DNA of 64,000 nucleotides from an uncultured Candidatus Saccharibacteria bacterium (lineage in GTDB: Bacteria; Patescibacteriota; Doudnabacteria; UBA920): NCBI GenBank assembly GCA_964490395.1, contig CAZBAS010000002.1:127291-191290 (forward strand), in the 5' to 3' direction. The position numbers and the translations under genes were made by a program. Below the pieces are notes generated by a model, which saw nothing but the letters and a program-made list of their open reading frames with translations, ran no database searches and had not been told where the DNA came from. Shown piece by piece: positions 1-64,000 of the stretch. Positions within the stretch are counted from its first letter, which is position 1. Each line of letters begins with the position of its first letter.

Positions 1-643
1 AGTTCTCAGAAGAGAACACTGTAATTACAGCCCCTTGTTTAATATCTTTTTTCATTGCACTCGTTAGCACAGGGTCTTTTGAATTTGTGTGGCAAATAAT
101 TACATCAAAATCACCAATATGTTCAAGATTCGCTTGTTCCAGCTTTACACCGAGATCATTTGCAGCCTTAGCGAAAGCGTCTACCTGGCCCGTGCGATTA
201 ATATATGAAACGATATGCAAATCTGAATAGTATGCTTTAAGTGCAGCCAGATCGCGCTGAGCAATATTTCCTGTTCCTATGTACAGAACCTTTTTAGAGT
301 TAATTTCTTTTACACCTAGCCCATCCAAAACCACAGCAGTCATAACCCCGGTACGCTGGCGCATGTAAGGCGTAAACTCCGTGGTCATGACTATTTCCCC
401 TGACCGGAATATCACCGCATGATCCGAACTCTTGCGGGTTATTACGTCATACGGACTAAACGTATGGTAGAATATCGGCGGATTTTCACCATCCAATTCA
501 AACATGGTCAAGCTAAAGAAGTCGCCAACATATTCACCCTCTTTTTTAAATGCTGGTACGTGCTTATCAAGTTGATATTTATCACCGGCAAGATACACTT
601 GCCGGATGTTCGCACCCAATTCTTTATAGTCTAATTCGTTCAT
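1..643 (-). CDS. Ornithine cyclodeaminase/mu-crystallin family protein. Partial: start codon at 643, C-terminus runs off the window edge.
   Basis: Minus-strand ORF from ATG at 643 to the window edge. Has an OCD-family RTG(V/A)..A motif (RQRTGVMTAVVLDG) followed by the Rossmann GTGNIAQ motif. Not in the ORF track because it is truncated. Confidence 0.4.
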   Translation of the reverse strand, partial: MNELDYKELGANIRQVYLAGDKYQLDKHVPAFKKEGEYVGDFFSLTMFELDGENPPIFYHTFSPYDVITRKSSDHAVIFRSGEIVMTTEFTPYMRQRTGVMTAVVLDGLGVKEINSKKVLYIGTGNIAQRDLAALKAYYSDLHIVSYINRTGQVDAFAKAANDLGVKLEQANLEHIGDFDVIICHTNSKDPVLTSAMKKDIKQGAVITVFSSEN

Positions 644-706
644 ATATTTGATTAATACTTATTTCATTATAGCCATAGTCAGTAAAGTTTTATTGCGAAA
701 TACATA

Positions 707-1048
707 CTACACCCCCTTTGAAACTAAATATTTTTTAGCGACTTCTAGGGCGTCGGTGTGAGCTGCTTCTAAGTTTATTTTGTAGATGTCGGCAATGCGG
801 ATAATGATGAGTAGTATATCACTAAGCTCGTCCGCTATTTTCTCCTGAGTAACTGCGTACTGCGGCTGATCAGCATCTCTGTCTTTAGGGTAATACTGCT
901 CCTGCATCATAATAAGTGCAGACAGCTGGCCCACTTGCTTGGACAACTCTATCATAGCACCGTTTATGCCCCACGGCTTCCCCTCTATCTTCTCAAACCG
1001 CTGTATAACTTGTTTTGTTTGTTCTATAACTTCTTGAAACGTGTCCAT
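707..1048 (-). CDS. MazG-like nucleotide pyrophosphohydrolase domain protein. Start taken at the ATG at 1048; the track's TTG at 1081 lies inside a palindromic repeat.
   Basis: All-alpha ~113 aa protein with an acidic EExxE/D-type motif (IADELSDIL), typical of the MazG/HisE NTP-PPase fold. Confidence 0.5.
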   Translation of the reverse strand: MDTFQEVIEQTKQVIQRFEKIEGKPWGINGAMIELSKQVGQLSALIMMQEQYYPKDRDADQPQYAVTQEKIADELSDILLIIIRIADIYKINLEAAHTDALEVAKKYLVSKGV

Positions 1049-1070
1049 ATGGCATTTATCAAAAATTCTA

Positions 1071-1130
1071 CTGCGTTGCAATGGTCATCTTTGCGACGGT
1101 TGCAAAGATGACCATTGCAACGGGAATTAC
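1071..1130. repeat. Palindromic repeat family A, copy 1: CTGCGTTGCAATGGTCATCTTTGC-GACGGTT-GCAAAGATGACCATTGCAACGGGAATTAC.
   Basis: Perfect 20-bp arms at 1075-1094 and 1102-1121 with a 7-nt loop. Same flanks as the copy at 3038-3097. Confidence 0.85.
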
Positions 1131-1215
1131 TATATTTCGTATCTGATAATTTTAATTCATTTACAGCGTCAAAAATATCACCCTTGTAGCTGTCACAAGG
1201 CTGGCATCGTTAAAT

Positions 1216-2415
1216 TTATTCGCGCTCCAAAGCTTGTCCCCTATTCATTCGTTTCAACATATACATAGTGGCATTGGCAATCTGGTCTTCTCTAAAATAG
1301 TGCACTCCATGCACTCCATTATGTTGCGCTTTTAGAACCCTAACGCCGTTTGCATTATGGAATACTTCCTGCATCATTTTCTCTTCACGTTTTTGCTGTG
1401 ACCACAGAGACTGATCATGCGCAATTTCTGGCACAAATTTATCTGCATTAAAAGCAGCATCTTTTTCCCCCACTACAAGTACCACAGGCACCTCTAGCTC
1501 GCGAGCATGTTCATTTACTTTTGCAGCCTCTTTTGATTCACGCACCGTACGCTTAGCTAATTGCCCCCTCACCGCTTCTTTGGCCATATTATAAGCAACG
1601 CTTGCGCCTAACTTTGATGAAGCAGCAACGCCCTGCTTGTACTTGGTAGGATTTTTTACAGCCTGACTTACAACTTCTAGGGTGGTAGCACCTAAAGAAT
1701 CTTTGAAGAAATTCTTTGTAAGCTCCTTTTCATCTTGCTCAATTATACCGCCAGGGCTGGTGAGAACAAGGCCCTCAATCTCAATCTGCGTGGCGCCCTC
1801 TACTTTGTTTGCTTCTTGAATGAGCCAGGCTAGATCAATGCCCTTATTCGCGCCCTGCGAGTTACCAACAATAGTTATTTTCTTTAAACCTTGTTCAGTT
1901 ATAAATTTTAGTATTGCTTGTGCCTGTATTTCTTGGGAATTTTCAGTGGTCGGACTACCTAACCTGGTAGATATGGTATATGTTTTTGCCTGACTGGCAT
2001 TTGCAAAATGAGTACCCGATTCCACCACCGGACCAGAATCCCCCTCCAAAGCTACACCAGGTAAAAATATAACCGCTTCGTCTTCTCCAGCTTGTGCCAC
2101 ATAGTCCTCTGGACCTGCCACAAAAGGCTCGCGACGAGGCAACACATCTCCATCATTTACCACCCCCATATCCTGAAGTTTTTCCGAGAGTTCTACTTCC
2201 GAAGTGTCTAACAATTCAGGATTTTTATTTACATCACTCCGCAAACGTTTCTGTGTAGGACGAGACACTTGCCACACCAGCTCCACTTTATCCCCTTCAT
2301 TGGTCGGGTATTCTATACGGCCGCCGTCTGGCATTCGTTGCTCTTTTTTATTCTCCTGATCTTCCGGATGCCAATTGGCCATGGATTCTAGCGAGTTGTA
2401 TTCACCTTCAAGCAT
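1216..2415 (-). CDS. Alpha/beta-hydrolase fold protein with a GNSQG nucleophile elbow. N-terminal extension in the track rejected.
   Basis: GxSxG motif (IVGNSQGANKG). ORF-track residues 1-29 translate the family-A palindrome (VAKMTIATQ), so the start is taken at MLEGEY (ATG at 2415). Confidence 0.55.
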   Translation of the reverse strand: MLEGEYNSLESMANWHPEDQENKKEQRMPDGGRIEYPTNEGDKVELVWQVSRPTQKRLRSDVNKNPELLDTSEVELSEKLQDMGVVNDGDVLPRREPFVAGPEDYVAQAGEDEAVIFLPGVALEGDSGPVVESGTHFANASQAKTYTISTRLGSPTTENSQEIQAQAILKFITEQGLKKITIVGNSQGANKGIDLAWLIQEANKVEGATQIEIEGLVLTSPGGIIEQDEKELTKNFFKDSLGATTLEVVSQAVKNPTKYKQGVAASSKLGASVAYNMAKEAVRGQLAKRTVRESKEAAKVNEHARELEVPVVLVVGEKDAAFNADKFVPEIAHDQSLWSQQKREEKMMQEVFHNANGVRVLKAQHNGVHGVHYFREDQIANATMYMLKRMNRGQALERE

Positions 2416-2440
2416 AATATTTAGTAATATTTTAATTTGC

Positions 2441-2469
2441 GTTGCAATGGTCATCTTTGCAACGGTTAC
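2441..2469. repeat. Family A solo arm (GTTGCAATGGTCATCTTTGCAACGGTTAC), lacking the partner arm.
   Basis: Identical to the left arm and loop of the copies at 1075 and 3042. Confidence 0.6.
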
Positions 2470-2470
2470 A

Positions 2471-3032
2471 TTACATATCAAACACTCTAAATTCGTACTC
2501 ACGCAAGGTCACGAGCTCCAAATCGGGATGAATATTTGCCAATCCACTATCAACTTCTCCCGCATAGTGGCACATAAGACGAATGGGCAAAATACCCAAA
2601 CCTTCTAGCAATCCATTCCGTATGCTATGAAAGGCCGCAGCCAAAGGATTTGCTCCAGCAGAATCACCAGCAATAATCTTTCCTTGGAATGCCGATTTAA
2701 GATCTGGGAACTTTTTTAAGGTTTCAATGCTCTTACTGCTACTCCCCCCATGCAAATAGACCACATCGGCCCACGCAATTTGCGAAAGAAAATTCTGTTC
2801 TTCCGCAATTTGAAACGTTAAAGACTTAGCGCCTTTATTTTTATTGAATTGATCCATGTCTTCTGCGCTATTCTTGGGAATGCGATCCAGTTCTTTTGCG
2901 AAATACACAAGCAAAACTTTAGCATTGTCTGGCGCAGTAGATAGCACTTCGGCAAAAAAAGTATCGTCTTCCTGGGCGCTACCCGGAGTAAACCCGCCAT
3001 GTAAAATATATTTCGTGTTCATCATTTTAATT
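2471..3032 (-). CDS. Peptidase S51 / class-I glutamine-amidotransferase-like protein (dipeptidase E-like).
   Basis: Nucleophile-elbow motif IIAGDSAGA and an overall PepE/cyanophycinase-like layout. Start taken at MNTKYILHGGF (ATG at 3032) because the upstream extension translates the family-A palindrome. Confidence 0.5.
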
Positions 3033-3037
3033 AATTG

Positions 3038-3097
3038 CTGCGTTGCAATGGTCATCTTTGTAACCGTCGCAAAGATGACCATTGCAACGGGAATTAC
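3038..3097. repeat. Palindromic repeat family A, copy 3, with an inverted loop.
   Basis: Arms GTTGCAATGGTCATCTTTG / CAAAGATGACCATTGCAAC. Loop TAACCGTC is the reverse complement of copy 1's loop GACGGTT. Conserved flanks CTGCG...GGGAATTAC. Confidence 0.85.
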
Positions 3098-3621
3098 TTC
3101 ATTAATAGTGCGAGCTTGCGGACGGTATTTACGTTGCGGGCCGTCATGTTTTTGTAGAGAGGTGTGCCAATGAATTTCCGTACCCCGCTTTTTGTATGAA
3201 ATTTTCTCGTTATTCTCCAAATGATAGCGCCGTCTGTGTATTTGAGCTTATCGGCTTCGGGGTGTGGGGTAATTAAACCTAAAGAACTCTTTTTACTATA
3301 CTCGTCCCACAGAAAGAGCACATCTGTTTTTACTTCTGTATTGTTGTCCCACCCCGCAGGAATGGCTTTAACTACTTTAGCAATGCTTGCACTATCGCGC
3401 AGCACCACACCAATAGCAAACCCAAACCTCTTTTTAACCACCTGTTCTATATCCCCCGCCTTCGGTGCGGTTTTACTTTCAAAAATAACATTACCAGAAT
3501 TTATGTAAGTAGAAACATTTCCATACCCAAGTTTCTCAAACACCTGTTTGAGCCTTTTCATTTCCACTTTATTATTCCCACCCACATTTATTCCGCGCAA
3601 CAGCGCTACGTATTTTTTCAT
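3094..3621 (-). CDS. DUF1697 family protein.
   Basis: N-terminus MKKYVALLRGINVGGNNKV is the signature start of DUF1697 proteins. Confidence 0.6.
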   Translation of the reverse strand: MKKYVALLRGINVGGNNKVEMKRLKQVFEKLGYGNVSTYINSGNVIFESKTAPKAGDIEQVVKKRFGFAIGVVLRDSASIAKVVKAIPAGWDNNTEVKTDVLFLWDEYSKKSSLGLITPHPEADKLKYTDGAIIWRITRKFHTKSGVRKFIGTPLYKNMTARNVNTVRKLALLMK

Positions 3622-3668
3622 TCCAAACTCTTTATTGCTAGGACAGCACGCATAAAATTATGCCGTAT

Positions 3669-4028
3669 CTATATTTCTAACGCCAGCTCCCATTGCATAG
3701 GTATCAGCATAATATTAACCACATCGGCAATCCCCTGAGCAGCCTTATATTCCGAAACCTTCTTGGATATTAAATCTAACATCTTGTGTGCATCGTTCTC
3801 CGGTATAGCATCTCGACTAATTCGAATATACACCTCCATTGGCGCAGGGTTCAAAGCAAATTCGTATTTTCGAGCACTTAACGGAGAATCCTCTAGTGTC
3901 TCATCAGCGGCTTCAGCAGTTGCTTGTTGGATAACTGCGCACATGTTACTTAGCTTCTCTTCTGAGAAAAACTTCTGATCGTACTCAACAGAAATAACAG
4001 GCATATAATAAGTATTAATTCTTAGCAA
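3669..4028 (-). CDS. Hypothetical protein, possibly tautomerase-like if it starts at internal MPVISVEY (ATG at 4004).
   Basis: ORF only. The N-terminal Pro after the internal Met suggests, but does not prove, a tautomerase-superfamily protein. Confidence 0.3.
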   Translation of the reverse strand: MLRINTYYMPVISVEYDQKFFSEEKLSNMCAVIQQATAEAADETLEDSPLSARKYEFALNPAPMEVYIRISRDAIPENDAHKMLDLISKKVSEYKAAQGIADVVNIMLIPMQWELALEI

Positions 4029-4030
4029 AA

Positions 4031-4384
4031 CTAACTCAGCGCCGTCGAAGCAATAACCTTAATTTCTACTTTTGCGTTGCGAGGCAAGTCTTTCACCCCT
4101 ACGCAAATACGAGCAGGAAAAGGTTCGGCAAATAACTCTCTATACACGTCATTCATGGGCGCGTAGTCTTCCTCAAAAGAAGTTAGAAATACTTCCGAAG
4201 AAACTACATTCGCTAGGCTTAAACCAACCCCTTCTAAAATGCCAGCAATGTTTTGAATGGTTTGTTTAGTCTCGGCTTCTATGCCGCCCTCTATTAACTC
4301 CCCATCCTTCATGCCTATCTGCCCGGACACGAATACTAAATCCCCTGCTTTTCTATATGTACTCAATGGAAATGTTGTTGGCAT
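4031..4384 (-). CDS. ridA: RidA/YjgF family reactive-intermediate deaminase.
   Basis: 117 aa with the typical RidA sequence (GDLVFVSGQIG...ARICVGV..LP..A.VEI). Confidence 0.75.
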   Translation of the reverse strand: MPTTFPLSTYRKAGDLVFVSGQIGMKDGELIEGGIEAETKQTIQNIAGILEGVGLSLANVVSSEVFLTSFEEDYAPMNDVYRELFAEPFPARICVGVKDLPRNAKVEIKVIASTALS

Positions 4385-4402
4385 AAAATTTAAATAAGAA
4401 AA

Positions 4403-5146
4403 TTATTTTAAGGTATATCCGCCGTCAATAAAAATATTTTGACCTGTTATATTTTTTGCTGTATCTGAAGCAAGAAATACTATCATGCGCGCTATCTCTT
4501 CAGGTTCTGCAAGCTTGCCTAGCGGAGTCTTGGCTAGCGTTTCGGTGGTTTCTTCTTCGGGTGCTGCCACCCAATATCCTGCGCGCACCGCAGCGGGTGA
4601 TATAGCGTTTGCTCGGCCAAAGGGAGCCAATAATTTAGCATAGGCCTGGGTAATGTTAACTATTGCTGCTTTGGCAGCTGCGTAAGATAGAACATCGTCT
4701 TTACCTCCCGCTGAATAACGAGAGCTAACATTCACCATAACTCCGGACCGCTGTTCTTGAAATTGTTGCACAGCGTACTTAGAGATACTCATAACAGATA
4801 CTAAATTCTGCTTAAGCGATTCTACCCACACTTCCACCTCACCATCCCATTCATCTCCAGCAATATAACCCCCTGCATTATTCACAACCACGTCAAGCTT
4901 TCCGTACTTACTAACCGCAGCTCCTACTAATGCCGCGGCTTGCGCATCGTCACATAAATCAGCTTGATACGCAACAGCTTCGGCACCTACGTCTTTGACG
5001 TGAGCAACTACTTCTTCGGCTCCCTTACTATTGTCTTTATAGCTAATCGCCACATGAGCCCCCTGCTTACCAAATTCTATTGCAGTAGCTGCGCCAATCC
5101 CGCTGGAACCTCCAGTTATTAATACGACCTTATTTTTAAATTCCAT
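4403..5146 (-). CDS. SDR family oxidoreductase (FabG-like).
   Basis: TGGSSGIGAATA Rossmann motif, NNAG motif and a YxxxK catalytic dyad region. Confidence 0.8.
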   Translation of the reverse strand: MEFKNKVVLITGGSSGIGAATAIEFGKQGAHVAISYKDNSKGAEEVVAHVKDVGAEAVAYQADLCDDAQAAALVGAAVSKYGKLDVVVNNAGGYIAGDEWDGEVEVWVESLKQNLVSVMSISKYAVQQFQEQRSGVMVNVSSRYSAGGKDDVLSYAAAKAAIVNITQAYAKLLAPFGRANAISPAAVRAGYWVAAPEEETTETLAKTPLGKLAEPEEIARMIVFLASDTAKNITGQNIFIDGGYTLK

Positions 5147-5218
5147 GCTATTCCGAATTTGATTATTTATGAGATTATTGTATAATAGTCTAGCAATTTA
5201 AACCAATTTACTCGCTAT

Positions 5219-5292
5219 TGCCCGGTAGCCAAGCGGTAAGGCAGAGGACTCTGAATCCTCCATCCTAGGTTCGAATCCTAGCCGGGCAGCCA
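5219..5292 (+). tRNA. tRNA-Gln (anticodon CTG).
   Basis: Cloverleaf readable by eye. Acceptor TGCCCGG/CCGGGCA, D-arm GCCAAGCGGTAAGGC, anticodon stem GAGGA/TCCTC with loop CUCUGAA, T-arm GGTTCGAATCC, 3' GCCA. Close to E. coli tRNA-Gln. Confidence 0.8.
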
Positions 5293-5356
5293 CCAAAATC
5301 GCCGAATAGGCGGTTTTTTGTTATGCTGTAAAACATTATCTTCCCCATTCAAAGAG

Positions 5357-5413
5357 CACCACCCCAGGTCTTAAAAACACTACCCCTTATTCGCGCGAAT
5401 AGTGACTGGGGTG
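5357..5413. repeat. Nested inverted repeat downstream of the tRNA. Outer arms CACCCCAGGTC/GACTGGGGTG enclose the perfect 14-bp palindrome TATTCGCGCGAATA (5388-5401).
   Basis: Read directly from the sequence. Confidence 0.7.
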
Positions 5414-5464
5414 CTTAGGGCTTCATGGTTATGTGTTACGCTATAGATAAGTAACAATATATAC

Positions 5465-5845
5465 ATGAACTCACATACAGAATTTTATCCAACAGTGCCT
5501 GTACAGGACTTAGAGCGGGCAAAAAAGTTTTACATGGATATGCTCGGGTTTAGTGTTATGGACGAGAGCGTACCCAGCATAGCCATGATGCAAAACGATA
5601 CGCATGGCAAGCTTATGCTGTTCCAGCGGCCACCAACAAAAGCAGACAACGCCATAATTGGTTTTGTGGTAGATATAGACCAAGCTGTAGATGAGCTCGC
5701 AGCCAAAGGCGTACACATGGAGCAGTACGACATGGGCGAAGGCATGAAAACTGACGAACGAGGCATATTGCACTACGGAAACACCGCAGCCGCATGGTTT
5801 AAAGATACCGAAGGCAACATTCTTTCCCTTCACGGTAAAATATAG
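5465..5845 (+). CDS. VOC/glyoxalase family protein.
   Basis: 126 aa with the glyoxalase/bleomycin-resistance fold pattern. Confidence 0.65.
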   Translation: MNSHTEFYPTVPVQDLERAKKFYMDMLGFSVMDESVPSIAMMQNDTHGKLMLFQRPPTKADNAIIGFVVDIDQAVDELAAKGVHMEQYDMGEGMKTDERGILHYGNTAAAWFKDTEGNILSLHGKI

Positions 5846-5851
5846 CCCGTT

Positions 5852-6570
5852 TTAAAAGGGTCACCCTTTTATACACCTAAGCGATGACCGCCAAAGGAGT
5901 ATACTAAAAAGGGTGACCCTTTTATGCGTTATAGAGACAACAAAGAATTCTACGAAGGTAATATCCACCACGCATATAATCGTGGAGTAAATAGGCAAGA
6001 TATATTTCTTACCAGTGCAGACTTCGTTGCTTTTTTACTGCGTTTAGGCATCTTACTCGGCCTTCCAAAGCCGGCGAATTGCAAACTGCATTTAAAAGCC
6101 TTTGACCCCCGTGATTTTGATATCCTGGGCTACTGTTTAATGCCGAATCACTTCCACTTACAAATACGACAAAATGGCGCAACTCCAATTGGAGAACTGG
6201 TGCATAAACTCTGCACTAGCTACGGAATGTACTTTAATAGAAAATATGATAGGCTCGGCGCAGTATGGCAAGACACATTTAAGTCGAAAAACGTAACAGA
6301 CGATCCGTATTTATTAACCCTCTCTGCCTATATTCACAATAACCCCAAGAACCCGGACTCGTATACATATTCAAGCTATCAGGATTACCTTGGTCTGCGC
6401 AGCAGCCAACTGTGTAAACCTGATTTTATCTTATCTATATTCAAAGACAATCGATCATCTTACAAAACATTTGTAGAACAGTGGCGTACAAAAGATGTTT
6501 CGCAAGTTCCTTTTTGGGAATAGTCCACTAAAAAGGGTCACCCTTTTACAGTCAAAGGGTGACCCTTTTT
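5852..6570 (+). mobile_element. RAYT/IS200-like Y1 (HuH) transposase gene flanked by REP-like hairpin doublets.
   Basis: Four ~19-bp hairpins AAAAGGGT(C/G)ACCCTTTT: 5852-5870 and 5906-5924 on the left, 6529-6547 and 6554-6570 on the right. They alternate TCA/TGA loop orientation around the transposase ORF. Confidence 0.65.
5924..6523 (+). CDS. IS200-like / REP-associated tyrosine transposase family protein (COG1943), possibly an inactivated derivative.
   Basis: HuH motif LMPNHFHLQ. Downstream block GAVWQDTF...YIHNNP matches the RAYT WQxxY...NP block, but the conserved Tyr position is Phe (F119). Confidence 0.6.
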   Translation: MRYRDNKEFYEGNIHHAYNRGVNRQDIFLTSADFVAFLLRLGILLGLPKPANCKLHLKAFDPRDFDILGYCLMPNHFHLQIRQNGATPIGELVHKLCTSYGMYFNRKYDRLGAVWQDTFKSKNVTDDPYLLTLSAYIHNNPKNPDSYTYSSYQDYLGLRSSQLCKPDFILSIFKDNRSSYKTFVEQWRTKDVSQVPFWE

Positions 6571-6615
6571 AGTTACGTCCTGCCTAAAACTCTTCATTTT
6601 TGCTATCATACTTCC

Positions 6616-7161
6616 ATGACAGTACTTATTCTCCACGGCGTAGATGGTCACGCAGGCACACATTGGCAGGAGTGGCTGCATAACGAGCTTATTGTTCTTG
6701 GGCATAAAGTAATAATGCCAACCCTCCCGGACGCCCACCACCCCAGTAGGCACACCTGGCTTTCTACAATTCAGCAGCTTGTAGCGCATGTGCCAACGAG
6801 TGAATTAGTTTTGGTTGGCCACTCACTTGGAGTTGCGTCTGCGCTCGACTTCATAGAAGCATCACCCACAACTGTAAAAGGACTGGTAAGTGTTTCTGGT
6901 TTTGCAAACGACTACGGCGCTGAGCTCAATGGATATTTTATGGCAGAGCGGAGTATAGATTTTACCAAAGTAAATGAAAAGTTAGAAAACGCATTTGTCT
7001 TTTACGGCGACAACGACCCGTACGTTCCACAAACAGAGCTCGCTAACCTTTCCACACAACTCAACGTCTCCCCCACCACCATCTCCAATGGCGGACACCT
7101 TAACACCGACGCAGGGTTTACGACATTTCCTGAATTGTTAACAACAATCACCTCTATATGA
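6616..7161 (+). CDS. RBBP9/YdeN-like alpha/beta serine hydrolase.
   Basis: Starts LILHG and has GHSLG (GxSxG). Start set at the ATG at 6616, because the track's upstream start runs through the REP hairpin. Confidence 0.55.
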   Translation: MTVLILHGVDGHAGTHWQEWLHNELIVLGHKVIMPTLPDAHHPSRHTWLSTIQQLVAHVPTSELVLVGHSLGVASALDFIEASPTTVKGLVSVSGFANDYGAELNGYFMAERSIDFTKVNEKLENAFVFYGDNDPYVPQTELANLSTQLNVSPTTISNGGHLNTDAGFTTFPELLTTITSI

Positions 7162-7628
7162 CAGATAGCACCAACGAACAGCAAAATAGCCGACCACGAA
7201 TTTTACTTGTAAATAGATGTTTCGTTCTTGATGAAACAAAATCTAAGTTTTTATTAATTAAAAGATCAGCGCAAGACAGCCATAACTCAGGATTATGGGA
7301 AGTTCCTGGCGGAAAACTGGACGAAGGCCAGGACCTTAGTCATGCACTGGAAAGAGAAGTTTTAGAGGAAACAGGATTGCTTGTAGAACCAAGCCAGCGG
7401 CTTATGTATGCAGACAGCCAAATGGCCACTATAAAAAAGTATGAGGGCATGTTGTATTTGGTCCTGTTTGGAATTGGTCAGATCGTTGGCGGCAAACTTC
7501 AATTAAGTGAAGAGCATGAGGATTCGGCGTGGGTTACGTACGATGAAGCACTAGATTACAACCTAAGCCCCGAAGTAAGAAAAGCGCTCATTATCCTACA
7601 GCAACACCTTATACCACAGAGCATATAA
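7158..7628 (+). CDS. NUDIX hydrolase.
   Basis: Nudix box GX5EX7REVLEETG (ALEREVLEETGL). Confidence 0.7.
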   Translation: MTDSTNEQQNSRPRILLVNRCFVLDETKSKFLLIKRSAQDSHNSGLWEVPGGKLDEGQDLSHALEREVLEETGLLVEPSQRLMYADSQMATIKKYEGMLYLVLFGIGQIVGGKLQLSEEHEDSAWVTYDEALDYNLSPEVRKALIILQQHLIPQSI

Positions 7629-7632
7629 ACCC

Positions 7633-8136
7633 ATGGATTACGATATATTTTCATCACCAGTAGGCAACCTCACCATAAGCTGTACGGAAAATGGCATTAG
7701 CGGTTTACACATAGAAGGTGACCGCTATTTTGAACGGGTCCCCAGCAAGTGGACACATAACCACAAGTCAAAACTATTACTCAAAGCCAAAGAACAACTA
7801 GACGAATACTTTGCTGGCACACTGGAGCAGTTTGACCTGCCTTTAGACCTCGAAGGGACCCATTTTCAGCAAGAAGTATGGGCCGCGCTACTGGACGTAC
7901 CATATGGCACCACCACAACTTACGCGCACATAGCAGAAAAAATTGGAAAACCAAATGCAGTCCGCGCAGTAGGCAGTGCTGTTGGCCGTAACCCTGTATG
8001 CATACTTATCCCCTGCCACCGCGTGCTAACAAGCGACGGCAAACTCGGGGGTTACGTCGCGGGTTTGGAGTGCAAAAAGCAGTTGCTGGATTTAGAGAGA
8101 CCTAACGCAGCAGCACCGGAAGATATAAATATTTAG
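7633..8136 (+). CDS. ogt: Methylated-DNA-protein-cysteine methyltransferase.
   Basis: Active-site PCHRV motif and a C-terminal DNA-binding wing, about 167 aa. Confidence 0.8.
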   Translation: MDYDIFSSPVGNLTISCTENGISGLHIEGDRYFERVPSKWTHNHKSKLLLKAKEQLDEYFAGTLEQFDLPLDLEGTHFQQEVWAALLDVPYGTTTTYAHIAEKIGKPNAVRAVGSAVGRNPVCILIPCHRVLTSDGKLGGYVAGLECKKQLLDLERPNAAAPEDINI

Positions 8137-8147
8137 TAAAAGAAAAG

Positions 8148-8180
8148 GCGTACGTCAGTATAAAAACTGTACCATACGCC
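8148..8180. terminator. Imperfect hairpin between ogt (+) and a small minus-strand ORF; possible bidirectional terminator.
   Basis: GGCGTACGTCAGT...ACTGTACCATACGCC stems. Confidence 0.35.
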
Positions 8181-8190
8181 GGAGAACCCA

Positions 8191-8329
8191 TTATTCTTTA
8201 TCTTTGTCGCCAGGGCAGGGGCCTGCGGGTGGCCAGGCGGGCTTTGAGGGGTATAGCTCTTTCAAAAACATGGCGACGAAGACACATATAATGACCAACA
8301 GAATTATTACTTTGGTCATATTCCTCCTT
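8191..8329 (-). CDS. Small (~45 aa) hydrophobic peptide ORF with a strong Shine-Dalgarno sequence.
   Basis: Minus-strand AAAGGAGGAATATG; ORF MTKVIILLVIICVFVAMFLKELYP... is below the track's size cutoff. Confidence 0.25.
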
Positions 8330-8358
8330 TCCGTGTTGTACACGGGGATATTTTTTGA

Positions 8359-9051
8359 GTGAAATTTTTTATGACATTTGGAAATAAGGTACTACGGTTT
8401 TATAAAAGTCTGCAAGCCCCAAAGTTGCCAAAAGGGGTTTTGGCTATGAATCCCTACACAAATAAGGATGCTTTTGCCCTGGTAAAGCTGTTTACGGATA
8501 GGTTTTATAACGACACTAGCAAACGCATTTTGGTACTTGGCATAAACCCTGGCAGGGTTGGCGGAGGTAGCACGGGAGTAAATTTTACTGACCCAGTGGC
8601 CCTGGAACGGTTTTGCAGCATACCGAATACTCTCCCCAAAAAGCGAGAACTTTCATCGGAATTCATATATAACTTCATAGAGCATTACGGCGGTCCAAAA
8701 AAGTTTTACAAGTCTTTTTTTCTGAGCGCCATAAGCCCGCTCGGGTTTACCAAAAATGGATTGAACTATAACTACTACGACGACACAGACCTGCTCAAAG
8801 CAACAGAAGCGTTTATAGTAGCAACACTCAAACAGCAAATAGCATTGGGTACATCTACCAAAGCAGTTATACTCTTTGGCACGGGTAAAAACTTAAAAGC
8901 ATTTACTGAACTTAATACCAAGCACCACTTTTTTGAAAAAGTGTACGCACTCGAGCACCCTCGCTTCATAATGCAATACAAACGCAAACACTTAGGAACA
9001 TATATAGAAAAATACGCGGGCATATTTTCAGAGGCATTGCGAAATAAGTAA
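8359..9051 (+). CDS. Uracil-DNA glycosylase superfamily protein (Mug/TDG-like GINPG motif).
   Basis: ILVLGINPGRVGG matches the UDG family-2/DUF4918-type catalytic motif. Confidence 0.5.
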   Translation: MKFFMTFGNKVLRFYKSLQAPKLPKGVLAMNPYTNKDAFALVKLFTDRFYNDTSKRILVLGINPGRVGGGSTGVNFTDPVALERFCSIPNTLPKKRELSSEFIYNFIEHYGGPKKFYKSFFLSAISPLGFTKNGLNYNYYDDTDLLKATEAFIVATLKQQIALGTSTKAVILFGTGKNLKAFTELNTKHHFFEKVYALEHPRFIMQYKRKHLGTYIEKYAGIFSEALRNK

Positions 9052-9056
9052 ATATA

Positions 9057-9095
9057 CAATGGGCACCATTGCGCAGCGCAATGGTGCCCATTGTA
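9057..9095. terminator. Long hairpin ACAATGGGCACCATTGCGC-AGC-GCAATGGTGCCCATTGT, bidirectional-terminator-like.
   Basis: 19-bp perfect stem. Outer stem sequence is shared with the hairpin at 33798-33838. Confidence 0.6.
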
Positions 9096-9315
9096 ATAGT
9101 AGTGTATGTAACATAAAACCGGTATATACGTTCTATAACTTAAGGCATTCCAAAAGCTCATCCGGTAGGCTGGCCGCGTCGCTCGCGAGCCACAGTCGTT
9201 CGAGAACGACGTGGCGAGCAACACGACTGGGGATAATTCGCCGAAAATTCCGCTTGACTAAACATGCTATTCTTGCGACTCTAATTAGCTAACTAGTAAT
9301 AAACCCAAAAGAACT

Positions 9316-10083
9316 ATGGACAACAAACCAAGCTCGACCTCCGGAGGAAAAGGCCAAAGTTTTGTACAGCAGAACCGAAACCCCCTTATAATTGCAGCAA
9401 TTGTTATAATTTTGCTGGTAATTTACTTTGCTACTCGTGGCAACACTGAAACTGGCCAGCAAGACCAGAACTCAAACCAGGAAATGAGCCAAAACAGCAA
9501 CACCAGCTCCGAAGGTGACCAGGGCAACAAGCCCGCAGAAGGATCGGCTATGAAAGACACCTCAAAGCCAGCCACACCAACTTCCGCAACCTCGGGCGAA
9601 GCCATGACCGGCAACCTTACCGTAACCGGCAAGCTGAGCGCCACAGACAACACAAGCAAGGGTAACTACATGGTTGCAAGCGACAAGGGCATGGTATACG
9701 TCAACACTCAACGCGACTTTAGCAGCCTGGTTGGCCAAAACGTAACTCTAACTGCAGATGGCACCATGACCGCATTTACTCTCATGGACATAAAAGCAAC
9801 AGGTGACGTAAAAGGCGCTACCGACACCACAGCAAAAGGCGGCGACACAGAAACTGCCCCAGCTCCAGCCACTAAGCCCGAAGAAATGGGTGAGGTAAAG
9901 TTCTCTGGTAAATTGGACAAATCCACCGACCCAGCTAAAGGCACCTACACTATTACTTCCGGCAAAACCGTTGTATACCTCCAGTCTAGCCGCGACTACT
10001 CTGCATGGGTAGGAAGCGATGTAGACCTTACCGCAAAAGGAACCATAAAAGACTTCTCCGGCGCCACCTTGGCAAAGAAGTAG
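9316..10083 (+). CDS. Membrane-anchored secreted protein with a low-complexity linker and an internally duplicated ~65 aa beta domain.
   Basis: N-terminal TM helix and S/T/N/Q-rich linker. Two homologous repeats (GNLTVTGKLSATDNTSKGNYMVASDKGMVYVNTQRDFSSLVGQNVTLTADGT / GEVKFSGKLDKSTDPAKGTYTITSGKTVVYLQSSRDYSAWVGSDVDLTAKGT). Confidence 0.5.
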   Translation: MDNKPSSTSGGKGQSFVQQNRNPLIIAAIVIILLVIYFATRGNTETGQQDQNSNQEMSQNSNTSSEGDQGNKPAEGSAMKDTSKPATPTSATSGEAMTGNLTVTGKLSATDNTSKGNYMVASDKGMVYVNTQRDFSSLVGQNVTLTADGTMTAFTLMDIKATGDVKGATDTTAKGGDTETAPAPATKPEEMGEVKFSGKLDKSTDPAKGTYTITSGKTVVYLQSSRDYSAWVGSDVDLTAKGTIKDFSGATLAKK

Positions 10084-10104
10084 CACTCTATAAAAAGAAC
10101 AAAG

Positions 10105-10129
10105 AATCGCCCTTGTGGCGATTTTTTGT
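10105..10129 (+). terminator. Rho-independent terminator (AATCGCC-CTTGTG-GGCGATT followed by TTTTGTT).
   Basis: Stem-loop plus T-tract immediately after the stop at 10083. Confidence 0.6.
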
Positions 10130-10157
10130 TATTATGCACGTATTATATAGAGCCTGT

Positions 10158-10715
10158 ATGCACGTATACATAGTAGCCATAACCCCTTCTCCGGAAAGTT
10201 GCACCTTGGTACGACACTACCAAGACCTATACCCAGAGTACAATCCATACCTTATACCCCCGCACATTACACTATATCCCCCATTCCACATTCAAGATAG
10301 CTCAGAAGAGACCGTGGTACACCTTCTAGGGCAAGAGATTAAACACCTACGGCCACACACAGTGCATATACAAGATACAGGGTATTTTGAAGGAAAGAAC
10401 AATGTTATATACCTAAAACCAGACGAAACCAGTACTGAATGGCTCCGAGGCGCTTTTAATACGGTTGCTAAAGCCATAGGAGAGTCCGTTGTACAGGCTT
10501 TTAGCGACTACTCCATGGACAAAGACAACTACCGCCCACACATAACCATTGCCGAGCAAATTCCGCGAGACAAGTTTGAAGCCATAAAAAAAGAACTGGG
10601 AACAATAGACCCATTTTTCTTTACTGTACAAAGTATAGACCTGTACCGCCGCTCGCCGGAAACAAAACAATACGACAAGATTTTTGAGTTTTCTCTTGCC
10701 GCGCATGCAGCATAA
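10158..10715 (+). CDS. 2H phosphoesterase superfamily protein (LigT/ThpR-like RNA 2',3'-cyclic phosphodiesterase).
   Basis: Two H-x-T-x motifs (HITLYP and HITIAE). Start taken after the terminator (ATG at 10158, or 10134); the ORF-track start at 10005 overlaps the previous gene. Confidence 0.55.
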   Translation: MHVYIVAITPSPESCTLVRHYQDLYPEYNPYLIPPHITLYPPFHIQDSSEETVVHLLGQEIKHLRPHTVHIQDTGYFEGKNNVIYLKPDETSTEWLRGAFNTVAKAIGESVVQAFSDYSMDKDNYRPHITIAEQIPRDKFEAIKKELGTIDPFFFTVQSIDLYRRSPETKQYDKIFEFSLAAHAA

Positions 10716-10748
10716 CCTTGCTCGCAGAATGAGCCCTACAGACTATAT

Positions 10749-11147
10749 TTATTCCCTATCGGAGAACGCCCAGCTCTCTGCCTCCTGGTTAGAAGCAAAC
10801 GAACGAATGTTGTAGCGATCTGCCAAGGCACCTACAATACTTAACGCCAAACGAATTTCCGGGTCCTTAACAACAAGGCCGGTGCGGTGTATGTGGGGCT
10901 TGTTCTGTTTCTGAAAGTCCACCAACGCATTTATAACAGCCGGGTCTTTGGCTTCCTTAATGCCAACAAGGTCGAACACGCAGGAAATAGTTTTTCCCGA
11001 TTGTTCGTGCATATGTGCAATAAGGGCAGCTGTTTTGGTAACCCAGTCTTGTATTTGCGCGGTGCTTTCACCGCTCAGTGAGCCAGAGGCCTTAAGCCAA
11101 AGCCTATCTGGAGCAAGTTGTTTACTTTCAAATACTAAACCTGTCAT
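10749..11147 (-). CDS. Hypothetical protein, STAS/SpoIIAA-like fold suspected.
   Basis: 132 aa with weak resemblance to anti-sigma-antagonist-type alpha/beta proteins. Low certainty. Confidence 0.3.
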   Translation of the reverse strand: MTGLVFESKQLAPDRLWLKASGSLSGESTAQIQDWVTKTAALIAHMHEQSGKTISCVFDLVGIKEAKDPAVINALVDFQKQNKPHIHRTGLVVKDPEIRLALSIVGALADRYNIRSFASNQEAESWAFSDRE

Positions 11148-11165
11148 AATTCAATTATACACCAT

Positions 11166-11627
11166 ATGAAAATTCACGAACTTGGCCACGTAGTCTTATA
11201 TGTAACAAACGTTGAACGTGTAGCAAATTTTTACCGCGACACACTCGGCTTTCACGAAATACGCCGCGAAGGGCCTATTGCGCTTTTTTCTTCTGGCCGC
11301 ACCCATCATGAAATGTTATTAATAGAAATAGGCGGTGTACCAAAACCAATGCACCGAGCGCCTGAACCCGGGTTATACCACATTGGTTTTAAAGTTGCAG
11401 ACAGCCACGAAGAACTAAAAACTGTATACCAAGAGCTGCAAGAAAAAAACGTGCCCATACTGGGCCTTACCGACCACGGCGTAACCCACAGTATTTACAT
11501 AATGGACCCCGATGGTAACGAACTGGAACTATACGCGGACATCTCCGACGAATGGAAAACTAACCCCATGGCAGTCCTCGCGCCTTCCCGCCCCCTATCC
11601 CTCAGCCAAGAACACATTGAAAAATAG
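11166..11627 (+). CDS. VOC family protein (glyoxalase / extradiol-dioxygenase-like).
   Basis: Tandem beta-alpha-beta-beta-beta module pattern, HxxxxxE-type metal ligands. Confidence 0.6.
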   Translation: MKIHELGHVVLYVTNVERVANFYRDTLGFHEIRREGPIALFSSGRTHHEMLLIEIGGVPKPMHRAPEPGLYHIGFKVADSHEELKTVYQELQEKNVPILGLTDHGVTHSIYIMDPDGNELELYADISDEWKTNPMAVLAPSRPLSLSQEHIEK

Positions 11628-11812
11628 TTGTACAATTGTGTAACTATTTTTCAGTATCGGATTACGCAGATGGGCGCCGCGAGTAAACATGTGGAGATAG
11701 TCTGCAGATGGTGGCAATCAACACATACAACATAACTCCATGCTCACGGGCGTGAGAATATGGATTGTGGGAGATTTCGATTCTTGTTCCAAACTTATAC
11801 ATTTGTACATAT

Positions 11813-12337
11813 ATGAGACAACTCCATAAAATAATATTTGCGGTGGGCCTTGCCGTGCTTTTTATACCAACTACCACAGCCGCACATGGAGGGTTTGAAA
11901 AGCGCGCTGGAGATACGGTTGTGTATATTACCCAGTCCCCCATCTCGCCGTATGTAGGTGAAAAGGTTACCATAAATATGGTGTTTCAGCAGTACAACAG
12001 TTTAGACCGCTGGAAAAACCTGGACGTACAGCTAAAACTCATAGACACTTATTACGGCGACGAAAGTAGAGATAGGGTTGTATTTACCACCACTGAAACA
12101 ACAGATGTAAACGGCTCATTGAATTTCAGTTACACATTCCCCAAAGAAAATTATTTTGATGTTGACCTTAGTTTTACCAACCCGCAAACAGGAAAAAAAG
12201 AAGAAACTGGATTCTTAATTCAGCCGAGAAATAAAAGTCCCGTACCTTCCCGGACCTACCTTCTGTGGATATCCCCTGCCTTGGTAGGGGGAATAATAAT
12301 AGGCATGTTGGCGCGCACAAGAAAACGCCATGCATAA
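11813..12337 (+). CDS. Secreted hypothetical protein with a C-terminal membrane anchor.
   Basis: Signal peptide MRQLHKIIFAVGLAVLFIPTTTAAHG. C-terminal hydrophobic segment plus basic tail (ARTRKRHA). Confidence 0.45.
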   Translation: MRQLHKIIFAVGLAVLFIPTTTAAHGGFEKRAGDTVVYITQSPISPYVGEKVTINMVFQQYNSLDRWKNLDVQLKLIDTYYGDESRDRVVFTTTETTDVNGSLNFSYTFPKENYFDVDLSFTNPQTGKKEETGFLIQPRNKSPVPSRTYLLWISPALVGGIIIGMLARTRKRHA

Positions 12338-12608
12338 GTAAAGACACCCAGGCAAACGCACGCAATCCAAATTATTTACCTATCATGCTTGCGTAAGCCG
12401 TCCCGCATTTCGTTGGGGGACTGACGCTCAGCCTGATAGACTGCATTTCTGGATTCCGGCTCACGCAAAGCCTTGGCCGGAATGACATACGTGTAGACAA
12501 ATTCCAATTTTAGCATTCATGCCACGCAATGCGCTGCAGACAAGTATAGATTTCGCGAAAGAACAATTTGCACTATACTAATACTAAATAGCTAAATTAT
12601 CATTCTAT

Positions 12609-13268
12609 ATGAAAAAAATAGTTTTAGGAGTTGTGGTTTTGTTAGTCCTACTAGTCGGTAGTGTTCTGCTCAATAGAGCAAAACATACTGGCGAGGTAGC
12701 GGACAGCACAGCAGCCATTACCCCTGTCACGCCAAGCACAACACCAACCACTGAGAATGTCTCGCTTAAAAGCCTCCTTGCAATGAACAAGGCTCAAAAA
12801 TGCACCTTTGACAACGAAAGCGTGAGCGGCACAACCTACATAAGTAATGGCAAAGTGCGCGGCGACTACACTGCCAAGACTGGCGGCTCTACCCCGGCCA
12901 CACACATGATAGTAGACGGCACCACAAGCTACATGTGGATGGACAATGCCACCACGGGATACAAAATGAACTTTTCTGCCATGGAAGACAACCCCACCAA
13001 AGGCGACGTAAACAACACTGGGCAAGTAAACGTTGACCCAAACAAAACCATGAACTATAACTGCAGCGCCTGGTCTGCAGACGCAAGTGTTTTTGCACTC
13101 CCCAGTTCTGTACAGTTTACCGACATGAGCGCCATGATGGACAAATACCAAACCCCACCAACCATAGCACCTACTCCAGGGAGCAAAAACATGGACGAGA
13201 TGATGGCAGCCTGTAACAAACTCCCAGAACCTGCGAAAACTCAGTGCTTAAGTTCAATGAAGAAATAA
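12609..13268 (+). CDS. Secreted hypothetical protein.
   Basis: N-terminal signal/TM and a Thr/Pro-rich linker. No recognisable domain. Confidence 0.45.
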   Translation: MKKIVLGVVVLLVLLVGSVLLNRAKHTGEVADSTAAITPVTPSTTPTTENVSLKSLLAMNKAQKCTFDNESVSGTTYISNGKVRGDYTAKTGGSTPATHMIVDGTTSYMWMDNATTGYKMNFSAMEDNPTKGDVNNTGQVNVDPNKTMNYNCSAWSADASVFALPSSVQFTDMSAMMDKYQTPPTIAPTPGSKNMDEMMAACNKLPEPAKTQCLSSMKK

Positions 13269-13286
13269 AATCAATTTTCTTAAAAA

Positions 13287-13312
13287 AGACCAGTGTATAC
13301 CTGGTCTTTTTT
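13287..13312 (+). terminator. Rho-independent terminator AGACCAG-TGTATAC-CTGGTCT + TTTTT.
   Basis: Follows the stop at 13268. Confidence 0.7.
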
Positions 13313-13473
13313 ATGCCATATAGCATTCTGCCATGCTCGCCCACTAGCAGGCAGATGCAGACATGTCGCTATTGGGGCGACACTGGATCCCAAAAAAAAT
13401 CGGGAATAACAGAGGGCGCTGCGGCGCTAACACCAAACGTGCTATAATAGGTATATATTCATAACCCACACTC

Positions 13474-13923
13474 ATGAAAGAACAAAATTACGATAATCAC
13501 AGAAAACTTACTCCTCTATTCCATATTTGGCTGAGCCTACTCCTCTTGCTACTACTCGTTGGTAGCAGCTACAACATTTACTGGCAATGGGTGCACAGAA
13601 ATGGCTGCGGATACGTCTCGCTGGTGCAGTCATGGCTTATCTTGGGCATTGTTGTATTCATCGGTATTAGCGCCTTCCTAACGCGCAGCTTTAGCGCCAA
13701 AGTCCAAGACCGCGCCATCCGCGCAGAAGAAAACTTCCGCCATTTTACGGCTACTGGCAAACCCTTGGATAAGGCCCTTACCATGAAACAAGTTATTGCA
13801 CTCAGGTTCGCAAGCGATGAAGAATTCATAGAGCTTGCCAAACGCGCGGTTTCCGAAAACCTGACCAATGATCAAATAAAGCGGGCCATTAAAAACTGGC
13901 GCGCCGACCACCACCGCATTTAA
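13474..13923 (+). CDS. Membrane protein, hypothetical.
   Basis: Two N-terminal TM helices followed by a soluble domain. Confidence 0.4.
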   Translation: MKEQNYDNHRKLTPLFHIWLSLLLLLLLVGSSYNIYWQWVHRNGCGYVSLVQSWLILGIVVFIGISAFLTRSFSAKVQDRAIRAEENFRHFTATGKPLDKALTMKQVIALRFASDEEFIELAKRAVSENLTNDQIKRAIKNWRADHHRI

Positions 13924-13934
13924 CCTATGCAAAA

Positions 13935-13958
13935 ACCACCCTCTCTGGGTGGTTTTTA
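13935..13958 (+). terminator. Rho-independent terminator ACCACCC-TCTCT-GGGTGGT + TTTTAT.
   Basis: Follows the stop at 13923. Confidence 0.7.
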
Positions 13959-13984
13959 TGTTACGTGCGGTATACTACAGAGGT

Positions 13985-14305
13985 ATGATTACTCATCACA
14001 TACTCTTACGCTGGCAACAAACCCTTTCTGAGGACGGCATAGATGCTGCCCTCCGAAGGCTCGTAGCCCTACCCCTTTCTGTGCCGGGACTGACTGCTGT
14101 ATATGCGGGTAAAAATTATCGTGACAAGGCTTTTAGCTTTAGCCATACTGCATTAATAGCAGCTGCAAATGAGCATGCCATGCGTGAGTTTTACCACCAC
14201 CTACACACCTTAGAAATACAGGCTACTTTAGCAAAAGAAGACGTTGATTTCGTGCCCATAATAACCCTTGGAGACTACACCCAGAGGCAGGTAGTTCCCA
14301 GATGA
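13985..14305 (+). CDS. Dabb (stress-responsive alpha-beta barrel) domain protein.
   Basis: ~105 aa. Matches the Dabb pattern (HIVLLRW...G.N......F.HTALI.....A...F..HP.H). Confidence 0.4.
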   Translation: MITHHILLRWQQTLSEDGIDAALRRLVALPLSVPGLTAVYAGKNYRDKAFSFSHTALIAAANEHAMREFYHHLHTLEIQATLAKEDVDFVPIITLGDYTQRQVVPR

Positions 14306-14375
14306 AATCCGCTCAATATCAGCTTTTGATTTTACTAAAACCCTGCTATTATAAGGTATAAGTAAATAGAAATAC

Positions 14376-15014
14376 ATGAATACACGTTCTAAACTGTTCG
14401 GAATTTGGGTCGTATTGGCAGCCATTATGACTGTCTTGGTTGGCCTTGTATATGCTGGTGTACAACAAAATTACCGACAAAATGCCAATGACCCGCAAAT
14501 AGAAATTACTCAGGAAATTAGTGAAGCCATAACCAAAGGCGCTCCTGCAGACCAGATCATCCCCCCAACCGCTGGTACCGACATAAAAGATAGCCTGGCT
14601 GCATTTGCTATGGTGTTTGACAAAGATGGCAAGGTCATTGGTTCTTCTGCCAAACTAAATGACAAAGATCCAGTACCACCAAAAGGCGTATTTGACGATG
14701 CAAAGAAGCATGGCCGCAACATCCTTACCTGGCAGCCAGAAAAAGGAGTTCGCATAGCTGCAGTGGTAGCACCAGTTAAAAACGGCGACAACGAATACTT
14801 CATTCTTGCCGGACGCAACATTCGCGAAATAGAAAAGCGCGAACACAGTCTTGCCCTTATGTCTGGCATAAGCTGGGTAGTCCTTTTACTCCTCTCGGGC
14901 TTACTCGCCATGGCACTGGGCAACCTCGCTCGCAGCTTTGGCAATATAATAGAGAAAGATACTGAGGTAGTAATTATCGAGGAGACCGCAACAGACAAAA
15001 AGACTGACGCATAA
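14376..15014 (+). CDS. Membrane protein, hypothetical (N- and C-terminal TM helices).
   Basis: ORF with hydrophobic segments at both ends. Confidence 0.4.
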   Translation: MNTRSKLFGIWVVLAAIMTVLVGLVYAGVQQNYRQNANDPQIEITQEISEAITKGAPADQIIPPTAGTDIKDSLAAFAMVFDKDGKVIGSSAKLNDKDPVPPKGVFDDAKKHGRNILTWQPEKGVRIAAVVAPVKNGDNEYFILAGRNIREIEKREHSLALMSGISWVVLLLLSGLLAMALGNLARSFGNIIEKDTEVVIIEETATDKKTDA

Positions 15015-15035
15015 AATTACGCTACTATCGTATAA

Positions 15036-15069
15036 AACCACCGAGGCGCTCTTTGGTGGTTTTATGTTT
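15036..15069 (+). terminator. Rho-independent terminator AACCACC...GGTGGTT + TTATGTTTT.
   Basis: Follows the stop at 15014. Confidence 0.55.
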
Positions 15070-15217
15070 TACATACAAGCTGAAAATTCGAATACCGAAA
15101 TCCGAAGTAAATCAACAATCTTACATAAGCCCCTGCGCAAATCCCCCGGGTTTAAAATTTGCATATTTAATATTAAGATTTACTTTGGATTTAGAGTTTC
15201 GTGCTTCGAATTTAGCT

Positions 15218-15226
15218 GATATACTA
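15218..15226 (+). promoter_or_regulatory. Extended -10 element TGATATACT, 30 bp upstream of the LOG gene start.
   Basis: TGnTATACT-type motif. Recurs upstream of several minus-strand genes (27198, 31057, 32393, 58688, and as a TATAAT variant at 61877). Confidence 0.35.
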
Positions 15227-15255
15227 CTAGTACAGATATACGTAAAATAAACTCC

Positions 15256-16155
15256 ATGCCTACAGAAAAAAAACCTAAAAAAATACACGTTGTATTGCCG
15301 CCTAAAAAAGCGCACAAAACCCCCGACGCATCCCAAGGCAGACTCACCAAGCGACAGCTTCACTCGCTCATGAGTCCCCAGGCAAACCTGTTCTCCCCTG
15401 CCCGTCTCTGGCGCATTGTTTCGGAATTCATGGAAGGCTTTCGGTTTATAGGCCAATTCGACTACGCCGTAAGCATGTTTGGCTCGGCCCGTTGGGGCGC
15501 AGAGCATAGCGTATACAGAGACGCCCAAAAACTTTCCTATTTACTAGCCAAAGAAGGGTTTGCGGTCGTTACAGGCGGCGGCCCAGGCATTATGGAAGCG
15601 GCAAATAAAGGCGCGCGCGAAGCAGGCGGCAAATCTGTTGGCCTAAACATACAACTCCCAAACGAACAGCGTGTAAACCGGTACGTAAATGAAAGTGAAA
15701 GCTTTCACTATTTCTTCACCCGCAAAGTGATGCTTGCCTCGGTGGCGCAAATATATATCTTTTTCCCCGGTGGTTTTGGCACCCTTGATGAATTATTTGA
15801 AATACTCACACTTATTCAGACAAAAAAAATATCTGGGGTATATGTTATTTTAGTAGACCGCGACTTTTGGAAACCATTACTCGCATGGGTCAATAAAGTG
15901 GTATTAAAAGAGCATCGTGCCATAGCGCCAGAAGATGTAGATATGTACCACGTAGTAGAACACGCGGAAGCAGCATACCACTACATAAATAAGCTCTTAG
16001 TGAATGGAGCATTCCAGCACCCACGCGCTATACACTTAGAGCACAACCCAGCTGGCGTACAGATGTCCGACTACGGGCCTACCCACCTACCGCCTATTGT
16101 TGAAAAGCCAGCGCATAAACGACCAGCTACAAAGCATAAACCACGCCCTCTCTAA
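15256..16155 (+). CDS. LOG family protein (TIGR00730; cytokinin riboside 5'-monophosphate phosphoribohydrolase / lysine-decarboxylase-like).
   Basis: [14 protein letters not shown] and [12 protein letters not shown] motifs. Confidence 0.7.
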
Positions 16156-16172
16156 CATTTGGTACACTCTCT

Positions 16173-16655
16173 ATGTCCACACCCATTATTTCCCTTGATC
16201 AAGCAAAGCAAGACAAGCTTTTTTACTTCGCCCCCACAGTAATGGTGTACAGGGAGAGCGATGGCAGGTGCCTGCTCATAAAACGCCACGAGCGTGAGGT
16301 AGTCGGAGGTGGCAAATGGGCAACGCCAGGAGGAAAACTTGAGCGAAAAGACTTACCCGAGCAGGTAAACAGAAACGCCCTCGAAAACCTCCTCATGCGT
16401 GAAACCCGAGAAGAGTGCGGCCTAGAGCTAGTACCAAAATTTATATATCTGCGAAGCCTGACTTTTGTACGGCCCGATGGCATACCAGTTATAACTCTCT
16501 CGTTTGCTGCGGCCTGCAAAAATGACACAGTACGGCTCGAAGAAGGAAGTTTTACTGAATACGCTTGGGTAAATGCTGAAGAAGTAAAAAATTATGACTG
16601 TCTAGGCACTATCCCAGACGAAATAGTGCAAACCATAGAAGCATTTAAACAGTAA
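16173..16655 (+). CDS. NUDIX hydrolase.
   Basis: Nudix box ...LMRETREECGLEL. Confidence 0.7.
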   Translation: MSTPIISLDQAKQDKLFYFAPTVMVYRESDGRCLLIKRHEREVVGGGKWATPGGKLERKDLPEQVNRNALENLLMRETREECGLELVPKFIYLRSLTFVRPDGIPVITLSFAAACKNDTVRLEEGSFTEYAWVNAEEVKNYDCLGTIPDEIVQTIEAFKQ

Positions 16656-16672
16656 CACCAACACCATCCCCG

Positions 16673-17914
16673 ATGAGTACACAAAAGAAAATTACTATAG
16701 GCATTGTTTTATTACTCTTAGTGGCTGCAGCAGGAGCGGGCGCTTGGTTTTATAAGCACAACTTGTCGGGAAGCGGTCCAGCCTTTAGAGCCCCAGACAA
16801 GGACATAACCACGCTTGTGCCTCCGAGTGGCTCCGCACCCGCTACCAACACCACCGGCATGCCACTGCACTTGCCCGATGGCTTTGCTATATCCATCTAC
16901 GCAAAAGGGCTTGGCAGTCCGCGCGCCCTAGGCACGGACCCCCACGGCAGGCTTGTGGCAAGCATTCCAAACCAAGGCAAAATAGTAGCCTTTGACGACA
17001 ACAACGGCGTTGCAAACCCCATGATTACTGTTGCATCTGGTTTAAACAAACCACACGGTTTTGTATTTCGCTGTGACTTGGCCACATGTAAACTCTTTGT
17101 GGCAGAAGTAAATAGTGTAAAAGTGTTCTCCTATGACGCAGCTAAAGCTGTGGCCACTGCGCCGCAAAAAATACTGGATTTGCCAAGTGGCGGAAACCAC
17201 ACCACTCGCACCCTCCATATACTTAACACCTCTACTGGACCACGGCTATTGGTTGCCATAGGGTCTTCGTGTAACGTCTGTAACGAGCAGGATGAGCGCA
17301 GAGCCGCCATATGGAGCAGCAATCTTGATGGCGGCGACTTTAAGCCGTACGACACTGGACTACGCAATTCTGTATTCATGGCAGAAAATCCACAAACAGG
17401 TGAACTCTGGGCTACAGACATGGGCCGTGACCTTCTTGGGGACAATACACCACCAGATGAAGTGAACATAATTACAGAAGGTAAAAATTATGGATGGCCC
17501 ATATGCTATAGCAAAAATATTCACGATACGGACTTTGATAAAAACCAATACATCCGCGACCCGTGCGCAGATAAACAAACACCGCATATAGAAATTCCTG
17601 CCCATTCTGCGCCCCTCGGCCTTGCATTCGCCCCTACAGAAAACTGGCCTTCTAACTATCAAAACAGCCTATTTGTCGCATTCCATGGCTCATGGAATAG
17701 AAGTGTGCCTACTGGCTATAAAATAGTGCAATACAAACTTGGTGCAGATGGTTCAGTAGAAAGTACCGCCGACTTCCTTTCCGGGTTTCTTGCGAGTGAT
17801 AATAAAACCGCGCTAGGACGACCTGTAGACATACTCATACGGAATTCCACCATGTATGTAAGCGATGACAAAGCCGGAGTTATATATAAGATCCAGCCAT
17901 TGAGCAACCCTTAA
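16673..17914 (+). CDS. PQQ-dependent sugar dehydrogenase family protein (soluble glucose/sorbosone dehydrogenase-like beta-propeller), membrane-anchored.
   Basis: N-terminal TM. Family-typical blocks GFAISIYAKGLGSPRALGTDPHGRLVAS and WATDMGRDLLGDNTPPDEVNII..GKNYGWP. Confidence 0.6.
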   Translation: MSTQKKITIGIVLLLLVAAAGAGAWFYKHNLSGSGPAFRAPDKDITTLVPPSGSAPATNTTGMPLHLPDGFAISIYAKGLGSPRALGTDPHGRLVASIPNQGKIVAFDDNNGVANPMITVASGLNKPHGFVFRCDLATCKLFVAEVNSVKVFSYDAAKAVATAPQKILDLPSGGNHTTRTLHILNTSTGPRLLVAIGSSCNVCNEQDERRAAIWSSNLDGGDFKPYDTGLRNSVFMAENPQTGELWATDMGRDLLGDNTPPDEVNIITEGKNYGWPICYSKNIHDTDFDKNQYIRDPCADKQTPHIEIPAHSAPLGLAFAPTENWPSNYQNSLFVAFHGSWNRSVPTGYKIVQYKLGADGSVESTADFLSGFLASDNKTALGRPVDILIRNSTMYVSDDKAGVIYKIQPLSNP

Positions 17915-17950
17915 CTGTTCATCATTTCCGCCGACAAATATACTTTTTAG

Positions 17951-18097
17951 GGCGGATCCGCCTTGGGCGAAAATCTTTAACCAGACCCACTCTGTCATTG
18001 CGAGGAGACCATGCTTTGATGGTCAACGTGGCAATCTACCGTTATAGACTACTATTTAGATTGCCACGTCGCTCGCAGACTCACTCCTCGCAATGAC
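17951..18097. repeat. Complex structured intergenic element built from nested inverted repeats: palindrome GGCGGATCCGCC, outer 14-bp IR, and inner hairpins.
   Basis: GGCGGATCCGCC at 17951-17962. Outer IR GTCATTGCGAGGAG (17994-18007) / CTCCTCGCAATGAC (18084-18097). Inner hairpins GACCAT-gctttg-ATGGTC (18007-18024) and ACGTGGCAATCTA (18026-18038) / TAGATTGCCACGT (18057-18069). Confidence 0.75.
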
Positions 18098-18117
18098 AAT
18101 GCAATTATTATCAACCC

Positions 18118-18798
18118 ATGAAAAAGCTGGCTACTGTATTACTCGTCATACTTATACTACTTGGCGCACTCACCAGTATTTTTGCATTGGGCGCAAGCGG
18201 TGACGAACACAACTGGTTCAATACAACGTGGAGACCTCGCTTTGCGCGCGTGGCGAGCCTACGGAGTCTATTCAATCTCCACGATGATGGCGATGCCAAA
18301 AGCGAATATCTGGGCAAGCAAAAACAATACATTGCCATTATAATAAAACCATATGTTGACCCGTGGTTTAGCGATGGTGTGTGGAAAGAGTTTAGCAAAA
18401 AAGTAACCGAAATTACGGGCAAACAAGTAGAGCTTCTCACAGATACAGATATACCCACGTCTAATGACGCACCTGTATACATATACCTTGAAAGCGTTAA
18501 CGAAGAAAATGCACTCACCCTAGGAAAAACATATAATGAGAATGGCATTATTTTGTACAAGCAGGGTTTGGAAAGCTTCAGTAACGGTACTCCGGAAACA
18601 AAAGAAGCCTACATTATGTCTACGCTCCTTCATGAGTTCGGCCATCAGCTAGGCCTAGTCCACAACGAAGAACCCGGCTGCCTCATGAACAGCCATGCCG
18701 AAACCGGCGGCAATGCCAAGCTCGTGACCAGCGAAGTGATAACAAACTTCTGCGCGGAGGAGATTGAACAAATTTCAAAAATCAAAAGTGAATTATGA
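18118..18798 (+). CDS. Secreted metzincin-type zinc metalloprotease.
   Basis: Signal peptide. HEFGHQLGLVH matches the HExxHxxGxxH zinc-binding consensus, with a downstream CLM Met-turn candidate. Confidence 0.6.
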   Translation: MKKLATVLLVILILLGALTSIFALGASGDEHNWFNTTWRPRFARVASLRSLFNLHDDGDAKSEYLGKQKQYIAIIIKPYVDPWFSDGVWKEFSKKVTEITGKQVELLTDTDIPTSNDAPVYIYLESVNEENALTLGKTYNENGIILYKQGLESFSNGTPETKEAYIMSTLLHEFGHQLGLVHNEEPGCLMNSHAETGGNAKLVTSEVITNFCAEEIEQISKIKSEL

Positions 18799-18880
18799 AG
18801 TAAGAATTATGAAGTATGTATTTAAGAACTCTTAAGGCATTTCTACTACGTAATTCATAATTCCTTATTCATAATTCCGC
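18788..18880. repeat. Word-palindrome, family 5 (GAATTATGAAG arms), overlapping the 3' end of the metzincin gene.
   Basis: GTGAATTATGAAGTAAGAATTATGAAGTATG ... CGTAATTCATAATTCCTTATTCATAATTCC. Confidence 0.7.
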
Positions 18881-18896
18881 GCTCTGCGCTCCCCTC

Positions 18897-19118
18897 ATGG
18901 CTTTTCACGAACACTACAAACGGTCTATCTTAAAAGCGATTACCTATCGCTTTATTATCTTGCTTTCGGATGGACTCATCATATTTCTTATTACCCACCG
19001 CTACGACACTACAGCCAAAGTGATAGTATTTTCCAACATAGCTAGCACTGCATTTTATTTTCTGCACGAGCGTTTTTGGAACAATGTACACTGGGGAAAG
19101 TCGCGTAAGAACGCGTAA
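18897..19118 (+). CDS. DUF2061 family small membrane protein.
   Basis: RSILKAITYRFI...FYFLHERFWNNV matches the DUF2061 signature (KTITWR...HER.WN). Confidence 0.5.
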   Translation: MAFHEHYKRSILKAITYRFIILLSDGLIIFLITHRYDTTAKVIVFSNIASTAFYFLHERFWNNVHWGKSRKNA

Positions 19119-19128
19119 TTCATTTAAA

Positions 19129-19233
19129 CATGTAAGCATGCAAACATTTAAACATTTAAACAGTTAAACAATAACACGGGCGTTGCCCGTGTTATTGTGT
19201 TTACCTTTGTTTATATGTTTGCATGCTTACATG
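19129..19233. terminator. Bidirectional terminator hairpin at 19170-19196 (AATAACACGGGC-GTT-GCCCGTGTTATT), enclosed by a perfect 18-bp inverted repeat.
   Basis: Enclosing IR is CATGTAAGCATGCAAACA (19129-19146) / TGTTTGCATGCTTACATG (19216-19233). Lies between convergent genes. Confidence 0.7.
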
Positions 19234-19248
19234 TTTATATGCGACCTA

Positions 19249-20991
19249 CTACTTTATTGGTCTATTCGGTGGTACATTGAAATATGAAAGCAAGAACTGT
19301 GCCATTTGGCCCCAGGCTGGAGCAGCGGTACTTTCGGCGAACTGTACTGTGCGCGGATGGTTTACGCGTACAAGCATAACGAATTTCGGATCTTCTACCG
19401 GAGCGTACCCTACAAACGTACCAATGTTATTGTTTGGGTCATATCCCCCACCTTCTTTCTTCGCCACTTGCGCAGTTCCCGTCTTACCAGCAACATAGTA
19501 CCCTTTAACTCCTGCCCGCTTACCATGACCTCGCTCAACTACACTCACGAGCATGGCTCCCAAGGTGCTTGCAGTTTTTTCCGAAATAACTGGGGCAGAT
19601 AACTTTGGTTCTGTAGCAATAGTTTTTCCATCAGGGGTAATTTGCGCAGCAACTACATACGGCGTAGGCAGACGTCCGCCGTTTGCCATGGCTGCATAGG
19701 CACGCACCATTTGCAGTGGTGTTACAGAAATCCCCTGACCAAAACTTGCCGTGTCAAAGTTTACTTCCACGTTACCCTTTAAGTTATTTATGTTTCCAGT
19801 GGATTCGGGAAGGTCTATACCTGTAGGCGCGCCAAATCCAAACTTGGTTACATAGTCTGAAAAAATAGTATTACCAATTTTATTCTTCACAAAAATAACA
19901 CCAGTATTCAGCGACTCCTCAAGCACCTGTGTCATGGTTTGTATGCCATGGCCTTTATTGTCCGAGTTTTTAATGGTGTAGCCATCCACCACCACCTGCC
20001 CAGTATCGTCATAGGTGGTGTCCGGCCCAACTGCACCTTTTTCTAGGCCAGCAGCCATGGTTACTGCTTTAAATACCGAGCCAGGCTCGTAGTTGCTACT
20101 AGTGCAAGAGTTAATAAAAGCTGCTTGGTCAGTAACCTTATTGTATTCATTTGGATCGTAGGTTGGATTGCTGGCCATGGCCAAAATAGCCCCAGTTTTT
20201 GGATCCATAACCGTTATGCAGCCCCCGTCTGCTAAATTGTCTGTGACTGCTTTTGTTAAAATTTGCTCTGCCTGCATTTGAATAGCACGGTCAACCGTAA
20301 GCATAAGGTTGTTGCCATTTTGAGCGGGGATAAAATCTCCTCCCGAGCCAAACAACCACCTGCCCGCCGCACTTTGGTTGCGAATACCTCCGGCAGTACC
20401 AGATAAAATAGCATCGTATTTTCGTTCCAAACCGTACACACCCACTTGGTCAGAGCCGCTGTCACTTCTATAGCCCAAAAAACCAACAATGTGACTCAAA
20501 AATTGCCGCTCTGGGTAAAAACGTACCCGTTCCGTATCAAAGTGCACCCCAGCCAAATGCAAAGCTTCTATGGCCTTTTTATCGCTATCTGTGAGCCTGT
20601 GCTTAAGTGGTACATAGACTTTATCTGTATTTGCCAGTCTGCTTGCCAGATCCGCTTCCGTAGACCCCACCAGAGGCGCGAGCGCCTTAGCAGTTACCGG
20701 TGCATTGGTAATTTCTTTTGGAACCGCATAGACCAACGTAGCTTCAATGTTTGTAGCCACTGGGTAACTTTCCGGACTTAACTGGTCAGAAATTTTTATG
20801 TCGCCACGTAAAGGGTTAAGCTTGGCAAAAAAAGCATGCTGATCCTGCGCAAGACCTTTATAGTAGTCACTCGACGCAACTTGCAGTGTGGTAAGCCGCA
20901 AAATTAGACACACAAACAATAAAGCAAAAAAACCGGCAAGAAACCGGATGCGGCCAGAGTTGGATTTAGGTTTTATCGGGGGCCGGGTCAT
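19249..20991 (-). CDS. ftsI: Penicillin-binding protein 2/3 family transpeptidase (FtsI).
   Basis: N-terminal TM, dimerisation domain, and transpeptidase motifs SVFK (SxxK), SDN and KTGT. Position in the dcw cluster. Confidence 0.85.
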   Translation of the reverse strand: MTRPPIKPKSNSGRIRFLAGFFALLFVCLILRLTTLQVASSDYYKGLAQDQHAFFAKLNPLRGDIKISDQLSPESYPVATNIEATLVYAVPKEITNAPVTAKALAPLVGSTEADLASRLANTDKVYVPLKHRLTDSDKKAIEALHLAGVHFDTERVRFYPERQFLSHIVGFLGYRSDSGSDQVGVYGLERKYDAILSGTAGGIRNQSAAGRWLFGSGGDFIPAQNGNNLMLTVDRAIQMQAEQILTKAVTDNLADGGCITVMDPKTGAILAMASNPTYDPNEYNKVTDQAAFINSCTSSNYEPGSVFKAVTMAAGLEKGAVGPDTTYDDTGQVVVDGYTIKNSDNKGHGIQTMTQVLEESLNTGVIFVKNKIGNTIFSDYVTKFGFGAPTGIDLPESTGNINNLKGNVEVNFDTASFGQGISVTPLQMVRAYAAMANGGRLPTPYVVAAQITPDGKTIATEPKLSAPVISEKTASTLGAMLVSVVERGHGKRAGVKGYYVAGKTGTAQVAKKEGGGYDPNNNIGTFVGYAPVEDPKFVMLVRVNHPRTVQFAESTAAPAWGQMAQFLLSYFNVPPNRPIK

Positions 20992-21012
20992 AGAATAGTA
21001 TCAAAAATATAA

Positions 21013-21098
21013 TTGACCAAGATTGAGCAAGAATGAACAAGATTACCTACACAATCTTGGTCAATTTTGTACAATCATGGTCAATCTTGGTCAATTCA
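21013..21098. repeat. Array of a 13-bp motif TTGACCAAGATTG in direct and inverted orientation, between ftsL and ftsI.
   Basis: Forward copy at 21013-21025. Reverse-orientation copies CAATCTTGGTCAA at 21052-21064, CAATCATGGTCAA at 21074-21086, and CAATCTTGGTCAATT at 21085-21098, plus degenerate copies. Confidence 0.7.
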
Positions 21099-21099
21099 C

Positions 21100-21543
21100 T
21101 TATCTCATTGTAAGTGTGGAAGTGTTGTGCGCAGTGATGAATTCCGGAGTACCAACCGACACAAACTCTCCCGTACCAACCGCCACCTCGCGCATGCGAA
21201 TACCTGAAGATGCGTCTGCAATTTTTACCTGCCACTGCCTTTGTTGGTCTCTGAGCACCTCAAGCTCTTTTTGTGCCTGAGTTGCCTTGTATGTGTACGC
21301 CTGCTGCTGGTTCACACTGATTAAATAAAACAAGAACATACCAATGTTTAATGCCAACAGCAATGCTGGTACGAAAGTAAAATAGTTATTTTTTCGTGCT
21401 ACTCCTGCTTTTGCCACTGGTACTTTTGTGACAACCGCAGAACGAATGGGTTTTTTATGGGCACCTTGTTCAAGCTCTTTATGTATGGTAAAGCTCGGAA
21501 GAGAAAGGCCTATGGTGGTTGATGCTACGTGAGGTACTGACAT
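21100..21543 (-). CDS. ftsL: FtsL-like cell-division protein (single TM plus periplasmic coiled coil).
   Basis: Sits between rsmH and ftsI. Has a TM helix (FVPALLLALNIGMFLFYLI) followed by a coiled coil. Start taken at MSVPHV; the longer track ORF extends into the family-1 repeat. Confidence 0.5.
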   Translation of the reverse strand: MSVPHVASTTIGLSLPSFTIHKELEQGAHKKPIRSAVVTKVPVAKAGVARKNNYFTFVPALLLALNIGMFLFYLISVNQQQAYTYKATQAQKELEVLRDQQRQWQVKIADASSGIRMREVAVGTGEFVSVGTPEFITAHNTSTLTMR

Positions 21544-21570
21544 GTTTGTTTTTTGTTTACGGATATAGCC

Positions 21571-21668
21571 GACCCTCATCTACAAATGAAACACGAATGT
21601 CACGAATAATTAGGCGGATATTTTAATCATTGGGGTCATTCGCGTGCATTCGTATATTTAGAGTCGCA
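21571..21668. repeat. Intergenic element, family 1, copy 1 (ACACGAATGTCACGAATAATTAGG ... ATTCGTATATTTAGAGTCGC).
   Basis: About 80% identical to the copies at 24985 and 26775. Internal inverted CGAATAATT/AATTATTCG-type arms. Confidence 0.75.
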
Positions 21669-22610
21669 TTATAATTTTTTAATTGCTCTGAGTTTTGCTG
21701 ACTTTGCCCGGGAATTCCGGGAGACTTCCGAGTCGCTTGCCACAATAGGTTTTTTTGTCAGGATTTCAGCAGTAGCATTCTGCTCGCAGCGGCAGATGGG
21801 AAAGTCCTTGGGACAGATACAACCCTGAGCGGTCTTTGCAAAAAACTGTTTTACTATTCGGTCTTCCAAAGAATGGAAGGACACAACAGCAAGCACGCCA
21901 CCAGGAGCCAGAATATGTAGAGCATCTGGCAAAAACCGTTCAAGGTTTTCTAACTCTCCGTTCACTGCTATACGCAACGATTGAAAAATGCGCCGTACTG
22001 AATCCAGGGCCTTATGCTTCAAGCGACCCGGAATGCTGGCCGTAATAACATCTACTAACTCAAAGGTCGTAGTAAGTTGACCTGAGGTTCGATTACGGAC
22101 AATATCCCGAGCGATTTTGGCAGCAAATTTTTCTTCGCCGTATGTATTGAACATGTACGCGAGTTCTTGCTCGGTAGAATTGGCAAGTAGAGAAGCTGCA
22201 GTCTGGCCCTTGCCCGATGCGTTAAATCGCATATCCAAAGGCTCGTCCTTTTGGAATGAAATTCCCCTACCAGCCTGGTCTAGTTCATAGCTGGAGAGGC
22301 CAATATCCGCAACAATAATCTGAGGACTCGTAAAGCCATGCTGCTTTGCAAGGGTAGCAACGTCGGCAAAATTCCCATGAGCAAGAGTAACTCGATCTTG
22401 AAAATTGGAAATTGAAAATTGAAAATTCTGTATAGCGTCAATATCAAGATCTATGGCTAACACTTTCCCGCTCGGAGCTGTTCGCTCTAAGAGGGCCCTT
22501 GTGTAGCCGCCGCCGCCAAGCGTTGCGTCTATGCACACATCACCAGGCTTTGGGCTGGTTAACTGCAATACTTCTTGTAAAAGAACAGGAATGTGAGTGT
22601 AAGAAAGCAT
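21669..22610 (-). CDS. rsmH: 16S rRNA (cytosine1402-N4)-methyltransferase RsmH (MraW).
   Basis: Sits in the dcw cluster after mraZ, with SAM-binding DATLGGGGY and the other canonical motifs. Confidence 0.9.
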   Translation of the reverse strand: MLSYTHIPVLLQEVLQLTSPKPGDVCIDATLGGGGYTRALLERTAPSGKVLAIDLDIDAIQNFQFSISNFQDRVTLAHGNFADVATLAKQHGFTSPQIIVADIGLSSYELDQAGRGISFQKDEPLDMRFNASGKGQTAASLLANSTEQELAYMFNTYGEEKFAAKIARDIVRNRTSGQLTTTFELVDVITASIPGRLKHKALDSVRRIFQSLRIAVNGELENLERFLPDALHILAPGGVLAVVSFHSLEDRIVKQFFAKTAQGCICPKDFPICRCEQNATAEILTKKPIVASDSEVSRNSRAKSAKLRAIKKL

Positions 22611-22746
22611 AAATCCGAAATCCTAATTTCGAAACCCGAAACAAATTCTAAATTCCAAATGATAAAGGTTCAGTCAGTTTTTGAATTTCAGTGTTGAAAT
22701 TTTGATATTGTTTCGAATTTCGAGTTTCGATATTCGAATTTTTCTT
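22611..22746. repeat. Word-palindrome (CGAAAT / ATTTCG arms) between mraZ and rsmH.
   Basis: CCGAAATCCTAATTTCGAAACCCGAAAC ... GTTTCGAATTTCGAGTTTCGATATTCGAATTT. Confidence 0.7.
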
Positions 22747-23178
22747 TTACACTCCTAGAGAACCAAGCTGTTCGGCGATTGCCGTACTTTCCTTTTCTGT
22801 TTCTGACTTATAGGTTTTCCAGCGCTCTTCGCTCCATATTTCTATGCGGTTGTATAAACCGGCAAATACGACGCGTTTAGCAACACCAGCAAATTCTTTT
22901 AGATATCCAGGAAGAATAATTCTTCCTTGTTTATCTATATCGCATTCCATAGCCCCAGCCAGCATAAGTCTTGAGAAAGCGCGGGTGTTTGCAGTAGAAA
23001 TAGGGAGACTAGCCAACTTCTCTGCCATCACTTTCCACTCAGCTTGAGGATATAAAAAGAGCGACTGGTCCAGACCGCGGGTAACCACGACCCTACCTTT
23101 AAGAGTAGTACGGAATTTAGTGGGTACTGCAACCCGCCCTTTATCGTCGATGGAAGCTTCGTATTCACCGATGAACAT
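22747..23178 (-). CDS. mraZ: Transcriptional regulator MraZ.
   Basis: 143 aa. Conserved N-terminus (GEYEASIDDKGRV.VP..FR) and duplicated MraZ domain. Confidence 0.85.
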   Translation of the reverse strand: MFIGEYEASIDDKGRVAVPTKFRTTLKGRVVVTRGLDQSLFLYPQAEWKVMAEKLASLPISTANTRAFSRLMLAGAMECDIDKQGRIILPGYLKEFAGVAKRVVFAGLYNRIEIWSEERWKTYKSETEKESTAIAEQLGSLGV

Positions 23179-23282
23179 AGACAGGAATGTAGAATTAAGA
23201 ATTTTGAATGTAGAATAAATGCATTTTAATTCAGCATTCGCTACTCTACACTCTACGTTTGTGGGGTCTTGTTAAGTTATGC

Positions 23283-23328
23283 ACTTATCCACCCACTTAT
23301 CCCCACTTTTCACCACTCACTACCACTA
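23283..23328 (-). promoter_or_regulatory. MraZ operator-type array: five GTGGN pentamers at 10-bp periodicity upstream of mraZ.
   Basis: On the minus strand: GTGGT-agtga-GTGGT-gaaaa-GTGGG-gataa-GTGGG-tggataa-GTG. MraZ proteins are known to bind direct GTGGG-type repeats at 10-nt spacing in their own promoters. Confidence 0.5.
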
Positions 23329-23383
23329 CTAAACCAGTATACCCCACTTCTCTCCGTAGGGTCAAAGGTCGCGCAAAATAAAA

Positions 23384-23405
23384 TTACCGCTTTTGCAAGC
23401 GGTAA
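23384..23405 (-). terminator. Rho-independent terminator (TTACCGCTT-TTG-CAAGCGGTAA + T-tract on the minus strand) downstream of the TrmH-family gene.
   Basis: Perfect 9-bp stem. On the minus strand it is followed by TTTTATTTT. Confidence 0.6.
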
Positions 23406-23476
23406 TTAAATATTTTTTGAGATTAAATTATAATGATCCACAACCCTTGTTAAGTTATGGTATTTTTATCAAAAAT

Positions 23477-23959
23477 TCATTTTTTGTGGATAGCAGTGCC
23501 GAAGTGGTACGCTGCAATGCCAAATGCTACGGAAACGTTCAAAGATTCCTTTGTGCCAAATTGAGGAATTTCTACAAATGCATTACACAATGTTCTCACA
23601 TTTTTTGGAAGACCCTTTACTTCTTCTCCAAGGACGAGCAATACGGGTCCACGAGGAACATAGTTTTGTATAAGTACCGTGCTCGGAAGGTTGTTTTCTA
23701 GTCCAATTACGGAAAGACCAGGGTGTTGCAATACAAGTTTCTTAATAAGCCGTACAGGCGACTTATGGTACTCCCACGGTACTGTAAGCTCGGCCCCGAG
23801 CGCTACTTTCCCCAGGCGTGGATCAGGCGGGTGGCCAGTATAGCCGCTCAGGTAGAGTTTAGACACCGCAAACACGTCACTCGTCCGAAAAATGGAACCA
23901 ACGTTATGCAAGGAACGAATGTTGTGGGCGAGAACGAAGAAGCTAGAATTATGAATCAT
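23477..23959 (-). CDS. SpoU/TrmH family RNA 2'-O-methyltransferase.
   Basis: ~160 aa SPOUT-fold protein. Family-typical motifs (NVGSIFRT, LVLGEE..GL, C-terminal knot region). Confidence 0.6.
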   Translation of the reverse strand: MIHNSSFFVLAHNIRSLHNVGSIFRTSDVFAVSKLYLSGYTGHPPDPRLGKVALGAELTVPWEYHKSPVRLIKKLVLQHPGLSVIGLENNLPSTVLIQNYVPRGPVLLVLGEEVKGLPKNVRTLCNAFVEIPQFGTKESLNVSVAFGIAAYHFGTAIHKK

Positions 23960-24030
23960 GGATCGAAGACGAGAATGACGAATTATGAATTAAGAATTAA
24001 GAATTAAGAAGCAGAAAGCATAACAAGAAT

Positions 24031-24077
24031 GGCAGAAGGGCATCTTCTGCAGCTGCTGCAGAAGATGCCCTTCTGCC
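24031..24077. repeat. Perfect 47-bp GC-containing palindrome GGCAGAAGGGCATCTTCTGCAGC-T-GCTGCAGAAGATGCCCTTCTGCC.
   Basis: 23-bp arms with no mismatches, between the TrmH start and the stop of the 166-aa gene. Preceded by direct GAATTA(TG/AG)AAT repeats (23947-24010). Confidence 0.85.
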
Positions 24078-24086
24078 CGCGAAACA

Positions 24087-24587
24087 CTAAAACTGCTCGG
24101 GATGTATATTTCTGAGCACGTTTTCCGATAGGCAGCGCTGAAGAACAGATAGACCCTGGTCCTCTGCCGTATCTATCTGCTCAAATGTGGCCTTATCCAC
24201 CAAATACACTTGTACACCATGCTCAAGCATGCAAAGAAGCCCAGAAGCATAGCGCGTTTCCGATACAACAGGCACGGAGTGTGCGCAGGTCCATTCTAGC
24301 TCGCCCAGTCCTTTGTCTAAATCGAAGGTAAAACCATCTGCGGCAATAGTATATATGGACCCGCCCAGGTCACGCATATCAAAATCGGCTTTTATGGCAA
24401 CAAAATAAGGCACTCCGTTAAATCTCCCGGAGTGCTGGCGAATGGGCACTAAAAACATACTCGCAATGGCCCTATTTGGCGTTGCGAACACCACGGGACC
24501 CTCACTCACATCCCGAACCGATATAGCGCGAGGAGTAAGCTCTTCTAAGCCAGATTTGCTTGAGCCATGATAGAGCTCTGCGGCCAT
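24087..24587 (-). CDS. Hypothetical protein (166 aa), likely co-transcribed with the adjacent response-regulator gene (4-bp gap).
   Basis: ORF with no recognisable motif. Confidence 0.5.
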   Translation of the reverse strand: MAAELYHGSSKSGLEELTPRAISVRDVSEGPVVFATPNRAIASMFLVPIRQHSGRFNGVPYFVAIKADFDMRDLGGSIYTIAADGFTFDLDKGLGELEWTCAHSVPVVSETRYASGLLCMLEHGVQVYLVDKATFEQIDTAEDQGLSVLQRCLSENVLRNIHPEQF

Positions 24588-24591
24588 AGAA

Positions 24592-24978
24592 TTACTGCTT
24601 GGCAGCCTGGCTGCGAGCGAGCACCTGCTGTACTTTTTCTATAATTTTATCTATGGACTGATCGCTCTTCAGTAAGTAATCTGTGCCACCTGCTTCCATA
24701 ATCTTGCTTATAGTGTCCATATCGGCCATGTTAGTAAGCACGACTACTGGCATATCTGCTGTTTCAGCGTTTGCTTTTATCTCCCAGAGCACGCCAATCC
24801 CATCAAGCTTTGGCATCATCACATCGAGGAGGGCTGTGTCGGGCTTTATTTCTTTTATCTTTGCCACTGCCTCTTCCCCGTCGTAGGCAGGGTGCACTTC
24901 AAAACCCGCATCGGTAAATGCGGTTACTAGTGAACCCGAGAGCAATTTATCGTCTTCTGCAATAACAATTTTATTCAT
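24592..24978 (-). CDS. Stand-alone response-regulator receiver (CheY-like) protein.
   Basis: Receiver-domain residues (DD..., LLDVMMPKLDG, T..K). Confidence 0.8.
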   Translation of the reverse strand: MNKIVIAEDDKLLSGSLVTAFTDAGFEVHPAYDGEEAVAKIKEIKPDTALLDVMMPKLDGIGVLWEIKANAETADMPVVVLTNMADMDTISKIMEAGGTDYLLKSDQSIDKIIEKVQQVLARSQAAKQ

Positions 24979-24984
24979 ACAGTA

Positions 24985-25092
24985 AGGGCGACACGAATTT
25001 ACAAATCTTCCACACGAATGTCACGAATAATTAGGAGTAGGTCTTAGTTATTCGTATCATTCGGGTGGAATTCGTATATTAGGGTCGCATTA
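24985..25092. repeat. Intergenic element, family 1, copy 2 (GGCGACACGAAT...ATTCGTATATTAGGGTCGC), between the HK and RR genes.
   Basis: Terminal GCGAC/GTCGC inverted ends. Shares ACACGAATGTCACGAATAATTAGG with copy 1. Confidence 0.75.
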
Positions 25093-25097
25093 TTAAT

Positions 25098-26762
25098 TTA
25101 TAAAGGTAAACTAAACGAGAATGTGGTTCCCATATTTTCTCCAGCGCTTTCAGCCCATATTTGCCCACCATGAGCCTCAACAATACCCTTAGTAACCACA
25201 AGCCCAAGACCGGTGCCCTTGCGAGCGTTGTCCACATTCTTAAGCTGGCGGAACTTGGAAAACAGCATAGGCAAGTCTTCCCGAGCAATGCCCACCCCTG
25301 CGTCTTTTACTGAAATAATAGCGATTTTCTTTTGCTGGTCCTGGCTAAATGTAGCCATGACCTCGCCGCCATCACTATATTTGATAGCATTCGACAACAG
25401 GTTCTCAAACGCTTGAGAGATACGAATTTTATCACATTTTAGCACGAATTTTTCAGGAGCGGTAATTTTAAGCTCTATATGCTTAGTTTCGGCAAGCGCC
25501 TTAAATGTTTGTATTTGTTCTTTTAGAATGGCGACTATGTCGTATTCCTGTATGTTTAGGTCAAACTTCCCTGCTTCTATCTTGGCTACATCCAGCAAGT
25601 CGTTCACCAGTTCAAGCATATTGCGTGATGCAGCACCTATGGTAGTTGCGGTTTCTTTTACCTTAGCAGCATCTATTTGGCTTCCGGGTATGGCAGCCTT
25701 GTCTAAGGATTCACTAGACCAGCGCACTGCAGTAAGCGGAGCCCGCAGCTCGTGCACCATCATGGCAGTAAAGTCTTGGCGCACTTTTTCTAAGTCCTTT
25801 TCTGTAGTTATGTCGTGAAATACCACAGCAGCACCTAGCTGTTCACCTTGCTGGCTGCGCACCGGAGTAATGGTCATTTCTACTACATGGTTTTTAAGCT
25901 GCACATTATTTACCACTACAGGCTCGTGAGTGCCTATGGCCTGCTCAATCTTCGTTCGAATATCTACCTTACCAGCCAAAGCATCTACTACGTCGTACAT
26001 GGTTGCTTCGGTCCCGCTTTGTATTTCCAACAGCTTTTTTACCGCAGGGTTAGACACCAGCACTTGGTTATGCATGTCTGCCATAACCACTCCATCGGTC
26101 ATGGAGTTTATAACGGAAACAAGCTTCCCCTTTTCGCTTTCCAGTATAAGCTGGAGCTTGGACACAGCCGTTGCTGCTTGGTTAGTAATGGAATAGAGAA
26201 TGGATGCCTGCGCATCACCATACTGGCCTGACTCATGCGAGGCTACGTTGATAAGCCCCACCAGTTTGTCACCAATCACAACCGGCAAGTTAAAGTATGA
26301 CTTTAAGGATATTTTTAAATTGTCATCGAGAATATTACCAGTAATGCTCTCGTCGAGCTGCCTTGTTTTGAGGTCTTTGTCTAAGATGGCGCTTATGGCC
26401 AAGAGCATCTTATCTTTTACCTCTGTTAAAAAGTTGTGCGTTACGCTGTTGTTTACATCGCACTTAAAAATGAGCTTATCGCCATTTTCCTGCAAGACCA
26501 TGTACGACACAGTATCGTACTCCAGCAAGTTACCCAGACTGCTCGTAATAATTTCAACAATTTTGTTCGTATCTAAACTATAGCCAATGCGCTCGCCTAT
26601 TTCTTTTAAAACCTGAATTTGATAAATGCGCTGTTGTAATTCGTGTGCCTGTCCCACCTGTCCCTGCAGTAAGTTTCGCTCCCGGAAGGAATAATGAATA
26701 TAGACCGCAATCATTACGGCCAACAGCACAAGGTCTACAATTAAAATTATATACAGCAGCAT
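25098..26762 (-). CDS. Sensor histidine kinase with N-terminal TM plus GAF and PAS-like domains.
   Basis: H-box HELRAPLTAV, and N/G1/G2 boxes (NAIKYS, DAGVGI, GTGLGLVVTKGIVEAHGG). Confidence 0.85.
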   Translation of the reverse strand: MLLYIILIVDLVLLAVMIAVYIHYSFRERNLLQGQVGQAHELQQRIYQIQVLKEIGERIGYSLDTNKIVEIITSSLGNLLEYDTVSYMVLQENGDKLIFKCDVNNSVTHNFLTEVKDKMLLAISAILDKDLKTRQLDESITGNILDDNLKISLKSYFNLPVVIGDKLVGLINVASHESGQYGDAQASILYSITNQAATAVSKLQLILESEKGKLVSVINSMTDGVVMADMHNQVLVSNPAVKKLLEIQSGTEATMYDVVDALAGKVDIRTKIEQAIGTHEPVVVNNVQLKNHVVEMTITPVRSQQGEQLGAAVVFHDITTEKDLEKVRQDFTAMMVHELRAPLTAVRWSSESLDKAAIPGSQIDAAKVKETATTIGAASRNMLELVNDLLDVAKIEAGKFDLNIQEYDIVAILKEQIQTFKALAETKHIELKITAPEKFVLKCDKIRISQAFENLLSNAIKYSDGGEVMATFSQDQQKKIAIISVKDAGVGIAREDLPMLFSKFRQLKNVDNARKGTGLGLVVTKGIVEAHGGQIWAESAGENMGTTFSFSLPL

Positions 26763-26774
26763 TGTTTATTTTGA

Positions 26775-26902
26775 AGGCGACACTAATCTATAAATTACAC
26801 ACGAATGATACGAATAATTAAGAACAACATTTTGCTTATAGAGAAAGGTTAGCTCGAATTATTCGTGTAATTCGGATGGTTCATTCGTAGATTCGGGTCG
26901 CT
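26775..26902. repeat. Intergenic element, family 1, copy 3 (GGCGACACTAAT...CACGAATGATACGAATAATTAAG...CGAATTATTCGTGTAATTCGG...GGGTCGC).
   Basis: Same end structure and core as copies 1 and 2. Internal inverted arms. Confidence 0.75.
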
Positions 26903-27170
26903 AAATGTTTTCAACGCCCGGATACTTTTCCAAAAGCGTGTTCAGAGTCATTTGAGCAATTTGTCCAGACAGGGTCATGTATTCGTTTGCCACGCCCTTA
27001 AGCACTACGCGAGGGTCGCCCGCCATTTCTAACACCTCACCATCATCACCAATTTTAAGATTTGGCACTTTACGCGCTTTATCAAGGGCTATGTTTGGAC
27101 CAAGCATTATCATCTGCTTCTTTATAAGGTCCGAAAGCATTTTTTTGTAACTTGCTATGTCGTCTGCCAT
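26901..27170 (-). CDS. Hypothetical small protein (89 aa).
   Basis: ORF preceded by an extended -10 motif. No recognisable domain. Confidence 0.45.
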   Translation of the reverse strand: MADDIASYKKMLSDLIKKQMIMLGPNIALDKARKVPNLKIGDDGEVLEMAGDPRVVLKGVANEYMTLSGQIAQMTLNTLLEKYPGVENI

Positions 27171-27197
27171 GTCTTTGAGCTTAAATCTATGTGTTTT

Positions 27198-27206
27198 TAG
27201 TATACC
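27198..27206 (-). promoter_or_regulatory. Extended -10 element TGGTATACT (minus strand) upstream of the 89-aa gene.
   Basis: The 16-mer GTTTTTAGTATACCACA is near-identical to the one at 31051-31067. Confidence 0.4.
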
Positions 27207-27225
27207 ACATGCAAAGCAAAGCTTT

Positions 27226-27309
27226 GGTAATGTCTAATTTCTAATATTCAATTTCTAATGAGCCGGACTGTCTTCCATTAGACATTAGGAATTAGAAATT
27301 AGACATTTC
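27226..27309. repeat. Word-palindrome, family 2 (AATGTCTAATTTCTAAT ... CATTAGACATTAGGAATTAGAAATTAGACATTTC), copy 1.
   Basis: About 80-90% identical to the copies at 28686 and 30411. GCCGGAC-type loop. Confidence 0.8.
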
Positions 27310-27317
27310 TTCAGACA

Positions 27318-28667
27318 CTAGTCCCCTCGTTTGTAGTCTGAGACGCTAAACTCGCGCATGCGGCCAAAGCCGAGTGAGTCGCGAATAACATCCTGGGCAA
27401 AGAATGCGGGACACGGCAATATTACATCTGCCCCGCGTTGTCCGCTTCCGCTCCCGAGCGCAGCGCGCTCGCGGGCAACTGACCATTCTTCCTGCGTATA
27501 TTTTTCGTTAATTTTATCTAGTGCTGCAGTAACTTTAAACCGGCGGTTCACCTCGGGAAACAAACTGAGCTGCTGCGCCAGAGGGCGAAGGCCAAATGCC
27601 GTAACCCCCACTCGGTAGATGGTTTCCGGCCACGCTCCTTCGTGCTCCGCCAAAATGGCATGGCGAGCCGCAGTAAATATATCGCGGCCCACCGCAATGG
27701 GAATTCCCAGTTGCCGCTGACCTCCGTGGTGAGCATAGTCTTTGTCCATAACATGAGCAGCCAACCCAGTAGCGCCCATACCAAGAGCGCGGAGCCTGCG
27801 GGCCACCATTTCCGAAAGCCGATACAGCACCTTTTCCGCCACTCCGACCCTAGTTCGGTACTGCTGCGCTACGGTATACATGTGGCCCACAGACTTTATA
27901 GGAGCGGCTTCGGCAAAACTTTCGTGCCACAAGCCCTCAAGCTGGCCCATGCTGTGTAAGTGATAGCCCATAATGCCGAACCAGTGCACCAAGTGTCCAA
28001 GTGGGCAATCGCGCAGGTCTGCAAGAGTGCGAATACCTTTTTGCCCCAGTCTCCGCGCTTGCCTATTGCCAATGCCTGGTATATCCACCAAGGTTAAACG
28101 TTTGTACAAAAACGGCTTGTCCTCTGGCCGTAGCACCGTAAGCCCGTCCGGCTTTTGCATGTCCGAACCTATTTTTGCTATAAGCTTACTCCAGCCAATG
28201 CCCACTGAGCAGCGCAAATAATCCCCCACTTCTGTCTTCATCCTTTCTTTAATCTCCCTCCCAATCCGCGCTGCCTCTTCGTATGGATCAACCATAGTGC
28301 GTCGAGCGTCTCCGGATTGACTTTCGACGTTCGTTACTCTTGTAACGTCCAAAAACGCTTCGTCTATGCTATACCGCTCTATGTCCTTGGTATAATCCTC
28401 AAACACTTTTAAAAACCGCGCAGTATAGTACCTATACCGGTCTGGGTTGGTCGTGGTAAGAATAATGTCCGGGCACAGTTTCTTCGCCTCCCATACTGGC
28501 GTACCCGTCTTAATGCCCCACCGCTTTGCCTCCACAGAAGGAGCAATGATAATCCCACCCAAATGTTCGCACACCCCCAGCGGCTTACCCCGCCACGCCA
28601 AATTATCCTGCTGTTCGCAGGAAGCAAAGTAACTATTCATGTCTATATGCATGATGATGCGAGGCAT
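27318..28667 (-). CDS. dinB: Y-family DNA polymerase (DNA polymerase IV-like) with a C-terminal extension.
   Basis: N-terminus HIDMNSYFASCEQ matches the DinB/UmuC catalytic motif. Palm, finger and little-finger layout; 449 aa. Confidence 0.8.
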   Translation of the reverse strand: MPRIIMHIDMNSYFASCEQQDNLAWRGKPLGVCEHLGGIIIAPSVEAKRWGIKTGTPVWEAKKLCPDIILTTTNPDRYRYYTARFLKVFEDYTKDIERYSIDEAFLDVTRVTNVESQSGDARRTMVDPYEEAARIGREIKERMKTEVGDYLRCSVGIGWSKLIAKIGSDMQKPDGLTVLRPEDKPFLYKRLTLVDIPGIGNRQARRLGQKGIRTLADLRDCPLGHLVHWFGIMGYHLHSMGQLEGLWHESFAEAAPIKSVGHMYTVAQQYRTRVGVAEKVLYRLSEMVARRLRALGMGATGLAAHVMDKDYAHHGGQRQLGIPIAVGRDIFTAARHAILAEHEGAWPETIYRVGVTAFGLRPLAQQLSLFPEVNRRFKVTAALDKINEKYTQEEWSVARERAALGSGSGQRGADVILPCPAFFAQDVIRDSLGFGRMREFSVSDYKRGD

Positions 28668-28685
28668 AAGGTGAGGAAATGTCTA

Positions 28686-28776
28686 ATTTCTAATACCTAA
28701 TTCCTAATGGTCCGGACATTCTTATATCTTTCATTAGACATTAGAAATTAGATATTGGTCATTTCCTACATAGTAT
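28686..28776. repeat. Word-palindrome, family 2, copy 2 (loop CTAATGGTCCGGACATTCTT).
   Basis: About 90% identical to the copy at 30411-30500. Confidence 0.8.
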
Positions 28777-28887
28777 ACGACCGTACACCGTACGTCAACA
28801 AAGAAAAAAGCACCCTATAAAAGGCGCTTGCGATAAATAAAGTGGGTCGGGAGCTATTACAGATGACCATGTACAAACTAGGGCCGA

Positions 28888-29997
28888 TCAGTAAACAATA
28901 CCAATAATTTTTTGGTTTTGAGGGAAAAGTGGACGAGGATTAGTAAGCATGCCCTGGCTTACTGTATACATAGTGGTTTTTTCGATAGTCTGGATAATTA
29001 TTTTTTTCTCATCCGGTAGCGGCCAAAAACTATACGCCCTCGCATCGGGCAGCTGATCGCCACGTATGTAAGGGATTACCTTTTTAGTGGCTACATCATA
29101 CGCATTAATCCCACTCGTTTGACCATTGTGAAGCAGGTCTTGCCCATATATGTAGTTGAATTGCTGTGCAGAGGCAGGAGTGCTAAAAAATAGTTTCTTA
29201 TTACTGGGTGACCACATGAGCTTACAAAATTGACCGTGCGTAATCCCACTGGGGGCCTTAAGTACATCGTTGGTATCGCCGGCGCGCAAAACACCATAGG
29301 ATAAAGTTTTGATTGACGAATTCTCAGGTGAAGGTGTCGCAGAAATAATTTGCTCCAGCGTAGACGGACTACGCTGAAAATCGACAATTGCAAGATACGA
29401 GTCCCCTTCTTTTACGACATATGTTGCTAAGTATTGACCACTAGGTGAAAGTGCGAGACCGTCCGTACAGTAAGCCCTAGCCAATCCATTATTCCCTGAG
29501 TCATCAAGCTGGAAAAGCGGCGCGTTACTTCTCTCCTGTACCGCACTAACCCCCTGCGCCGCTAAGTCAACCACACGTGCCGAAGAAGGCACTGCTGAAT
29601 AATTGACGGTATTCACCCGAAGAAACCGACCGTTCGCACTCACACTCACCGTAAGGTCTGCAGGCGATTGCAGTGCATCCGTATACCATGTATTAATTAC
29701 ATTATGAAACCAGTCACCCCGTACATACCCTAAATTATGATAGAGTAATTTATTATATTCACCACGGGAGTCCACATACCCTACATATTCGTTATTCGGC
29801 TTTTTTATATCACCAACTACAATCCCTTGTACTTGTAGCTCTTGTAAGATACTTTTCTGTTCAGAGGACAATGAAAAAACATAGAAGGGATTCTCTACAC
29901 CAGAATAAGAATACCAGTACTTGCCATAGACAAATAAGAACAATAGCACCAGCACACCGATAGTGATGAGAATCTTATATCTTAGGCGAATTTGCAT
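28888..29997 (-). CDS. Membrane-anchored secreted hypothetical protein, possibly beta-propeller (TolB-like) repeats.
   Basis: N-terminal TM. Repeated ..SPSGQYLA../..DG..-like strands. Weak. Confidence 0.4.
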   Translation of the reverse strand: MQIRLRYKILITIGVLVLLFLFVYGKYWYSYSGVENPFYVFSLSSEQKSILQELQVQGIVVGDIKKPNNEYVGYVDSRGEYNKLLYHNLGYVRGDWFHNVINTWYTDALQSPADLTVSVSANGRFLRVNTVNYSAVPSSARVVDLAAQGVSAVQERSNAPLFQLDDSGNNGLARAYCTDGLALSPSGQYLATYVVKEGDSYLAIVDFQRSPSTLEQIISATPSPENSSIKTLSYGVLRAGDTNDVLKAPSGITHGQFCKLMWSPSNKKLFFSTPASAQQFNYIYGQDLLHNGQTSGINAYDVATKKVIPYIRGDQLPDARAYSFWPLPDEKKIIIQTIEKTTMYTVSQGMLTNPRPLFPQNQKIIGIVY

Positions 29998-30021
29998 GCA
30001 ATATGTAGAGTCCTTTTGAGA

Positions 30022-30399
30022 TTATTTCTTTGCCAGTTGTTGGCGGCGTTCGACGTGGCGTTTTTTGTGGAAGAGGAAGATGGCGAGTGGTATAAAGAGG
30101 TAGCCCAAGGCGAAGCTTGGGTCTATGAGTACGCGCCAGCCCACCATGGGAGTGGCTACGGCTCCGTCCCCTATGAGTTCTAGTAGGAGCCAGAGGACCA
30201 TTACCACCACGGCCTCAAGCATGGTTATGAACCCCAACCGGCGGACCAGTGCGGTGGTAAGGACCCATACTATGAGCCAGTACACAACGTGGAGGTCAAA
30301 ACTTCCGGCCCAGGTGAAGTAGCCAAACAATACTATTTTCAAGATAACCAGAACAGCAGCGAGCAATATACCAAATCCGAAGAGCTTTTTGTAAGTCAT
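30022..30399 (-). CDS. Small polytopic membrane protein (4 TM).
   Basis: ORF with four hydrophobic helices. Confidence 0.4.
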   Translation of the reverse strand: MTYKKLFGFGILLAAVLVILKIVLFGYFTWAGSFDLHVVYWLIVWVLTTALVRRLGFITMLEAVVVMVLWLLLELIGDGAVATPMVGWRVLIDPSFALGYLFIPLAIFLFHKKRHVERRQQLAKK

Positions 30400-30410
30400 T
30401 ATGTAGAATG

Positions 30411-30500
30411 CAATGTCTAATTTCTAATATCTAATTCCTAATGGTCCGGACATTCTTTTGTCTTTCATTAGACATTAGGAATTAGAAATTGGACATTTCT
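30411..30500. repeat. Word-palindrome, family 2, copy 3.
   Basis: AATGTCTAATTTCTAATATCTAATTCCTAATGGTCCGGACATTCTTTTGTCTTTCATTAGACATTAGGAATTAGAAATTGGACATTTC. Confidence 0.8.
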
Positions 30501-30503
30501 TGT

Positions 30504-31019
30504 TTACGAGACACTTTTGCGGGCGGCGGACTTGCGGGGTGCGCGCTTGGAGACAGTCTTTGCTTTTGCCATTACTGGAATGGTGCGGCTTGGAGTGCTC
30601 TCTTGGTCAGCACTACCGCCAAACCGAATTGTATTTTCTTCAAAAAACCGAAGTCGTGGCGGGGTTTTTCCTGCAGAGGTATTTTCCATGGCAACTAGGT
30701 CGTCTATTTCCCAAGAATCCTCAGATGAACCACGCTTAGATGAAACTGACTGGCGTATCCAGCCAAACATGCTGCGGGTAGTTCGCTCTTCGTATATGGC
30801 AGCGTACCACACTAGTCCAAGCCATATACCATACCAAGCGCCAAACACTACTGCTATGGCAGTAGTCACTACACCCAGAGCCTCTGCAGATAGACTGCTT
30901 ACATCAGCGCCTATGAGAAACGCAACTAAAAACGCTGCGCGCTGGAGCATGAGGAATAGCAACACCCCAAGCACCATGGAAAGAAATATATAAAATGATT
31001 TTCTGGTATTTTCGCTCAT
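30504..31019 (-). CDS. Membrane protein with a basic C-terminal tail. Sits where mreC/mreD usually lie.
   Basis: 3-4 TM helices then a K/R-rich tail. Immediately downstream of mreB. Confidence 0.4.
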   Translation of the reverse strand: MSENTRKSFYIFLSMVLGVLLFLMLQRAAFLVAFLIGADVSSLSAEALGVVTTAIAVVFGAWYGIWLGLVWYAAIYEERTTRSMFGWIRQSVSSKRGSSEDSWEIDDLVAMENTSAGKTPPRLRFFEENTIRFGGSADQESTPSRTIPVMAKAKTVSKRAPRKSAARKSVS

Positions 31020-31056
31020 ACCTTTTTTGTTTCTTAAGTTATGTAAATTTGTTTTT

Positions 31057-31065
31057 AGTATACCA
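31057..31065 (-). promoter_or_regulatory. Extended -10 element TGGTATACT (minus strand) upstream of the 30504-31019 gene.
   Basis: Same 16-mer as at 27191-27206. Confidence 0.4.
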
Positions 31066-31084
31066 CAAAAATCTTAAAAGCAGG

Positions 31085-31235
31085 AAGATTTTTTAAATTG
31101 CAAGTACCAAATAACAAATCACAAATAAATTCCAATATAAAAATTCAAAATTCTAAAAAAGTATAGTCTTAGTTTGGAATTTGGGTTATTGAATATTGAG
31201 ATTTGTTTGAAATTTGATGCTTGTTATTTGGAATT
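31085..31235. repeat. Word-palindrome singleton (CCAAATAACAAATCACAAATAAATTCCAAT ... GAATTTGGGTTATTGA...TTGTTATTTGG).
   Basis: Inverted arms around the centre AAAAAAGTATAGTCTTAG. Confidence 0.65.
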
Positions 31236-31249
31236 TTCAGCAGTAAGCC

Positions 31250-32278
31250 TTACTTAATACTGAGTATGCTTCGCTTATAACTATCTAAGTTATCCAAGGC
31301 AACTCCAGTCCCCTTTGCAACGCACAAAAGCGGGTCTTCTGCCACAAAACACGGCACACCAATGGCCTGCGCTATGTAACGGTCAAGGTTTCGCAGCTGC
31401 GCTGTACCACCAGTCATAACCATACCTTTGTCTATAATGTCGGCAATAAGCTCTGGAGGTGTATCTTGCAATACCGTTTTAATGGCACGGACCATTTCTT
31501 GCAAGTCTTCGGTGAGTGCATCTACAATTTCATTCGCGCCCACAGTCGTAGTGCGAGGAAGACCGGTAATAATGTCTCGTCCTTTTGTCTCCATTACTTC
31601 CTCTTGAGGAAGGTGTACTGCACTGCCAATAGTAATTTTTATTTCTTCAGCTGTGCGCTCGCCAATGGCAAGACCATGTTTTTTCCGTACATAGTCGGCA
31701 ATGCTCTGGTCAAGCCTATTCCCGGCAACACGGACTGAGGTAGAAGTAACAATACCACCAAGTGAAAGTACGGCAACATCGGTAGTACCGCCACCAATAT
31801 CTATAACTAAGTTTCCTGCAGCGCTACCAATAGGAATACCAGCACCAATAGCTGCAGCAACAGTTTCTTTTATAACAAAGGCTTGGCGCGCACCTGCACT
31901 ACGTGCAGCATCGAGCACTGCGCGACGTTCTGTAGAGGTCACACCCCCGGGCACGCTAATCATTACTTCTGGTCTCAGCAACCTAAACCCAGTAAGCGCT
32001 TTGTTTATAAAATAGCGAAGCATGGCTTCTGTGACGCGATAATCTGCAATAACGCCATCGCGCATGGGCCTGCGTGCCACAATAGTTTCAGGCGTACGGC
32101 CAAGCATATCCTTTGCTTCTTGCCCTACTGCAAGTACACGATTATCATCCAAAGTAATGGCAACAACCGTAGGTTCGTTTATAACAATCCCCCGCTGCGG
32201 CAAAAAAACCAGCGTGTTCGCCGTTCCTAAATCTATACCAATTTTATTAGAAAACCATTGAGACATGAGAAAATGCAA
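31250..32278 (-). CDS. mreB: Rod-shape-determining protein MreB.
   Basis: Actin-fold motifs IGIDLGTANT and DIGGGTTD. 342 aa. Confidence 0.9.
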   Translation of the reverse strand: MHFLMSQWFSNKIGIDLGTANTLVFLPQRGIVINEPTVVAITLDDNRVLAVGQEAKDMLGRTPETIVARRPMRDGVIADYRVTEAMLRYFINKALTGFRLLRPEVMISVPGGVTSTERRAVLDAARSAGARQAFVIKETVAAAIGAGIPIGSAAGNLVIDIGGGTTDVAVLSLGGIVTSTSVRVAGNRLDQSIADYVRKKHGLAIGERTAEEIKITIGSAVHLPQEEVMETKGRDIITGLPRTTTVGANEIVDALTEDLQEMVRAIKTVLQDTPPELIADIIDKGMVMTGGTAQLRNLDRYIAQAIGVPCFVAEDPLLCVAKGTGVALDNLDSYKRSILSIK

Positions 32279-32287
32279 AATTTAGAA

Positions 32288-32495
32288 TGCAGAATTATGA
32301 ATTATGAATCAAAATTGCCAATAGCTTGAAAATTCCCCAAAAATAAGTAGGGCCTTGCTTAATTCATGATTCTTGCTTCATGATTCTATCCTAGTATACC
32401 AAACGCGGGCACATTGTAATAGCCCCATAAAAACGCTATAATATAAGGACTTTCATGCATAATTCTGCATTCTTCATTCTAAATTCTGCATTTAT
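32288..32495. repeat. Word-palindrome, family 5 (TAGAATGCAGAATTATGAATTATGAATC ... GCATAATTCTGCATTCTTCATTCTAAATTCTGCAT).
   Basis: Inverted arms at 32288-32330 and 32455-32495. The ~130-bp central region contains AGTATACCA (32393-32401) and TATAAT (32436-32441) and is the divergent promoter region for mreB and the 32496 gene. Confidence 0.7.
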
Positions 32496-33779
32496 ATGAC
32501 TCGCAAATCACGGTATGGACTTATTGTGGCAGGGATACTCATATTTGCCATTGGGGCGCCTTTATTAGTGCTGTACGTACAGGGTAAAACTATTCATTTA
32601 AGCGGTACCCGAACGCAGCTAACAGGCATCATCTCCGTAGAGACCTCCCCCTCCGGAGCCAAGATTACAGTAAACGACGAGCAAAAGACCAGCACGCCAG
32701 GAGCAGTGCGGTTTTTGGCATCCGGTGACTATACTGTAAGCCTGTCCAAGAGTGGCTACAGAACTTGGAGCAAGCGCCTGGCAGTAATTGCCGGTAGAGT
32801 CACTCATGTAAACCCAAACCCTGCCCCGCTCGTACTTTTAAAAGATGCGCAGCCTGCTACCTTAGCAACAGAAACAAGCCTGTACGCAACCGATGGCAAA
32901 ATTATTTACTACACCTCGGGCGAACCAAAACTCATACTGCTTTCCAAAGAAGATTTTTCAGAACTACAGAGTGTTGTGCTTCCTGGACCGGCCACAGCCC
33001 TTACTGCAGATACCGACTCGAACTCGGTGCTTGTTACGGGTAGTGGGTTTGTGGTTGTAATAGATGGCAAATCGCTCAAAGTGACGGACTATTCAAAAAA
33101 CTTCAGCACTATTCAAAATCTGGTGCTTATCAAGGGCAAGCTCTGGGGTATAGACAAAAACAACCAACTCGTAGTAAGCAACACAGCTAGTACCCCTGCA
33201 AGCATGACAACACAGTCTACCGTAGCGTTCTCCATCAAAGAAAACGACGTGTACTACCTTACCTCCGAAGGGATACTGCACCATGCTACGTTTAATGGTA
33301 CTAGCCTGGACCAAGACCAAATACTCGCCAGCAACATACCTCGGGGGACACAAACCGAAATATTTACGGACTCAGCCAAAGCCGCATATGTCCTCACAGA
33401 TAAAAAACTGCTGAGGATAAACACTACGGCATCAGAAATAGCTAGCAACGTTACCCAAGTAAGCGTAACAAGCGGCACACTAAGCTATACCACCCCAGGA
33501 GAACTTGCTTGGTTTAACAGCTCTACAAATAAGTCACAGCTCATCTCTCGCAGCAGCCAAACGTTTACTGCATTTTATGTAGACCCAGGTTTGCAATATG
33601 CATTTTTTACCCAAGGAGCAGAACTCGTTGCGCTTGAGCTAGACGACAACTCCGGCCAAAACAGGTACAGCTTAGATTTAGGCGCAGCAAATACAAGCCT
33701 TACTGACCTACTTCTCATAAACAATACAACACTCCTCTACCGAGACGGCAGTTCTTTAAAAAGCCTTACTGTTCGATAA
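32496..33779 (+). CDS. Secreted PEGA-domain protein.
   Basis: N-terminal TM/signal. PEGA-like block SPSGAKITVNDEQKTSTPGAVRFLASGDYTVSLSKSGY. Long Thr/Ser-rich beta-rich remainder. Confidence 0.5.
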   Translation: MTRKSRYGLIVAGILIFAIGAPLLVLYVQGKTIHLSGTRTQLTGIISVETSPSGAKITVNDEQKTSTPGAVRFLASGDYTVSLSKSGYRTWSKRLAVIAGRVTHVNPNPAPLVLLKDAQPATLATETSLYATDGKIIYYTSGEPKLILLSKEDFSELQSVVLPGPATALTADTDSNSVLVTGSGFVVVIDGKSLKVTDYSKNFSTIQNLVLIKGKLWGIDKNNQLVVSNTASTPASMTTQSTVAFSIKENDVYYLTSEGILHHATFNGTSLDQDQILASNIPRGTQTEIFTDSAKAAYVLTDKKLLRINTTASEIASNVTQVSVTSGTLSYTTPGELAWFNSSTNKSQLISRSSQTFTAFYVDPGLQYAFFTQGAELVALELDDNSGQNRYSLDLGAANTSLTDLLLINNTTLLYRDGSSLKSLTVR

Positions 33780-33797
33780 GGCCGGGTAAAACAATAA

Positions 33798-33838
33798 AAC
33801 AATGGGCACCCCGATATTACATCGGGGTGCCCATTGTT
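33798..33838. terminator. Bidirectional terminator hairpin AACAATGGGCACCCCGAT-ATTAC-ATCGGGGTGCCCATTGTT.
   Basis: 18-bp perfect stem between convergent genes. Outer stem is shared with the hairpin at 9057. Confidence 0.7.
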
Positions 33839-33852
33839 GATAACATTACATA

Positions 33853-34266
33853 CTAGCCTCGCGCATCCAAAGCCTTGTTTACCTGCGCGTCCGCTTCCTT
33901 GTTGTACTCACGGCGCACATGTGTAAATACCACACTCGCAAAATTACCTTTCAGCCGAATAACTTTTTGAGCTAACTCTTGGAGGGTGGGCTCTTTTATT
34001 TTATATAGGCCCTGCATTTGCTTTACTATGAGCTCGCTGTCCATGCGCACTAGGAGATCTGTGGCGCCCATATCACGGGCAGTTTCTAGGGATTTAATGA
34101 GCGCGCTGTATTCTGCCACATTATTTGTCGTTTCTCCAATATACGCGCCATGTTCAAAAATAATATTCTCTTGTTCATCGCGAATAATAACTCCAATCCC
34201 TGCAGCACCGGGGTTACCTCTACTTCCTCCGTCCGTATTTATGATAAGTTTTTTCATTGTAAGCAA
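33853..34266 (-). CDS. rnhA: Ribonuclease HI.
   Basis: INTDGGSRGNPGAAGIGVII and DEDD-type catalytic residues. 137 aa. Confidence 0.8.
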   Translation of the reverse strand: MLTMKKLIINTDGGSRGNPGAAGIGVIIRDEQENIIFEHGAYIGETTNNVAEYSALIKSLETARDMGATDLLVRMDSELIVKQMQGLYKIKEPTLQELAQKVIRLKGNFASVVFTHVRREYNKEADAQVNKALDARG

Positions 34267-34724
34267 GCTTGTTAGCTAGTTAGCTGTTTAGCTAATTAGG
34301 GAAAATTACGTCTTTAAGTTTCCTACCATGGTATTCAACATGCGCATTACTTCACCCAATAAGCCATCCACAGTAGTATAATCCAATTCTTTACCAAAAG
34401 GTAACCTCTTTACTAATTCTATCTGGGTTTCCAGCTCGGCACCCGACCCATAGGCAATAGTCAAAAAACGAGACAACTCGGCCTTTGAAGTCCGCCGGCG
34501 CCCTTCAGCGATATTGCTCGGAATAGATACCGCACACCTTCTACTCTGAGATACTAGACCATAAAGCTCTTCCTTAGGGTAGAATCCGGTTAAAACGTAG
34601 ACAGCCACCGCAAGGTCCATAGATTCTTGCCAGACAATTAGGTCTTTATAACTATGAATTTGTTCATTCATAATGTTTTTCCTAACAAGCTAAACAGCTA
34701 ACTAGCTAAACGGCTAAGAAGCTT
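34267..34724. mobile_element. IVS-like unit: a four-helix-bundle protein gene enclosed by a ~30-bp inverted repeat of family 3 (AGCTAA words).
   Basis: Left arm AAGCTTGTTAGCTAGTTAGCTGTTTAGCTAATT at 34267-34297. Right arm CTAACAAGCTAAACAGCTAACTAGCTAAACGGCTAAGAAGCTT at 34683-34724. They share the 22-mer AGCTAAACAGCTAACTAGCTAA in inverted orientation. Confidence 0.6.
34306..34671 (-). CDS. Four-helix-bundle protein (TIGR02436; 23S rRNA intervening-sequence protein family).
   Basis: Block YGL.SQ.RR.AVSIPSNIAEG..R.S..E..RFL.IA.GS..ELETQ is characteristic of the family. 121 aa. Confidence 0.7.
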   Translation of the reverse strand: MNEQIHSYKDLIVWQESMDLAVAVYVLTGFYPKEELYGLVSQSRRCAVSIPSNIAEGRRRTSKAELSRFLTIAYGSGAELETQIELVKRLPFGKELDYTTVDGLLGEVMRMLNTMVGNLKT

Positions 34725-36438
34725 TTATATCTACCACTCTGAGCTTCAGTTTGCGGACACCCTTCCAGGAGTCAGCAAGTAATTCTGCAGCAACATCTAC
34801 TGTGGCGCCAACATCCAGCACCTGGAGCAGATGCGGCTGACTAAAAGCAATGCCTTGCACTTGAGCGCCATCAATATCAAAACCTAACTGCACATGCTTG
34901 CTTTCCGCCCCTACACCCCGCAGCGTAGTTACCGTAGCATTTTTTATCCAAAACAGTGGCTTAGGGTTGCCTGCTCCAAACGGCGCCAGCTCTTCAAGCG
35001 TATCAAAAAAATCTAGAGTCAAGTTGCGCGGCATTAGCTCTGCATCAAGTTCGAGTACTACTTCACTCGTGCCCTCTTTGGCAATTATTTCTTCTGCATA
35101 GCGGGCTAGTTCTCTTCTAAAATTTTCAAGATCTTTTGTTTTGAGAGTGAGGCCGGCAGCTTCTTTGTGACCACCAAATTTGGTTAAATATTTGCTTGCG
35201 GCTTTCAGTGCCTCTACCACATTAAAATTCCCGTAGGTACGCGCGGAACCTGTGCACTCTTCGTCACCCTGCTCCAGTACTATAACTGGTTTACCAAACT
35301 CGCCTGAGAGCCTGCCTGCAGCAATACCCACAACTCCTTTGGGCCAATCTTTACCAGCCAGCACCAATATTTTCTGCTGCGCCTGAAACGCTGCTTGCTC
35401 ACGCGCCTCAGAAATGAGCCGCGCTGTTACATCTTGTCTTTTAAGATTGATTCGCTCCAGAACTTTTGCTGCCTGGTCTGCCACCATAGTATCTTTTGCA
35501 ACTAGTGTATCAAGTGCAATGTTGGCGTGTTCTAGTCTTCCTGCGGCGTTTATACGAGGCGCGAGTCCAAAACCTAAGGTATGAGTATCTAAACTGGATG
35601 CATTCTCCCCTTGTACATTTGCAAGCAGACTTCTGAGTCCCGGCCACTTTGTTTTTGCCAGAACCATAAGTCCATATTTTACGAATATACGGTTTTCTCC
35701 AAGGAGGCTGTGACAATCGGCAACCGTCCCAATAGCTACTAGATCCAAAAGCCACTTATCCCAGTGTTCCTGGTATTCTTCTTCTGGTATGGCTTTTAAC
35801 TTGACGACGTTCGACTTCTGACCCAAAAGTGCTCTTGCAAATTTATACGCCACCCCCACCCCGGTAATTTGCGGGTCTGGGTACCTATCTGCAGGATTTT
35901 TTGGATTGATGAGAGCGAAACTTTTAGGAGTCTCAGCGGTTATCTCGTGGTGGTCGGTTATGATAAGATCGATTTCGTTCTGAGCGCACCAGTCAGCCAC
36001 ATCGCAGGAGTTTGTACCACAGTCCACCGTTATAACCAGCTTTGCGCCATCAGCTTTTATTTTTTCAAATGCCTCTATGTTTAACCCGTACCCTTCGGTA
36101 AAACGATCGGGCACATAGCTTCCTACTTCAACCCCAAGGTATCTAAAGGTTTGCTGCAATACCGCATTGGCTGTAATGGCATCGGCATCGTAGTCACTGT
36201 ATATAACAATGCGCTCGCCTTTTTCTATGGCCTGCCACATTCTGTCCACAGCCTTCCGCATATCCTGAAAAAGGAAGGAGTCGAACTGCCCGTCATAGGT
36301 TGGATGCAAAAATTGCTGTACATGTTCTGCCGAAACCCCTCGCTGTGCAAGCAGACTCGCCAACACAGGAGGAATATCACCGTAGCCAGTAAGTGCGTCA
36401 GAAGTAGGAGTATCTTTTAATTTCCACTGTTTAGGCAT
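34714..36438 (-). CDS. recJ: Single-stranded-DNA-specific exonuclease RecJ.
   Basis: DHH motifs (DYDADAITA, ITDHH), DHHA1 domain and C-terminal OB-like domain. 574 aa. Confidence 0.85.
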   Translation of the reverse strand: MPKQWKLKDTPTSDALTGYGDIPPVLASLLAQRGVSAEHVQQFLHPTYDGQFDSFLFQDMRKAVDRMWQAIEKGERIVIYSDYDADAITANAVLQQTFRYLGVEVGSYVPDRFTEGYGLNIEAFEKIKADGAKLVITVDCGTNSCDVADWCAQNEIDLIITDHHEITAETPKSFALINPKNPADRYPDPQITGVGVAYKFARALLGQKSNVVKLKAIPEEEYQEHWDKWLLDLVAIGTVADCHSLLGENRIFVKYGLMVLAKTKWPGLRSLLANVQGENASSLDTHTLGFGLAPRINAAGRLEHANIALDTLVAKDTMVADQAAKVLERINLKRQDVTARLISEAREQAAFQAQQKILVLAGKDWPKGVVGIAAGRLSGEFGKPVIVLEQGDEECTGSARTYGNFNVVEALKAASKYLTKFGGHKEAAGLTLKTKDLENFRRELARYAEEIIAKEGTSEVVLELDAELMPRNLTLDFFDTLEELAPFGAGNPKPLFWIKNATVTTLRGVGAESKHVQLGFDIDGAQVQGIAFSQPHLLQVLDVGATVDVAAELLADSWKGVRKLKLRVVDIKAS

Positions 36439-36561
36439 ACAAAATACTTTATCCTGATATACAGATACTATACGAATCTACAGATACCTACGGATAAATG
36501 CCAAAGATGAGGATCAGTAGGTATCTGTAGATTCGTATAAATTCGTAGACCTGGATTATGT
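36439..36561. repeat. Word-palindrome singleton (CGAATCTACAGATACCTAC ... GTAGGTATCTGTAGATTCG).
   Basis: Near-perfect 19-bp inverted core with flanking TACAGATAC/TACGAAT words. Confidence 0.75.
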
Positions 36562-38163
36562 TTAGTTAAGTGCTGCAAGTAAGCTCACGGCAGTCATTTC
36601 AGGTGGCTTTTCCAGACCAAACAGTTCCAAAATAGTAGGGGCTACGTCGCTGACTGCGCCCTCGGGGACCACACCAGCAAGTGACAAATAGTTGGGTCGC
36701 TCGTCACGGATTTTGCGGAACTCGTTTGCGATGAGGATAAATGGTACTGGGTTTGTGGTGTGGTCTTTGTCTATCTCTCCTGTTTTGAGGTTTATAAGCT
36801 GTTCTATGTTACCATGGTCAGCGGTAATAATAAGCGCCGCATCTGCCTGCAGGGCTGCCTCAGCAATTCTCCCCACAGAAGCATCAAGTGAGCTTACCGC
36901 AAGTTTGCTCGCTTCAAGGTTCCCCGTATGGCCCACCATGTCGCCATTGGCATAGTTTGCCAATATAAAATTGGTGTCGCTTTTCGTAATTCTTTCTACG
37001 AGCACATCGGTAAGCACCGGAGCGGACATTTCTGGCTGGTCTGAGTAGTTATTGCTATTTGAGGGGCTGCTTACTATTTTTCGTTCCTCTCCTGGTAATA
37101 AGTCTGTTCTTCCGCAATTGAAAAACGCGGTTACGTGAGCATACTTTTCCGTTTCGGCTGCATGGAATTGCGTGTAGTTCTGTACAGACAGAAACTCTGC
37201 AAGGTTTCCCGCAAGCTCCTGGGACGCAAATGCTACTTGCACGGGCAAACCCTGCCTATACTCGGTCATGGCAGCAAAGTACATGTTCTGTAGCGGAGTA
37301 ATTTTACCAGCCAGCGGCGTTAGTGCGGTTTCCACAAAAGCCTGAGTGAGTTGCAAAGCCCGGTCTTGTCTGAAGTTAAAGAAAATAATGCCGTCACCAT
37401 CGCGCATAGTCGCTACGGGGCCGCCCGTCTCCCGCACTATAACCGTAGGCGGTACCATTTCATCGAACACGCTCCGATCGTAGTTAAATTGTACGGCCGC
37501 TTCTGCAGAAGGAGCTGTTGGACCAGCACCTTCCACCATGGCTCGGTAGGTTGTTTCGGTTTGCTCCCAGTGGCCACCGCGGTCCATAGCATAAAACCTA
37601 CCAGAAACTGTTGCAATTTCCCCTACACCTATTTCGCCTATCTTTTCCCGCAGCCGCGCAATATCTGAAAGAGCAACTTTTTCCGGAGTGTCTCTGCCGT
37701 CTAAAAATAGATGCACATATACGCGCTGCAGCCCCTGCATTTGAGCCAGTGCCAGAAGCGCGAATAAGTGATCTATGGAGCCGTGCACGCCGCCGCCACT
37801 CCCAAGACCCATTATGTGCAAAGAAGAATTATTTCGTTTTACGTGCTCACACGCACCCACAAGTGCTGAGTTCTTATAAAACTCACCAGTACCAATGGAG
37901 TTGTTTATGCGAGGCAAGTCCTGTGCCACAATTCTCCCTGCGCCAATATTTAAGTGCCCCACTTCGGAATTTCCCATTTCTCCCCATGGCAAACCAACCA
38001 GCGGACCCGAAGCCTGCAGTGTAGTGGATGGATATGCGTTCACCAGCTCATCTAAGTGAGGAGTACCGGCTAAGGAGATAGCATTACCCCTTGAGGGCGA
38101 TGCTACTCCAAAGCCATCCAGTACTATAAGCACTACTTTTTTGTATAATTTTGGTTTAAGCAT
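36562..38163 (-). CDS. gpmI: 2,3-bisphosphoglycerate-independent phosphoglycerate mutase.
   Basis: N-terminus VVLIVLDGFG. Ser-phosphatase and metal motifs. 533 aa. Confidence 0.9.
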   Translation of the reverse strand: MLKPKLYKKVVLIVLDGFGVASPSRGNAISLAGTPHLDELVNAYPSTTLQASGPLVGLPWGEMGNSEVGHLNIGAGRIVAQDLPRINNSIGTGEFYKNSALVGACEHVKRNNSSLHIMGLGSGGGVHGSIDHLFALLALAQMQGLQRVYVHLFLDGRDTPEKVALSDIARLREKIGEIGVGEIATVSGRFYAMDRGGHWEQTETTYRAMVEGAGPTAPSAEAAVQFNYDRSVFDEMVPPTVIVRETGGPVATMRDGDGIIFFNFRQDRALQLTQAFVETALTPLAGKITPLQNMYFAAMTEYRQGLPVQVAFASQELAGNLAEFLSVQNYTQFHAAETEKYAHVTAFFNCGRTDLLPGEERKIVSSPSNSNNYSDQPEMSAPVLTDVLVERITKSDTNFILANYANGDMVGHTGNLEASKLAVSSLDASVGRIAEAALQADAALIITADHGNIEQLINLKTGEIDKDHTTNPVPFILIANEFRKIRDERPNYLSLAGVVPEGAVSDVAPTILELFGLEKPPEMTAVSLLAALN

Positions 38164-38167
38164 GTAA

Positions 38168-38256
38168 GAGCTTGTTAGCTGATTAGCTAGTTAGCTTTTT
38201 AGAAAAACGTTATGGCTTTCGCTAACCAGCTAAAAAGCTAACTAGCTAAAAAGCTG
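38168..38256. repeat. Word-palindrome, family 3 (GAGCTTGTTAGCTGATTAGCTAGTTAGCTTTTTAG ... CTAACCAGCTAAAAAGCTAACTAGCTAAAAAGCTGCTC).
   Basis: Inverted AGCTAA-word arms around a 19-nt loop. Confidence 0.75.
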
Positions 38257-38258
38257 CT

Positions 38259-39509
38259 CTAGAGCTGCGCTTCTATTGCCATGAGACGGTTATACTTTGC
38301 TAGGCGCTCACCGCGGGCAAGTGAACCCATTTTCGCATAGTCAGCATTGACTGCTACTGCGAGGTCGGCAATGTAGTCGTCGTTCGTTTCACCACTGCGG
38401 TGTGAAATAACAACTTTATACTTATTCTTTTGCGCCAGCCTAATGGTGTCGAGCGTCTCAGAGAGCGAACCAATTTGGTTTACTTTTATGAGTACTGCAT
38501 TTGCCATGGTTTCGTCTATACCTTGCTGCAAACGTTCTATGTTTGTAACAAACAAGTCATCACCCACCAAAATAGTCTTTTTTCCAAGGTCTGCTGTGAG
38601 TGCTTTCCAACCAGTAAAGTCATCTTCCGCGCAACCGTCTTCTATTATTTGTAGGCTATATTTTTCAAACCACTGTTTGTACAAACTTGCTATGGTTTTT
38701 GGAGTGTATTTTTTGCCCGATGCAGTAACGTTGTACGTGCCAGTTTTTGCATCGAAAAATTCACTAGAAGCAGCATCTATGCCCATGGCAAAATCCTTAC
38801 CGAGCGCATATCCAGTATCTTTAATAGCCTGGGACAGTACTTCAAATGCCTTTTCGTTTTTACCCAAGTGCGGAGCAAATCCACCTTCATCACCAATGCT
38901 TACGGTAAGTTTTTTGGCAGATAGATTCTTCTTAAGCTGTTGGTAGACTTCTGCACCCATGCGAAGGCGTTCGGAGAACTTACCGCGCTGAGGAATAATG
39001 AAAAACTCTTGGATGTCTAAACCAGAATCTGCATGTGCACCGCCGTTGATTACGTTGAACAATGGCACGGGCATTTTCCCTGGTTTGTAACCATAGGTCT
39101 TTGCCAAATACTGATACAATTCCAGACCTTGCAACCTTGCGGCCAAACGACTTGCAGCCAGTGATACTGATAGAATACTATTGGCACCAAGTTTGGCTTT
39201 GTTTGGGGTACCGTCCATGGCCAACATAACGCCGTCTATGGACTTCTGATCTACAGGATTCATACCTACTACTTTTTTTGCTATAGCGCTCTTTACATTT
39301 TTGCATGCAGTAAGCACACCTTTTCCGCCATAGCGTTTTTTATCGCCATCACGCAGTTCCAGAGCTTCGTGAATTCCTGTAGATGCTCCACTTGGTACAC
39401 TTGCAGAAGCAGAGACGCTACCCGCCCACACCGTAGTTTCGATGGTTGGATTACCACGGCTGTCCAATACTTCTCGCGCTTGAATTTTAGTAATAGTACT
39501 GTTTTTCAT
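38259..39509 (-). CDS. eno: Enolase.
   Basis: Full-length conserved enolase (SIGDEGGFAP, KVNQIGS). 416 aa. Confidence 0.95.
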   Translation of the reverse strand: MKNSTITKIQAREVLDSRGNPTIETTVWAGSVSASASVPSGASTGIHEALELRDGDKKRYGGKGVLTACKNVKSAIAKKVVGMNPVDQKSIDGVMLAMDGTPNKAKLGANSILSVSLAASRLAARLQGLELYQYLAKTYGYKPGKMPVPLFNVINGGAHADSGLDIQEFFIIPQRGKFSERLRMGAEVYQQLKKNLSAKKLTVSIGDEGGFAPHLGKNEKAFEVLSQAIKDTGYALGKDFAMGIDAASSEFFDAKTGTYNVTASGKKYTPKTIASLYKQWFEKYSLQIIEDGCAEDDFTGWKALTADLGKKTILVGDDLFVTNIERLQQGIDETMANAVLIKVNQIGSLSETLDTIRLAQKNKYKVVISHRSGETNDDYIADLAVAVNADYAKMGSLARGERLAKYNRLMAIEAQL

Positions 39510-39555
39510 ATCAGTTTCTTATGAATTACTTGCTTATGTATTATACCTTACCGAA

Positions 39556-39582
39556 CAAAAAAAGCCACCCAATGGAGTGGCT
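39556..39582 (-). terminator. Rho-independent terminator downstream of pgk (hairpin AGCCACTCCATTGGGTGGCT + T7 on the minus strand).
   Basis: Stem 39563-39582, followed on the minus strand by TTTTTTT at 39556-39562. Confidence 0.65.
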
Positions 39583-39594
39583 GCATATGAATAT

Positions 39595-40833
39595 TTATTT
39601 TGTCGCTTGCTTTTCGAGTGCTTCAATTCCCGGGAGCTTGCTACCAGCCAAGTACTCCAGTGTAGCACCGCCGCCGGTAGAAAGGTGGTCAATGTAATCT
39701 GCTTGGTGGGCCTGACGAACTGCATCCACTGTTTCGCCGCCACCCACCACCGTATAGGCCCTACCTTTGCCTACAGAGCCTACAATGCGCGCGAGCGCCA
39801 TAGTGCTGTGGTGAAATGGTTTTGTTTCAAAGAAGCCAAGGGGCCCGTTCCAGACTATGGTTTTTGCTTGCTTTAGTACTTTTGCAAACGCCAGAATGGT
39901 CTTAGGACCTGCATCCAGAATGAGCTCGTTCTTCTTTACCTCATGAGGAGCACACGTGCGTATGGAGGTTTTTTCAAGTTTTGCATTTGCCACCACCACA
40001 TCGAGGGGTAGAATAATTTTACCTTTGAAATTCTTTTCCATTTGCCAGGCCAGCTTTACCGAATCGTGCTCTGCCTTGGATTTACCTATCTCATACCCCT
40101 TAGAAGCAAAAAATAAGTTGGCGAGACCACCTCCGATAAGCAACGTATCAGCCTTCTTGCCAAGATGATTTAGAGTCTTAATTTTATCCGATATTTTCGC
40201 CCCACCCATCATAACAACAAAAGGATGTTTTGGTTGTTGCATGACACGATCAAGCAGTTGTATTTCTCGCTCCAACTGAAGCCCTGCATATGCAGGCAAA
40301 TACTTCGTTATCGCAACCACAGACGCCTCCTTTCTATGATCCATCGCAAATGATTCGTTTACATAGACATCCGCCAGTTCGGCCAGCTTTTTGGCAAAGA
40401 AGCTATTATTTTCATCATTTTCTTTGTAGAATCGGATATTCTCCAAAAGAATAATGTTGTGCGGCGAAGCTTCGGCAATTGAATGACGAACTTTTTCTTG
40501 ATTCAAATCACCGTTACAAAACACTAGCTGATTTACGGCTGACTGCGGAAACTCGCAGTCGGTACAATAAAACTTTAATTTCAACAGCTCAGCTAAACGC
40601 TGCGCCACGGGACGCAAAGAATACTTTTCATCCCATTTCCCTTGAGGTCGACCCAAATGGCCAAAAAGAATAATTTTACATTTTTGCTTCAATAAATAGT
40701 CGATTGTCGGAATGAGCGAAACCAGCCGAAAATTATCAGCCACAACTCCGCCAGCGAGGGGAACATCTACATTGACCCGTACCAACACCGTCTTACCATT
40801 TATATTTGCGCCTTTGAGGTTTTTTATCGCCAT
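39595..40833 (-). CDS. pgk: Phosphoglycerate kinase.
   Basis: Conserved PGK N- and C-domains (RVNVDVP, GGGA hinge). 412 aa. Confidence 0.9.
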   Translation of the reverse strand: MAIKNLKGANINGKTVLVRVNVDVPLAGGVVADNFRLVSLIPTIDYLLKQKCKIILFGHLGRPQGKWDEKYSLRPVAQRLAELLKLKFYCTDCEFPQSAVNQLVFCNGDLNQEKVRHSIAEASPHNIILLENIRFYKENDENNSFFAKKLAELADVYVNESFAMDHRKEASVVAITKYLPAYAGLQLEREIQLLDRVMQQPKHPFVVMMGGAKISDKIKTLNHLGKKADTLLIGGGLANLFFASKGYEIGKSKAEHDSVKLAWQMEKNFKGKIILPLDVVVANAKLEKTSIRTCAPHEVKKNELILDAGPKTILAFAKVLKQAKTIVWNGPLGFFETKPFHHSTMALARIVGSVGKGRAYTVVGGGETVDAVRQAHQADYIDHLSTGGGATLEYLAGSKLPGIEALEKQATK

Positions 40834-40893
40834 ATAGCTTTTTTGAGTTTTACAACCTCCAAAGCAATGAGCTTTTAAGGTATAAAGTCATTT

Positions 40894-41919
40894 TTATTTT
40901 TTTCCTACCAAAATAGCTTGTTCCACTAGTCGATTGCTGTAGCCAAACTCGTTGTCATACCACGCAACAACTTTTACAAAGTTACCGTCTATAACTTGAG
41001 TAAGGGAAAGGTCCACAATGCAGCTAGCGGGGTTGCCAATAATGTCAGATGACACAATTTGCTCATTGGTTACCTCCAGTATGCCTTTATACATGGGAGT
41101 CTCGGAAGCGCTGGTAAATGCAGCATTTATTTCTTCTTTGGTAGTTGCTTTGCCAAGGAGCAGCGTAAAGTCGGAAAGACTTCCTACCGGAGTAGGTACG
41201 CGGAAGGCAAGGCCATCAAACTTACCTTTTAAGTCTGGTATGGCCTGCGTAGCGGAAATAGCAGCACCAGTAGTAGTAGGAATTATGTTTGCAGCAGCAG
41301 CGCGGGCACGGCGAAGATCGTTACTCTTTCCGCCTGGAGGTGGGCCATCTATTAAATTCTGCTCAGCGGTATAGCTATGAATGGTAGTCATGAATGCTTT
41401 TTCTATACCAAACTTACCATGCAGCACAGACATAACTGGAGTTATACAGTTAGTGGTGCACGAAGCATTGCTTATAATGGGCTGGCCAGTGTAGTCATCT
41501 GGGTTTACGCCAAGCACAATGGTAGGGGTAATGCCTTCGTCCTTTGCAGGGGCAGAGATAACCACATGACGGGCGCCAGCAGTTATGTGCGCGCCTGCTT
41601 TTTCACTGTCAGTAAAGCGGCCAGTAGATTCTATAACAACATCTACCTCGAGAGACTTCCACGGAAGGCTAGCCGGGTCTTTCTCCGCTAGCACTGGAAA
41701 CTTAACGCCATCTACAATGACATTTTTTTCGTCATGCGTAACGCTGCGATGATAGTTCTTATAGTTAGTATCGTATTTCAGTAAATGAGCCAGCACTTCT
41801 GGGCTGGTTAAATCGTTTATTGCCACTACTTCCAATTCCTGTTTTTCTAAGGCCAGTTTAAAAGCCTGACGACCGATGCGGCCAAAGCCGTTGATAGCTA
41901 CCTTTATCTTTTTATCCAT
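40894..41919 (-). CDS. gap: Type I glyceraldehyde-3-phosphate dehydrogenase.
   Basis: NGFGRIGR and SNASCTTNC active-site motifs. 341 aa. Confidence 0.9.
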   Translation of the reverse strand: MDKKIKVAINGFGRIGRQAFKLALEKQELEVVAINDLTSPEVLAHLLKYDTNYKNYHRSVTHDEKNVIVDGVKFPVLAEKDPASLPWKSLEVDVVIESTGRFTDSEKAGAHITAGARHVVISAPAKDEGITPTIVLGVNPDDYTGQPIISNASCTTNCITPVMSVLHGKFGIEKAFMTTIHSYTAEQNLIDGPPPGGKSNDLRRARAAAANIIPTTTGAAISATQAIPDLKGKFDGLAFRVPTPVGSLSDFTLLLGKATTKEEINAAFTSASETPMYKGILEVTNEQIVSSDIIGNPASCIVDLSLTQVIDGNFVKVVAWYDNEFGYSNRLVEQAILVGKK

Positions 41920-41935
41920 ATTTTTTACTTAATTA

Positions 41936-42232
41936 TTAATGTAACGAGGAAATTAAACTAAGCAGTGTCCACAATACTACCAGTATCGAGCCAACTCCCA
42001 GCACTATACCCCATACCGCGTATTGTTTTGCATGCGCATATGAACGTTCGCGCAGTATGCCAACAAAGCCTAAGAGTATCGCCATGAGCCCCAATGGAGC
42101 ATACCAACTCGTTGCGGCGTTTGGCAAATACCTTGGCCAAATTGCGTCCATCCAAATAATAACCGAGACCACGCCAAAGGCAAAACTGAGCTTACTAAAC
42201 ACAATAGAGGCGGGTGTTAGAGGTTCAGGCAT
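41936..42232 (-). CDS. Small membrane protein (3 TM), hypothetical.
   Basis: ORF with three hydrophobic helices. Confidence 0.35.
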   Translation of the reverse strand: MPEPLTPASIVFSKLSFAFGVVSVIIWMDAIWPRYLPNAATSWYAPLGLMAILLGFVGILRERSYAHAKQYAVWGIVLGVGSILVVLWTLLSLISSLH

Positions 42233-42242
42233 AGACAGTAAT

Positions 42243-42518
42243 TTATTCGACCCCCTCAGCCGATGCGTTAGAAGTAAATTGAGAAAATTGATGCACCTTT
42301 GTGTGCTTCACTGTTTTACCATGATCGGGAAATTCCACATAATCCGCCGAGACGAACAGCTGGGCTCGCCAAAATAACACGGACCCAAGGGCAAAAATGC
42401 CAACCACAACAACCAGGTACATTCGAAACCGTGGGTTTGCGTCGTGTATTAATGATCCGGTTAATCCTTCGCTAAACATATGTTGGAAAAGCAATAGGCA
42501 GGTAAGCAGTAGGCGCAT
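42243..42518 (-). CDS. Small membrane protein (2-3 TM), hypothetical.
   Basis: ORF with hydrophobic helices. Confidence 0.3.
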   Translation of the reverse strand: MRLLLTCLLLFQHMFSEGLTGSLIHDANPRFRMYLVVVVGIFALGSVLFWRAQLFVSADYVEFPDHGKTVKHTKVHQFSQFTSNASAEGVE

Positions 42519-42546
42519 ACTGGCAAGAGACCTACTGCTTATTGCT

Positions 42547-43422
42547 TTACTGTATACTGCTAATTACATTTTTTGTGCCAAATTGTTTTAATTTTTTCTC
42601 AGCCACTATTTTTACTGCCTCAATTACGGGCTTCATAATGTGGCGCGGATCCACCTCTTCAGGTTGGTCAGTCAGTGACTTGCGAAGTGCATCGCTATAG
42701 GCTATGCGCAGTTCTGTATCTATGTTTATTATAGCAATTCCATTTTTAATTGCTTCGGCTGTTACATTTTCATCCACTCCGCTTGCCCCATGGAGCACTA
42801 ACGGTATATTTACTTTTTCGTGAATCTGGCCAATGCGCTTTATATCTACCTGCGGTGTTACTCCGCCACGAATTTTAATAATGCCGTGCACCGTACCTAC
42901 GGCGCTCGCTAACGTGTCCACACCTGTTGCTTGGTAAAACTTAAAGGCGTCTTCAGGGTCAGTGAGCAGTGCCTCGGCATCAGTAACATTTACCCAGTCT
43001 TCATTACCGCGGATCTTCCCAATTTCACCTTGCACCCAAGCCCCATGAGCATGTGCAAAGTCCACCATGGCTTTGGTATCACGCACATTTTCGTCATAGC
43101 TTAACCCAGAATGGTCTATCATGACACTTGAAAAACCAAGCTCTATACCACGCTTGAGCTGGTCCATGTCTTTACCATGGTCCATATGGAGCGCAACTGG
43201 TACCTTGGCGCTTTGTGCAAGTGTAGCCATTATCTCGTACAACGTGGTCAGTCCCGCAAATTTAATAGCCCCTTCCGATACTTCCATTATGACCGGAGCA
43301 TTCAGCTCTTCGGCAGCAGCAATAATACCCTGCGTTATTTCCAAGTTCATGGTATTAAACGCAGGATAGGCAAACCGGCCAACGATATTTTCCTTAAATA
43401 ATTCTTTTATGTGTACGAGCAT
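42547..43422 (-). CDS. fba: Class II fructose-bisphosphate aldolase (ketose-bisphosphate aldolase family).
   Basis: Zn and phosphate-binding motifs of class II FBA (PVALHMDHG, LHGASG). 291 aa. Confidence 0.85.
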   Translation of the reverse strand: MLVHIKELFKENIVGRFAYPAFNTMNLEITQGIIAAAEELNAPVIMEVSEGAIKFAGLTTLYEIMATLAQSAKVPVALHMDHGKDMDQLKRGIELGFSSVMIDHSGLSYDENVRDTKAMVDFAHAHGAWVQGEIGKIRGNEDWVNVTDAEALLTDPEDAFKFYQATGVDTLASAVGTVHGIIKIRGGVTPQVDIKRIGQIHEKVNIPLVLHGASGVDENVTAEAIKNGIAIINIDTELRIAYSDALRKSLTDQPEEVDPRHIMKPVIEAVKIVAEKKLKQFGTKNVISSIQ

Positions 43423-43426
43423 ACGC

Positions 43427-43514
43427 AGCTTTTTAGCTTTTTAGCTACTTAGCTTTTTAGCAAGTCAGAAATTATTCCTAACAAGCTAAGTAGCTAACTA
43501 GCTACAAGCTAGGT
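43427..43514. repeat. Word-palindrome, family 3 (AGCTTTTTAGCTTTTTAGCTACTTAGCTTTTTAGCAAG ... CTAACAAGCTAAGTAGCTAACTAGCTACAAGCTAG).
   Basis: Inverted AGCTAA-word arms around the loop TCAGAAATTATTC. Confidence 0.75.
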
Positions 43515-44539
43515 TAGTCTTTCTTTTTTGCGACCAGTTTCAAAATTTTCTCTTTCGTTTTCAAGTCGGCAATATGCACTGCACGGAAAGACTTGAGTTT
43601 GCGCAGGTGTGATTCCAGCTGGGAATGCGTGAGCAAACCCTGAATTGGCCCAACGTACTGGACCACACTCCCCGCGTTCACTGGGCCCCAGGCGAGCGCC
43701 TCTGCGTGAGTCTTACCATATGCAAGCGCAGCTATGTACGCAGTAGTAAAACTATCTCCCGCGCCAGTAGCTTCAAGACGTGGCCCTGGATACTCAGGTA
43801 TATAGTAGAAACCTTCATCTGAATGAGAGTACGCGCCCCTGCGCCCATCGGTCAATACCACAGCTTTTGGCCCAAGTGTACGTAGCGCTTTACACAGTTC
43901 TTCTGGGTCTCGGCCATGTTCTCCCATCCACCGCTGCGCTTCTTCCACGTTTACCGATAACACATCGGTACGTTCGAGCATGGGCTTATTAACCTTTATC
44001 CCTGCTTTAAGCTGATAGGTACCCGGGTTAAAACCAAGTCGTACCTTGTTGGCATCTAAATACTCCGCAAGCGGTTTATATATTTTCTCAAAACCCTCAG
44101 GCATGCTGGTTAAATATACCCACTTACTTGCTGCAAGCTTTGGGAAATGGTAATGACGGTGTTCGTGGTATACAAAAATAGTCCGTTCACCTCCATGGGA
44201 GAGTACGGTATGGTAGTTTGTGCCGTGCTGTGTATCAAAGTGGATATACTCGGTAGACACTCCCTCTTTAGTCATACGGTGCTTTATTTCACGACCGCCT
44301 ACATCATCACCCACTATGCAGAAATACGCAGCTTTGAGACCCAAACGAGAGGACCCTATGGCATTGTTGGAAGCATTGCCAGCGACGCTCTTATAAAACT
44401 TTTGCACGGGCAATTTGTCGCCCCAGTTTATTATGGCTTTCAGCTCTTTGCCAATTTTCTTAACCTCAATGTCATCTACAAATAAAAAACTGTCTATGAC
44501 CGGATCTCCAATTGATATAATGTCGTACTTGGTTTTCAT
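43514..44539 (-). CDS. PfkB family carbohydrate kinase; in this gene context a candidate phosphofructokinase.
   Basis: Ribokinase-fold motifs (GGAGNASNNA-like N-terminal GG region, C-terminal GAGDSF anion hole). Confidence 0.65.
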   Translation of the reverse strand: MKTKYDIISIGDPVIDSFLFVDDIEVKKIGKELKAIINWGDKLPVQKFYKSVAGNASNNAIGSSRLGLKAAYFCIVGDDVGGREIKHRMTKEGVSTEYIHFDTQHGTNYHTVLSHGGERTIFVYHEHRHYHFPKLAASKWVYLTSMPEGFEKIYKPLAEYLDANKVRLGFNPGTYQLKAGIKVNKPMLERTDVLSVNVEEAQRWMGEHGRDPEELCKALRTLGPKAVVLTDGRRGAYSHSDEGFYYIPEYPGPRLEATGAGDSFTTAYIAALAYGKTHAEALAWGPVNAGSVVQYVGPIQGLLTHSQLESHLRKLKSFRAVHIADLKTKEKILKLVAKKKD

Positions 44540-44581
44540 GATTTTCTCTTAAAGATACTTATAGTTTTTAACACAATCCTA

Positions 44582-45070
44582 CTAGCCATCATCTTTACTC
44601 AATTCAGATGTAAACCTTGTTTCAATGAGGCTCTCTGGACCAAAGCCATACTTCTCAGTAAACCAAATGGTTTTTGCGGGATTATCCACCTGTTCAAGCT
44701 GCGCTTCATACTTAGCAATGTCATGGTACTTAGTTCTATCGTCACCGTCACGCTCAATGAGCACTTCGCCATTAATATAATCAGCGTCCAAATACCTGAG
44801 AGATTCTAATGCTTGCTCGTCCGGAACACCAGCAGCACGTAACTGGTTTGGTTGCGTAAGGCCATCATTTTTTTGGTAAAGCTCGTACATTCTTTGTTTT
44901 GCGAACTCTCGAGCAAGAGGCGTAGCCGGGCCTTCCTGATCTAAAGCGGCCCAGTCCAAGTACAATTGTCTCAACTTATGCACAACCTCTTTTTTCTTTG
45001 CCCACTCCTTTTCAAATTCCTGTTGATAATCTACCCCTGAGAATGGATGGCCCGACATTTCTCTAACCAT
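44582..45070 (-). CDS. Hypothetical protein (162 aa).
   Basis: ORF only. Confidence 0.4.
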   Translation of the reverse strand: MVREMSGHPFSGVDYQQEFEKEWAKKKEVVHKLRQLYLDWAALDQEGPATPLAREFAKQRMYELYQKNDGLTQPNQLRAAGVPDEQALESLRYLDADYINGEVLIERDGDDRTKYHDIAKYEAQLEQVDNPAKTIWFTEKYGFGPESLIETRFTSELSKDDG

Positions 45071-45087
45071 ATAATTACGCTGAGGGA

Positions 45088-46065
45088 CTACTTTCGTCCA
45101 ATGACTGATTTTATAGCAGCTTTAATATTTTCAACCCCCATACCAAACTTTTCAATAAGCTCATCTGGCTCGCCCGACTCGCCAAACCGATCTTGCATGC
45201 CTACCATTTCTACAGGCACGGGGTAGTTTTTTGCCAATACCTCGCACACAGCACTTCCTGCTCCGCCCATAACTTGGTGCTCTTCTAGGGTCACCACTGC
45301 GCCGCACTTCTTCGCCGCTGCTACGATTGTTTCTGAATCAATTGGTTTAATGGTGTGGTTATTTATAACCATAACACTAACCCCTTCTTTTTCCAGCTGC
45401 TGAGCAGCCAGCATTCCATTATACACTACTGGGCCAGAGCCGATAATAACTACATCAGTCCCATCACGCAAAACCGTTGCTTTTCCTATTTCAAAACCTG
45501 ACTCTTCAGTAGTAATGACCGGTGTTTTTTCCCGAGTGAGCCGTAGATACGCCGGACCTTTCATGCGCCCCAAAGCAATGGTTGCTTTTCTTGCTTCAAT
45601 AGCGTCTATGGGCACTACCACAGTAAGGTTTGGTAAAACGCGAGCAATGGCTATGTCTTCCAAGGCTTGATGAGTGGCGCCATCTGGCCCAACCGATACA
45701 CCGGTATGCGCACCCACTACTTTTACATTTGCCTGGCTATAACAAACGGAGACCCGGAGCTGGTCCCACGACCGCCCTGGCGAGAAGACCGCATAACTAG
45801 AAACGAACGCGGTTTTACCGGCAAGCGCTAGCCCTGCAGCCATACCCATCATGTTTTGCTCGGCCACCCCGCACTCAACAAAACGGTCTGGATATTTTTT
45901 AGCAAAATCTCCAGCCTTCACTGAATCGCGCAAGTCCGCAGTAAGCACCACCACTTCTGGATTTGCTTCACCAAGAACCAGCAGCCCTTCGCCATACCCA
46001 TTGCGAGTTGGCACCTGTTCTATATTGTCCTGCCCTATGTTTGGATTTAACTTTTCTTCTTTCAT
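45088..46065 (-). CDS. tkt: Transketolase, C-terminal (pyrimidine-binding plus C-terminal domain) subunit.
   Basis: Split-transketolase C-terminal-half motifs (GEDG..H, pyrimidine-binding domain). 325 aa. Confidence 0.85.
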   Translation of the reverse strand: MKEEKLNPNIGQDNIEQVPTRNGYGEGLLVLGEANPEVVVLTADLRDSVKAGDFAKKYPDRFVECGVAEQNMMGMAAGLALAGKTAFVSSYAVFSPGRSWDQLRVSVCYSQANVKVVGAHTGVSVGPDGATHQALEDIAIARVLPNLTVVVPIDAIEARKATIALGRMKGPAYLRLTREKTPVITTEESGFEIGKATVLRDGTDVVIIGSGPVVYNGMLAAQQLEKEGVSVMVINNHTIKPIDSETIVAAAKKCGAVVTLEEHQVMGGAGSAVCEVLAKNYPVPVEMVGMQDRFGESGEPDELIEKFGMGVENIKAAIKSVIGRK

Positions 46066-46082
46066 TAGAAATGAGATATTAT

Positions 46083-46108
46083 CCGCCCGAGGCGGACCGG
46101 CCTTGGGC
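46083..46108. repeat. GC-rich hairpin CCGCCCGAGG-CGGACCGG-CCTTGGGCGG, embedded in AT-rich flanks related to family 2.
   Basis: The flanks TAGAAATGAGATATT / AAATTAGATATTGGAAATT resemble family-2 words. Confidence 0.6.
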
Positions 46109-46115
46109 GGGGAAA

Positions 46116-47954
46116 TTAGATATTGGAAATTTTCTTCTCTTCTCCTGCCAAAAACCGCTGGAGCTTGTCTTTATGTTTCTGATAGAAGAATGCAACGGAA
46201 AGCAGAATTACCCCAAGCAAGATAAATGACACTACTCGGTAGCCAAGTTCGAGGGTCTGGACATCGTAGAGAAATACTTTTATGACTGTTATTGCAAACA
46301 AGACCACGGCAGACTTACGGAGAATATGGAAGCCCTTTAGGCCGCCCACTATGGCCAGAATGCCAGCATACACCATCCACCAGACACTAAGTAACAAGTT
46401 TCTAGTATTGCTATTATCAAACCCTGCGAATTGCGTTATCACCTCTTGCGAACCTGCAAGCCATACAACCGTAGCCACGGCAGCGCGGGCTATAGCAGGG
46501 ACTTGCTGTTCGTCAGCTGCTACTGAATGCGCTTCATATGTATACGCAGCTGCGAGTAGCACAGCGCTCACCAGTAGCTCCATACCAAACCGGATGTTGA
46601 ACAAGAACAAATAGCCATCGGTAGTGTAGTCAGAAAGTACTACTTTAAGTGTAGTAAGGAGAAGTAAAATAAGCCCCCACACCCGCAAGTCTTTTCGCTT
46701 GACCAAAAAGCCAATGCCTATCCCCAGCGCAGATAGGGCAAGTAAATATATATTTTCTGTTGCACCAGCAAACTGCCACAAGACTGCAGCAACTAAAAAC
46801 TTCGAACCAACAAATGAGAGCGGATAGTTAATGCGAACATATTCAAGTCTATCCATTATTGCATAGGACAGGAACGTCACCACTCCAAGGAGTAACATCA
46901 CAGGACCTAAGTAGTCTCTAAAATGGCCATAGAGAAGGCTGCTTGTGACGGCAAAAATACTCACGCCAAAGAGAGAGTAAAAAACACCAAGATGAAGATC
47001 TGCGTCCGCAGTAAGTTGCTTTGACTCATGCAGCTTACGGAAAATGGTGGCGGTAATAATCCCCACCAAGAGGTAGTTAAACAGAATAAATGCCATGCTT
47101 ATTCCAGTGTTTTCTGGCCCGGAATACGCTGCAAACCAGCCACCAAAACAAATTGCCGTACCAAAGAACGCAACAAACAAGAGCTCTACCCAATATTGCT
47201 TAAGCAACATGAGTAACACGCCAACGTTTACTATGGTTAAATACACAAACAAACCAACTTGTTTGTCTTCGCCAGAGCTAACCAGGAGCGGAGAAATATA
47301 ACCGCCAGCAACAGCGAAGAGGCCTAGCGCTTTTGAGTTGTATCTGTAGGACAGTGCAATGCCAAGGACGGTTATAACTATAGTGCACAAAAACGCTATA
47401 GGCTGGTCTAGCTTATGATAATACTGATATGCCGCAAAAATGGTGAAATATAATACAGCCAAACCGCTCCCGGTCAGCACGTGCGAGTATTTCGCATATT
47501 TCTGACTCCACAAATCGCCCAGCGCTACGAGCAAGCCGCCAACTGCGAGGCCCAGAATAATGCGCATCCATTCCGTTATCCAACCCTGATCAATGGCGTA
47601 CTTGAAGAAGAATCCTATACCAAGTAACAGCGCCAAAGCACCCACACCGCCAACCCACTGTGCTGCACTTATATCGCTTACCGGGCGATGCAGACCTTCA
47701 GGAGGTACAGGAGGAGTAAGCGGTGCAGTAGGAACTGGCGGTGCCACCTGCGCACTGCTCACGACTTGATCGGTTCGTCCTTGCATGACCGCAGATACAG
47801 CATCTGCCACAGGAGGAGTACTACTCCCCGAAACAGGTTGCGGAGCGGGCGCTGCGTTATTACGCATACGTGCTTCAAGCCGCGTCAACCTATTCGAAAC
47901 ACTTTGAAGATATAGGAACAGACCAACAATTGCTACAAAAAGTATAAATGACAT
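46116..47954 (-). CDS. Large polytopic membrane protein (N-terminal coiled coil/low complexity, then ~18 TM helices; DUF2339-like).
   Basis: Hydrophobicity pattern. Inserted between the two transketolase subunit genes. Confidence 0.45.
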   Translation of the reverse strand: MSFILFVAIVGLFLYLQSVSNRLTRLEARMRNNAAPAPQPVSGSSTPPVADAVSAVMQGRTDQVVSSAQVAPPVPTAPLTPPVPPEGLHRPVSDISAAQWVGGVGALALLLGIGFFFKYAIDQGWITEWMRIILGLAVGGLLVALGDLWSQKYAKYSHVLTGSGLAVLYFTIFAAYQYYHKLDQPIAFLCTIVITVLGIALSYRYNSKALGLFAVAGGYISPLLVSSGEDKQVGLFVYLTIVNVGVLLMLLKQYWVELLFVAFFGTAICFGGWFAAYSGPENTGISMAFILFNYLLVGIITATIFRKLHESKQLTADADLHLGVFYSLFGVSIFAVTSSLLYGHFRDYLGPVMLLLGVVTFLSYAIMDRLEYVRINYPLSFVGSKFLVAAVLWQFAGATENIYLLALSALGIGIGFLVKRKDLRVWGLILLLLTTLKVVLSDYTTDGYLFLFNIRFGMELLVSAVLLAAAYTYEAHSVAADEQQVPAIARAAVATVVWLAGSQEVITQFAGFDNSNTRNLLLSVWWMVYAGILAIVGGLKGFHILRKSAVVLFAITVIKVFLYDVQTLELGYRVVSFILLGVILLSVAFFYQKHKDKLQRFLAGEEKKISNI

Positions 47955-48338
47955 AGATTAATTGACAAAAATGACAAAAATTAAAAAAGTGACAAAATTA
48001 CTTAAGGCGCTGATTTTTAATAGTAGAATTTTTGGATGCAATCATAATAGCAGTTAATTCGCCAGATTCTTGTAGCAATTCTTTTAGAAGTTCATTTTTA
48101 ACCAAACCCGAATCGGACAGTAGTTCTAACCAAAGCTGTGTTTCATCACACTCTTCAATTTCGGTACCCATTTTTGAGATAAAATCTTTTCTCGATTTAC
48201 ACCTACACGCAGCTCTGTAGTTAGCGTCATGATTGTACCCAAACGAATGAGTTGGCTATTTGCAAGAATTTTTACCTGTCCGCCATAGCCTTGCGGCGGA
48301 TCATTTTTATTTATTTTTGTTCACTTTTGTCATTACCG
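47955..48338. repeat. Word-palindrome singleton flanking a 384-bp region that holds a truncated four-helix-bundle ORF.
   Basis: Arms ATTGACAAAAATGACAAAAATTAAAAAAGTGACAAAATTA (47957-47996) vs ATTTTTATTTATTTTTGTTCACTTTTGTCATTACC (48301-48335). Confidence 0.65.
48002..48171 (-). pseudogene. Fragment matching the C-terminal half of a four-helix-bundle (IVS-type) protein; truncated gene or remnant.
   Basis: 56-aa ORF MGTEIEECDETQLWLELLSDSGLVKNELLKELLQESGELTAIMIASKNSTIKNQRLK. It matches the conserved C-terminal E..W.....G....E....L......KML..L..S block. No N-terminal half is present. Confidence 0.35.
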
Positions 48339-49226
48339 TTATTCGTGTTCGCTCCTAATCTGACCACGCAATGTTCGGAGCTCTTCTAGAGCGATCCTCC
48401 CCTGTTCTTTCTTGGGTGGTTCACCGGGCACGTCCAAGCCCCCTGGCGGGGCGCCGTGCCATTTATAATCCCCTTCCATAAAGTCTACGCCCTTACCAGG
48501 AATGGTGTGAGCAATTATTACCGTTGGTTTTTCGTAAATAGCCTTTGCTTCGTTACACGCATCAATTATTTGCTGCATGTTATGCCCGTCTACTTCTAAC
48601 ACATGCCAGTTAAACGCTTCGTATTTGGCGCGGAGACTCTCCAGGGGCATTACGTCCTCGGTATATCCGTCTATTTGGATGTTGTTGCGGTCTATAATGG
48701 CAGTAATGTTATGAAGTTTCCGCGCCCCGGCGAACATAACTGCTTCCCACACCTGCCCTTCATTTTGCTCGCCATCAGACATAACCAAGTACACCCGCTG
48801 CTTTGCGTGGTTCATATTCAGAGCCAAAGCCATACCCACTGCCTGCGATGACCCCTGCGCAAGTGGCCCGCTCGATGTTTCCAGGCCAGGCAGTGCAAGG
48901 TTGTGCGGATGCCCATGCAGTCTTGTACCTAGTTTACGTAAGGTAAGCAGCTCTTCTTTAGGAAAGTATCCAGCCTCGCCCAAAGCCGCATACAGCACCG
49001 GACATGTGTGGCCGCAGGAAAGCACAAGCCTATCACGCCCCTCCCACGTAGGATTGTGGGGGTCGTGTGCGAGTACTTTGAAATAGAGCGCAGCAAAAAT
49101 ATCTGCCATACCAAGCGGCCCCGCGCTATGCCCAGATTTGGCAGCGAGCAACATCTGAATAATATCCTGCCGAATATCGTTCGCCTTATATTTCAGCTCA
49201 GTGATAGATACATTAAAAGGATTCAT
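48339..49226 (-). CDS. tkt: Transketolase, N-terminal (TPP-binding) subunit.
   Basis: GHSAGPLGMADI, GxxGSGP..G and HxxxLxGH motifs. Start taken at MNPFNV (ATG at 49226). Confidence 0.85.
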   Translation of the reverse strand: MNPFNVSITELKYKANDIRQDIIQMLLAAKSGHSAGPLGMADIFAALYFKVLAHDPHNPTWEGRDRLVLSCGHTCPVLYAALGEAGYFPKEELLTLRKLGTRLHGHPHNLALPGLETSSGPLAQGSSQAVGMALALNMNHAKQRVYLVMSDGEQNEGQVWEAVMFAGARKLHNITAIIDRNNIQIDGYTEDVMPLESLRAKYEAFNWHVLEVDGHNMQQIIDACNEAKAIYEKPTVIIAHTIPGKGVDFMEGDYKWHGAPPGGLDVPGEPPKKEQGRIALEELRTLRGQIRSEHE

Positions 49227-49237
49227 ATGATAGGTAG

Positions 49238-49492
49238 TTATAACCAAATTGTAAGCAACCTCACAATAGAAAGCACTGCCACAATAGCCCACACAACATC
49301 AAGAATTTCTCCGGAGTAGGCCCGCTTATAACGGTAGTAAGCAATGTTGCCCAGAGACCCTATTAAATTTAGCCCCTGATATGCAAGCCCTTCAGCACGA
49401 AGCCAGCCAAAGGAGACGCTCAGATACGCACCAAGAATGCATACCATACCGCCATAGCCGCACAATTCGTATAGTAATCGTTTTTGTTTCAA
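49238..49492 (-). CDS. Small membrane protein (3 TM), hypothetical.
   Basis: 84-aa ORF with three hydrophobic helices. Fits exactly between the tkt N-subunit start and the next gene. Confidence 0.3.
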   Translation of the reverse strand: MKQKRLLYELCGYGGMVCILGAYLSVSFGWLRAEGLAYQGLNLIGSLGNIAYYRYKRAYSGEILDVVWAIVAVLSIVRLLTIWL

Positions 49493-49496
49493 GTCT

Positions 49497-50351
49497 TTAC
49501 AGCAATAAATGTACTACCTCTACTATACCCCATATTGCCAATCCGATAAATGCCAAACTACCCACAAGCGATATAATAGGGTTTTTGACTATGCGCACTG
49601 TAGTGGTCGGAGAAATATAGAGCAATATGTTCAAAAGCATATGTCCTGCAAATACTCCCACTCCAAAGCCATAGACATTAACCACATTAAACACAGGTAC
49701 ATATCCGGCAAAGTCGTCTAGACCCAAAATAAATGGAATAGTAAAAGCGAAACCCAATAGCGGCCAAAAGCGCATAACACCCTTACTCGATATATCTACC
49801 TTCGGAATAATATAGCGAAGCACAGGAGCTATGGCCTTGTTTACTCGTTCCAGCCCACGTTCCAATACGGATATTACGCGCCGAAACCATGTAGGATATA
49901 ACGCGTACCCTTCCTGCGCATGCTCCAAGCCTTCTTCCGCAAGCTGGAGTAACACAAGTGCGGCTACAAGTATCATCAGCGCGAGCAGCGGCTGCACTTC
50001 TTTGAAAAATGCCCAAATGGCCAGAACTACCATTGTACCAGCGGCATTACCCACCGCAGTACCCAGTTCAATAGCTATGCGACTCTTTACCCCGGAATTG
50101 GTTTCCATGAGCCGCGCCATAAAAATGGCAAAATCAACCGATGTTTTTAGGTAAATAGTGAGCCCTAACAAAATATCGCTTATGTGTAGCGTAAGGGCTA
50201 TACCACTACGAGCAGTGCTGTTCAAAAGGTGAATTTCGAGCCAGAGTACACCCACGAGCAGCGCAAACACTACCAGGGTTAAAAAAATGGGCAGCAACTG
50301 GTTTACTACTGTCCCACGGATGTTATTTTTTTGTAGGGATGTCTGTGTCAT
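49497..50351 (-). CDS. Integral membrane protein (TerC/DUF475-like), hypothetical.
   Basis: ~8 TM helices. Two SVDF/LDDF-type intramembrane acidic motifs. Confidence 0.4.
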   Translation of the reverse strand: MTQTSLQKNNIRGTVVNQLLPIFLTLVVFALLVGVLWLEIHLLNSTARSGIALTLHISDILLGLTIYLKTSVDFAIFMARLMETNSGVKSRIAIELGTAVGNAAGTMVVLAIWAFFKEVQPLLALMILVAALVLLQLAEEGLEHAQEGYALYPTWFRRVISVLERGLERVNKAIAPVLRYIIPKVDISSKGVMRFWPLLGFAFTIPFILGLDDFAGYVPVFNVVNVYGFGVGVFAGHMLLNILLYISPTTTVRIVKNPIISLVGSLAFIGLAIWGIVEVVHLLL

Positions 50352-50357
50352 ATGGAT

Positions 50358-50996
50358 TTACGCGACCAATGCTTGCAGGTCTTCAAAAACTCTGCTTTCA
50401 TCATCCCAAAGCGCAGACCCAACCACGAGTAAATCTGCACCTGCTTTCGCAACTGCCTCTGCTGTCTCTAGCGATACTCCCCCATCTACTTCGATAACCG
50501 CATCAGGACAGAGTTTTCGCAGCTCAGCAATGCGTGCAAGTGACTCAGGGATAAACTCCGCTCCTTGCGTGCCTGGATGTACACTTAATATGGTAAATTG
50601 ATCAACATATTTTGCATAGTGCGCCACCGACTCTATGGGAGTTTCAGGGTTAATAGCTAAACCAACCTTAAGCCCCAGGTTTCTAATTTGAGCCAGTGAG
50701 GAAATTAATACAGCCTCATTGGTAAAAGCCTCAAAGTGCACAATGATTACCGTAAAACCAAGCATTTGATAATCGAAAAAATCTACAGGTTCCTCAACCA
50801 TTAGGTGGGCTTCCCATATGTAGTTAGGGCTTACCACATCTATATCTGGCGCTAGCACTGTGGTGTTACTAACAAATTTACCATCTGCTACATCTACCTG
50901 AATCCGTTGTACATTTAAAAGCCGCTCAAACCGTTTGGCTCGCGCTTCAAATTCTTCTTTGGTTTTTTCTAAAATTGCCGGAACGATAAGTGCCAT
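50358..50996 (-). CDS. rpe: Ribulose-phosphate 3-epimerase.
   Basis: TIM-barrel RPE motifs (N-terminal PSIL-type, H..MV..P, C-terminal VDGG). 212 aa. Confidence 0.85.
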   Translation of the reverse strand: MALIVPAILEKTKEEFEARAKRFERLLNVQRIQVDVADGKFVSNTTVLAPDIDVVSPNYIWEAHLMVEEPVDFFDYQMLGFTVIIVHFEAFTNEAVLISSLAQIRNLGLKVGLAINPETPIESVAHYAKYVDQFTILSVHPGTQGAEFIPESLARIAELRKLCPDAVIEVDGGVSLETAEAVAKAGADLLVVGSALWDDESRVFEDLQALVA

Positions 50997-50998
50997 GG

Positions 50999-51082
50999 TA
51001 GCTTTTTAGCTTTTTAGCTTTTTAGCTTTTTAGCTTTAGGGCGTTACCTAGAAAGCTAAGAAGCTACAAGCTAACAAGCTAT
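50999..51082. repeat. Word-palindrome, family 3 (four tandem AGCTTTTT words, then CTAGAAAGCTAAGAAGCTACAAGCTAACAAGCT).
   Basis: Inverted AGCTAA-word arms around the loop GCGTTA. Confidence 0.75.
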
Positions 51083-51519
51083 TCTAACTTACTAATCTTC
51101 TTTATTCTTCGTATGTGCCTCGCATCTTTTGACCACGGTGTTTCTAGCCAGGTTTTTACAATGCTTTGCGCTTGTTTTGTTGTCATATAGTCGCTAGGCA
51201 AACACAAAATATTGGTATGATCGTCGTTTCGGCTTGCTTTTGCTTCTTTGGTATTCCATACGAGACCAGCTCGTACGCCTTTAAATTTATTCGCAGCAAT
51301 GCATACACCCTGTCCGCTCCGGCAAATGAGTATGCCAAAATCGGTATCTGGGTTCTTAGATACTTTAGCCGCTACTTTCTTGGCGTAATCCGGGTAGTCA
51401 TCGTCGGGCACCAAAGTCTCTGGCCCCAGGTCGGATACGCGACCAGCCTCGGCGAGTAGCCAAGCTTTGAGTTGTTCTTTGAGAGCAAAGCCCCCGTGAT
51501 CGGATGCGATATATAACAT
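51079..51519 (-). CDS. rpiB: Ribose-5-phosphate isomerase B.
   Basis: SDHGG and ICRSGQG(V)CIAANK motifs. 146 aa. Confidence 0.85.
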   Translation of the reverse strand: MLYIASDHGGFALKEQLKAWLLAEAGRVSDLGPETLVPDDDYPDYAKKVAAKVSKNPDTDFGILICRSGQGVCIAANKFKGVRAGLVWNTKEAKASRNDDHTNILCLPSDYMTTKQAQSIVKTWLETPWSKDARHIRRIKKISKLE

Positions 51520-51526
51520 AGCTGCT

Positions 51527-51593
51527 AGGTTCTAGCTACTAGGTTCTAGCTGAGGGCTTATTCTAGAAGCTGTTAGCTAGTAACTAGAAGCTT
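51527..51593. repeat. Word-palindrome, family 3 variant (CTAGC/GCTAG words).
   Basis: AGCTGCTAGGTTCTAGCTACTAGGTTCTAGCTGAG ... CTAGAAGCTGTTAGCTAGTAACTAGAAGCTT. Confidence 0.65.
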
Positions 51594-52273
51594 AAATTAA
51601 TCATTGCATTAAAGTCTTTAGGCAAAAGGCTGGCGCCGCCAACCAGCAAGCCATCTATATTCGGTTGAGTTAGAAACTGCCCTGCGTTAGTAGCATTGGC
51701 GCTGCCGCCATATAAAATTTTAGCAGGTTTAAATTTGGTTCGAATAAATATGCTTATTTTTTCTGCATGGTCAGGCGTGGCTGGGCTGCCCGCACCTATG
51801 GCCCACACGGGCTCGTACGCAACCACAACTTTCGATGAGTCAACCCCTTTGAGCGCGGACTGGAGCTGGACCCGCAGAACATCTGCTACTTCTAATTCAT
51901 CCTGCTTCACCGTTGTACCATGGCCAACGCACAGTACTGGCGTTATGCCAACAGACAAAAGTGATTCTACTTTCTTATGTATCCCCTCTTCTGTTTCTCC
52001 GGTGTTGCGCCGTTCGCTATGGCCCACAAGGCAATATTTAACTTTTAAGCTTTTAAGCGTCAGGGGTGAAACCTGGCCAGTATGAGCGCCTTTATTTTCC
52101 CAAAAACAATCTTGTGCCCCGAGCTTCGGGTAGTGTATAGACGCTAAAAAAGCTGCAGGAGGACAAATAACCGCCTCATGAGCAGGTTTTGGGTCTATCT
52201 TTTTTGCCAAACTGACGGCTTCTTTTACAGTAACAGGGTTCAGTTTCCAATTGCCGATAATAAGTTTTTTCAT
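51584..52273 (-). CDS. tpiA: Triosephosphate isomerase.
   Basis: NWK, catalytic VGHSERR and C-terminal GGAS motifs. 229 aa. Confidence 0.9.
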   Translation of the reverse strand: MKKLIIGNWKLNPVTVKEAVSLAKKIDPKPAHEAVICPPAAFLASIHYPKLGAQDCFWENKGAHTGQVSPLTLKSLKVKYCLVGHSERRNTGETEEGIHKKVESLLSVGITPVLCVGHGTTVKQDELEVADVLRVQLQSALKGVDSSKVVVAYEPVWAIGAGSPATPDHAEKISIFIRTKFKPAKILYGGSANATNAGQFLTQPNIDGLLVGGASLLPKDFNAMINLSF

Positions 52274-52281
52274 AAGATATA

Positions 52282-52372
52282 GAGCTTCTTAGCTGGTTAG
52301 CTTTTTAGCTTTTTAGAAATTAGAGTGGACCCCTAATTAGCTAACAAGCTAATCAGCTAACTAGCTTTTTAG
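52282..52372. repeat. Word-palindrome, family 3; both ends carry AGCTTTTTAGAAATT.
   Basis: AGCTTCTTAGCTGGTTAGCTTTTTAGCTTTTTAGAAATTAG ... CTAATTAGCTAACAAGCTAATCAGCTAACTAGCTTTTTAGAAATT. Confidence 0.75.
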
Positions 52373-53347
52373 AAATTCCACTGCCTGCTCGGGAGGCATA
52401 GGGTTTACGGGGATACCCGTTGCGTACTCGAATCCTGCCCAAATGGTGATTCGCGGAAATACAGTTAGGTGCCAGTGGTAGCTTCCCTCCTCCCGCATAG
52501 TATGCTCACTCCGGGCAATGGGCATAGTATGGAAATAAAAATTCAAGGGAGGATCGGCAAGCTTGGTGTAGAGTTGACCCAGTACTGTTTTAAGCACATA
52601 CGACAAGTTCTTCAGTTCAGCATTGGTCATTTGCTCAAAGCGAGCGCCGTGTTTTTTTGGCAATATCCACGTTTCAAATGGCTTACGGGAAGCATATGCG
52701 GAAAGCACTATGAAGTCATCGGTTTCAAAAACCACTCTATCTTTCACCGTTCGCTCTTCCGTAATGATGTCGCAATATATGCAGGTTTTATTGAGCTGAT
52801 AATAATGGTAGCACCCTGCTACTTCCTGATGCACATGCGGTGGAATAATGGGGGTGGCCATTATCTGATAGTGCGGATGAATGAGTGATGCGCCTGCGTC
52901 GCGACCGTGGTTATGGAAAATTTGTATGTAGGCCACTCTGTCGTCTTCTGCCAAAAAGTTGTAGCGGTCAATAAATGTTTGCAGAGAGAGCTCAATGGTT
53001 GCCACAGACTGGAGCGCTACTGGCTCATTATGCTTTCTCGTAACCACCACCTCATGGCTACCATGACCGGCCAAGGAAGTATAAAATTCCTTATGCCTGT
53101 AGACTTTCATGCCATCAAGGGCGTGAAATTTATTTTCAATAACCCATATTTGCCAATCCCTACCCGTTGGATAGCGAAACAGTTCGTTATTTTCTGGCTC
53201 CCGACCAGGACAAAACACGCATGAAGCATCTTGTTCGGGTACACCCGCCATAACACTGTACGTTTTGTATTGGTCTGGGCGCATTGCTCTTTTCGGAGCT
53301 ATGAGCACCCATTGTTTGGTTATAGGATTCTGACGGAATTCACTCAT
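52361..53347 (-). CDS. galT: Galactose-1-phosphate uridylyltransferase family (HIT superfamily) protein.
   Basis: N-terminal CxFC zinc site (ASCVFCPGRE) and the HPHYQ active-site motif (HxHxQ). Confidence 0.65.
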   Translation of the reverse strand: MSEFRQNPITKQWVLIAPKRAMRPDQYKTYSVMAGVPEQDASCVFCPGREPENNELFRYPTGRDWQIWVIENKFHALDGMKVYRHKEFYTSLAGHGSHEVVVTRKHNEPVALQSVATIELSLQTFIDRYNFLAEDDRVAYIQIFHNHGRDAGASLIHPHYQIMATPIIPPHVHQEVAGCYHYYQLNKTCIYCDIITEERTVKDRVVFETDDFIVLSAYASRKPFETWILPKKHGARFEQMTNAELKNLSYVLKTVLGQLYTKLADPPLNFYFHTMPIARSEHTMREEGSYHWHLTVFPRITIWAGFEYATGIPVNPMPPEQAVEFLKS

Positions 53348-53431
53348 GATAAGTAAATAGAAAACAGTAATCAGAAAGCAGAGAATAAGAAAAGGGGTAA
53401 CCAGCTTAAGAATGATAATGCGACCTGGTTG

Positions 53432-53824
53432 CTACTTACTACTTACTGATTTCTGCCTATCTAAATAATTTTGTAAGATTATCTGCGCAGCAAGGCTATC
53501 TAGGTTTTTATGACCACCTGGTAAATTACTGGCCATCTTACTAGACCACCGTTCATCTATAAGTATAACAGGTAAGGCTGTTTTTTGTTCAACCATTTCT
53601 TTGAACGCAGACACTTCGCGAGTTTTATCTGTTTGCTGGCCGCTCATATTTAGTGGCCAGCCTAGTGCAATAGCTCCAACCTCAAACTCTACTACAAGCT
53701 TTGGCAATTCTGTAGCGAATTGTTTAGGTGAGACAATTTTAAGCTCACGGGCCAGCATGCCGAGCTCGTCCGAAATGGCCAGTCCTATTCGTTTTTCTCC
53801 GTAATCAATACCTAATATGCGCAT
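53432..53824 (-). CDS. ruvX: Holliday-junction-resolvase-like YqgF/RuvX.
   Basis: N-terminus MRILGIDYGEKRIGLAISD. 130 aa. Confidence 0.8.
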   Translation of the reverse strand: MRILGIDYGEKRIGLAISDELGMLARELKIVSPKQFATELPKLVVEFEVGAIALGWPLNMSGQQTDKTREVSAFKEMVEQKTALPVILIDERWSSKMASNLPGGHKNLDSLAAQIILQNYLDRQKSVSSK

Positions 53825-53908
53825 AATTAGTTCATAAAGTTTGTAAAGTTCATAAAGTTTGTAAAGTATTTACTTTATAAACTTTCTACTTTATGAACTT
53901 GATAGCTT
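53825..53908. repeat. Word-palindrome singleton (CATAAAGTTTGTAAAG x2 ... CTTTATAAACTTTCTACTTTATGAAC).
   Basis: Direct 16-mer duplication followed by its imperfect reverse complement. Confidence 0.7.
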
Positions 53909-55153
53909 CTACTTCGCTTCTTCCAATGTTACCTGGACTGTTTTTTCTTCACCTTTGCGATAGAGCTTAAGAGTCAGTACGTCTCCGGTGGAAAACTTTC
54001 GGAGCGCGCCTGCTAGAGTATGCTGCTCATCAAGTTTCTGTCCGTTCACTTCTAAAATAATGTCGTTTTCCACAATCCCGGCTTTGTCCGCTGGACTACC
54101 AGGGACTACCGCAACATCGCTTATCTGCTGCCCGCGAGACACAAGCGCTCCATACTCTTTTGGCAACTTTTGCTGTTTTGCTATGTCTGGGGTTATCATC
54201 AGGTACCGAACACCCAAGAGTGGTCTCGTTATCTTCCCTGTTTTATTAAAACTATCGAGATCTTTTTGAACGTCATTCGAAGGTATGGCAAATCCTACAG
54301 ACTGGCCTTCCTGGTCTATGGCCGTATTTATACCAATAACTTGTCCGGCAATATTGAGTAAAGGTCCACCCGAGTTGCCCGGGTTTATGGCAGCATCGGT
54401 TTGAATAACCCCTTCAAGCTGCTCTGCGCCATCGTTCCCGCCAGCGGTAATGCTGCGTCCTATGCCCGAGACCACTCCCACGGTAACTGTATTTGAATAC
54501 TGGCCCAAGGAGTTGCCAATGGCAATAACTGTTTGGCCAATATCTAAGTTATCTGAACTTGCCAATGCCAAGGTTGGCGCGTTGACGATATCAATTTTAA
54601 CTAGGGCTATATCGTTAACTGGGTCGCTTCCCACTACTTTTGCTTCGTAGCTTTTCCCGTCGCTCGTGAGGACTGTATAACTCGCCGCAGTGTCCGATAC
54701 TACATGTTTATTCGTAAGTATGAGTCCATTACTAGAAACAAAGAAGCCACTACCTGCCCCAACCTTTTGGACATTTGGTTCTTGTGGTGTTTGAGGGGTG
54801 GTTCTATTAAATCCAAACAATTGATCGAACGGGTCAAAACCGAAAGAGTTCCGGCCATATCCAGGAATTTTACTTAAGTCTTTCGAGATAACTATAGAAA
54901 CAACAGCAGGGCTCGCCTTCTTTACCACGTTGACTACTGCGGAATTTTCAGAAATGGTCACTGATTGAGTGCTGGCATGCTGTTCGGCAAGGGGCTGCAC
55001 ACGCCTTTGACTGCCAGCATAACCCCCAAGAAAGCCAGCAACCAAGCTCACTAAAATTAATGCAGAGACAACTCGCCCGGACAATGTTTGGGCAGTAGAC
55101 GAGGTTTTCAAAGACTCTTCAGTTGTAATAGGGTTTTCATTTGTATATGTCAT
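53909..55153 (-). CDS. HtrA/DegP family serine protease with a C-terminal PDZ domain.
   Basis: N-terminal TM. Trypsin-fold catalytic triad region (GNSGGPLLN) and PDZ domain. 414 aa. Confidence 0.85.
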   Translation of the reverse strand: MTYTNENPITTEESLKTSSTAQTLSGRVVSALILVSLVAGFLGGYAGSQRRVQPLAEQHASTQSVTISENSAVVNVVKKASPAVVSIVISKDLSKIPGYGRNSFGFDPFDQLFGFNRTTPQTPQEPNVQKVGAGSGFFVSSNGLILTNKHVVSDTAASYTVLTSDGKSYEAKVVGSDPVNDIALVKIDIVNAPTLALASSDNLDIGQTVIAIGNSLGQYSNTVTVGVVSGIGRSITAGGNDGAEQLEGVIQTDAAINPGNSGGPLLNIAGQVIGINTAIDQEGQSVGFAIPSNDVQKDLDSFNKTGKITRPLLGVRYLMITPDIAKQQKLPKEYGALVSRGQQISDVAVVPGSPADKAGIVENDIILEVNGQKLDEQHTLAGALRKFSTGDVLTLKLYRKGEEKTVQVTLEEAK

Positions 55154-55322
55154 ATAAGCTACATGTAGAAATGATATTACTTACTTATAGTATACTGCTT
55201 CTGCACGAAGTTTGGTGCACACCTGTACGTGGTGCATGGCCAAGCCCACCTGCGCCACGGACACAAAGATTTCGGCACTACAAACATCTTTAAGCAACAC
55301 GTTGAGTGGGTAAAAATGTAAG

Positions 55323-56948
55323 CTACTCAATGAGCTCACCACCAAACACCTGCAAGGCAACTGACAGTGTCTCACCCACAGAAGCATCGGCTTCTTCCCG
55401 CTCAACAAACTGTGCAATCACCCGCACAGGGCCACCAAGAGCAGCTGACACCGTTTGGCTAATAAGCATTTTATTTTTAGTAGACTCCAGCTGCTCCTTG
55501 TGAAAAAGATATTTCACCCCTATGGATATGCAGTTCCCCTCTATAGAACAGATGGGAGAATTCCTCACCAGAGTACCGAGAGGGCCGTTTACGTCTTTAA
55601 GTTTATTGCATACTTCGGGCCACAATTCTCGAACCTGTTGTTCGTCCAGCGTAAAACCTTCAGCCGGAACAGAGGCGTTAGGAGCCGCAACTTGGGCAGT
55701 TTGCGTCGTGCTCGCCTTAGGCAATGTACTTGCCTGAGGCGGTACTGACGTGGCTACTTGTCTTGGCGCCACATCTTCACCAGGGACAGAAGACATGCTT
55801 TTTGCTGCGCGGAGCACAGGCTCTGGCTCTACTCGCTTATCTACCACTGTTCCTGTTATCTGTTTTGATGGTTGTTGAATTTTATACAGTGCTTCTAGGC
55901 TAGCAATGAGTAACGGCAAAGAGCCTTCGGGACTCCCTGGGATTTCTTTATATGATCGCAAAAATTGTCTGAGTAAAAACAAAAGATCTTGCTCCATAAA
56001 CCACCCACTCGCCTGGACAAGCTCAGTCGGAAGCCCGGCTTTCTGCGGAGCCAAACGGGCCACAAGCAACTCCCGAAGGAGCTCTAGTACGTCTCTATTT
56101 ACTGCTTGCATATCAAAATATATTGCAGTAAGCGACTCAAAAAAATGTGGTAACTCTTCTGCAGATCCTGAGTGTATAATGCGCAATAGTTCAGTTAGCG
56201 ATTCTCGGCTGGTTTTGCCCAAGAGCCGTTCTACATCGGACAGACTCGGGTTTGGCCCCAAAGACAGCACTTGGTCTAACAACGTAAGCGCGTCGCGCAT
56301 ACCACCATCGGCTGCGTGCGCTATAAACGCCAGGAATTCTTCTGGAACAGTGCGAGATTCTTGCGCGGCCACCGATGTTAGCTGCGCAACCAATTCTGTT
56401 TCGGAAAACTTGTTAAAAGTGAACACCTGGGCTCGCGAATTTATGGTAGCCGGGACCTTACCCACTTCTGTTGTGGCTAACACAAACACGGTACGACTAG
56501 GCGGCTCTTCAAGCGTTTTAAGCAGCGCATTCCACGCACCCTTAGAGAGCATGTGCGCCTCATCTATAATGTACATTTTATACTTACCGGAAGTAGGCTG
56601 GAACCGAACGGTGTCTATGAGTGACCGCACGTTATCTACGCCAGTATTCGAGGCAGCATCCACCTCCAGCATATCCAAAAAACTCCCTGCATCAATTTCC
56701 CGGCAGACACGACAGTCAAGACAGGCTTCACCATTCTGGACGTTCAGACAGTTCAGCGCGCGGGCTAACACACGGGCCAATGTAGTTTTACCAAGCCCCC
56801 TACCGCCGCAAAACAAATATGCATGCGCCGGATTATCGGCCACTACAGCGTTCTGCAAAGTACGCACGATATGGGCCTGTCCAATGACGTCGGAAAAGCG
56901 TTTTGGTCTATAGGTTCGGTATAAAGCGGGCATACGTAAAGTGCGCAA
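55323..56948 (-). CDS. dnaX: DNA polymerase III subunit gamma/tau.
   Basis: Walker A GGRGLGKTT, Zn-module CxxC...CxxC, SRC/sensor motifs, and a Pro/Gln/Ala-rich linker. 541 aa. Confidence 0.9.
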   Translation of the reverse strand: MRTLRMPALYRTYRPKRFSDVIGQAHIVRTLQNAVVADNPAHAYLFCGGRGLGKTTLARVLARALNCLNVQNGEACLDCRVCREIDAGSFLDMLEVDAASNTGVDNVRSLIDTVRFQPTSGKYKMYIIDEAHMLSKGAWNALLKTLEEPPSRTVFVLATTEVGKVPATINSRAQVFTFNKFSETELVAQLTSVAAQESRTVPEEFLAFIAHAADGGMRDALTLLDQVLSLGPNPSLSDVERLLGKTSRESLTELLRIIHSGSAEELPHFFESLTAIYFDMQAVNRDVLELLRELLVARLAPQKAGLPTELVQASGWFMEQDLLFLLRQFLRSYKEIPGSPEGSLPLLIASLEALYKIQQPSKQITGTVVDKRVEPEPVLRAAKSMSSVPGEDVAPRQVATSVPPQASTLPKASTTQTAQVAAPNASVPAEGFTLDEQQVRELWPEVCNKLKDVNGPLGTLVRNSPICSIEGNCISIGVKYLFHKEQLESTKNKMLISQTVSAALGGPVRVIAQFVEREEADASVGETLSVALQVFGGELIE

Positions 56949-57010
56949 TTATGAAGTAAGTCGCCTCCTCGGCGGCCCGCCGAAGAGGCGGGAATTATGA
57001 ATTATGCGCC
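56949..57010. repeat. Family-5 words (AATTATGAAGTAAG / GGAATTATGAATTATG) flanking a GC-rich hairpin CGCCTCCTCGGCGG-CC-CCGCCGAAGAGGCG (56962-56990).
   Basis: 14-bp GC stem with one mismatch, inside AT-rich family-5 flanks. The partner arm CATAATTCTTACTTCATAC lies at 57127-57146. Confidence 0.65.
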
Positions 57011-57159
57011 CAGAAAGGTGGCATGAGCGCAAATTCTGCCTATGGATTTACATTATAGCATGGACCTTTGAAGAAGATTTTCTTTACTAAAATACCCTGC
57101 TTTTACAGGGTATTTATTCATGACTCATAATTCTTACTTCATACTTCTGGTCAGCCATT

Positions 57160-57888
57160 CTAGCGCTTAAACACAAACAACTTATACCCAATAAAATTCC
57201 AGGCTAAGGATATAAACACAGCGGCAAGTTTGGCAACATTTTTCACAAAACTCGGAGCAAGTGAGGGGGTAGCATGGAGAATAAGCGCCGCCAGCCCAGC
57301 CAGTACTATGCTATTTATAATCACCCCTATAATACTCACGAAAATAAATTTACCAAATTCCGTACTCACTGCGCCTTCCGTTGGCTTATGAAAACCAATG
57401 TTCACCCCAATAATAATTTGTAGTAAAAAGAAAAGTAATAACACTACGCCATAGTACAGGCCACTTCCTGTTATCACCGCCACAGGATGGCTACTATGCA
57501 CACCAACCAAAGTCGACAGTACGGGAATGCGATGGGTCGGATCCGCAAGGACCTCAGTCAACGAGGGCAAAATTGCTGCTATAAACGTGCACGCCCCAAG
57601 TCCTCCCACCAACACCATACCAAAGAAATGTTTGAGCACCGATACTGTAGAATCAGCAGCAAACGCCCAGTATTTATTCCAGTAATAACTTTGTATAATT
57701 GCCACTGTAACACCCACAACATTCACATAGGCCAATAATTTTGAGCCAGCATCTATGTGAAGGTAGTTCGTGAGCAAATTCAATATGACAAAATCTACGG
57801 CTGTATTAAGAGCGCCAATACATGCAAATCTAAGCAATTGCAAAATAATTGGCTTTCTACTGAGCAACGCGGTAAGTTGTGGGAACAT
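57160..57888 (-). CDS. GtrA-family membrane protein (N-terminal GtrA-like domain plus extra TM helices).
   Basis: LLRFACIGALNTAVDFVILNLL-type GtrA helix pattern. 6-7 TM helices. Confidence 0.45.
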   Translation of the reverse strand: MFPQLTALLSRKPIILQLLRFACIGALNTAVDFVILNLLTNYLHIDAGSKLLAYVNVVGVTVAIIQSYYWNKYWAFAADSTVSVLKHFFGMVLVGGLGACTFIAAILPSLTEVLADPTHRIPVLSTLVGVHSSHPVAVITGSGLYYGVVLLLFFLLQIIIGVNIGFHKPTEGAVSTEFGKFIFVSIIGVIINSIVLAGLAALILHATPSLAPSFVKNVAKLAAVFISLAWNFIGYKLFVFKR

Positions 57889-57902
57889 AGAAATATAATA
57901 AA

Positions 57903-57991
57903 ATGCCTAATGTCTAATTCTTAATTTCTAATGCGAAGCCTAAAAACATTTGACTCTTGCATTAGAAATTGGATATTAGAAATTAGACATT
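57903..57991. repeat. Word-palindrome, family 2, copy 5.
   Basis: TGCCTAATGTCTAATTCTTAATTTCTAATG...CATTAGAAATTGGATATTAGAAATTAGACATTC. Confidence 0.75.
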
Positions 57992-57995
57992 CTTT

Positions 57996-58646
57996 TTAAA
58001 GCTCTTCCTCTTCGGGCAACAAGCCTGAAGATTCGGTCCGAGGCGCTGGTTCATCACCTTCATTGATAAGCTCCATGCTTGCGCCAGCCTCAGCATGCTC
58101 ACCTTTCTTGATAACGTTTTCAACGGCTGCCCAGGTCGCTTCTTTTCCTTCCGGAAGAATAATAGTTACTTCGTCTCCAGGCTCTGCTTTGAAATACGTA
58201 AGGGACGCAAGCAACACACGGTATGGCTTACCATCTGCCAGCACTCGGAAGTCTGAACGTTCGTCCTGCACCAAAATACCCAAGACTTTTTTCCGATCAA
58301 TAGGGCCAATTTGCTTATATATGAACGACCCATCGTCTGCAATGGTAAGTTTAAGCACGTCACCTTCAACAAGTTTGCTCTTAGAAGCATAGTTGGCAGG
58401 CACTGGATACTGTTTCCCGTCTGGGCCAATCATGTTTTGTCCATCGAACACACCTTCAATAACTTTACCGCCCCCAGTTACGGAAAGCATAGCTGCTTTG
58501 GTCGCTAGGTTTTCAGCTGAAGGAGCACGCAAAGAAACGCCAGCGCCGCCCATAACTTCCCGGAGGAGCTGTTTAGCAGACTGGAGGTTCTTTTCCGCAG
58601 ATTCAATCATCTGACTCAAAAGAGCCAAATTTTCTAACTTATCCAT
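57996..58646 (-). CDS. Hypothetical protein with an N-terminal coiled coil, two small repeated beta modules and an acidic tail.
   Basis: ORF preceded by the extended -10 TGATATACT (58688-58696, minus strand). Internal repeat GDVLKLTIADDGSFIY / GDEVTIILPEGKEATW. Confidence 0.45.
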   Translation of the reverse strand: MDKLENLALLSQMIESAEKNLQSAKQLLREVMGGAGVSLRAPSAENLATKAAMLSVTGGGKVIEGVFDGQNMIGPDGKQYPVPANYASKSKLVEGDVLKLTIADDGSFIYKQIGPIDRKKVLGILVQDERSDFRVLADGKPYRVLLASLTYFKAEPGDEVTIILPEGKEATWAAVENVIKKGEHAEAGASMELINEGDEPAPRTESSGLLPEEEEL

Positions 58647-58734
58647 ATCTTTTTGTTTATGTTTCTAATCTTATGAAACTTAAGAATAGTATATCATAGC
58701 CTCGCGCAATTGCAAACACAAAAGGATCAGAATC

Positions 58735-58815
58735 AAGAATTACGAATTATGAATTAAGTAAACGCCGTCCAACCCGTCGCCACTGTTAGGAGCATAATTC
58801 ATAATTCTTGATTCA
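58735..58815. repeat. Word-palindrome, family 5 (GAATCAAGAATTACGAATTATGAATTAAG ... CATAATTCATAATTCTTGATTCATAATTC).
   Basis: Inverted GAATTATGAAT-word arms. Confidence 0.75.
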
Positions 58816-58824
58816 TAATTCTTC

Positions 58825-61359
58825 CTACAATGTTCTTTCAATGGACGCAGATCCTGCAGCCATCATATCGGCCACCATGCTTGCCTCCATTACTTCGGCT
58901 TCTACTTCGGCACGGGGGCGACCGTATTTAAGGCGACTCAACTGCCGTATAGCTTCGGCTATTTCTTTTTGCCTGTCAGTTGGCTTTGGCAGTGCATAAG
59001 TTGCCATGTTAAACGGCTTACTTGCTGTGCCATTTATCATAAGTTTAATAAAGCCGTTATACCGCTCTACGTTTACCAAATCGAATTCGTTGAACGTTGG
59101 CGCCATTTCTTTTGCCATTGCCTCCGCGTCTTCCACACCAATGCGGAAGGTAACCATAGTACCTGCATTACCAAATACTGCATCGCGCAAGCTCTTTGAC
59201 CCTGCTCCTTGTGCTCCTGCACCTTGTTCTAATTGAGCCAAATACTGGTGCGCAATTATCAGATTCAATCGATACTTTCTCGCCTCTGAGAGAATAGACT
59301 CAAACGCATCGGTAATAAAGTTTTGGAACTCATCTACGTACAAGTAAAAATCTTTGCGCTCGCTTTCACGGATGTCTGCGCGTGATAGCGCTGCCATTTG
59401 GAGCTTGGAAACAATTATCAGACCAAGCAATTTTGCGTTCATCTCCCCTACCCGCCCTTTAGACAAGTTCACGAGTAGTATTTTACCTTCGTCCATTATT
59501 TGGCGAAAATTGAACGAGCTATGAGGCTGGCCTACTATGTTACGGATCATGCCGTTTTCCACAAACCTACCAACCTTCGACACCAAGTACCCAAGCATTT
59601 CGCTTTTATGGAAATCGCTCGTTTTAGCCATTTCTTTTTCCCAAAACGCACGTACCAGAGGATCTTTAAGTTTGGAAACTTTGTATTTCTGAAACTCCAT
59701 ATCGGTAAAAATACGCGGTATATCTACAAGCGTCCCAGGGTTCTCTTCGTCCGCCATAAGGGTAAGCATGGCGTTGCGCATATTGTGCTCAAACATAGGC
59801 CCAAGCATAGCAGGGTCTGTAACGAGCTTGTAAAATATGGAGATCATTTCTTGGACAGCGAAGTCTTTCTGCGCCTCGTCTGGAGCTTCCAGCATATTCA
59901 GTCCGAGCGGACGTTCTATATCTGCAGGTTCAAACAGCACCACATCCTCTGCCCGCTCTTTCGGTACATGCGGCAATATGTCTTCTATAAAATCACCGTG
60001 CGGATCGATAATGCACAAGCCTTCGCCAGCTTGTATATCTTGCACCGCCATATTCTTCATAATTTCCGTTTTTCCAACACCAGTACGTCCAATAATATAC
60101 GTATGGCGTCGCCTATCATCACGCGCCATGCGTATTTTAGTGTCGAAATTGCGATACTCGTTACGGCCGAGCAGCACCCCTTCCACCGGCAAGTTAATAG
60201 GTGGCGGAGCCTTTTTTGAAACAAGCCATTTAATATTTGGCGTTTCAAGAAAACTCCCTGGCAGGTGCCAAAGGCTAGTAAGTTCTTCAGTATTTACTAT
60301 CTGATCTTTAAAAAAGTTACTCCTATAGACTCGGAAGATAAAATCTTTTACTATGTCATTTTTGTCGCGAGACCGCGCTTTGAGCGCGTTAAAAGGAGGC
60401 ATGTTGAACTGGAGAAAAGAAGAAGTAATGCCAGACAAGTGCAAACGAGCATTTCCCGGTATGGTAGATGCCGCAACAATACGAATATTCGTCTTAAACC
60501 CCGGACGGCTCGCTTTTTCCTCAAGCCGCTTTACAATTTCTTGCTGCATGGGGGTAAGGCTAATAGGACTATCAAGCCCACTCAAATCTTTTTTATTTAC
60601 CCCTTCTTTACTTCCCCCTGTAACCGCGCTCGTAAGCCCTTTTGAAACCTCATGCATGAGCTTACTGAATACACCCTGGCCTACAGACTCAGGATTCTTT
60701 CCCTGTTGAATTTCAAGAGCGGTTCGCCGAGGCCCGTTTTGCCACGAGCTACCCGCAGGAAGAATAATATACTGTATTGCTGCGCCTTCATTGTCTTGCA
60801 GCTTGCTCATGGCGTTTGTAACTGCATTGAGCGGATCGGTTTCCATAGCCTTATAGGTCCGGAGTGGGTACATATACGACTTAGCAAGCTCAAGCTCTGT
60901 TGCCTGTACCTCCGCCCCTTCTGGAAATGGATTGTACATTTCAACCTCATCAATAAACGCATGAGGGTACTGAGCATGAATCTGCTTTTCAATAAGGTCG
61001 TGGAGTCGTTTTGGACAATTTATATAAAAGCTTATCTTCTTGTCTATGCAGGCAATTTCAAAACTTATGTAATCCTTACTCCCCAAAAAGCCACTCTCGT
61101 GTCCAACATCAGAAATAGCAGTAAATAGCTGCTCGCCTATGGAAATACTATTTTTACGGTCATCACTTGCCTGACCGCGCTGCTGATCTTCATTTTTACT
61201 CTCTTTGGGCATTTGCACTTCCAAGAATACCCACTCCAGGGTCCTCGGCGTAATAATGCGAGTGTTATATATATGGTGCTTTGCGTAGTACACGAGCACA
61301 ACAAAAAACCCTACTACAAGGAATGCGAGTACGAGCAACGTTATAGTGAATACATCCAT
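58825..61359 (-). CDS. Membrane-anchored type IV secretion coupling-protein-like ATPase (TraD/TrwB/VirD4 family P-loop NTPase), with an ~420-aa N-terminal domain of unknown function.
   Basis: N-terminal TM helix. Walker A IIGRTGVGKTE followed by the CIIDPHGDF block typical of TrwB/VirD4 AAD. Walker B LYVDEFQNF and the ...LNLIIAHQYLAQL motif. 844 aa. Confidence 0.55.
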   Translation of the reverse strand: MDVFTITLLVLAFLVVGFFVVLVYYAKHHIYNTRIITPRTLEWVFLEVQMPKESKNEDQQRGQASDDRKNSISIGEQLFTAISDVGHESGFLGSKDYISFEIACIDKKISFYINCPKRLHDLIEKQIHAQYPHAFIDEVEMYNPFPEGAEVQATELELAKSYMYPLRTYKAMETDPLNAVTNAMSKLQDNEGAAIQYIILPAGSSWQNGPRRTALEIQQGKNPESVGQGVFSKLMHEVSKGLTSAVTGGSKEGVNKKDLSGLDSPISLTPMQQEIVKRLEEKASRPGFKTNIRIVAASTIPGNARLHLSGITSSFLQFNMPPFNALKARSRDKNDIVKDFIFRVYRSNFFKDQIVNTEELTSLWHLPGSFLETPNIKWLVSKKAPPPINLPVEGVLLGRNEYRNFDTKIRMARDDRRRHTYIIGRTGVGKTEIMKNMAVQDIQAGEGLCIIDPHGDFIEDILPHVPKERAEDVVLFEPADIERPLGLNMLEAPDEAQKDFAVQEMISIFYKLVTDPAMLGPMFEHNMRNAMLTLMADEENPGTLVDIPRIFTDMEFQKYKVSKLKDPLVRAFWEKEMAKTSDFHKSEMLGYLVSKVGRFVENGMIRNIVGQPHSSFNFRQIMDEGKILLVNLSKGRVGEMNAKLLGLIIVSKLQMAALSRADIRESERKDFYLYVDEFQNFITDAFESILSEARKYRLNLIIAHQYLAQLEQGAGAQGAGSKSLRDAVFGNAGTMVTFRIGVEDAEAMAKEMAPTFNEFDLVNVERYNGFIKLMINGTASKPFNMATYALPKPTDRQKEIAEAIRQLSRLKYGRPRAEVEAEVMEASMVADMMAAGSASIERTL

Positions 61360-61393
61360 TGGTTTTTTGTTTTTCTATGTGCGAATTACTTCC

Positions 61394-61831
61394 TTACACT
61401 ATGCCACCGAGCCCGTGTTCTTTATGGGATTGTTCAACTAGTAAATCCACTTCTTCGTTCAATATTGCGGGCCTCACCGCTGACTTGGAATCGGCCACCA
61501 GCAACTCAAGTTTTTTTGCAGTGCTGAGCTTTGCTGCGTCTTCCAGACTAACTCCTGTAATTTTTGCATAGAGCTCATCCACCTGCGCGGGGGTAGGTGG
61601 TGCAATCACTGCCCCAGCAGGGTCTGAAGCTGCCGCTGCTACTACCCCAAGCGCTGAAGCCTTATGTATTACATCACCAAGCCGCTCAGCCTCCGCCTTT
61701 GACTCAGCAGCTATATATTTGGTCTCCGCGCTTACGTCGGCTTTCTTTTCAACTTGCTCTACAACATCTGGTACAACTTCGGGTGCCGATTCAGGGCTAT
61801 TTATTTTAGGAATTTCTGGTGCAGTTGCCAT
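61394..61831 (-). CDS. Acidic hypothetical protein (145 aa), probably co-transcribed with the downstream ATPase gene (34-bp gap).
   Basis: ORF preceded by the extended -10 TGTGGTATAAT. Confidence 0.4.
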   Translation of the reverse strand: MATAPEIPKINSPESAPEVVPDVVEQVEKKADVSAETKYIAAESKAEAERLGDVIHKASALGVVAAAASDPAGAVIAPPTPAQVDELYAKITGVSLEDAAKLSTAKKLELLVADSKSAVRPAILNEEVDLLVEQSHKEHGLGGIV

Positions 61832-61876
61832 ATAGGGGGTTCACACTTTTTCCGCTCCGTTACTCTAATATTATTG

Positions 61877-61888
61877 AATTATACCACA
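61877..61888 (-). promoter_or_regulatory. Extended -10 promoter element TGTGGTATAATT (minus strand).
   Basis: Perfect TGnTATAAT-class motif 46 bp upstream of the 61831 start. Confidence 0.45.
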
Positions 61889-61904
61889 ATTGGCTCTCGT
61901 CGCA

Positions 61905-61933
61905 TAAAAAAACACGAGGCACTGCCTCGTGTT
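61905..61933 (-). terminator. Rho-independent terminator downstream of secY (hairpin ACACGAGGCAGTGCCTCGTGT + T8 on the minus strand).
   Basis: Stem 61913-61933 followed by TTTTTTTT (61905-61912) on the minus strand. Confidence 0.75.
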
Positions 61934-61962
61934 TGGTATACAACTCCACCGTTTACTACAAC

Positions 61963-63243
61963 CTATACTTCGTCGTAGTCATGAACGCTGAGCTGCGCTT
62001 CAATTTGTTTTATAGTCTCTATTACCACTGCAACAACAATGAGGATGCTAGTACCACCAAGAGTTAACGCCTGGGTTCCAGTAAATTTCTGAAGCAAGAA
62101 TGGCATGATGGCTATGAGACCCAAGAACACAGCGCCGGGTAACGTAATGCGGTTCAGTACTTTGTACAAATAGTCTGCTGTTTGCTTGCCTGGACGGAGC
62201 CCTGGAACAAAGCCACCGTTTTTCTGTACATTTTCAGCCACTTCGTCTGGATTAAACACCACCGCGGTGTAGAAATAGGTAAACACCACAACCAATACAA
62301 AGTAGGCAATACCGTAATACATGTTCTGAGAATTAAACAGGCTTATTACTTTTCCTGCATAATTGGCAACCACAGCAGATTTCGCATTTACAAAGAATTG
62401 AGCAATGAGCGCCGGGAACAAAAGCATGGAAATGGCAAAGATGATTGGAATAACCCCAGCCTGGTTTAACCGTAAAGGCAAGTGAGTATTTACACCACCA
62501 TATTGCTTATCGCCCCTTACGCGCCGAGCGTAGGAAATAGGTATATTTCGCTGGGCTTCGGTAATGAGAATAATACCAGCTACCACCAAAAGCCCTATAG
62601 CTATGTACCCCAAGAACACGGGCAAACGGGAAGGATCGTAGAAACTTATAACCGACTTCAAGCTAAATGGTAACCGGGCAATAATACCGGCAAATATTAC
62701 CAAACTTACACCGTTACCAATGCCGTACTCAGTAATAATTTCCCCTATCCACATAATTATCATAGTTCCTGCAGTCACGGAAAGTAGGGTCAAGAACCAC
62801 TGATACGACGTAAAGCTTGGCAATAATTGGCCACCAGCCTGGCTTTGCAAAAGGCGAATAGTACCAAAACCTTGCAAGAGCGCGAGCGGAATAGTCAGGT
62901 AGCGCATGTACATGTTCATCTTGAGCCTACCCTGCTCCCCGCCTTCTTTTTGCATTTCACCAAGGGATGGAATAATCACGGCCAGTAACTGAATTATAAT
63001 GGACGCCGTAATATAAGGACCAACACCGAGCATGGCCAAAGAGAAATTGGTAAGACCACCACCAGAGAAAAGATCGAGCAGGCCTAGAAACTGGTTTTGA
63101 TCGAGCGCGCTCTTAAGAGCAGAAGCATCTACCCCAGGAATAGGTATGTGCGCAAAGACACGTGTAACTAAAAGCAGGCCGATAATCCAGAGGATCCGTA
63201 CCCGCAAATCTTTCGTTTTCCAAATGAGAGAAATTTTATTCAT
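61963..63243 (-). CDS. secY: Preprotein translocase subunit SecY.
   Basis: 10-TM SecY with conserved blocks (GIGNGVSLVIF, plug/hinge regions). 426 aa. Confidence 0.9.
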   Translation of the reverse strand: MNKISLIWKTKDLRVRILWIIGLLLVTRVFAHIPIPGVDASALKSALDQNQFLGLLDLFSGGGLTNFSLAMLGVGPYITASIIIQLLAVIIPSLGEMQKEGGEQGRLKMNMYMRYLTIPLALLQGFGTIRLLQSQAGGQLLPSFTSYQWFLTLLSVTAGTMIIMWIGEIITEYGIGNGVSLVIFAGIIARLPFSLKSVISFYDPSRLPVFLGYIAIGLLVVAGIILITEAQRNIPISYARRVRGDKQYGGVNTHLPLRLNQAGVIPIIFAISMLLFPALIAQFFVNAKSAVVANYAGKVISLFNSQNMYYGIAYFVLVVVFTYFYTAVVFNPDEVAENVQKNGGFVPGLRPGKQTADYLYKVLNRITLPGAVFLGLIAIMPFLLQKFTGTQALTLGGTSILIVVAVVIETIKQIEAQLSVHDYDEV

Positions 63244-63377
63244 TGTAGTAATCGCGAATATACAAATTATATACCAAAATGTAGTAATCGCGAATATACA
63301 AATCTAGGGCAATATACGAATCTCAGAATTGGCCGTGATTTGTATATTTGTTTCTATTCGTATATTTGCGAATGCTA
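63244..63377. repeat. Word-palindrome singleton (GTAGTAATCGCGAATATACAAAT x2 direct ... ATTTGTATATTTGTTTCTATTCGTATATTTGCGAATGCTACTAT).
   Basis: Two direct 23-mers followed by their imperfect reverse complement. Confidence 0.7.
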
Positions 63378-63818
63378 CTATTTTACGCTGCCGCCAGCTG
63401 CTTTGATTGCCTCTGCAACAGATTTAGAGGTAGCTACTTTTATATCAAATTTTGCGCTCACCTTAGCTATTCCAACAATTTTAACTTTTGCTACAGATGC
63501 AGCAACCAGTTTTTTTGAACGGAGTACAGAAACGGTCACTGTTCCACCATCAGGAAATGCCTTTACAAGCTTGTCTAAACGGATTGCAGTAGCTTCTTCA
63601 CGAGGGCTTCTAAAACCTCGGTTCTTTGGCAATTGGCGCACCAATGGCTGGCGGCCACCTTCAAACGCTACTGGCATCTTGGAGTGACCAGTTCGAGCGG
63701 TTTGACCCTTACCACCACGAGTGGAATACGTACCTTTACCACTACCAAGACCACGACCAACAACTTTTTTGCGGTGAGTAGACTTCGGATGTTTACGGAT
63801 TGTGTGAAGTTGTAACAT
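63378..63818 (-). CDS. rplO: 50S ribosomal protein L15.
   Basis: N-terminus MLQLHTIRKHPKS..RKKVVGRGLGSGKGTYSTRGGKGQ is typical of L15. 146 aa. Confidence 0.85.
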   Translation of the reverse strand: MLQLHTIRKHPKSTHRKKVVGRGLGSGKGTYSTRGGKGQTARTGHSKMPVAFEGGRQPLVRQLPKNRGFRSPREEATAIRLDKLVKAFPDGGTVTVSVLRSKKLVAASVAKVKIVGIAKVSAKFDIKVATSKSVAEAIKAAGGSVK

Positions 63819-63826
63819 ATATACGC

Positions 63827-63915
63827 TGAAATTTCTAATTTCTAATTTCTAATTTCTAATGAGGTATCTAATCATGAGCTTACTAATTAGATATTAGAAA
63901 TTAGATATTGGGCAT
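63827..63915. repeat. Word-palindrome, family 2, copy 6 (four tandem TTTCTAAT words ... TTAGATATTAGAAATTAGATATTGGGCATTC).
   Basis: Inverted TCTAAT-word arms between rpsE and rplO. Confidence 0.75.
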
Positions 63916-63917
63916 TC

Positions 63918-64000
63918 TACTTGCGCAGGGCCGCAAGTTGCTCTTTGCTCTTCAATACCTTAAACGCTGCGAATACTGCCTTAATGTTATTTACCTTGTT
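63918..64000 (-). CDS. rpsE: 30S ribosomal protein S5, C-terminal end (partial; N-terminus beyond the window).
   Basis: C-terminal peptide ...NKVNNIKAVFAAFKVLKSKEQLAALRK resembles S5 C-termini (..[26 protein letters not shown]). Sits directly upstream of rplO with no L30 gene between. Confidence 0.55.

Follow-up and report, generated by a model that had tools for sequence, protein, structure and literature searches.

The best-described relatives of the locus reported here are the open reading frame (ORF)-bearing intervening sequences (IVSs) of 23S rRNA, whose origin has been a question since the early 1990s. They encode a four-helix-bundle (4HB) protein, and the family of the protein described here, PF05635/TIGR02436, is among the commonest small bacterial proteins of unassigned function. 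The Coxiella IVS is 428 to 444 nt long, carries an S23p ORF and is closed by a 28-bp terminal stem that RNase III cuts in vitro; in Coxiella burnetii the IVS ORF is reported to be decaying, and its sporadic distribution suggests horizontal spread (PMC4990558). Insertions in the rRNA genes of CPR bacteria sometimes carry a 4HB ORF (PMC11270868). The gene cassette described below resembles the ORF-bearing IVSs of Leptospira and Coxiella in its 4HB loop protein, its terminal stem of ~28 to 34 bp and its length (458 nt versus 428 to 444 nt). Unlike them, it is located between the protein genes of an operon and has arms made of tandem 8-nt units with a TAG core. In contrast to the Coxiella IVS, its ORF is under purifying selection and its stem is a putative RNase III substrate. 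The cassette has the terminal inverted-repeat stem of an IVS and lacks the location in 16S or 23S rRNA; strictly speaking, it does not qualify as an IVS, because it lies outside rRNA.

Three further kinds of element invite comparison. Arrays of heptamers (cyanobacterial STRR, Xanthomonas GGGAATC and Beggiatoaceae TAACTGA) are intergenic, lie near start codons and often form convergent inverted pairs of unexplained function (PMC4692102, PMC4679880). The cassette arms are likewise intergenic tandem arrays of 7- to 9-nt units in few copies; however, the papers on heptamer arrays draw no link to PF05635 or to GxxExxY proteins, whereas here the arrays bracket cargo and the arm type follows the cargo phylogeny. 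Gene-less copies of the cassette resemble MITE, REP and REPIN elements in being short, multi-copy, intergenic families with conserved loops that look like ORF-deleted derivatives, but differ in their tandem short-repeat arms, in the absence of a target-site duplication and of a transposase or RAYT partner, and in their non-transposase cargo. Finally, the Avd protein of diversity-generating retroelements has a homologous pentameric 4HB fold, and matches to PF22296 (bAvd) are recorded for many close homologues of the cassette protein. Unlike in those retroelements, neither a reverse transcriptase nor a template/variable repeat pair is found near the cassette, its neighbors are housekeeping genes, and a crude scan of ORFs of at least 200 aa in the window (the whole 64,000-nt stretch of DNA analyzed) found no YxDD motif.

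In the searchable literature we found no paper that joins the 4HB family to tandem-repeat arms; rRNA IVSs, Avd, and heptamer arrays are treated there separately, and neither a link among them nor the repeat-arm rule was found. Curators' notes for TIGR02436 or TIGR04256 may possibly mention flanking repeats. The results below show the 4HB gene as a repeat-armed cassette that lands in intercistronic junctions and apparently decays to gene-less hairpins, which provides a testable element model. They make the cassette a candidate source of the pervasive intergenic palindromes of the window genome and raise a possible tie to the heptamer arrays of cyanobacteria, Xanthomonas, and Beggiatoaceae.

A promoter-less cassette between recJ and rnhA

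Positions 34266 to 34723 of the window are a discrete, promoter-less gene cassette of ~458 bp, in which an Avd/XCC0516-like 4HB gene lies inside inverted arrays. Its parts, and the end of the transcription unit for context, are as follows.

34306..34671, minus strand: intact 4HB protein gene, 121 aa (PF05635/TIGR02436), under purifying selection
34676..34723, minus strand: upstream (5') arm, five TTAGCTNN-type units, from inverted-repeat and tandem-repeat searches
34266..34305, minus strand: downstream (3') arm, TTTTCCC and NNAGCTAA units, complementary to the 5' arm
33798..33838, minus strand: canonical GC-rich terminator downstream of rnhA, with a T run behind the stem, closing the recJ-4HB-rnhA transcription unit

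The initial annotation had assigned the 121-aa ORF to the 4HB family of IVS ORFs, and profile searches confirmed this over the full length of the protein. TIGR02436 was matched at positions 1-109 of 109 (E = 1.3e-32; 112.3 bits, cutoff 24) and PF05635 at positions 1-105 of 106 (E = 6.3e-34; 116.8 bits, cutoff 33.8), with full-domain scores above the curated cutoff for both models. The nearest solved structure is XCC0516 (PDB 2GSC, E = 4.5e-23), 2RLD also matches (E = 3.3e-5), and both PDB entries contain five chains. The RxxxSxxxNxxE motif, which is conserved in the family (PMC3936711), is RRCAVSIPSNIAEG in the translation. The gene is under purifying selection: dN/dS is 0.088 where dS is estimable, and in the comparison with locus L003, in which synonymous sites are saturated, dN is 0.07. 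The low values indicate that the protein is functional.

The order of genes is recJ, 4HB and rnhA, all on the minus strand, and the arms occupy the gaps of ~40 nt between them. The flanking genes encode RecJ and RNase H, as identified by Pfam on syntenic loci, and Rfam found one tRNA and no rRNA in the window, in agreement with the earlier placement of the gene between rnhA and recJ and outside rRNA. The best named homologues of this RecJ are from Candidatus Doudnabacteria, which places the genome among the Patescibacteria (CPR). No promoter-like sites were found on the coding strand between recJ, the 4HB gene and rnhA, and the sole intrinsic terminator of the unit is the one after rnhA. The arms abut the coding sequences closely. 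The sense TAG triplets of the 5' arm units start at 34682, 34690, 34698, 34706, and 34714, the outermost of which (34714-34716) doubles as the recJ stop codon; the Shine-Dalgarno sequence AGGA of the 4HB gene (34680-34683) is continuous with the innermost unit; and the 3' arm ends 8 nt short of the rnhA ATG (34257).

A ~30-bp inverted repeat had been noted around the gene. The best inverted repeat pairs 34272-34305 with 34676-34709 (34 nt, 91% complementary, 370 nt apart), and its score of 26.5 is far above the maximum of 11.5 among 1000 shuffles. The 22-mer by which it had first been described is exact on both strands and has 10 relatives in the window at up to 3 mismatches, where 0 are expected. 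The initial annotation overlooked how the arms are built: both are tandem arrays of period 8 (4.2 and 3.8 copies) in which a periodic core is conserved, and this argues for sequence-specific recognition beyond base pairing. We had also considered that the 5' arm might be a special supplier of stop codons in all frames; this polarity rule was dropped because both arms carry stop triplets equally (63 versus 59 per arm side across the window).

The sense RNA of 34255-34735 is predicted to fold at -147.1 kcal/mol (z = -4.0), with a closing stem of ~28 bp that is common to the minimum free energy and centroid structures. The best explanation, which we judge could equally well prove right or wrong, is that the locus is an IVS-type hairpin cassette that resides in operons. 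Read-through from the host operon would transcribe it, and the arms of the transcript would pair into a stem of ~28 to 34 bp enclosing the ORF and part of the Shine-Dalgarno sequence. By analogy with the 23S rRNA IVSs of the same size and architecture, this stem would be a substrate of RNase III, and the cassette would thereby be excised from the host RNA, making its insertion tolerable in operons as in rRNA. We have moderate confidence in such excision as the means by which the host would tolerate the element, and low confidence in any account of the way it moves. The window has no RNase III gene, and the RNase III signature is absent from both the window and the loci compared.

Insertion into the recJ-rnhA junction

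A 4HB gene lies between recJ and rnhA in the window and in L001/L002, L003/L004, L005, L089, and L090. Empty sites were found through protein homologues and contig look-ups, whereas a metagenome scan with RecJ gave one distant match only. In L087, which lacks the cassette, recJ and rnhA overlap by ATGA; in L088, also without it, a gap of 42 nt, occupied by a small unrelated hairpin, separates them; and in the outgroups L091 and L092, again without it, they overlap by 8 and 23 nt, respectively. Because the genes overlap in L087 and in both outgroups, an overlapping junction without intergenic space is ancestral, and the comparison shows the cassette to be an insertion into it.

In the host tree, the deep nodes have bootstrap values of 18 to 46, and the clade of the window, L003 and L089 has 89%. 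Since this tree leaves a single insertion followed by loss inseparable from repeated insertion, the argument for several lineages is based on the 4HB identities. The window protein is 62% identical to that of L089, while the RecJ proteins are 78% identical; the corresponding values are 54% and 72% for L090 and 79% and 72% for L001. Furthermore, better 4HB matches occur in unrelated contigs, namely P0110 for L089 (71%) and P0025 for L090 (64%). By these identities, at least three 4HB lineages occupy the same recJ-rnhA junction, which calls for either repeated insertion or cassette replacement. The arms of all 4HB-bearing loci at this junction are AGCT-based 8-mers.

These findings would also be expected if the cassette were an element acting at the DNA level, a possible alternative to which we give clearly less credence than to the RNA hairpin. 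Here, the inverted arrays would be the ends of a mobile or mobilizable cassette, and the pairing of the RNA would be incidental. The arrays could offer several short sites to which a recombinase or nuclease provided in trans would bind, or they could simply be portable homology through which recombination copies loops from one array to another within a family. The empty sites and the presence of three 4HB lineages with AGCT-type arms throughout at one junction are in line with this alternative. However, transposase, integrase, and nuclease genes are absent in or beside the cassette, with no transposase found in its neighborhood, and reading of the outer junctions of the filled window against the empty L087 revealed no target-site duplication. 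In addition, the arms persist between the window and L003 despite the saturation of synonymous sites, which requires continuing selection or homogenization and not a one-off insertion scar. The mobility suggested in the initial annotation is thus upheld in the broad sense, by the empty sites and the several 4HB lineages at one junction, but not in the sense of a cognate transposase or a target-site duplication.

Arms across the 4HB family and on a second cargo

To cover the wider family, one genome per species was scanned, giving 80 loci (L006-L085) that span CPR phyla, Bacteroidota, Acidobacteriota, Clostridia, Actinobacteriota, Gammaproteobacteria, Planctomycetota, and others. A search for conserved rRNA motifs found rRNA-embedded 4HB copies at 0 of 85 loci, 80 of them species-representative. 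Each gene was given an ungapped inverted-repeat score by comparing its 90-nt upstream flank with its 90-nt downstream flank, with the following outcome.

Score of at least 12: 36 of 76 4HB genes, 11 of 341 neighboring genes
Score of at least 15: 23 of 76 4HB genes, 6 of 341 neighboring genes (Fisher P = 9e-14)
Score of at least 20: 11 of 76 4HB genes, 3 of 341 neighboring genes

Periodicity of at least 0.75 was found in 31% of the flanks upstream of 4HB genes and in 27% of those downstream, versus 2.7% of controls. The dominant arm period across the family is 7, and the unit varies by genome (AGTTGTTGA, AGTTCAC, TAGGCAAT, AGTGGTT, TTAGCGG, and others). The median gap is 51 nt on either side of the 4HB gene, which is co-directional with its upstream gene in 84% of cases against a background of 74% (P = 0.03). 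Several of 17 copies on viral contigs also have tandem inverted arms, and some of the viral-contig cassettes have an apparent promoter-like spacer of their own.

It is very improbable, in our view, that the arms are ordinary intercistronic hairpins of the host with an unrelated small gene between their half-sites, or functionless products of replication slippage. Nearly every intergenic gap of the window does contain a hairpin with arms of tandem 7- to 10-nt units, in several families separate from the rare canonical GC-rich terminators, making it possible for a gene to come to lie between arms by chance; tandem 7- to 8-mers are, moreover, prone to slippage. Against this, the arrays flank 4HB genes in many phyla while the neighboring genes lack them, each flank of the window gene consists of a single arm with no complete hairpin, the ancestral recJ-rnhA junction offered no intergenic space, and the hairpin families have conserved loops. 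The excess of inverted repeats across the family and the tracking of protein subfamily by arm type, described next, contradict an explanation by chance, and with it the notion that the inverted repeat around the window gene is a mere coincidence.

In most genomes the arm k-mers are absent elsewhere within 3 kb, indicating that the arms belong to the 4HB gene. A sugar-nucleotide operon in L096/L097 contains four 4HB cassettes, filling nearly every intercistronic gap. Three of these paralogues, with a mutual identity of 77 to 93%, have TTAGCGG heptamer arms; in contrast, the fourth, which is 68% identical to the window protein and 52 to 56% identical to the other three, has TTAGCTNN arms like those of the window. 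Five TTAGCTNN units also accompany the gene in L093, located in a pilin operon and encoding a protein of 74% identity. Across the loci, the median protein identity was 0.61 for pairs with a common arm 6-mer and 0.48 for other pairs (Mann-Whitney P = 6e-21, with pairs that are non-independent). Arm type tracks the 4HB subfamily across hosts and contexts, even within one operon (L096). The arms and the ORF are linked as one unit, which is found again in further genomes and operons.

Within the varying units, TAG is the part that recurs. It is the most enriched trinucleotide upstream of 4HB genes (3.1-fold), as is its complement CTA downstream (2.9-fold). Upstream chains of at least three TAG triplets spaced by 6 to 10 nt were present at 29 of 77 4HB genes but at 0 of 223 controls (P = 7e-20), and the modal length of the chains is five. 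For a plain stem, arms of tandem repeats and a conserved TAG core would both be superfluous. The conserved periodic core, the free spacers and the co-variation of arm and protein point to sequence-specific recognition of the units, and the periodic TAG core suggests that some sequence-specific factor reads the arms as well. The candidates could be a recombination factor or the pentameric 4HB protein itself.

The second of these candidates leads to a simple binding hypothesis for an Avd-like pentamer, in which five UAG repeats would meet five subunits. TRAP, a ring-shaped oligomer, binds (G/U)AG repeats with non-conserved spacers beside a ribosome-binding site. By analogy, the 4HB protein might bind the five UAG units of an arm, one unit per subunit, and thereby regulate how its own RNA is translated or processed; it might possibly act likewise on gene-less hairpins elsewhere. 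We doubt that this is the case. TAG is the sole conserved part of the unit, its spacing of 7 to 8 nt and modal count of five would suit such a ligand, and the last TAG adjoins the Shine-Dalgarno sequence. The homologues 2GSC and 2RLD were deposited with five chains, arm type co-varies with protein subfamily, and Avd is a positively charged pentameric barrel with an Avd-binding RNA element (bioRxiv 10.1101/2023.10.23.563531). However, the proposal is drawn purely from numbers and analogy: TRAP has an unrelated fold and a spacing of 5 to 6 nt. Furthermore, outside TAG the units vary widely among proteins that are 60 to 70% identical, many hairpin families of the window lack TAG (having TAA, TGA, or no stop triplet) where there is only one intact 4HB gene, and an arm of ~35 nt may instead reflect a minimum length of helix or of homology.

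The fine structure of the arms bears on whether they act as RNA or as DNA. Of 262 mismatched arm positions at 60 loci, 58 are G-U in the sense strand, 58 are antisense wobble and 146 are non-wobble; with no excess of sense G-U, selection for a helix of sense RNA has left no mark here. The two arms of L001 fail to complement each other at most of their variable NN positions. Only about half of the intact 4HB genes retain a significant inverted repeat, indicating that the stem is dispensable for protein expression in places. These results do not single out RNA. They count in favor of arrays that act as DNA: wobble mismatches show no strand bias, the core hexamer is kept although the drifting NN positions lack compensatory changes, and a good inverted repeat at only about half of the intact genes would be expected if the ends matter at insertion alone. 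The travel of arm type with the ORF and the occurrence of four cassettes within one operon count in the same direction.

A second cargo adds to this. Genes for GxxExxY PD-(D/E)XK proteins (TIGR04256, E = 1.6e-29) have inverted repeat arms as in the 4HB cassettes, and a nuclease encoded in this matching architecture could supply the activity that an element acting as DNA would need. They precede iPGM in L003, L005, and L090, whereas the L068 copy is close to the 4HB gene. The L005 arms are built of TACGAANN units with the outer ends CCCTACGAA/TTCGTAGGG, and those of L068 are perfect inverted GAGACGC heptamers. A scan of viral contigs with the GxxExxY protein found none.

Gene-less palindromes and a second 4HB copy in the window

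The initial annotation had linked the palindromes of the window to IVS-type hairpins that carry an ORF and had proposed that most of them lost or never had it. The palindromes that bear on this are listed below; strand applies to the pseudogene only.

38169..38255: gene-less family-3 palindrome at the enolase-iPGM junction, with a loop that matches the cassette inner junctions
43427..43507: gene-less family-3 palindrome, with the inner junction GCTTGTTAGGAATAA where the cassette has GCTTGTTAGGAAAAA
50998..51081: gene-less family-3 palindrome, TAGCTTTT x4.9, from a repeat search
52281..52368: gene-less family-3 palindrome, with the 14-mer CCCTAATTAGCTAA in common with the cassette 3' inner junction
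47963..47997: left arm of the second palindrome, TGACAAAAA units of period 9 in 3.9 copies, from inverted-repeat and repeat searches
48307..48334: right arm of the second palindrome, from an inverted-repeat search
48001..48255, minus strand: degraded, 5'-truncated 4HB pseudogene that includes a 56-aa ORF (Pfam positions 44-104 of 106)

Matches to the family-3 pattern TTAGCTNNTTAGCTNNTTAG number 29 in the window at up to 2 mismatches, against 0.05 expected, and these are confined to five sites, with an inverted pair at every one. The loop at 38203-38229 reads TTAGAAAAACGTTATGGC followed directly by TTTCGCTAACCAGCTAA, where the cassette has TTAGGAAAAACATTATG...TTTTCCCTAATTAGCTAA; it retains the cassette spacer, the ATG, and the 3' inner junction, while the ORF is gone. 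The palindrome at 43420 (minus strand) retains GCTTGTTAGGAATAA, and the four family-3 palindromes in the alignment run colinear with an ORF-deleted cassette. Because spacer and ATG are retained without the ORF, the gene-less family-3 palindromes are most simply read as the cassette element after ORF loss, albeit from few examples. Together with the arms found around 4HB genes across the family, this colinearity bears out the proposed link, and the loop at 38203-38229 supports the proposed loss. Among the palindrome families of the window, only family 3 and the TGACAAAAA family are tied to a 4HB cassette.

A much broader reading would make PF05635, together with GxxExxY, the cargo of a widespread class of hairpin cassettes, with about five UAG repeats read one per subunit of a pentamer, and would make rRNA IVSs, the gene-less hairpins of CPR bacteria, and some heptamer arrays its products or relics. 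We regard this as unlikely as a whole.

The second palindrome is weaker than the cassette inverted repeat but real. It pairs 47963-47988 with 48307-48332 (26 nt, 81% complementary), a score that was reached in 2 of 1000 shuffles. It had been described as enclosing a truncated 4HB copy, a 56-aa ORF matching the C-terminal half of the family. The C-terminal match stands: the 56-aa ORF passes TIGR02436 at positions 63-107 of 109 (E = 9e-6; 25.9 bits, cutoff 24). The ORF is not, however, the full extent of the copy. In-frame homology continues upstream of its ATG and covers positions 44-104 of the 106 in the Pfam model (E = 1.4e-7), and 48001-48255 is for this reason assigned as a degraded pseudogene truncated at its 5' end. 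Its PF05635 score of 32.1 bits falls short of the cutoff of 33.8, and the domain is incomplete, with the N-terminal 43 positions gone and stop codons upstream. A tblastn search with the intact 4HB copy gave no match at the second palindrome, which places the pseudogene in a 4HB lineage remote from that of the intact gene. Arm family and 4HB lineage thus both differ here from those of the cassette, in agreement with the tracking of protein subfamily by arm type. The same TGACAAAAA arm family is found in L001 as a gene-less palindrome at the iPGM-recJ junction.

Tandem-repeat hairpins in the intergenic gaps

Hairpins whose arms consist of tandem 7-10-nt repeats were found in nearly all intergenic gaps of the window. 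They fall into several families, including AATTTCT, GAATTAT, CATTTAAA, ATTGAACAAG, TAAAGTTTG and CACGAAT, among others.

Example tandem-repeat hairpins (window positions)
18790-18877
19121-19241
21011-21096
27229-27307
28674-28767
30412-30497
32271-32493
36469-36539
53829-53904
57902-57991
58730-58814
63830-63909

Orthologous junctions in relatives differ in hairpin family; the junction between iPGM and recJ, for instance, holds a TATACGAATCTACAG hairpin in the window and a TGACAAAAA hairpin in the related locus L001.

Within the AATTTCT family, a conserved sequence containing GTCCGGAC recurs from loop to loop.

AATTTCT-family loops
27261-27275, window
28710-28731, window
30444-30465, window
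about 12140-12170, L001

Given this conserved loop sequence, the gene-less hairpin families are copied units rather than products of independent slippage. In the AATTTCT family, the 5' arm is built of CTA-type units and the 3' arm of TTAG-type units, a polarity opposite to that of cassettes carrying a four-helix-bundle (4HB) gene.

Cargo genes and putative promoters in other loci

Inverted tandem arrays, with units TACGAANN, TTAGTANN and GAGACGC, also bracket genes of the GxxExxY family (TIGR04256, PD-(D/E)XK nucleases). Besides 4HB, GxxExxY is a second family of cargo, carried in cassettes of the same build.

GxxExxY genes within inverted tandem arrays
558-1019, syntenic locus L005
1-460, syntenic locus L003
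342-593, syntenic locus L090
1060-1600, locus L068

The window equivalent of the GxxExxY cassette junction holds a gene-less family-3 hairpin (38169-38255). In one relative, a HicA/HicB-type toxin-antitoxin pair (PF07927, PF21748) has inserted between iPGM and recJ (L003, 2102-2564), a further turnover at junctions of the conserved operon. Elsewhere, four separate 4HB cassettes occur in one sugar-nucleotide operon (L096, 268-4576; also L097), occupying nearly every intercistronic gap, one cassette to a gap, with two arm types that track two protein subfamilies.

In viral contigs L101, L103, L106 and L108, the spacer between the 5' arm and the 4HB ORF includes TATCTTTG, roughly 30-45 nt before the 4HB gene starts. 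This sequence resembles the Bacteroidota -7 promoter motif, TAnnTTTG, and TTGACA stands at the corresponding spacer position in loci L111 and L112. Judged from these motifs, some 4HB cassettes may have a promoter of their own.

Gene starts and other repeats of the window

Several genes, among them iPGM and rnhA, start 5-8 nt past the end of a hairpin arm (38163-38169 and 34257-34266) and lack a recognisable Shine-Dalgarno sequence. If the stems were cleaved, the mRNAs of such genes would be almost leaderless.

A non-tandem palindrome, CGTTGCAATGGTCATCTTTGCGAC, is unrelated to the tandem-repeat hairpins and is present in three copies, two of them 588 nt apart and inside or adjoining ORFs at 2471-3220.

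Copies of the CGTTGCAATGGTCATCTTTGCGAC palindrome (window positions)
1074-1122
2422-2470
3041-3107

Tandem arrays with no obvious inverted partner close by lie at 23972-24010, 23185-23216, 12575-12597 and 53359-53393; one of these, an AGAATTA array of 5.6 units, adjoins a perfect GC-rich palindrome (24031-24077). Finally, the loop of the second palindrome, which encloses a degraded 4HB frame, contains a short GC-rich hairpin, CCGCCATAGCCTTGCGGCGG (48281-48300), adjoining the right arm and upstream of that frame.
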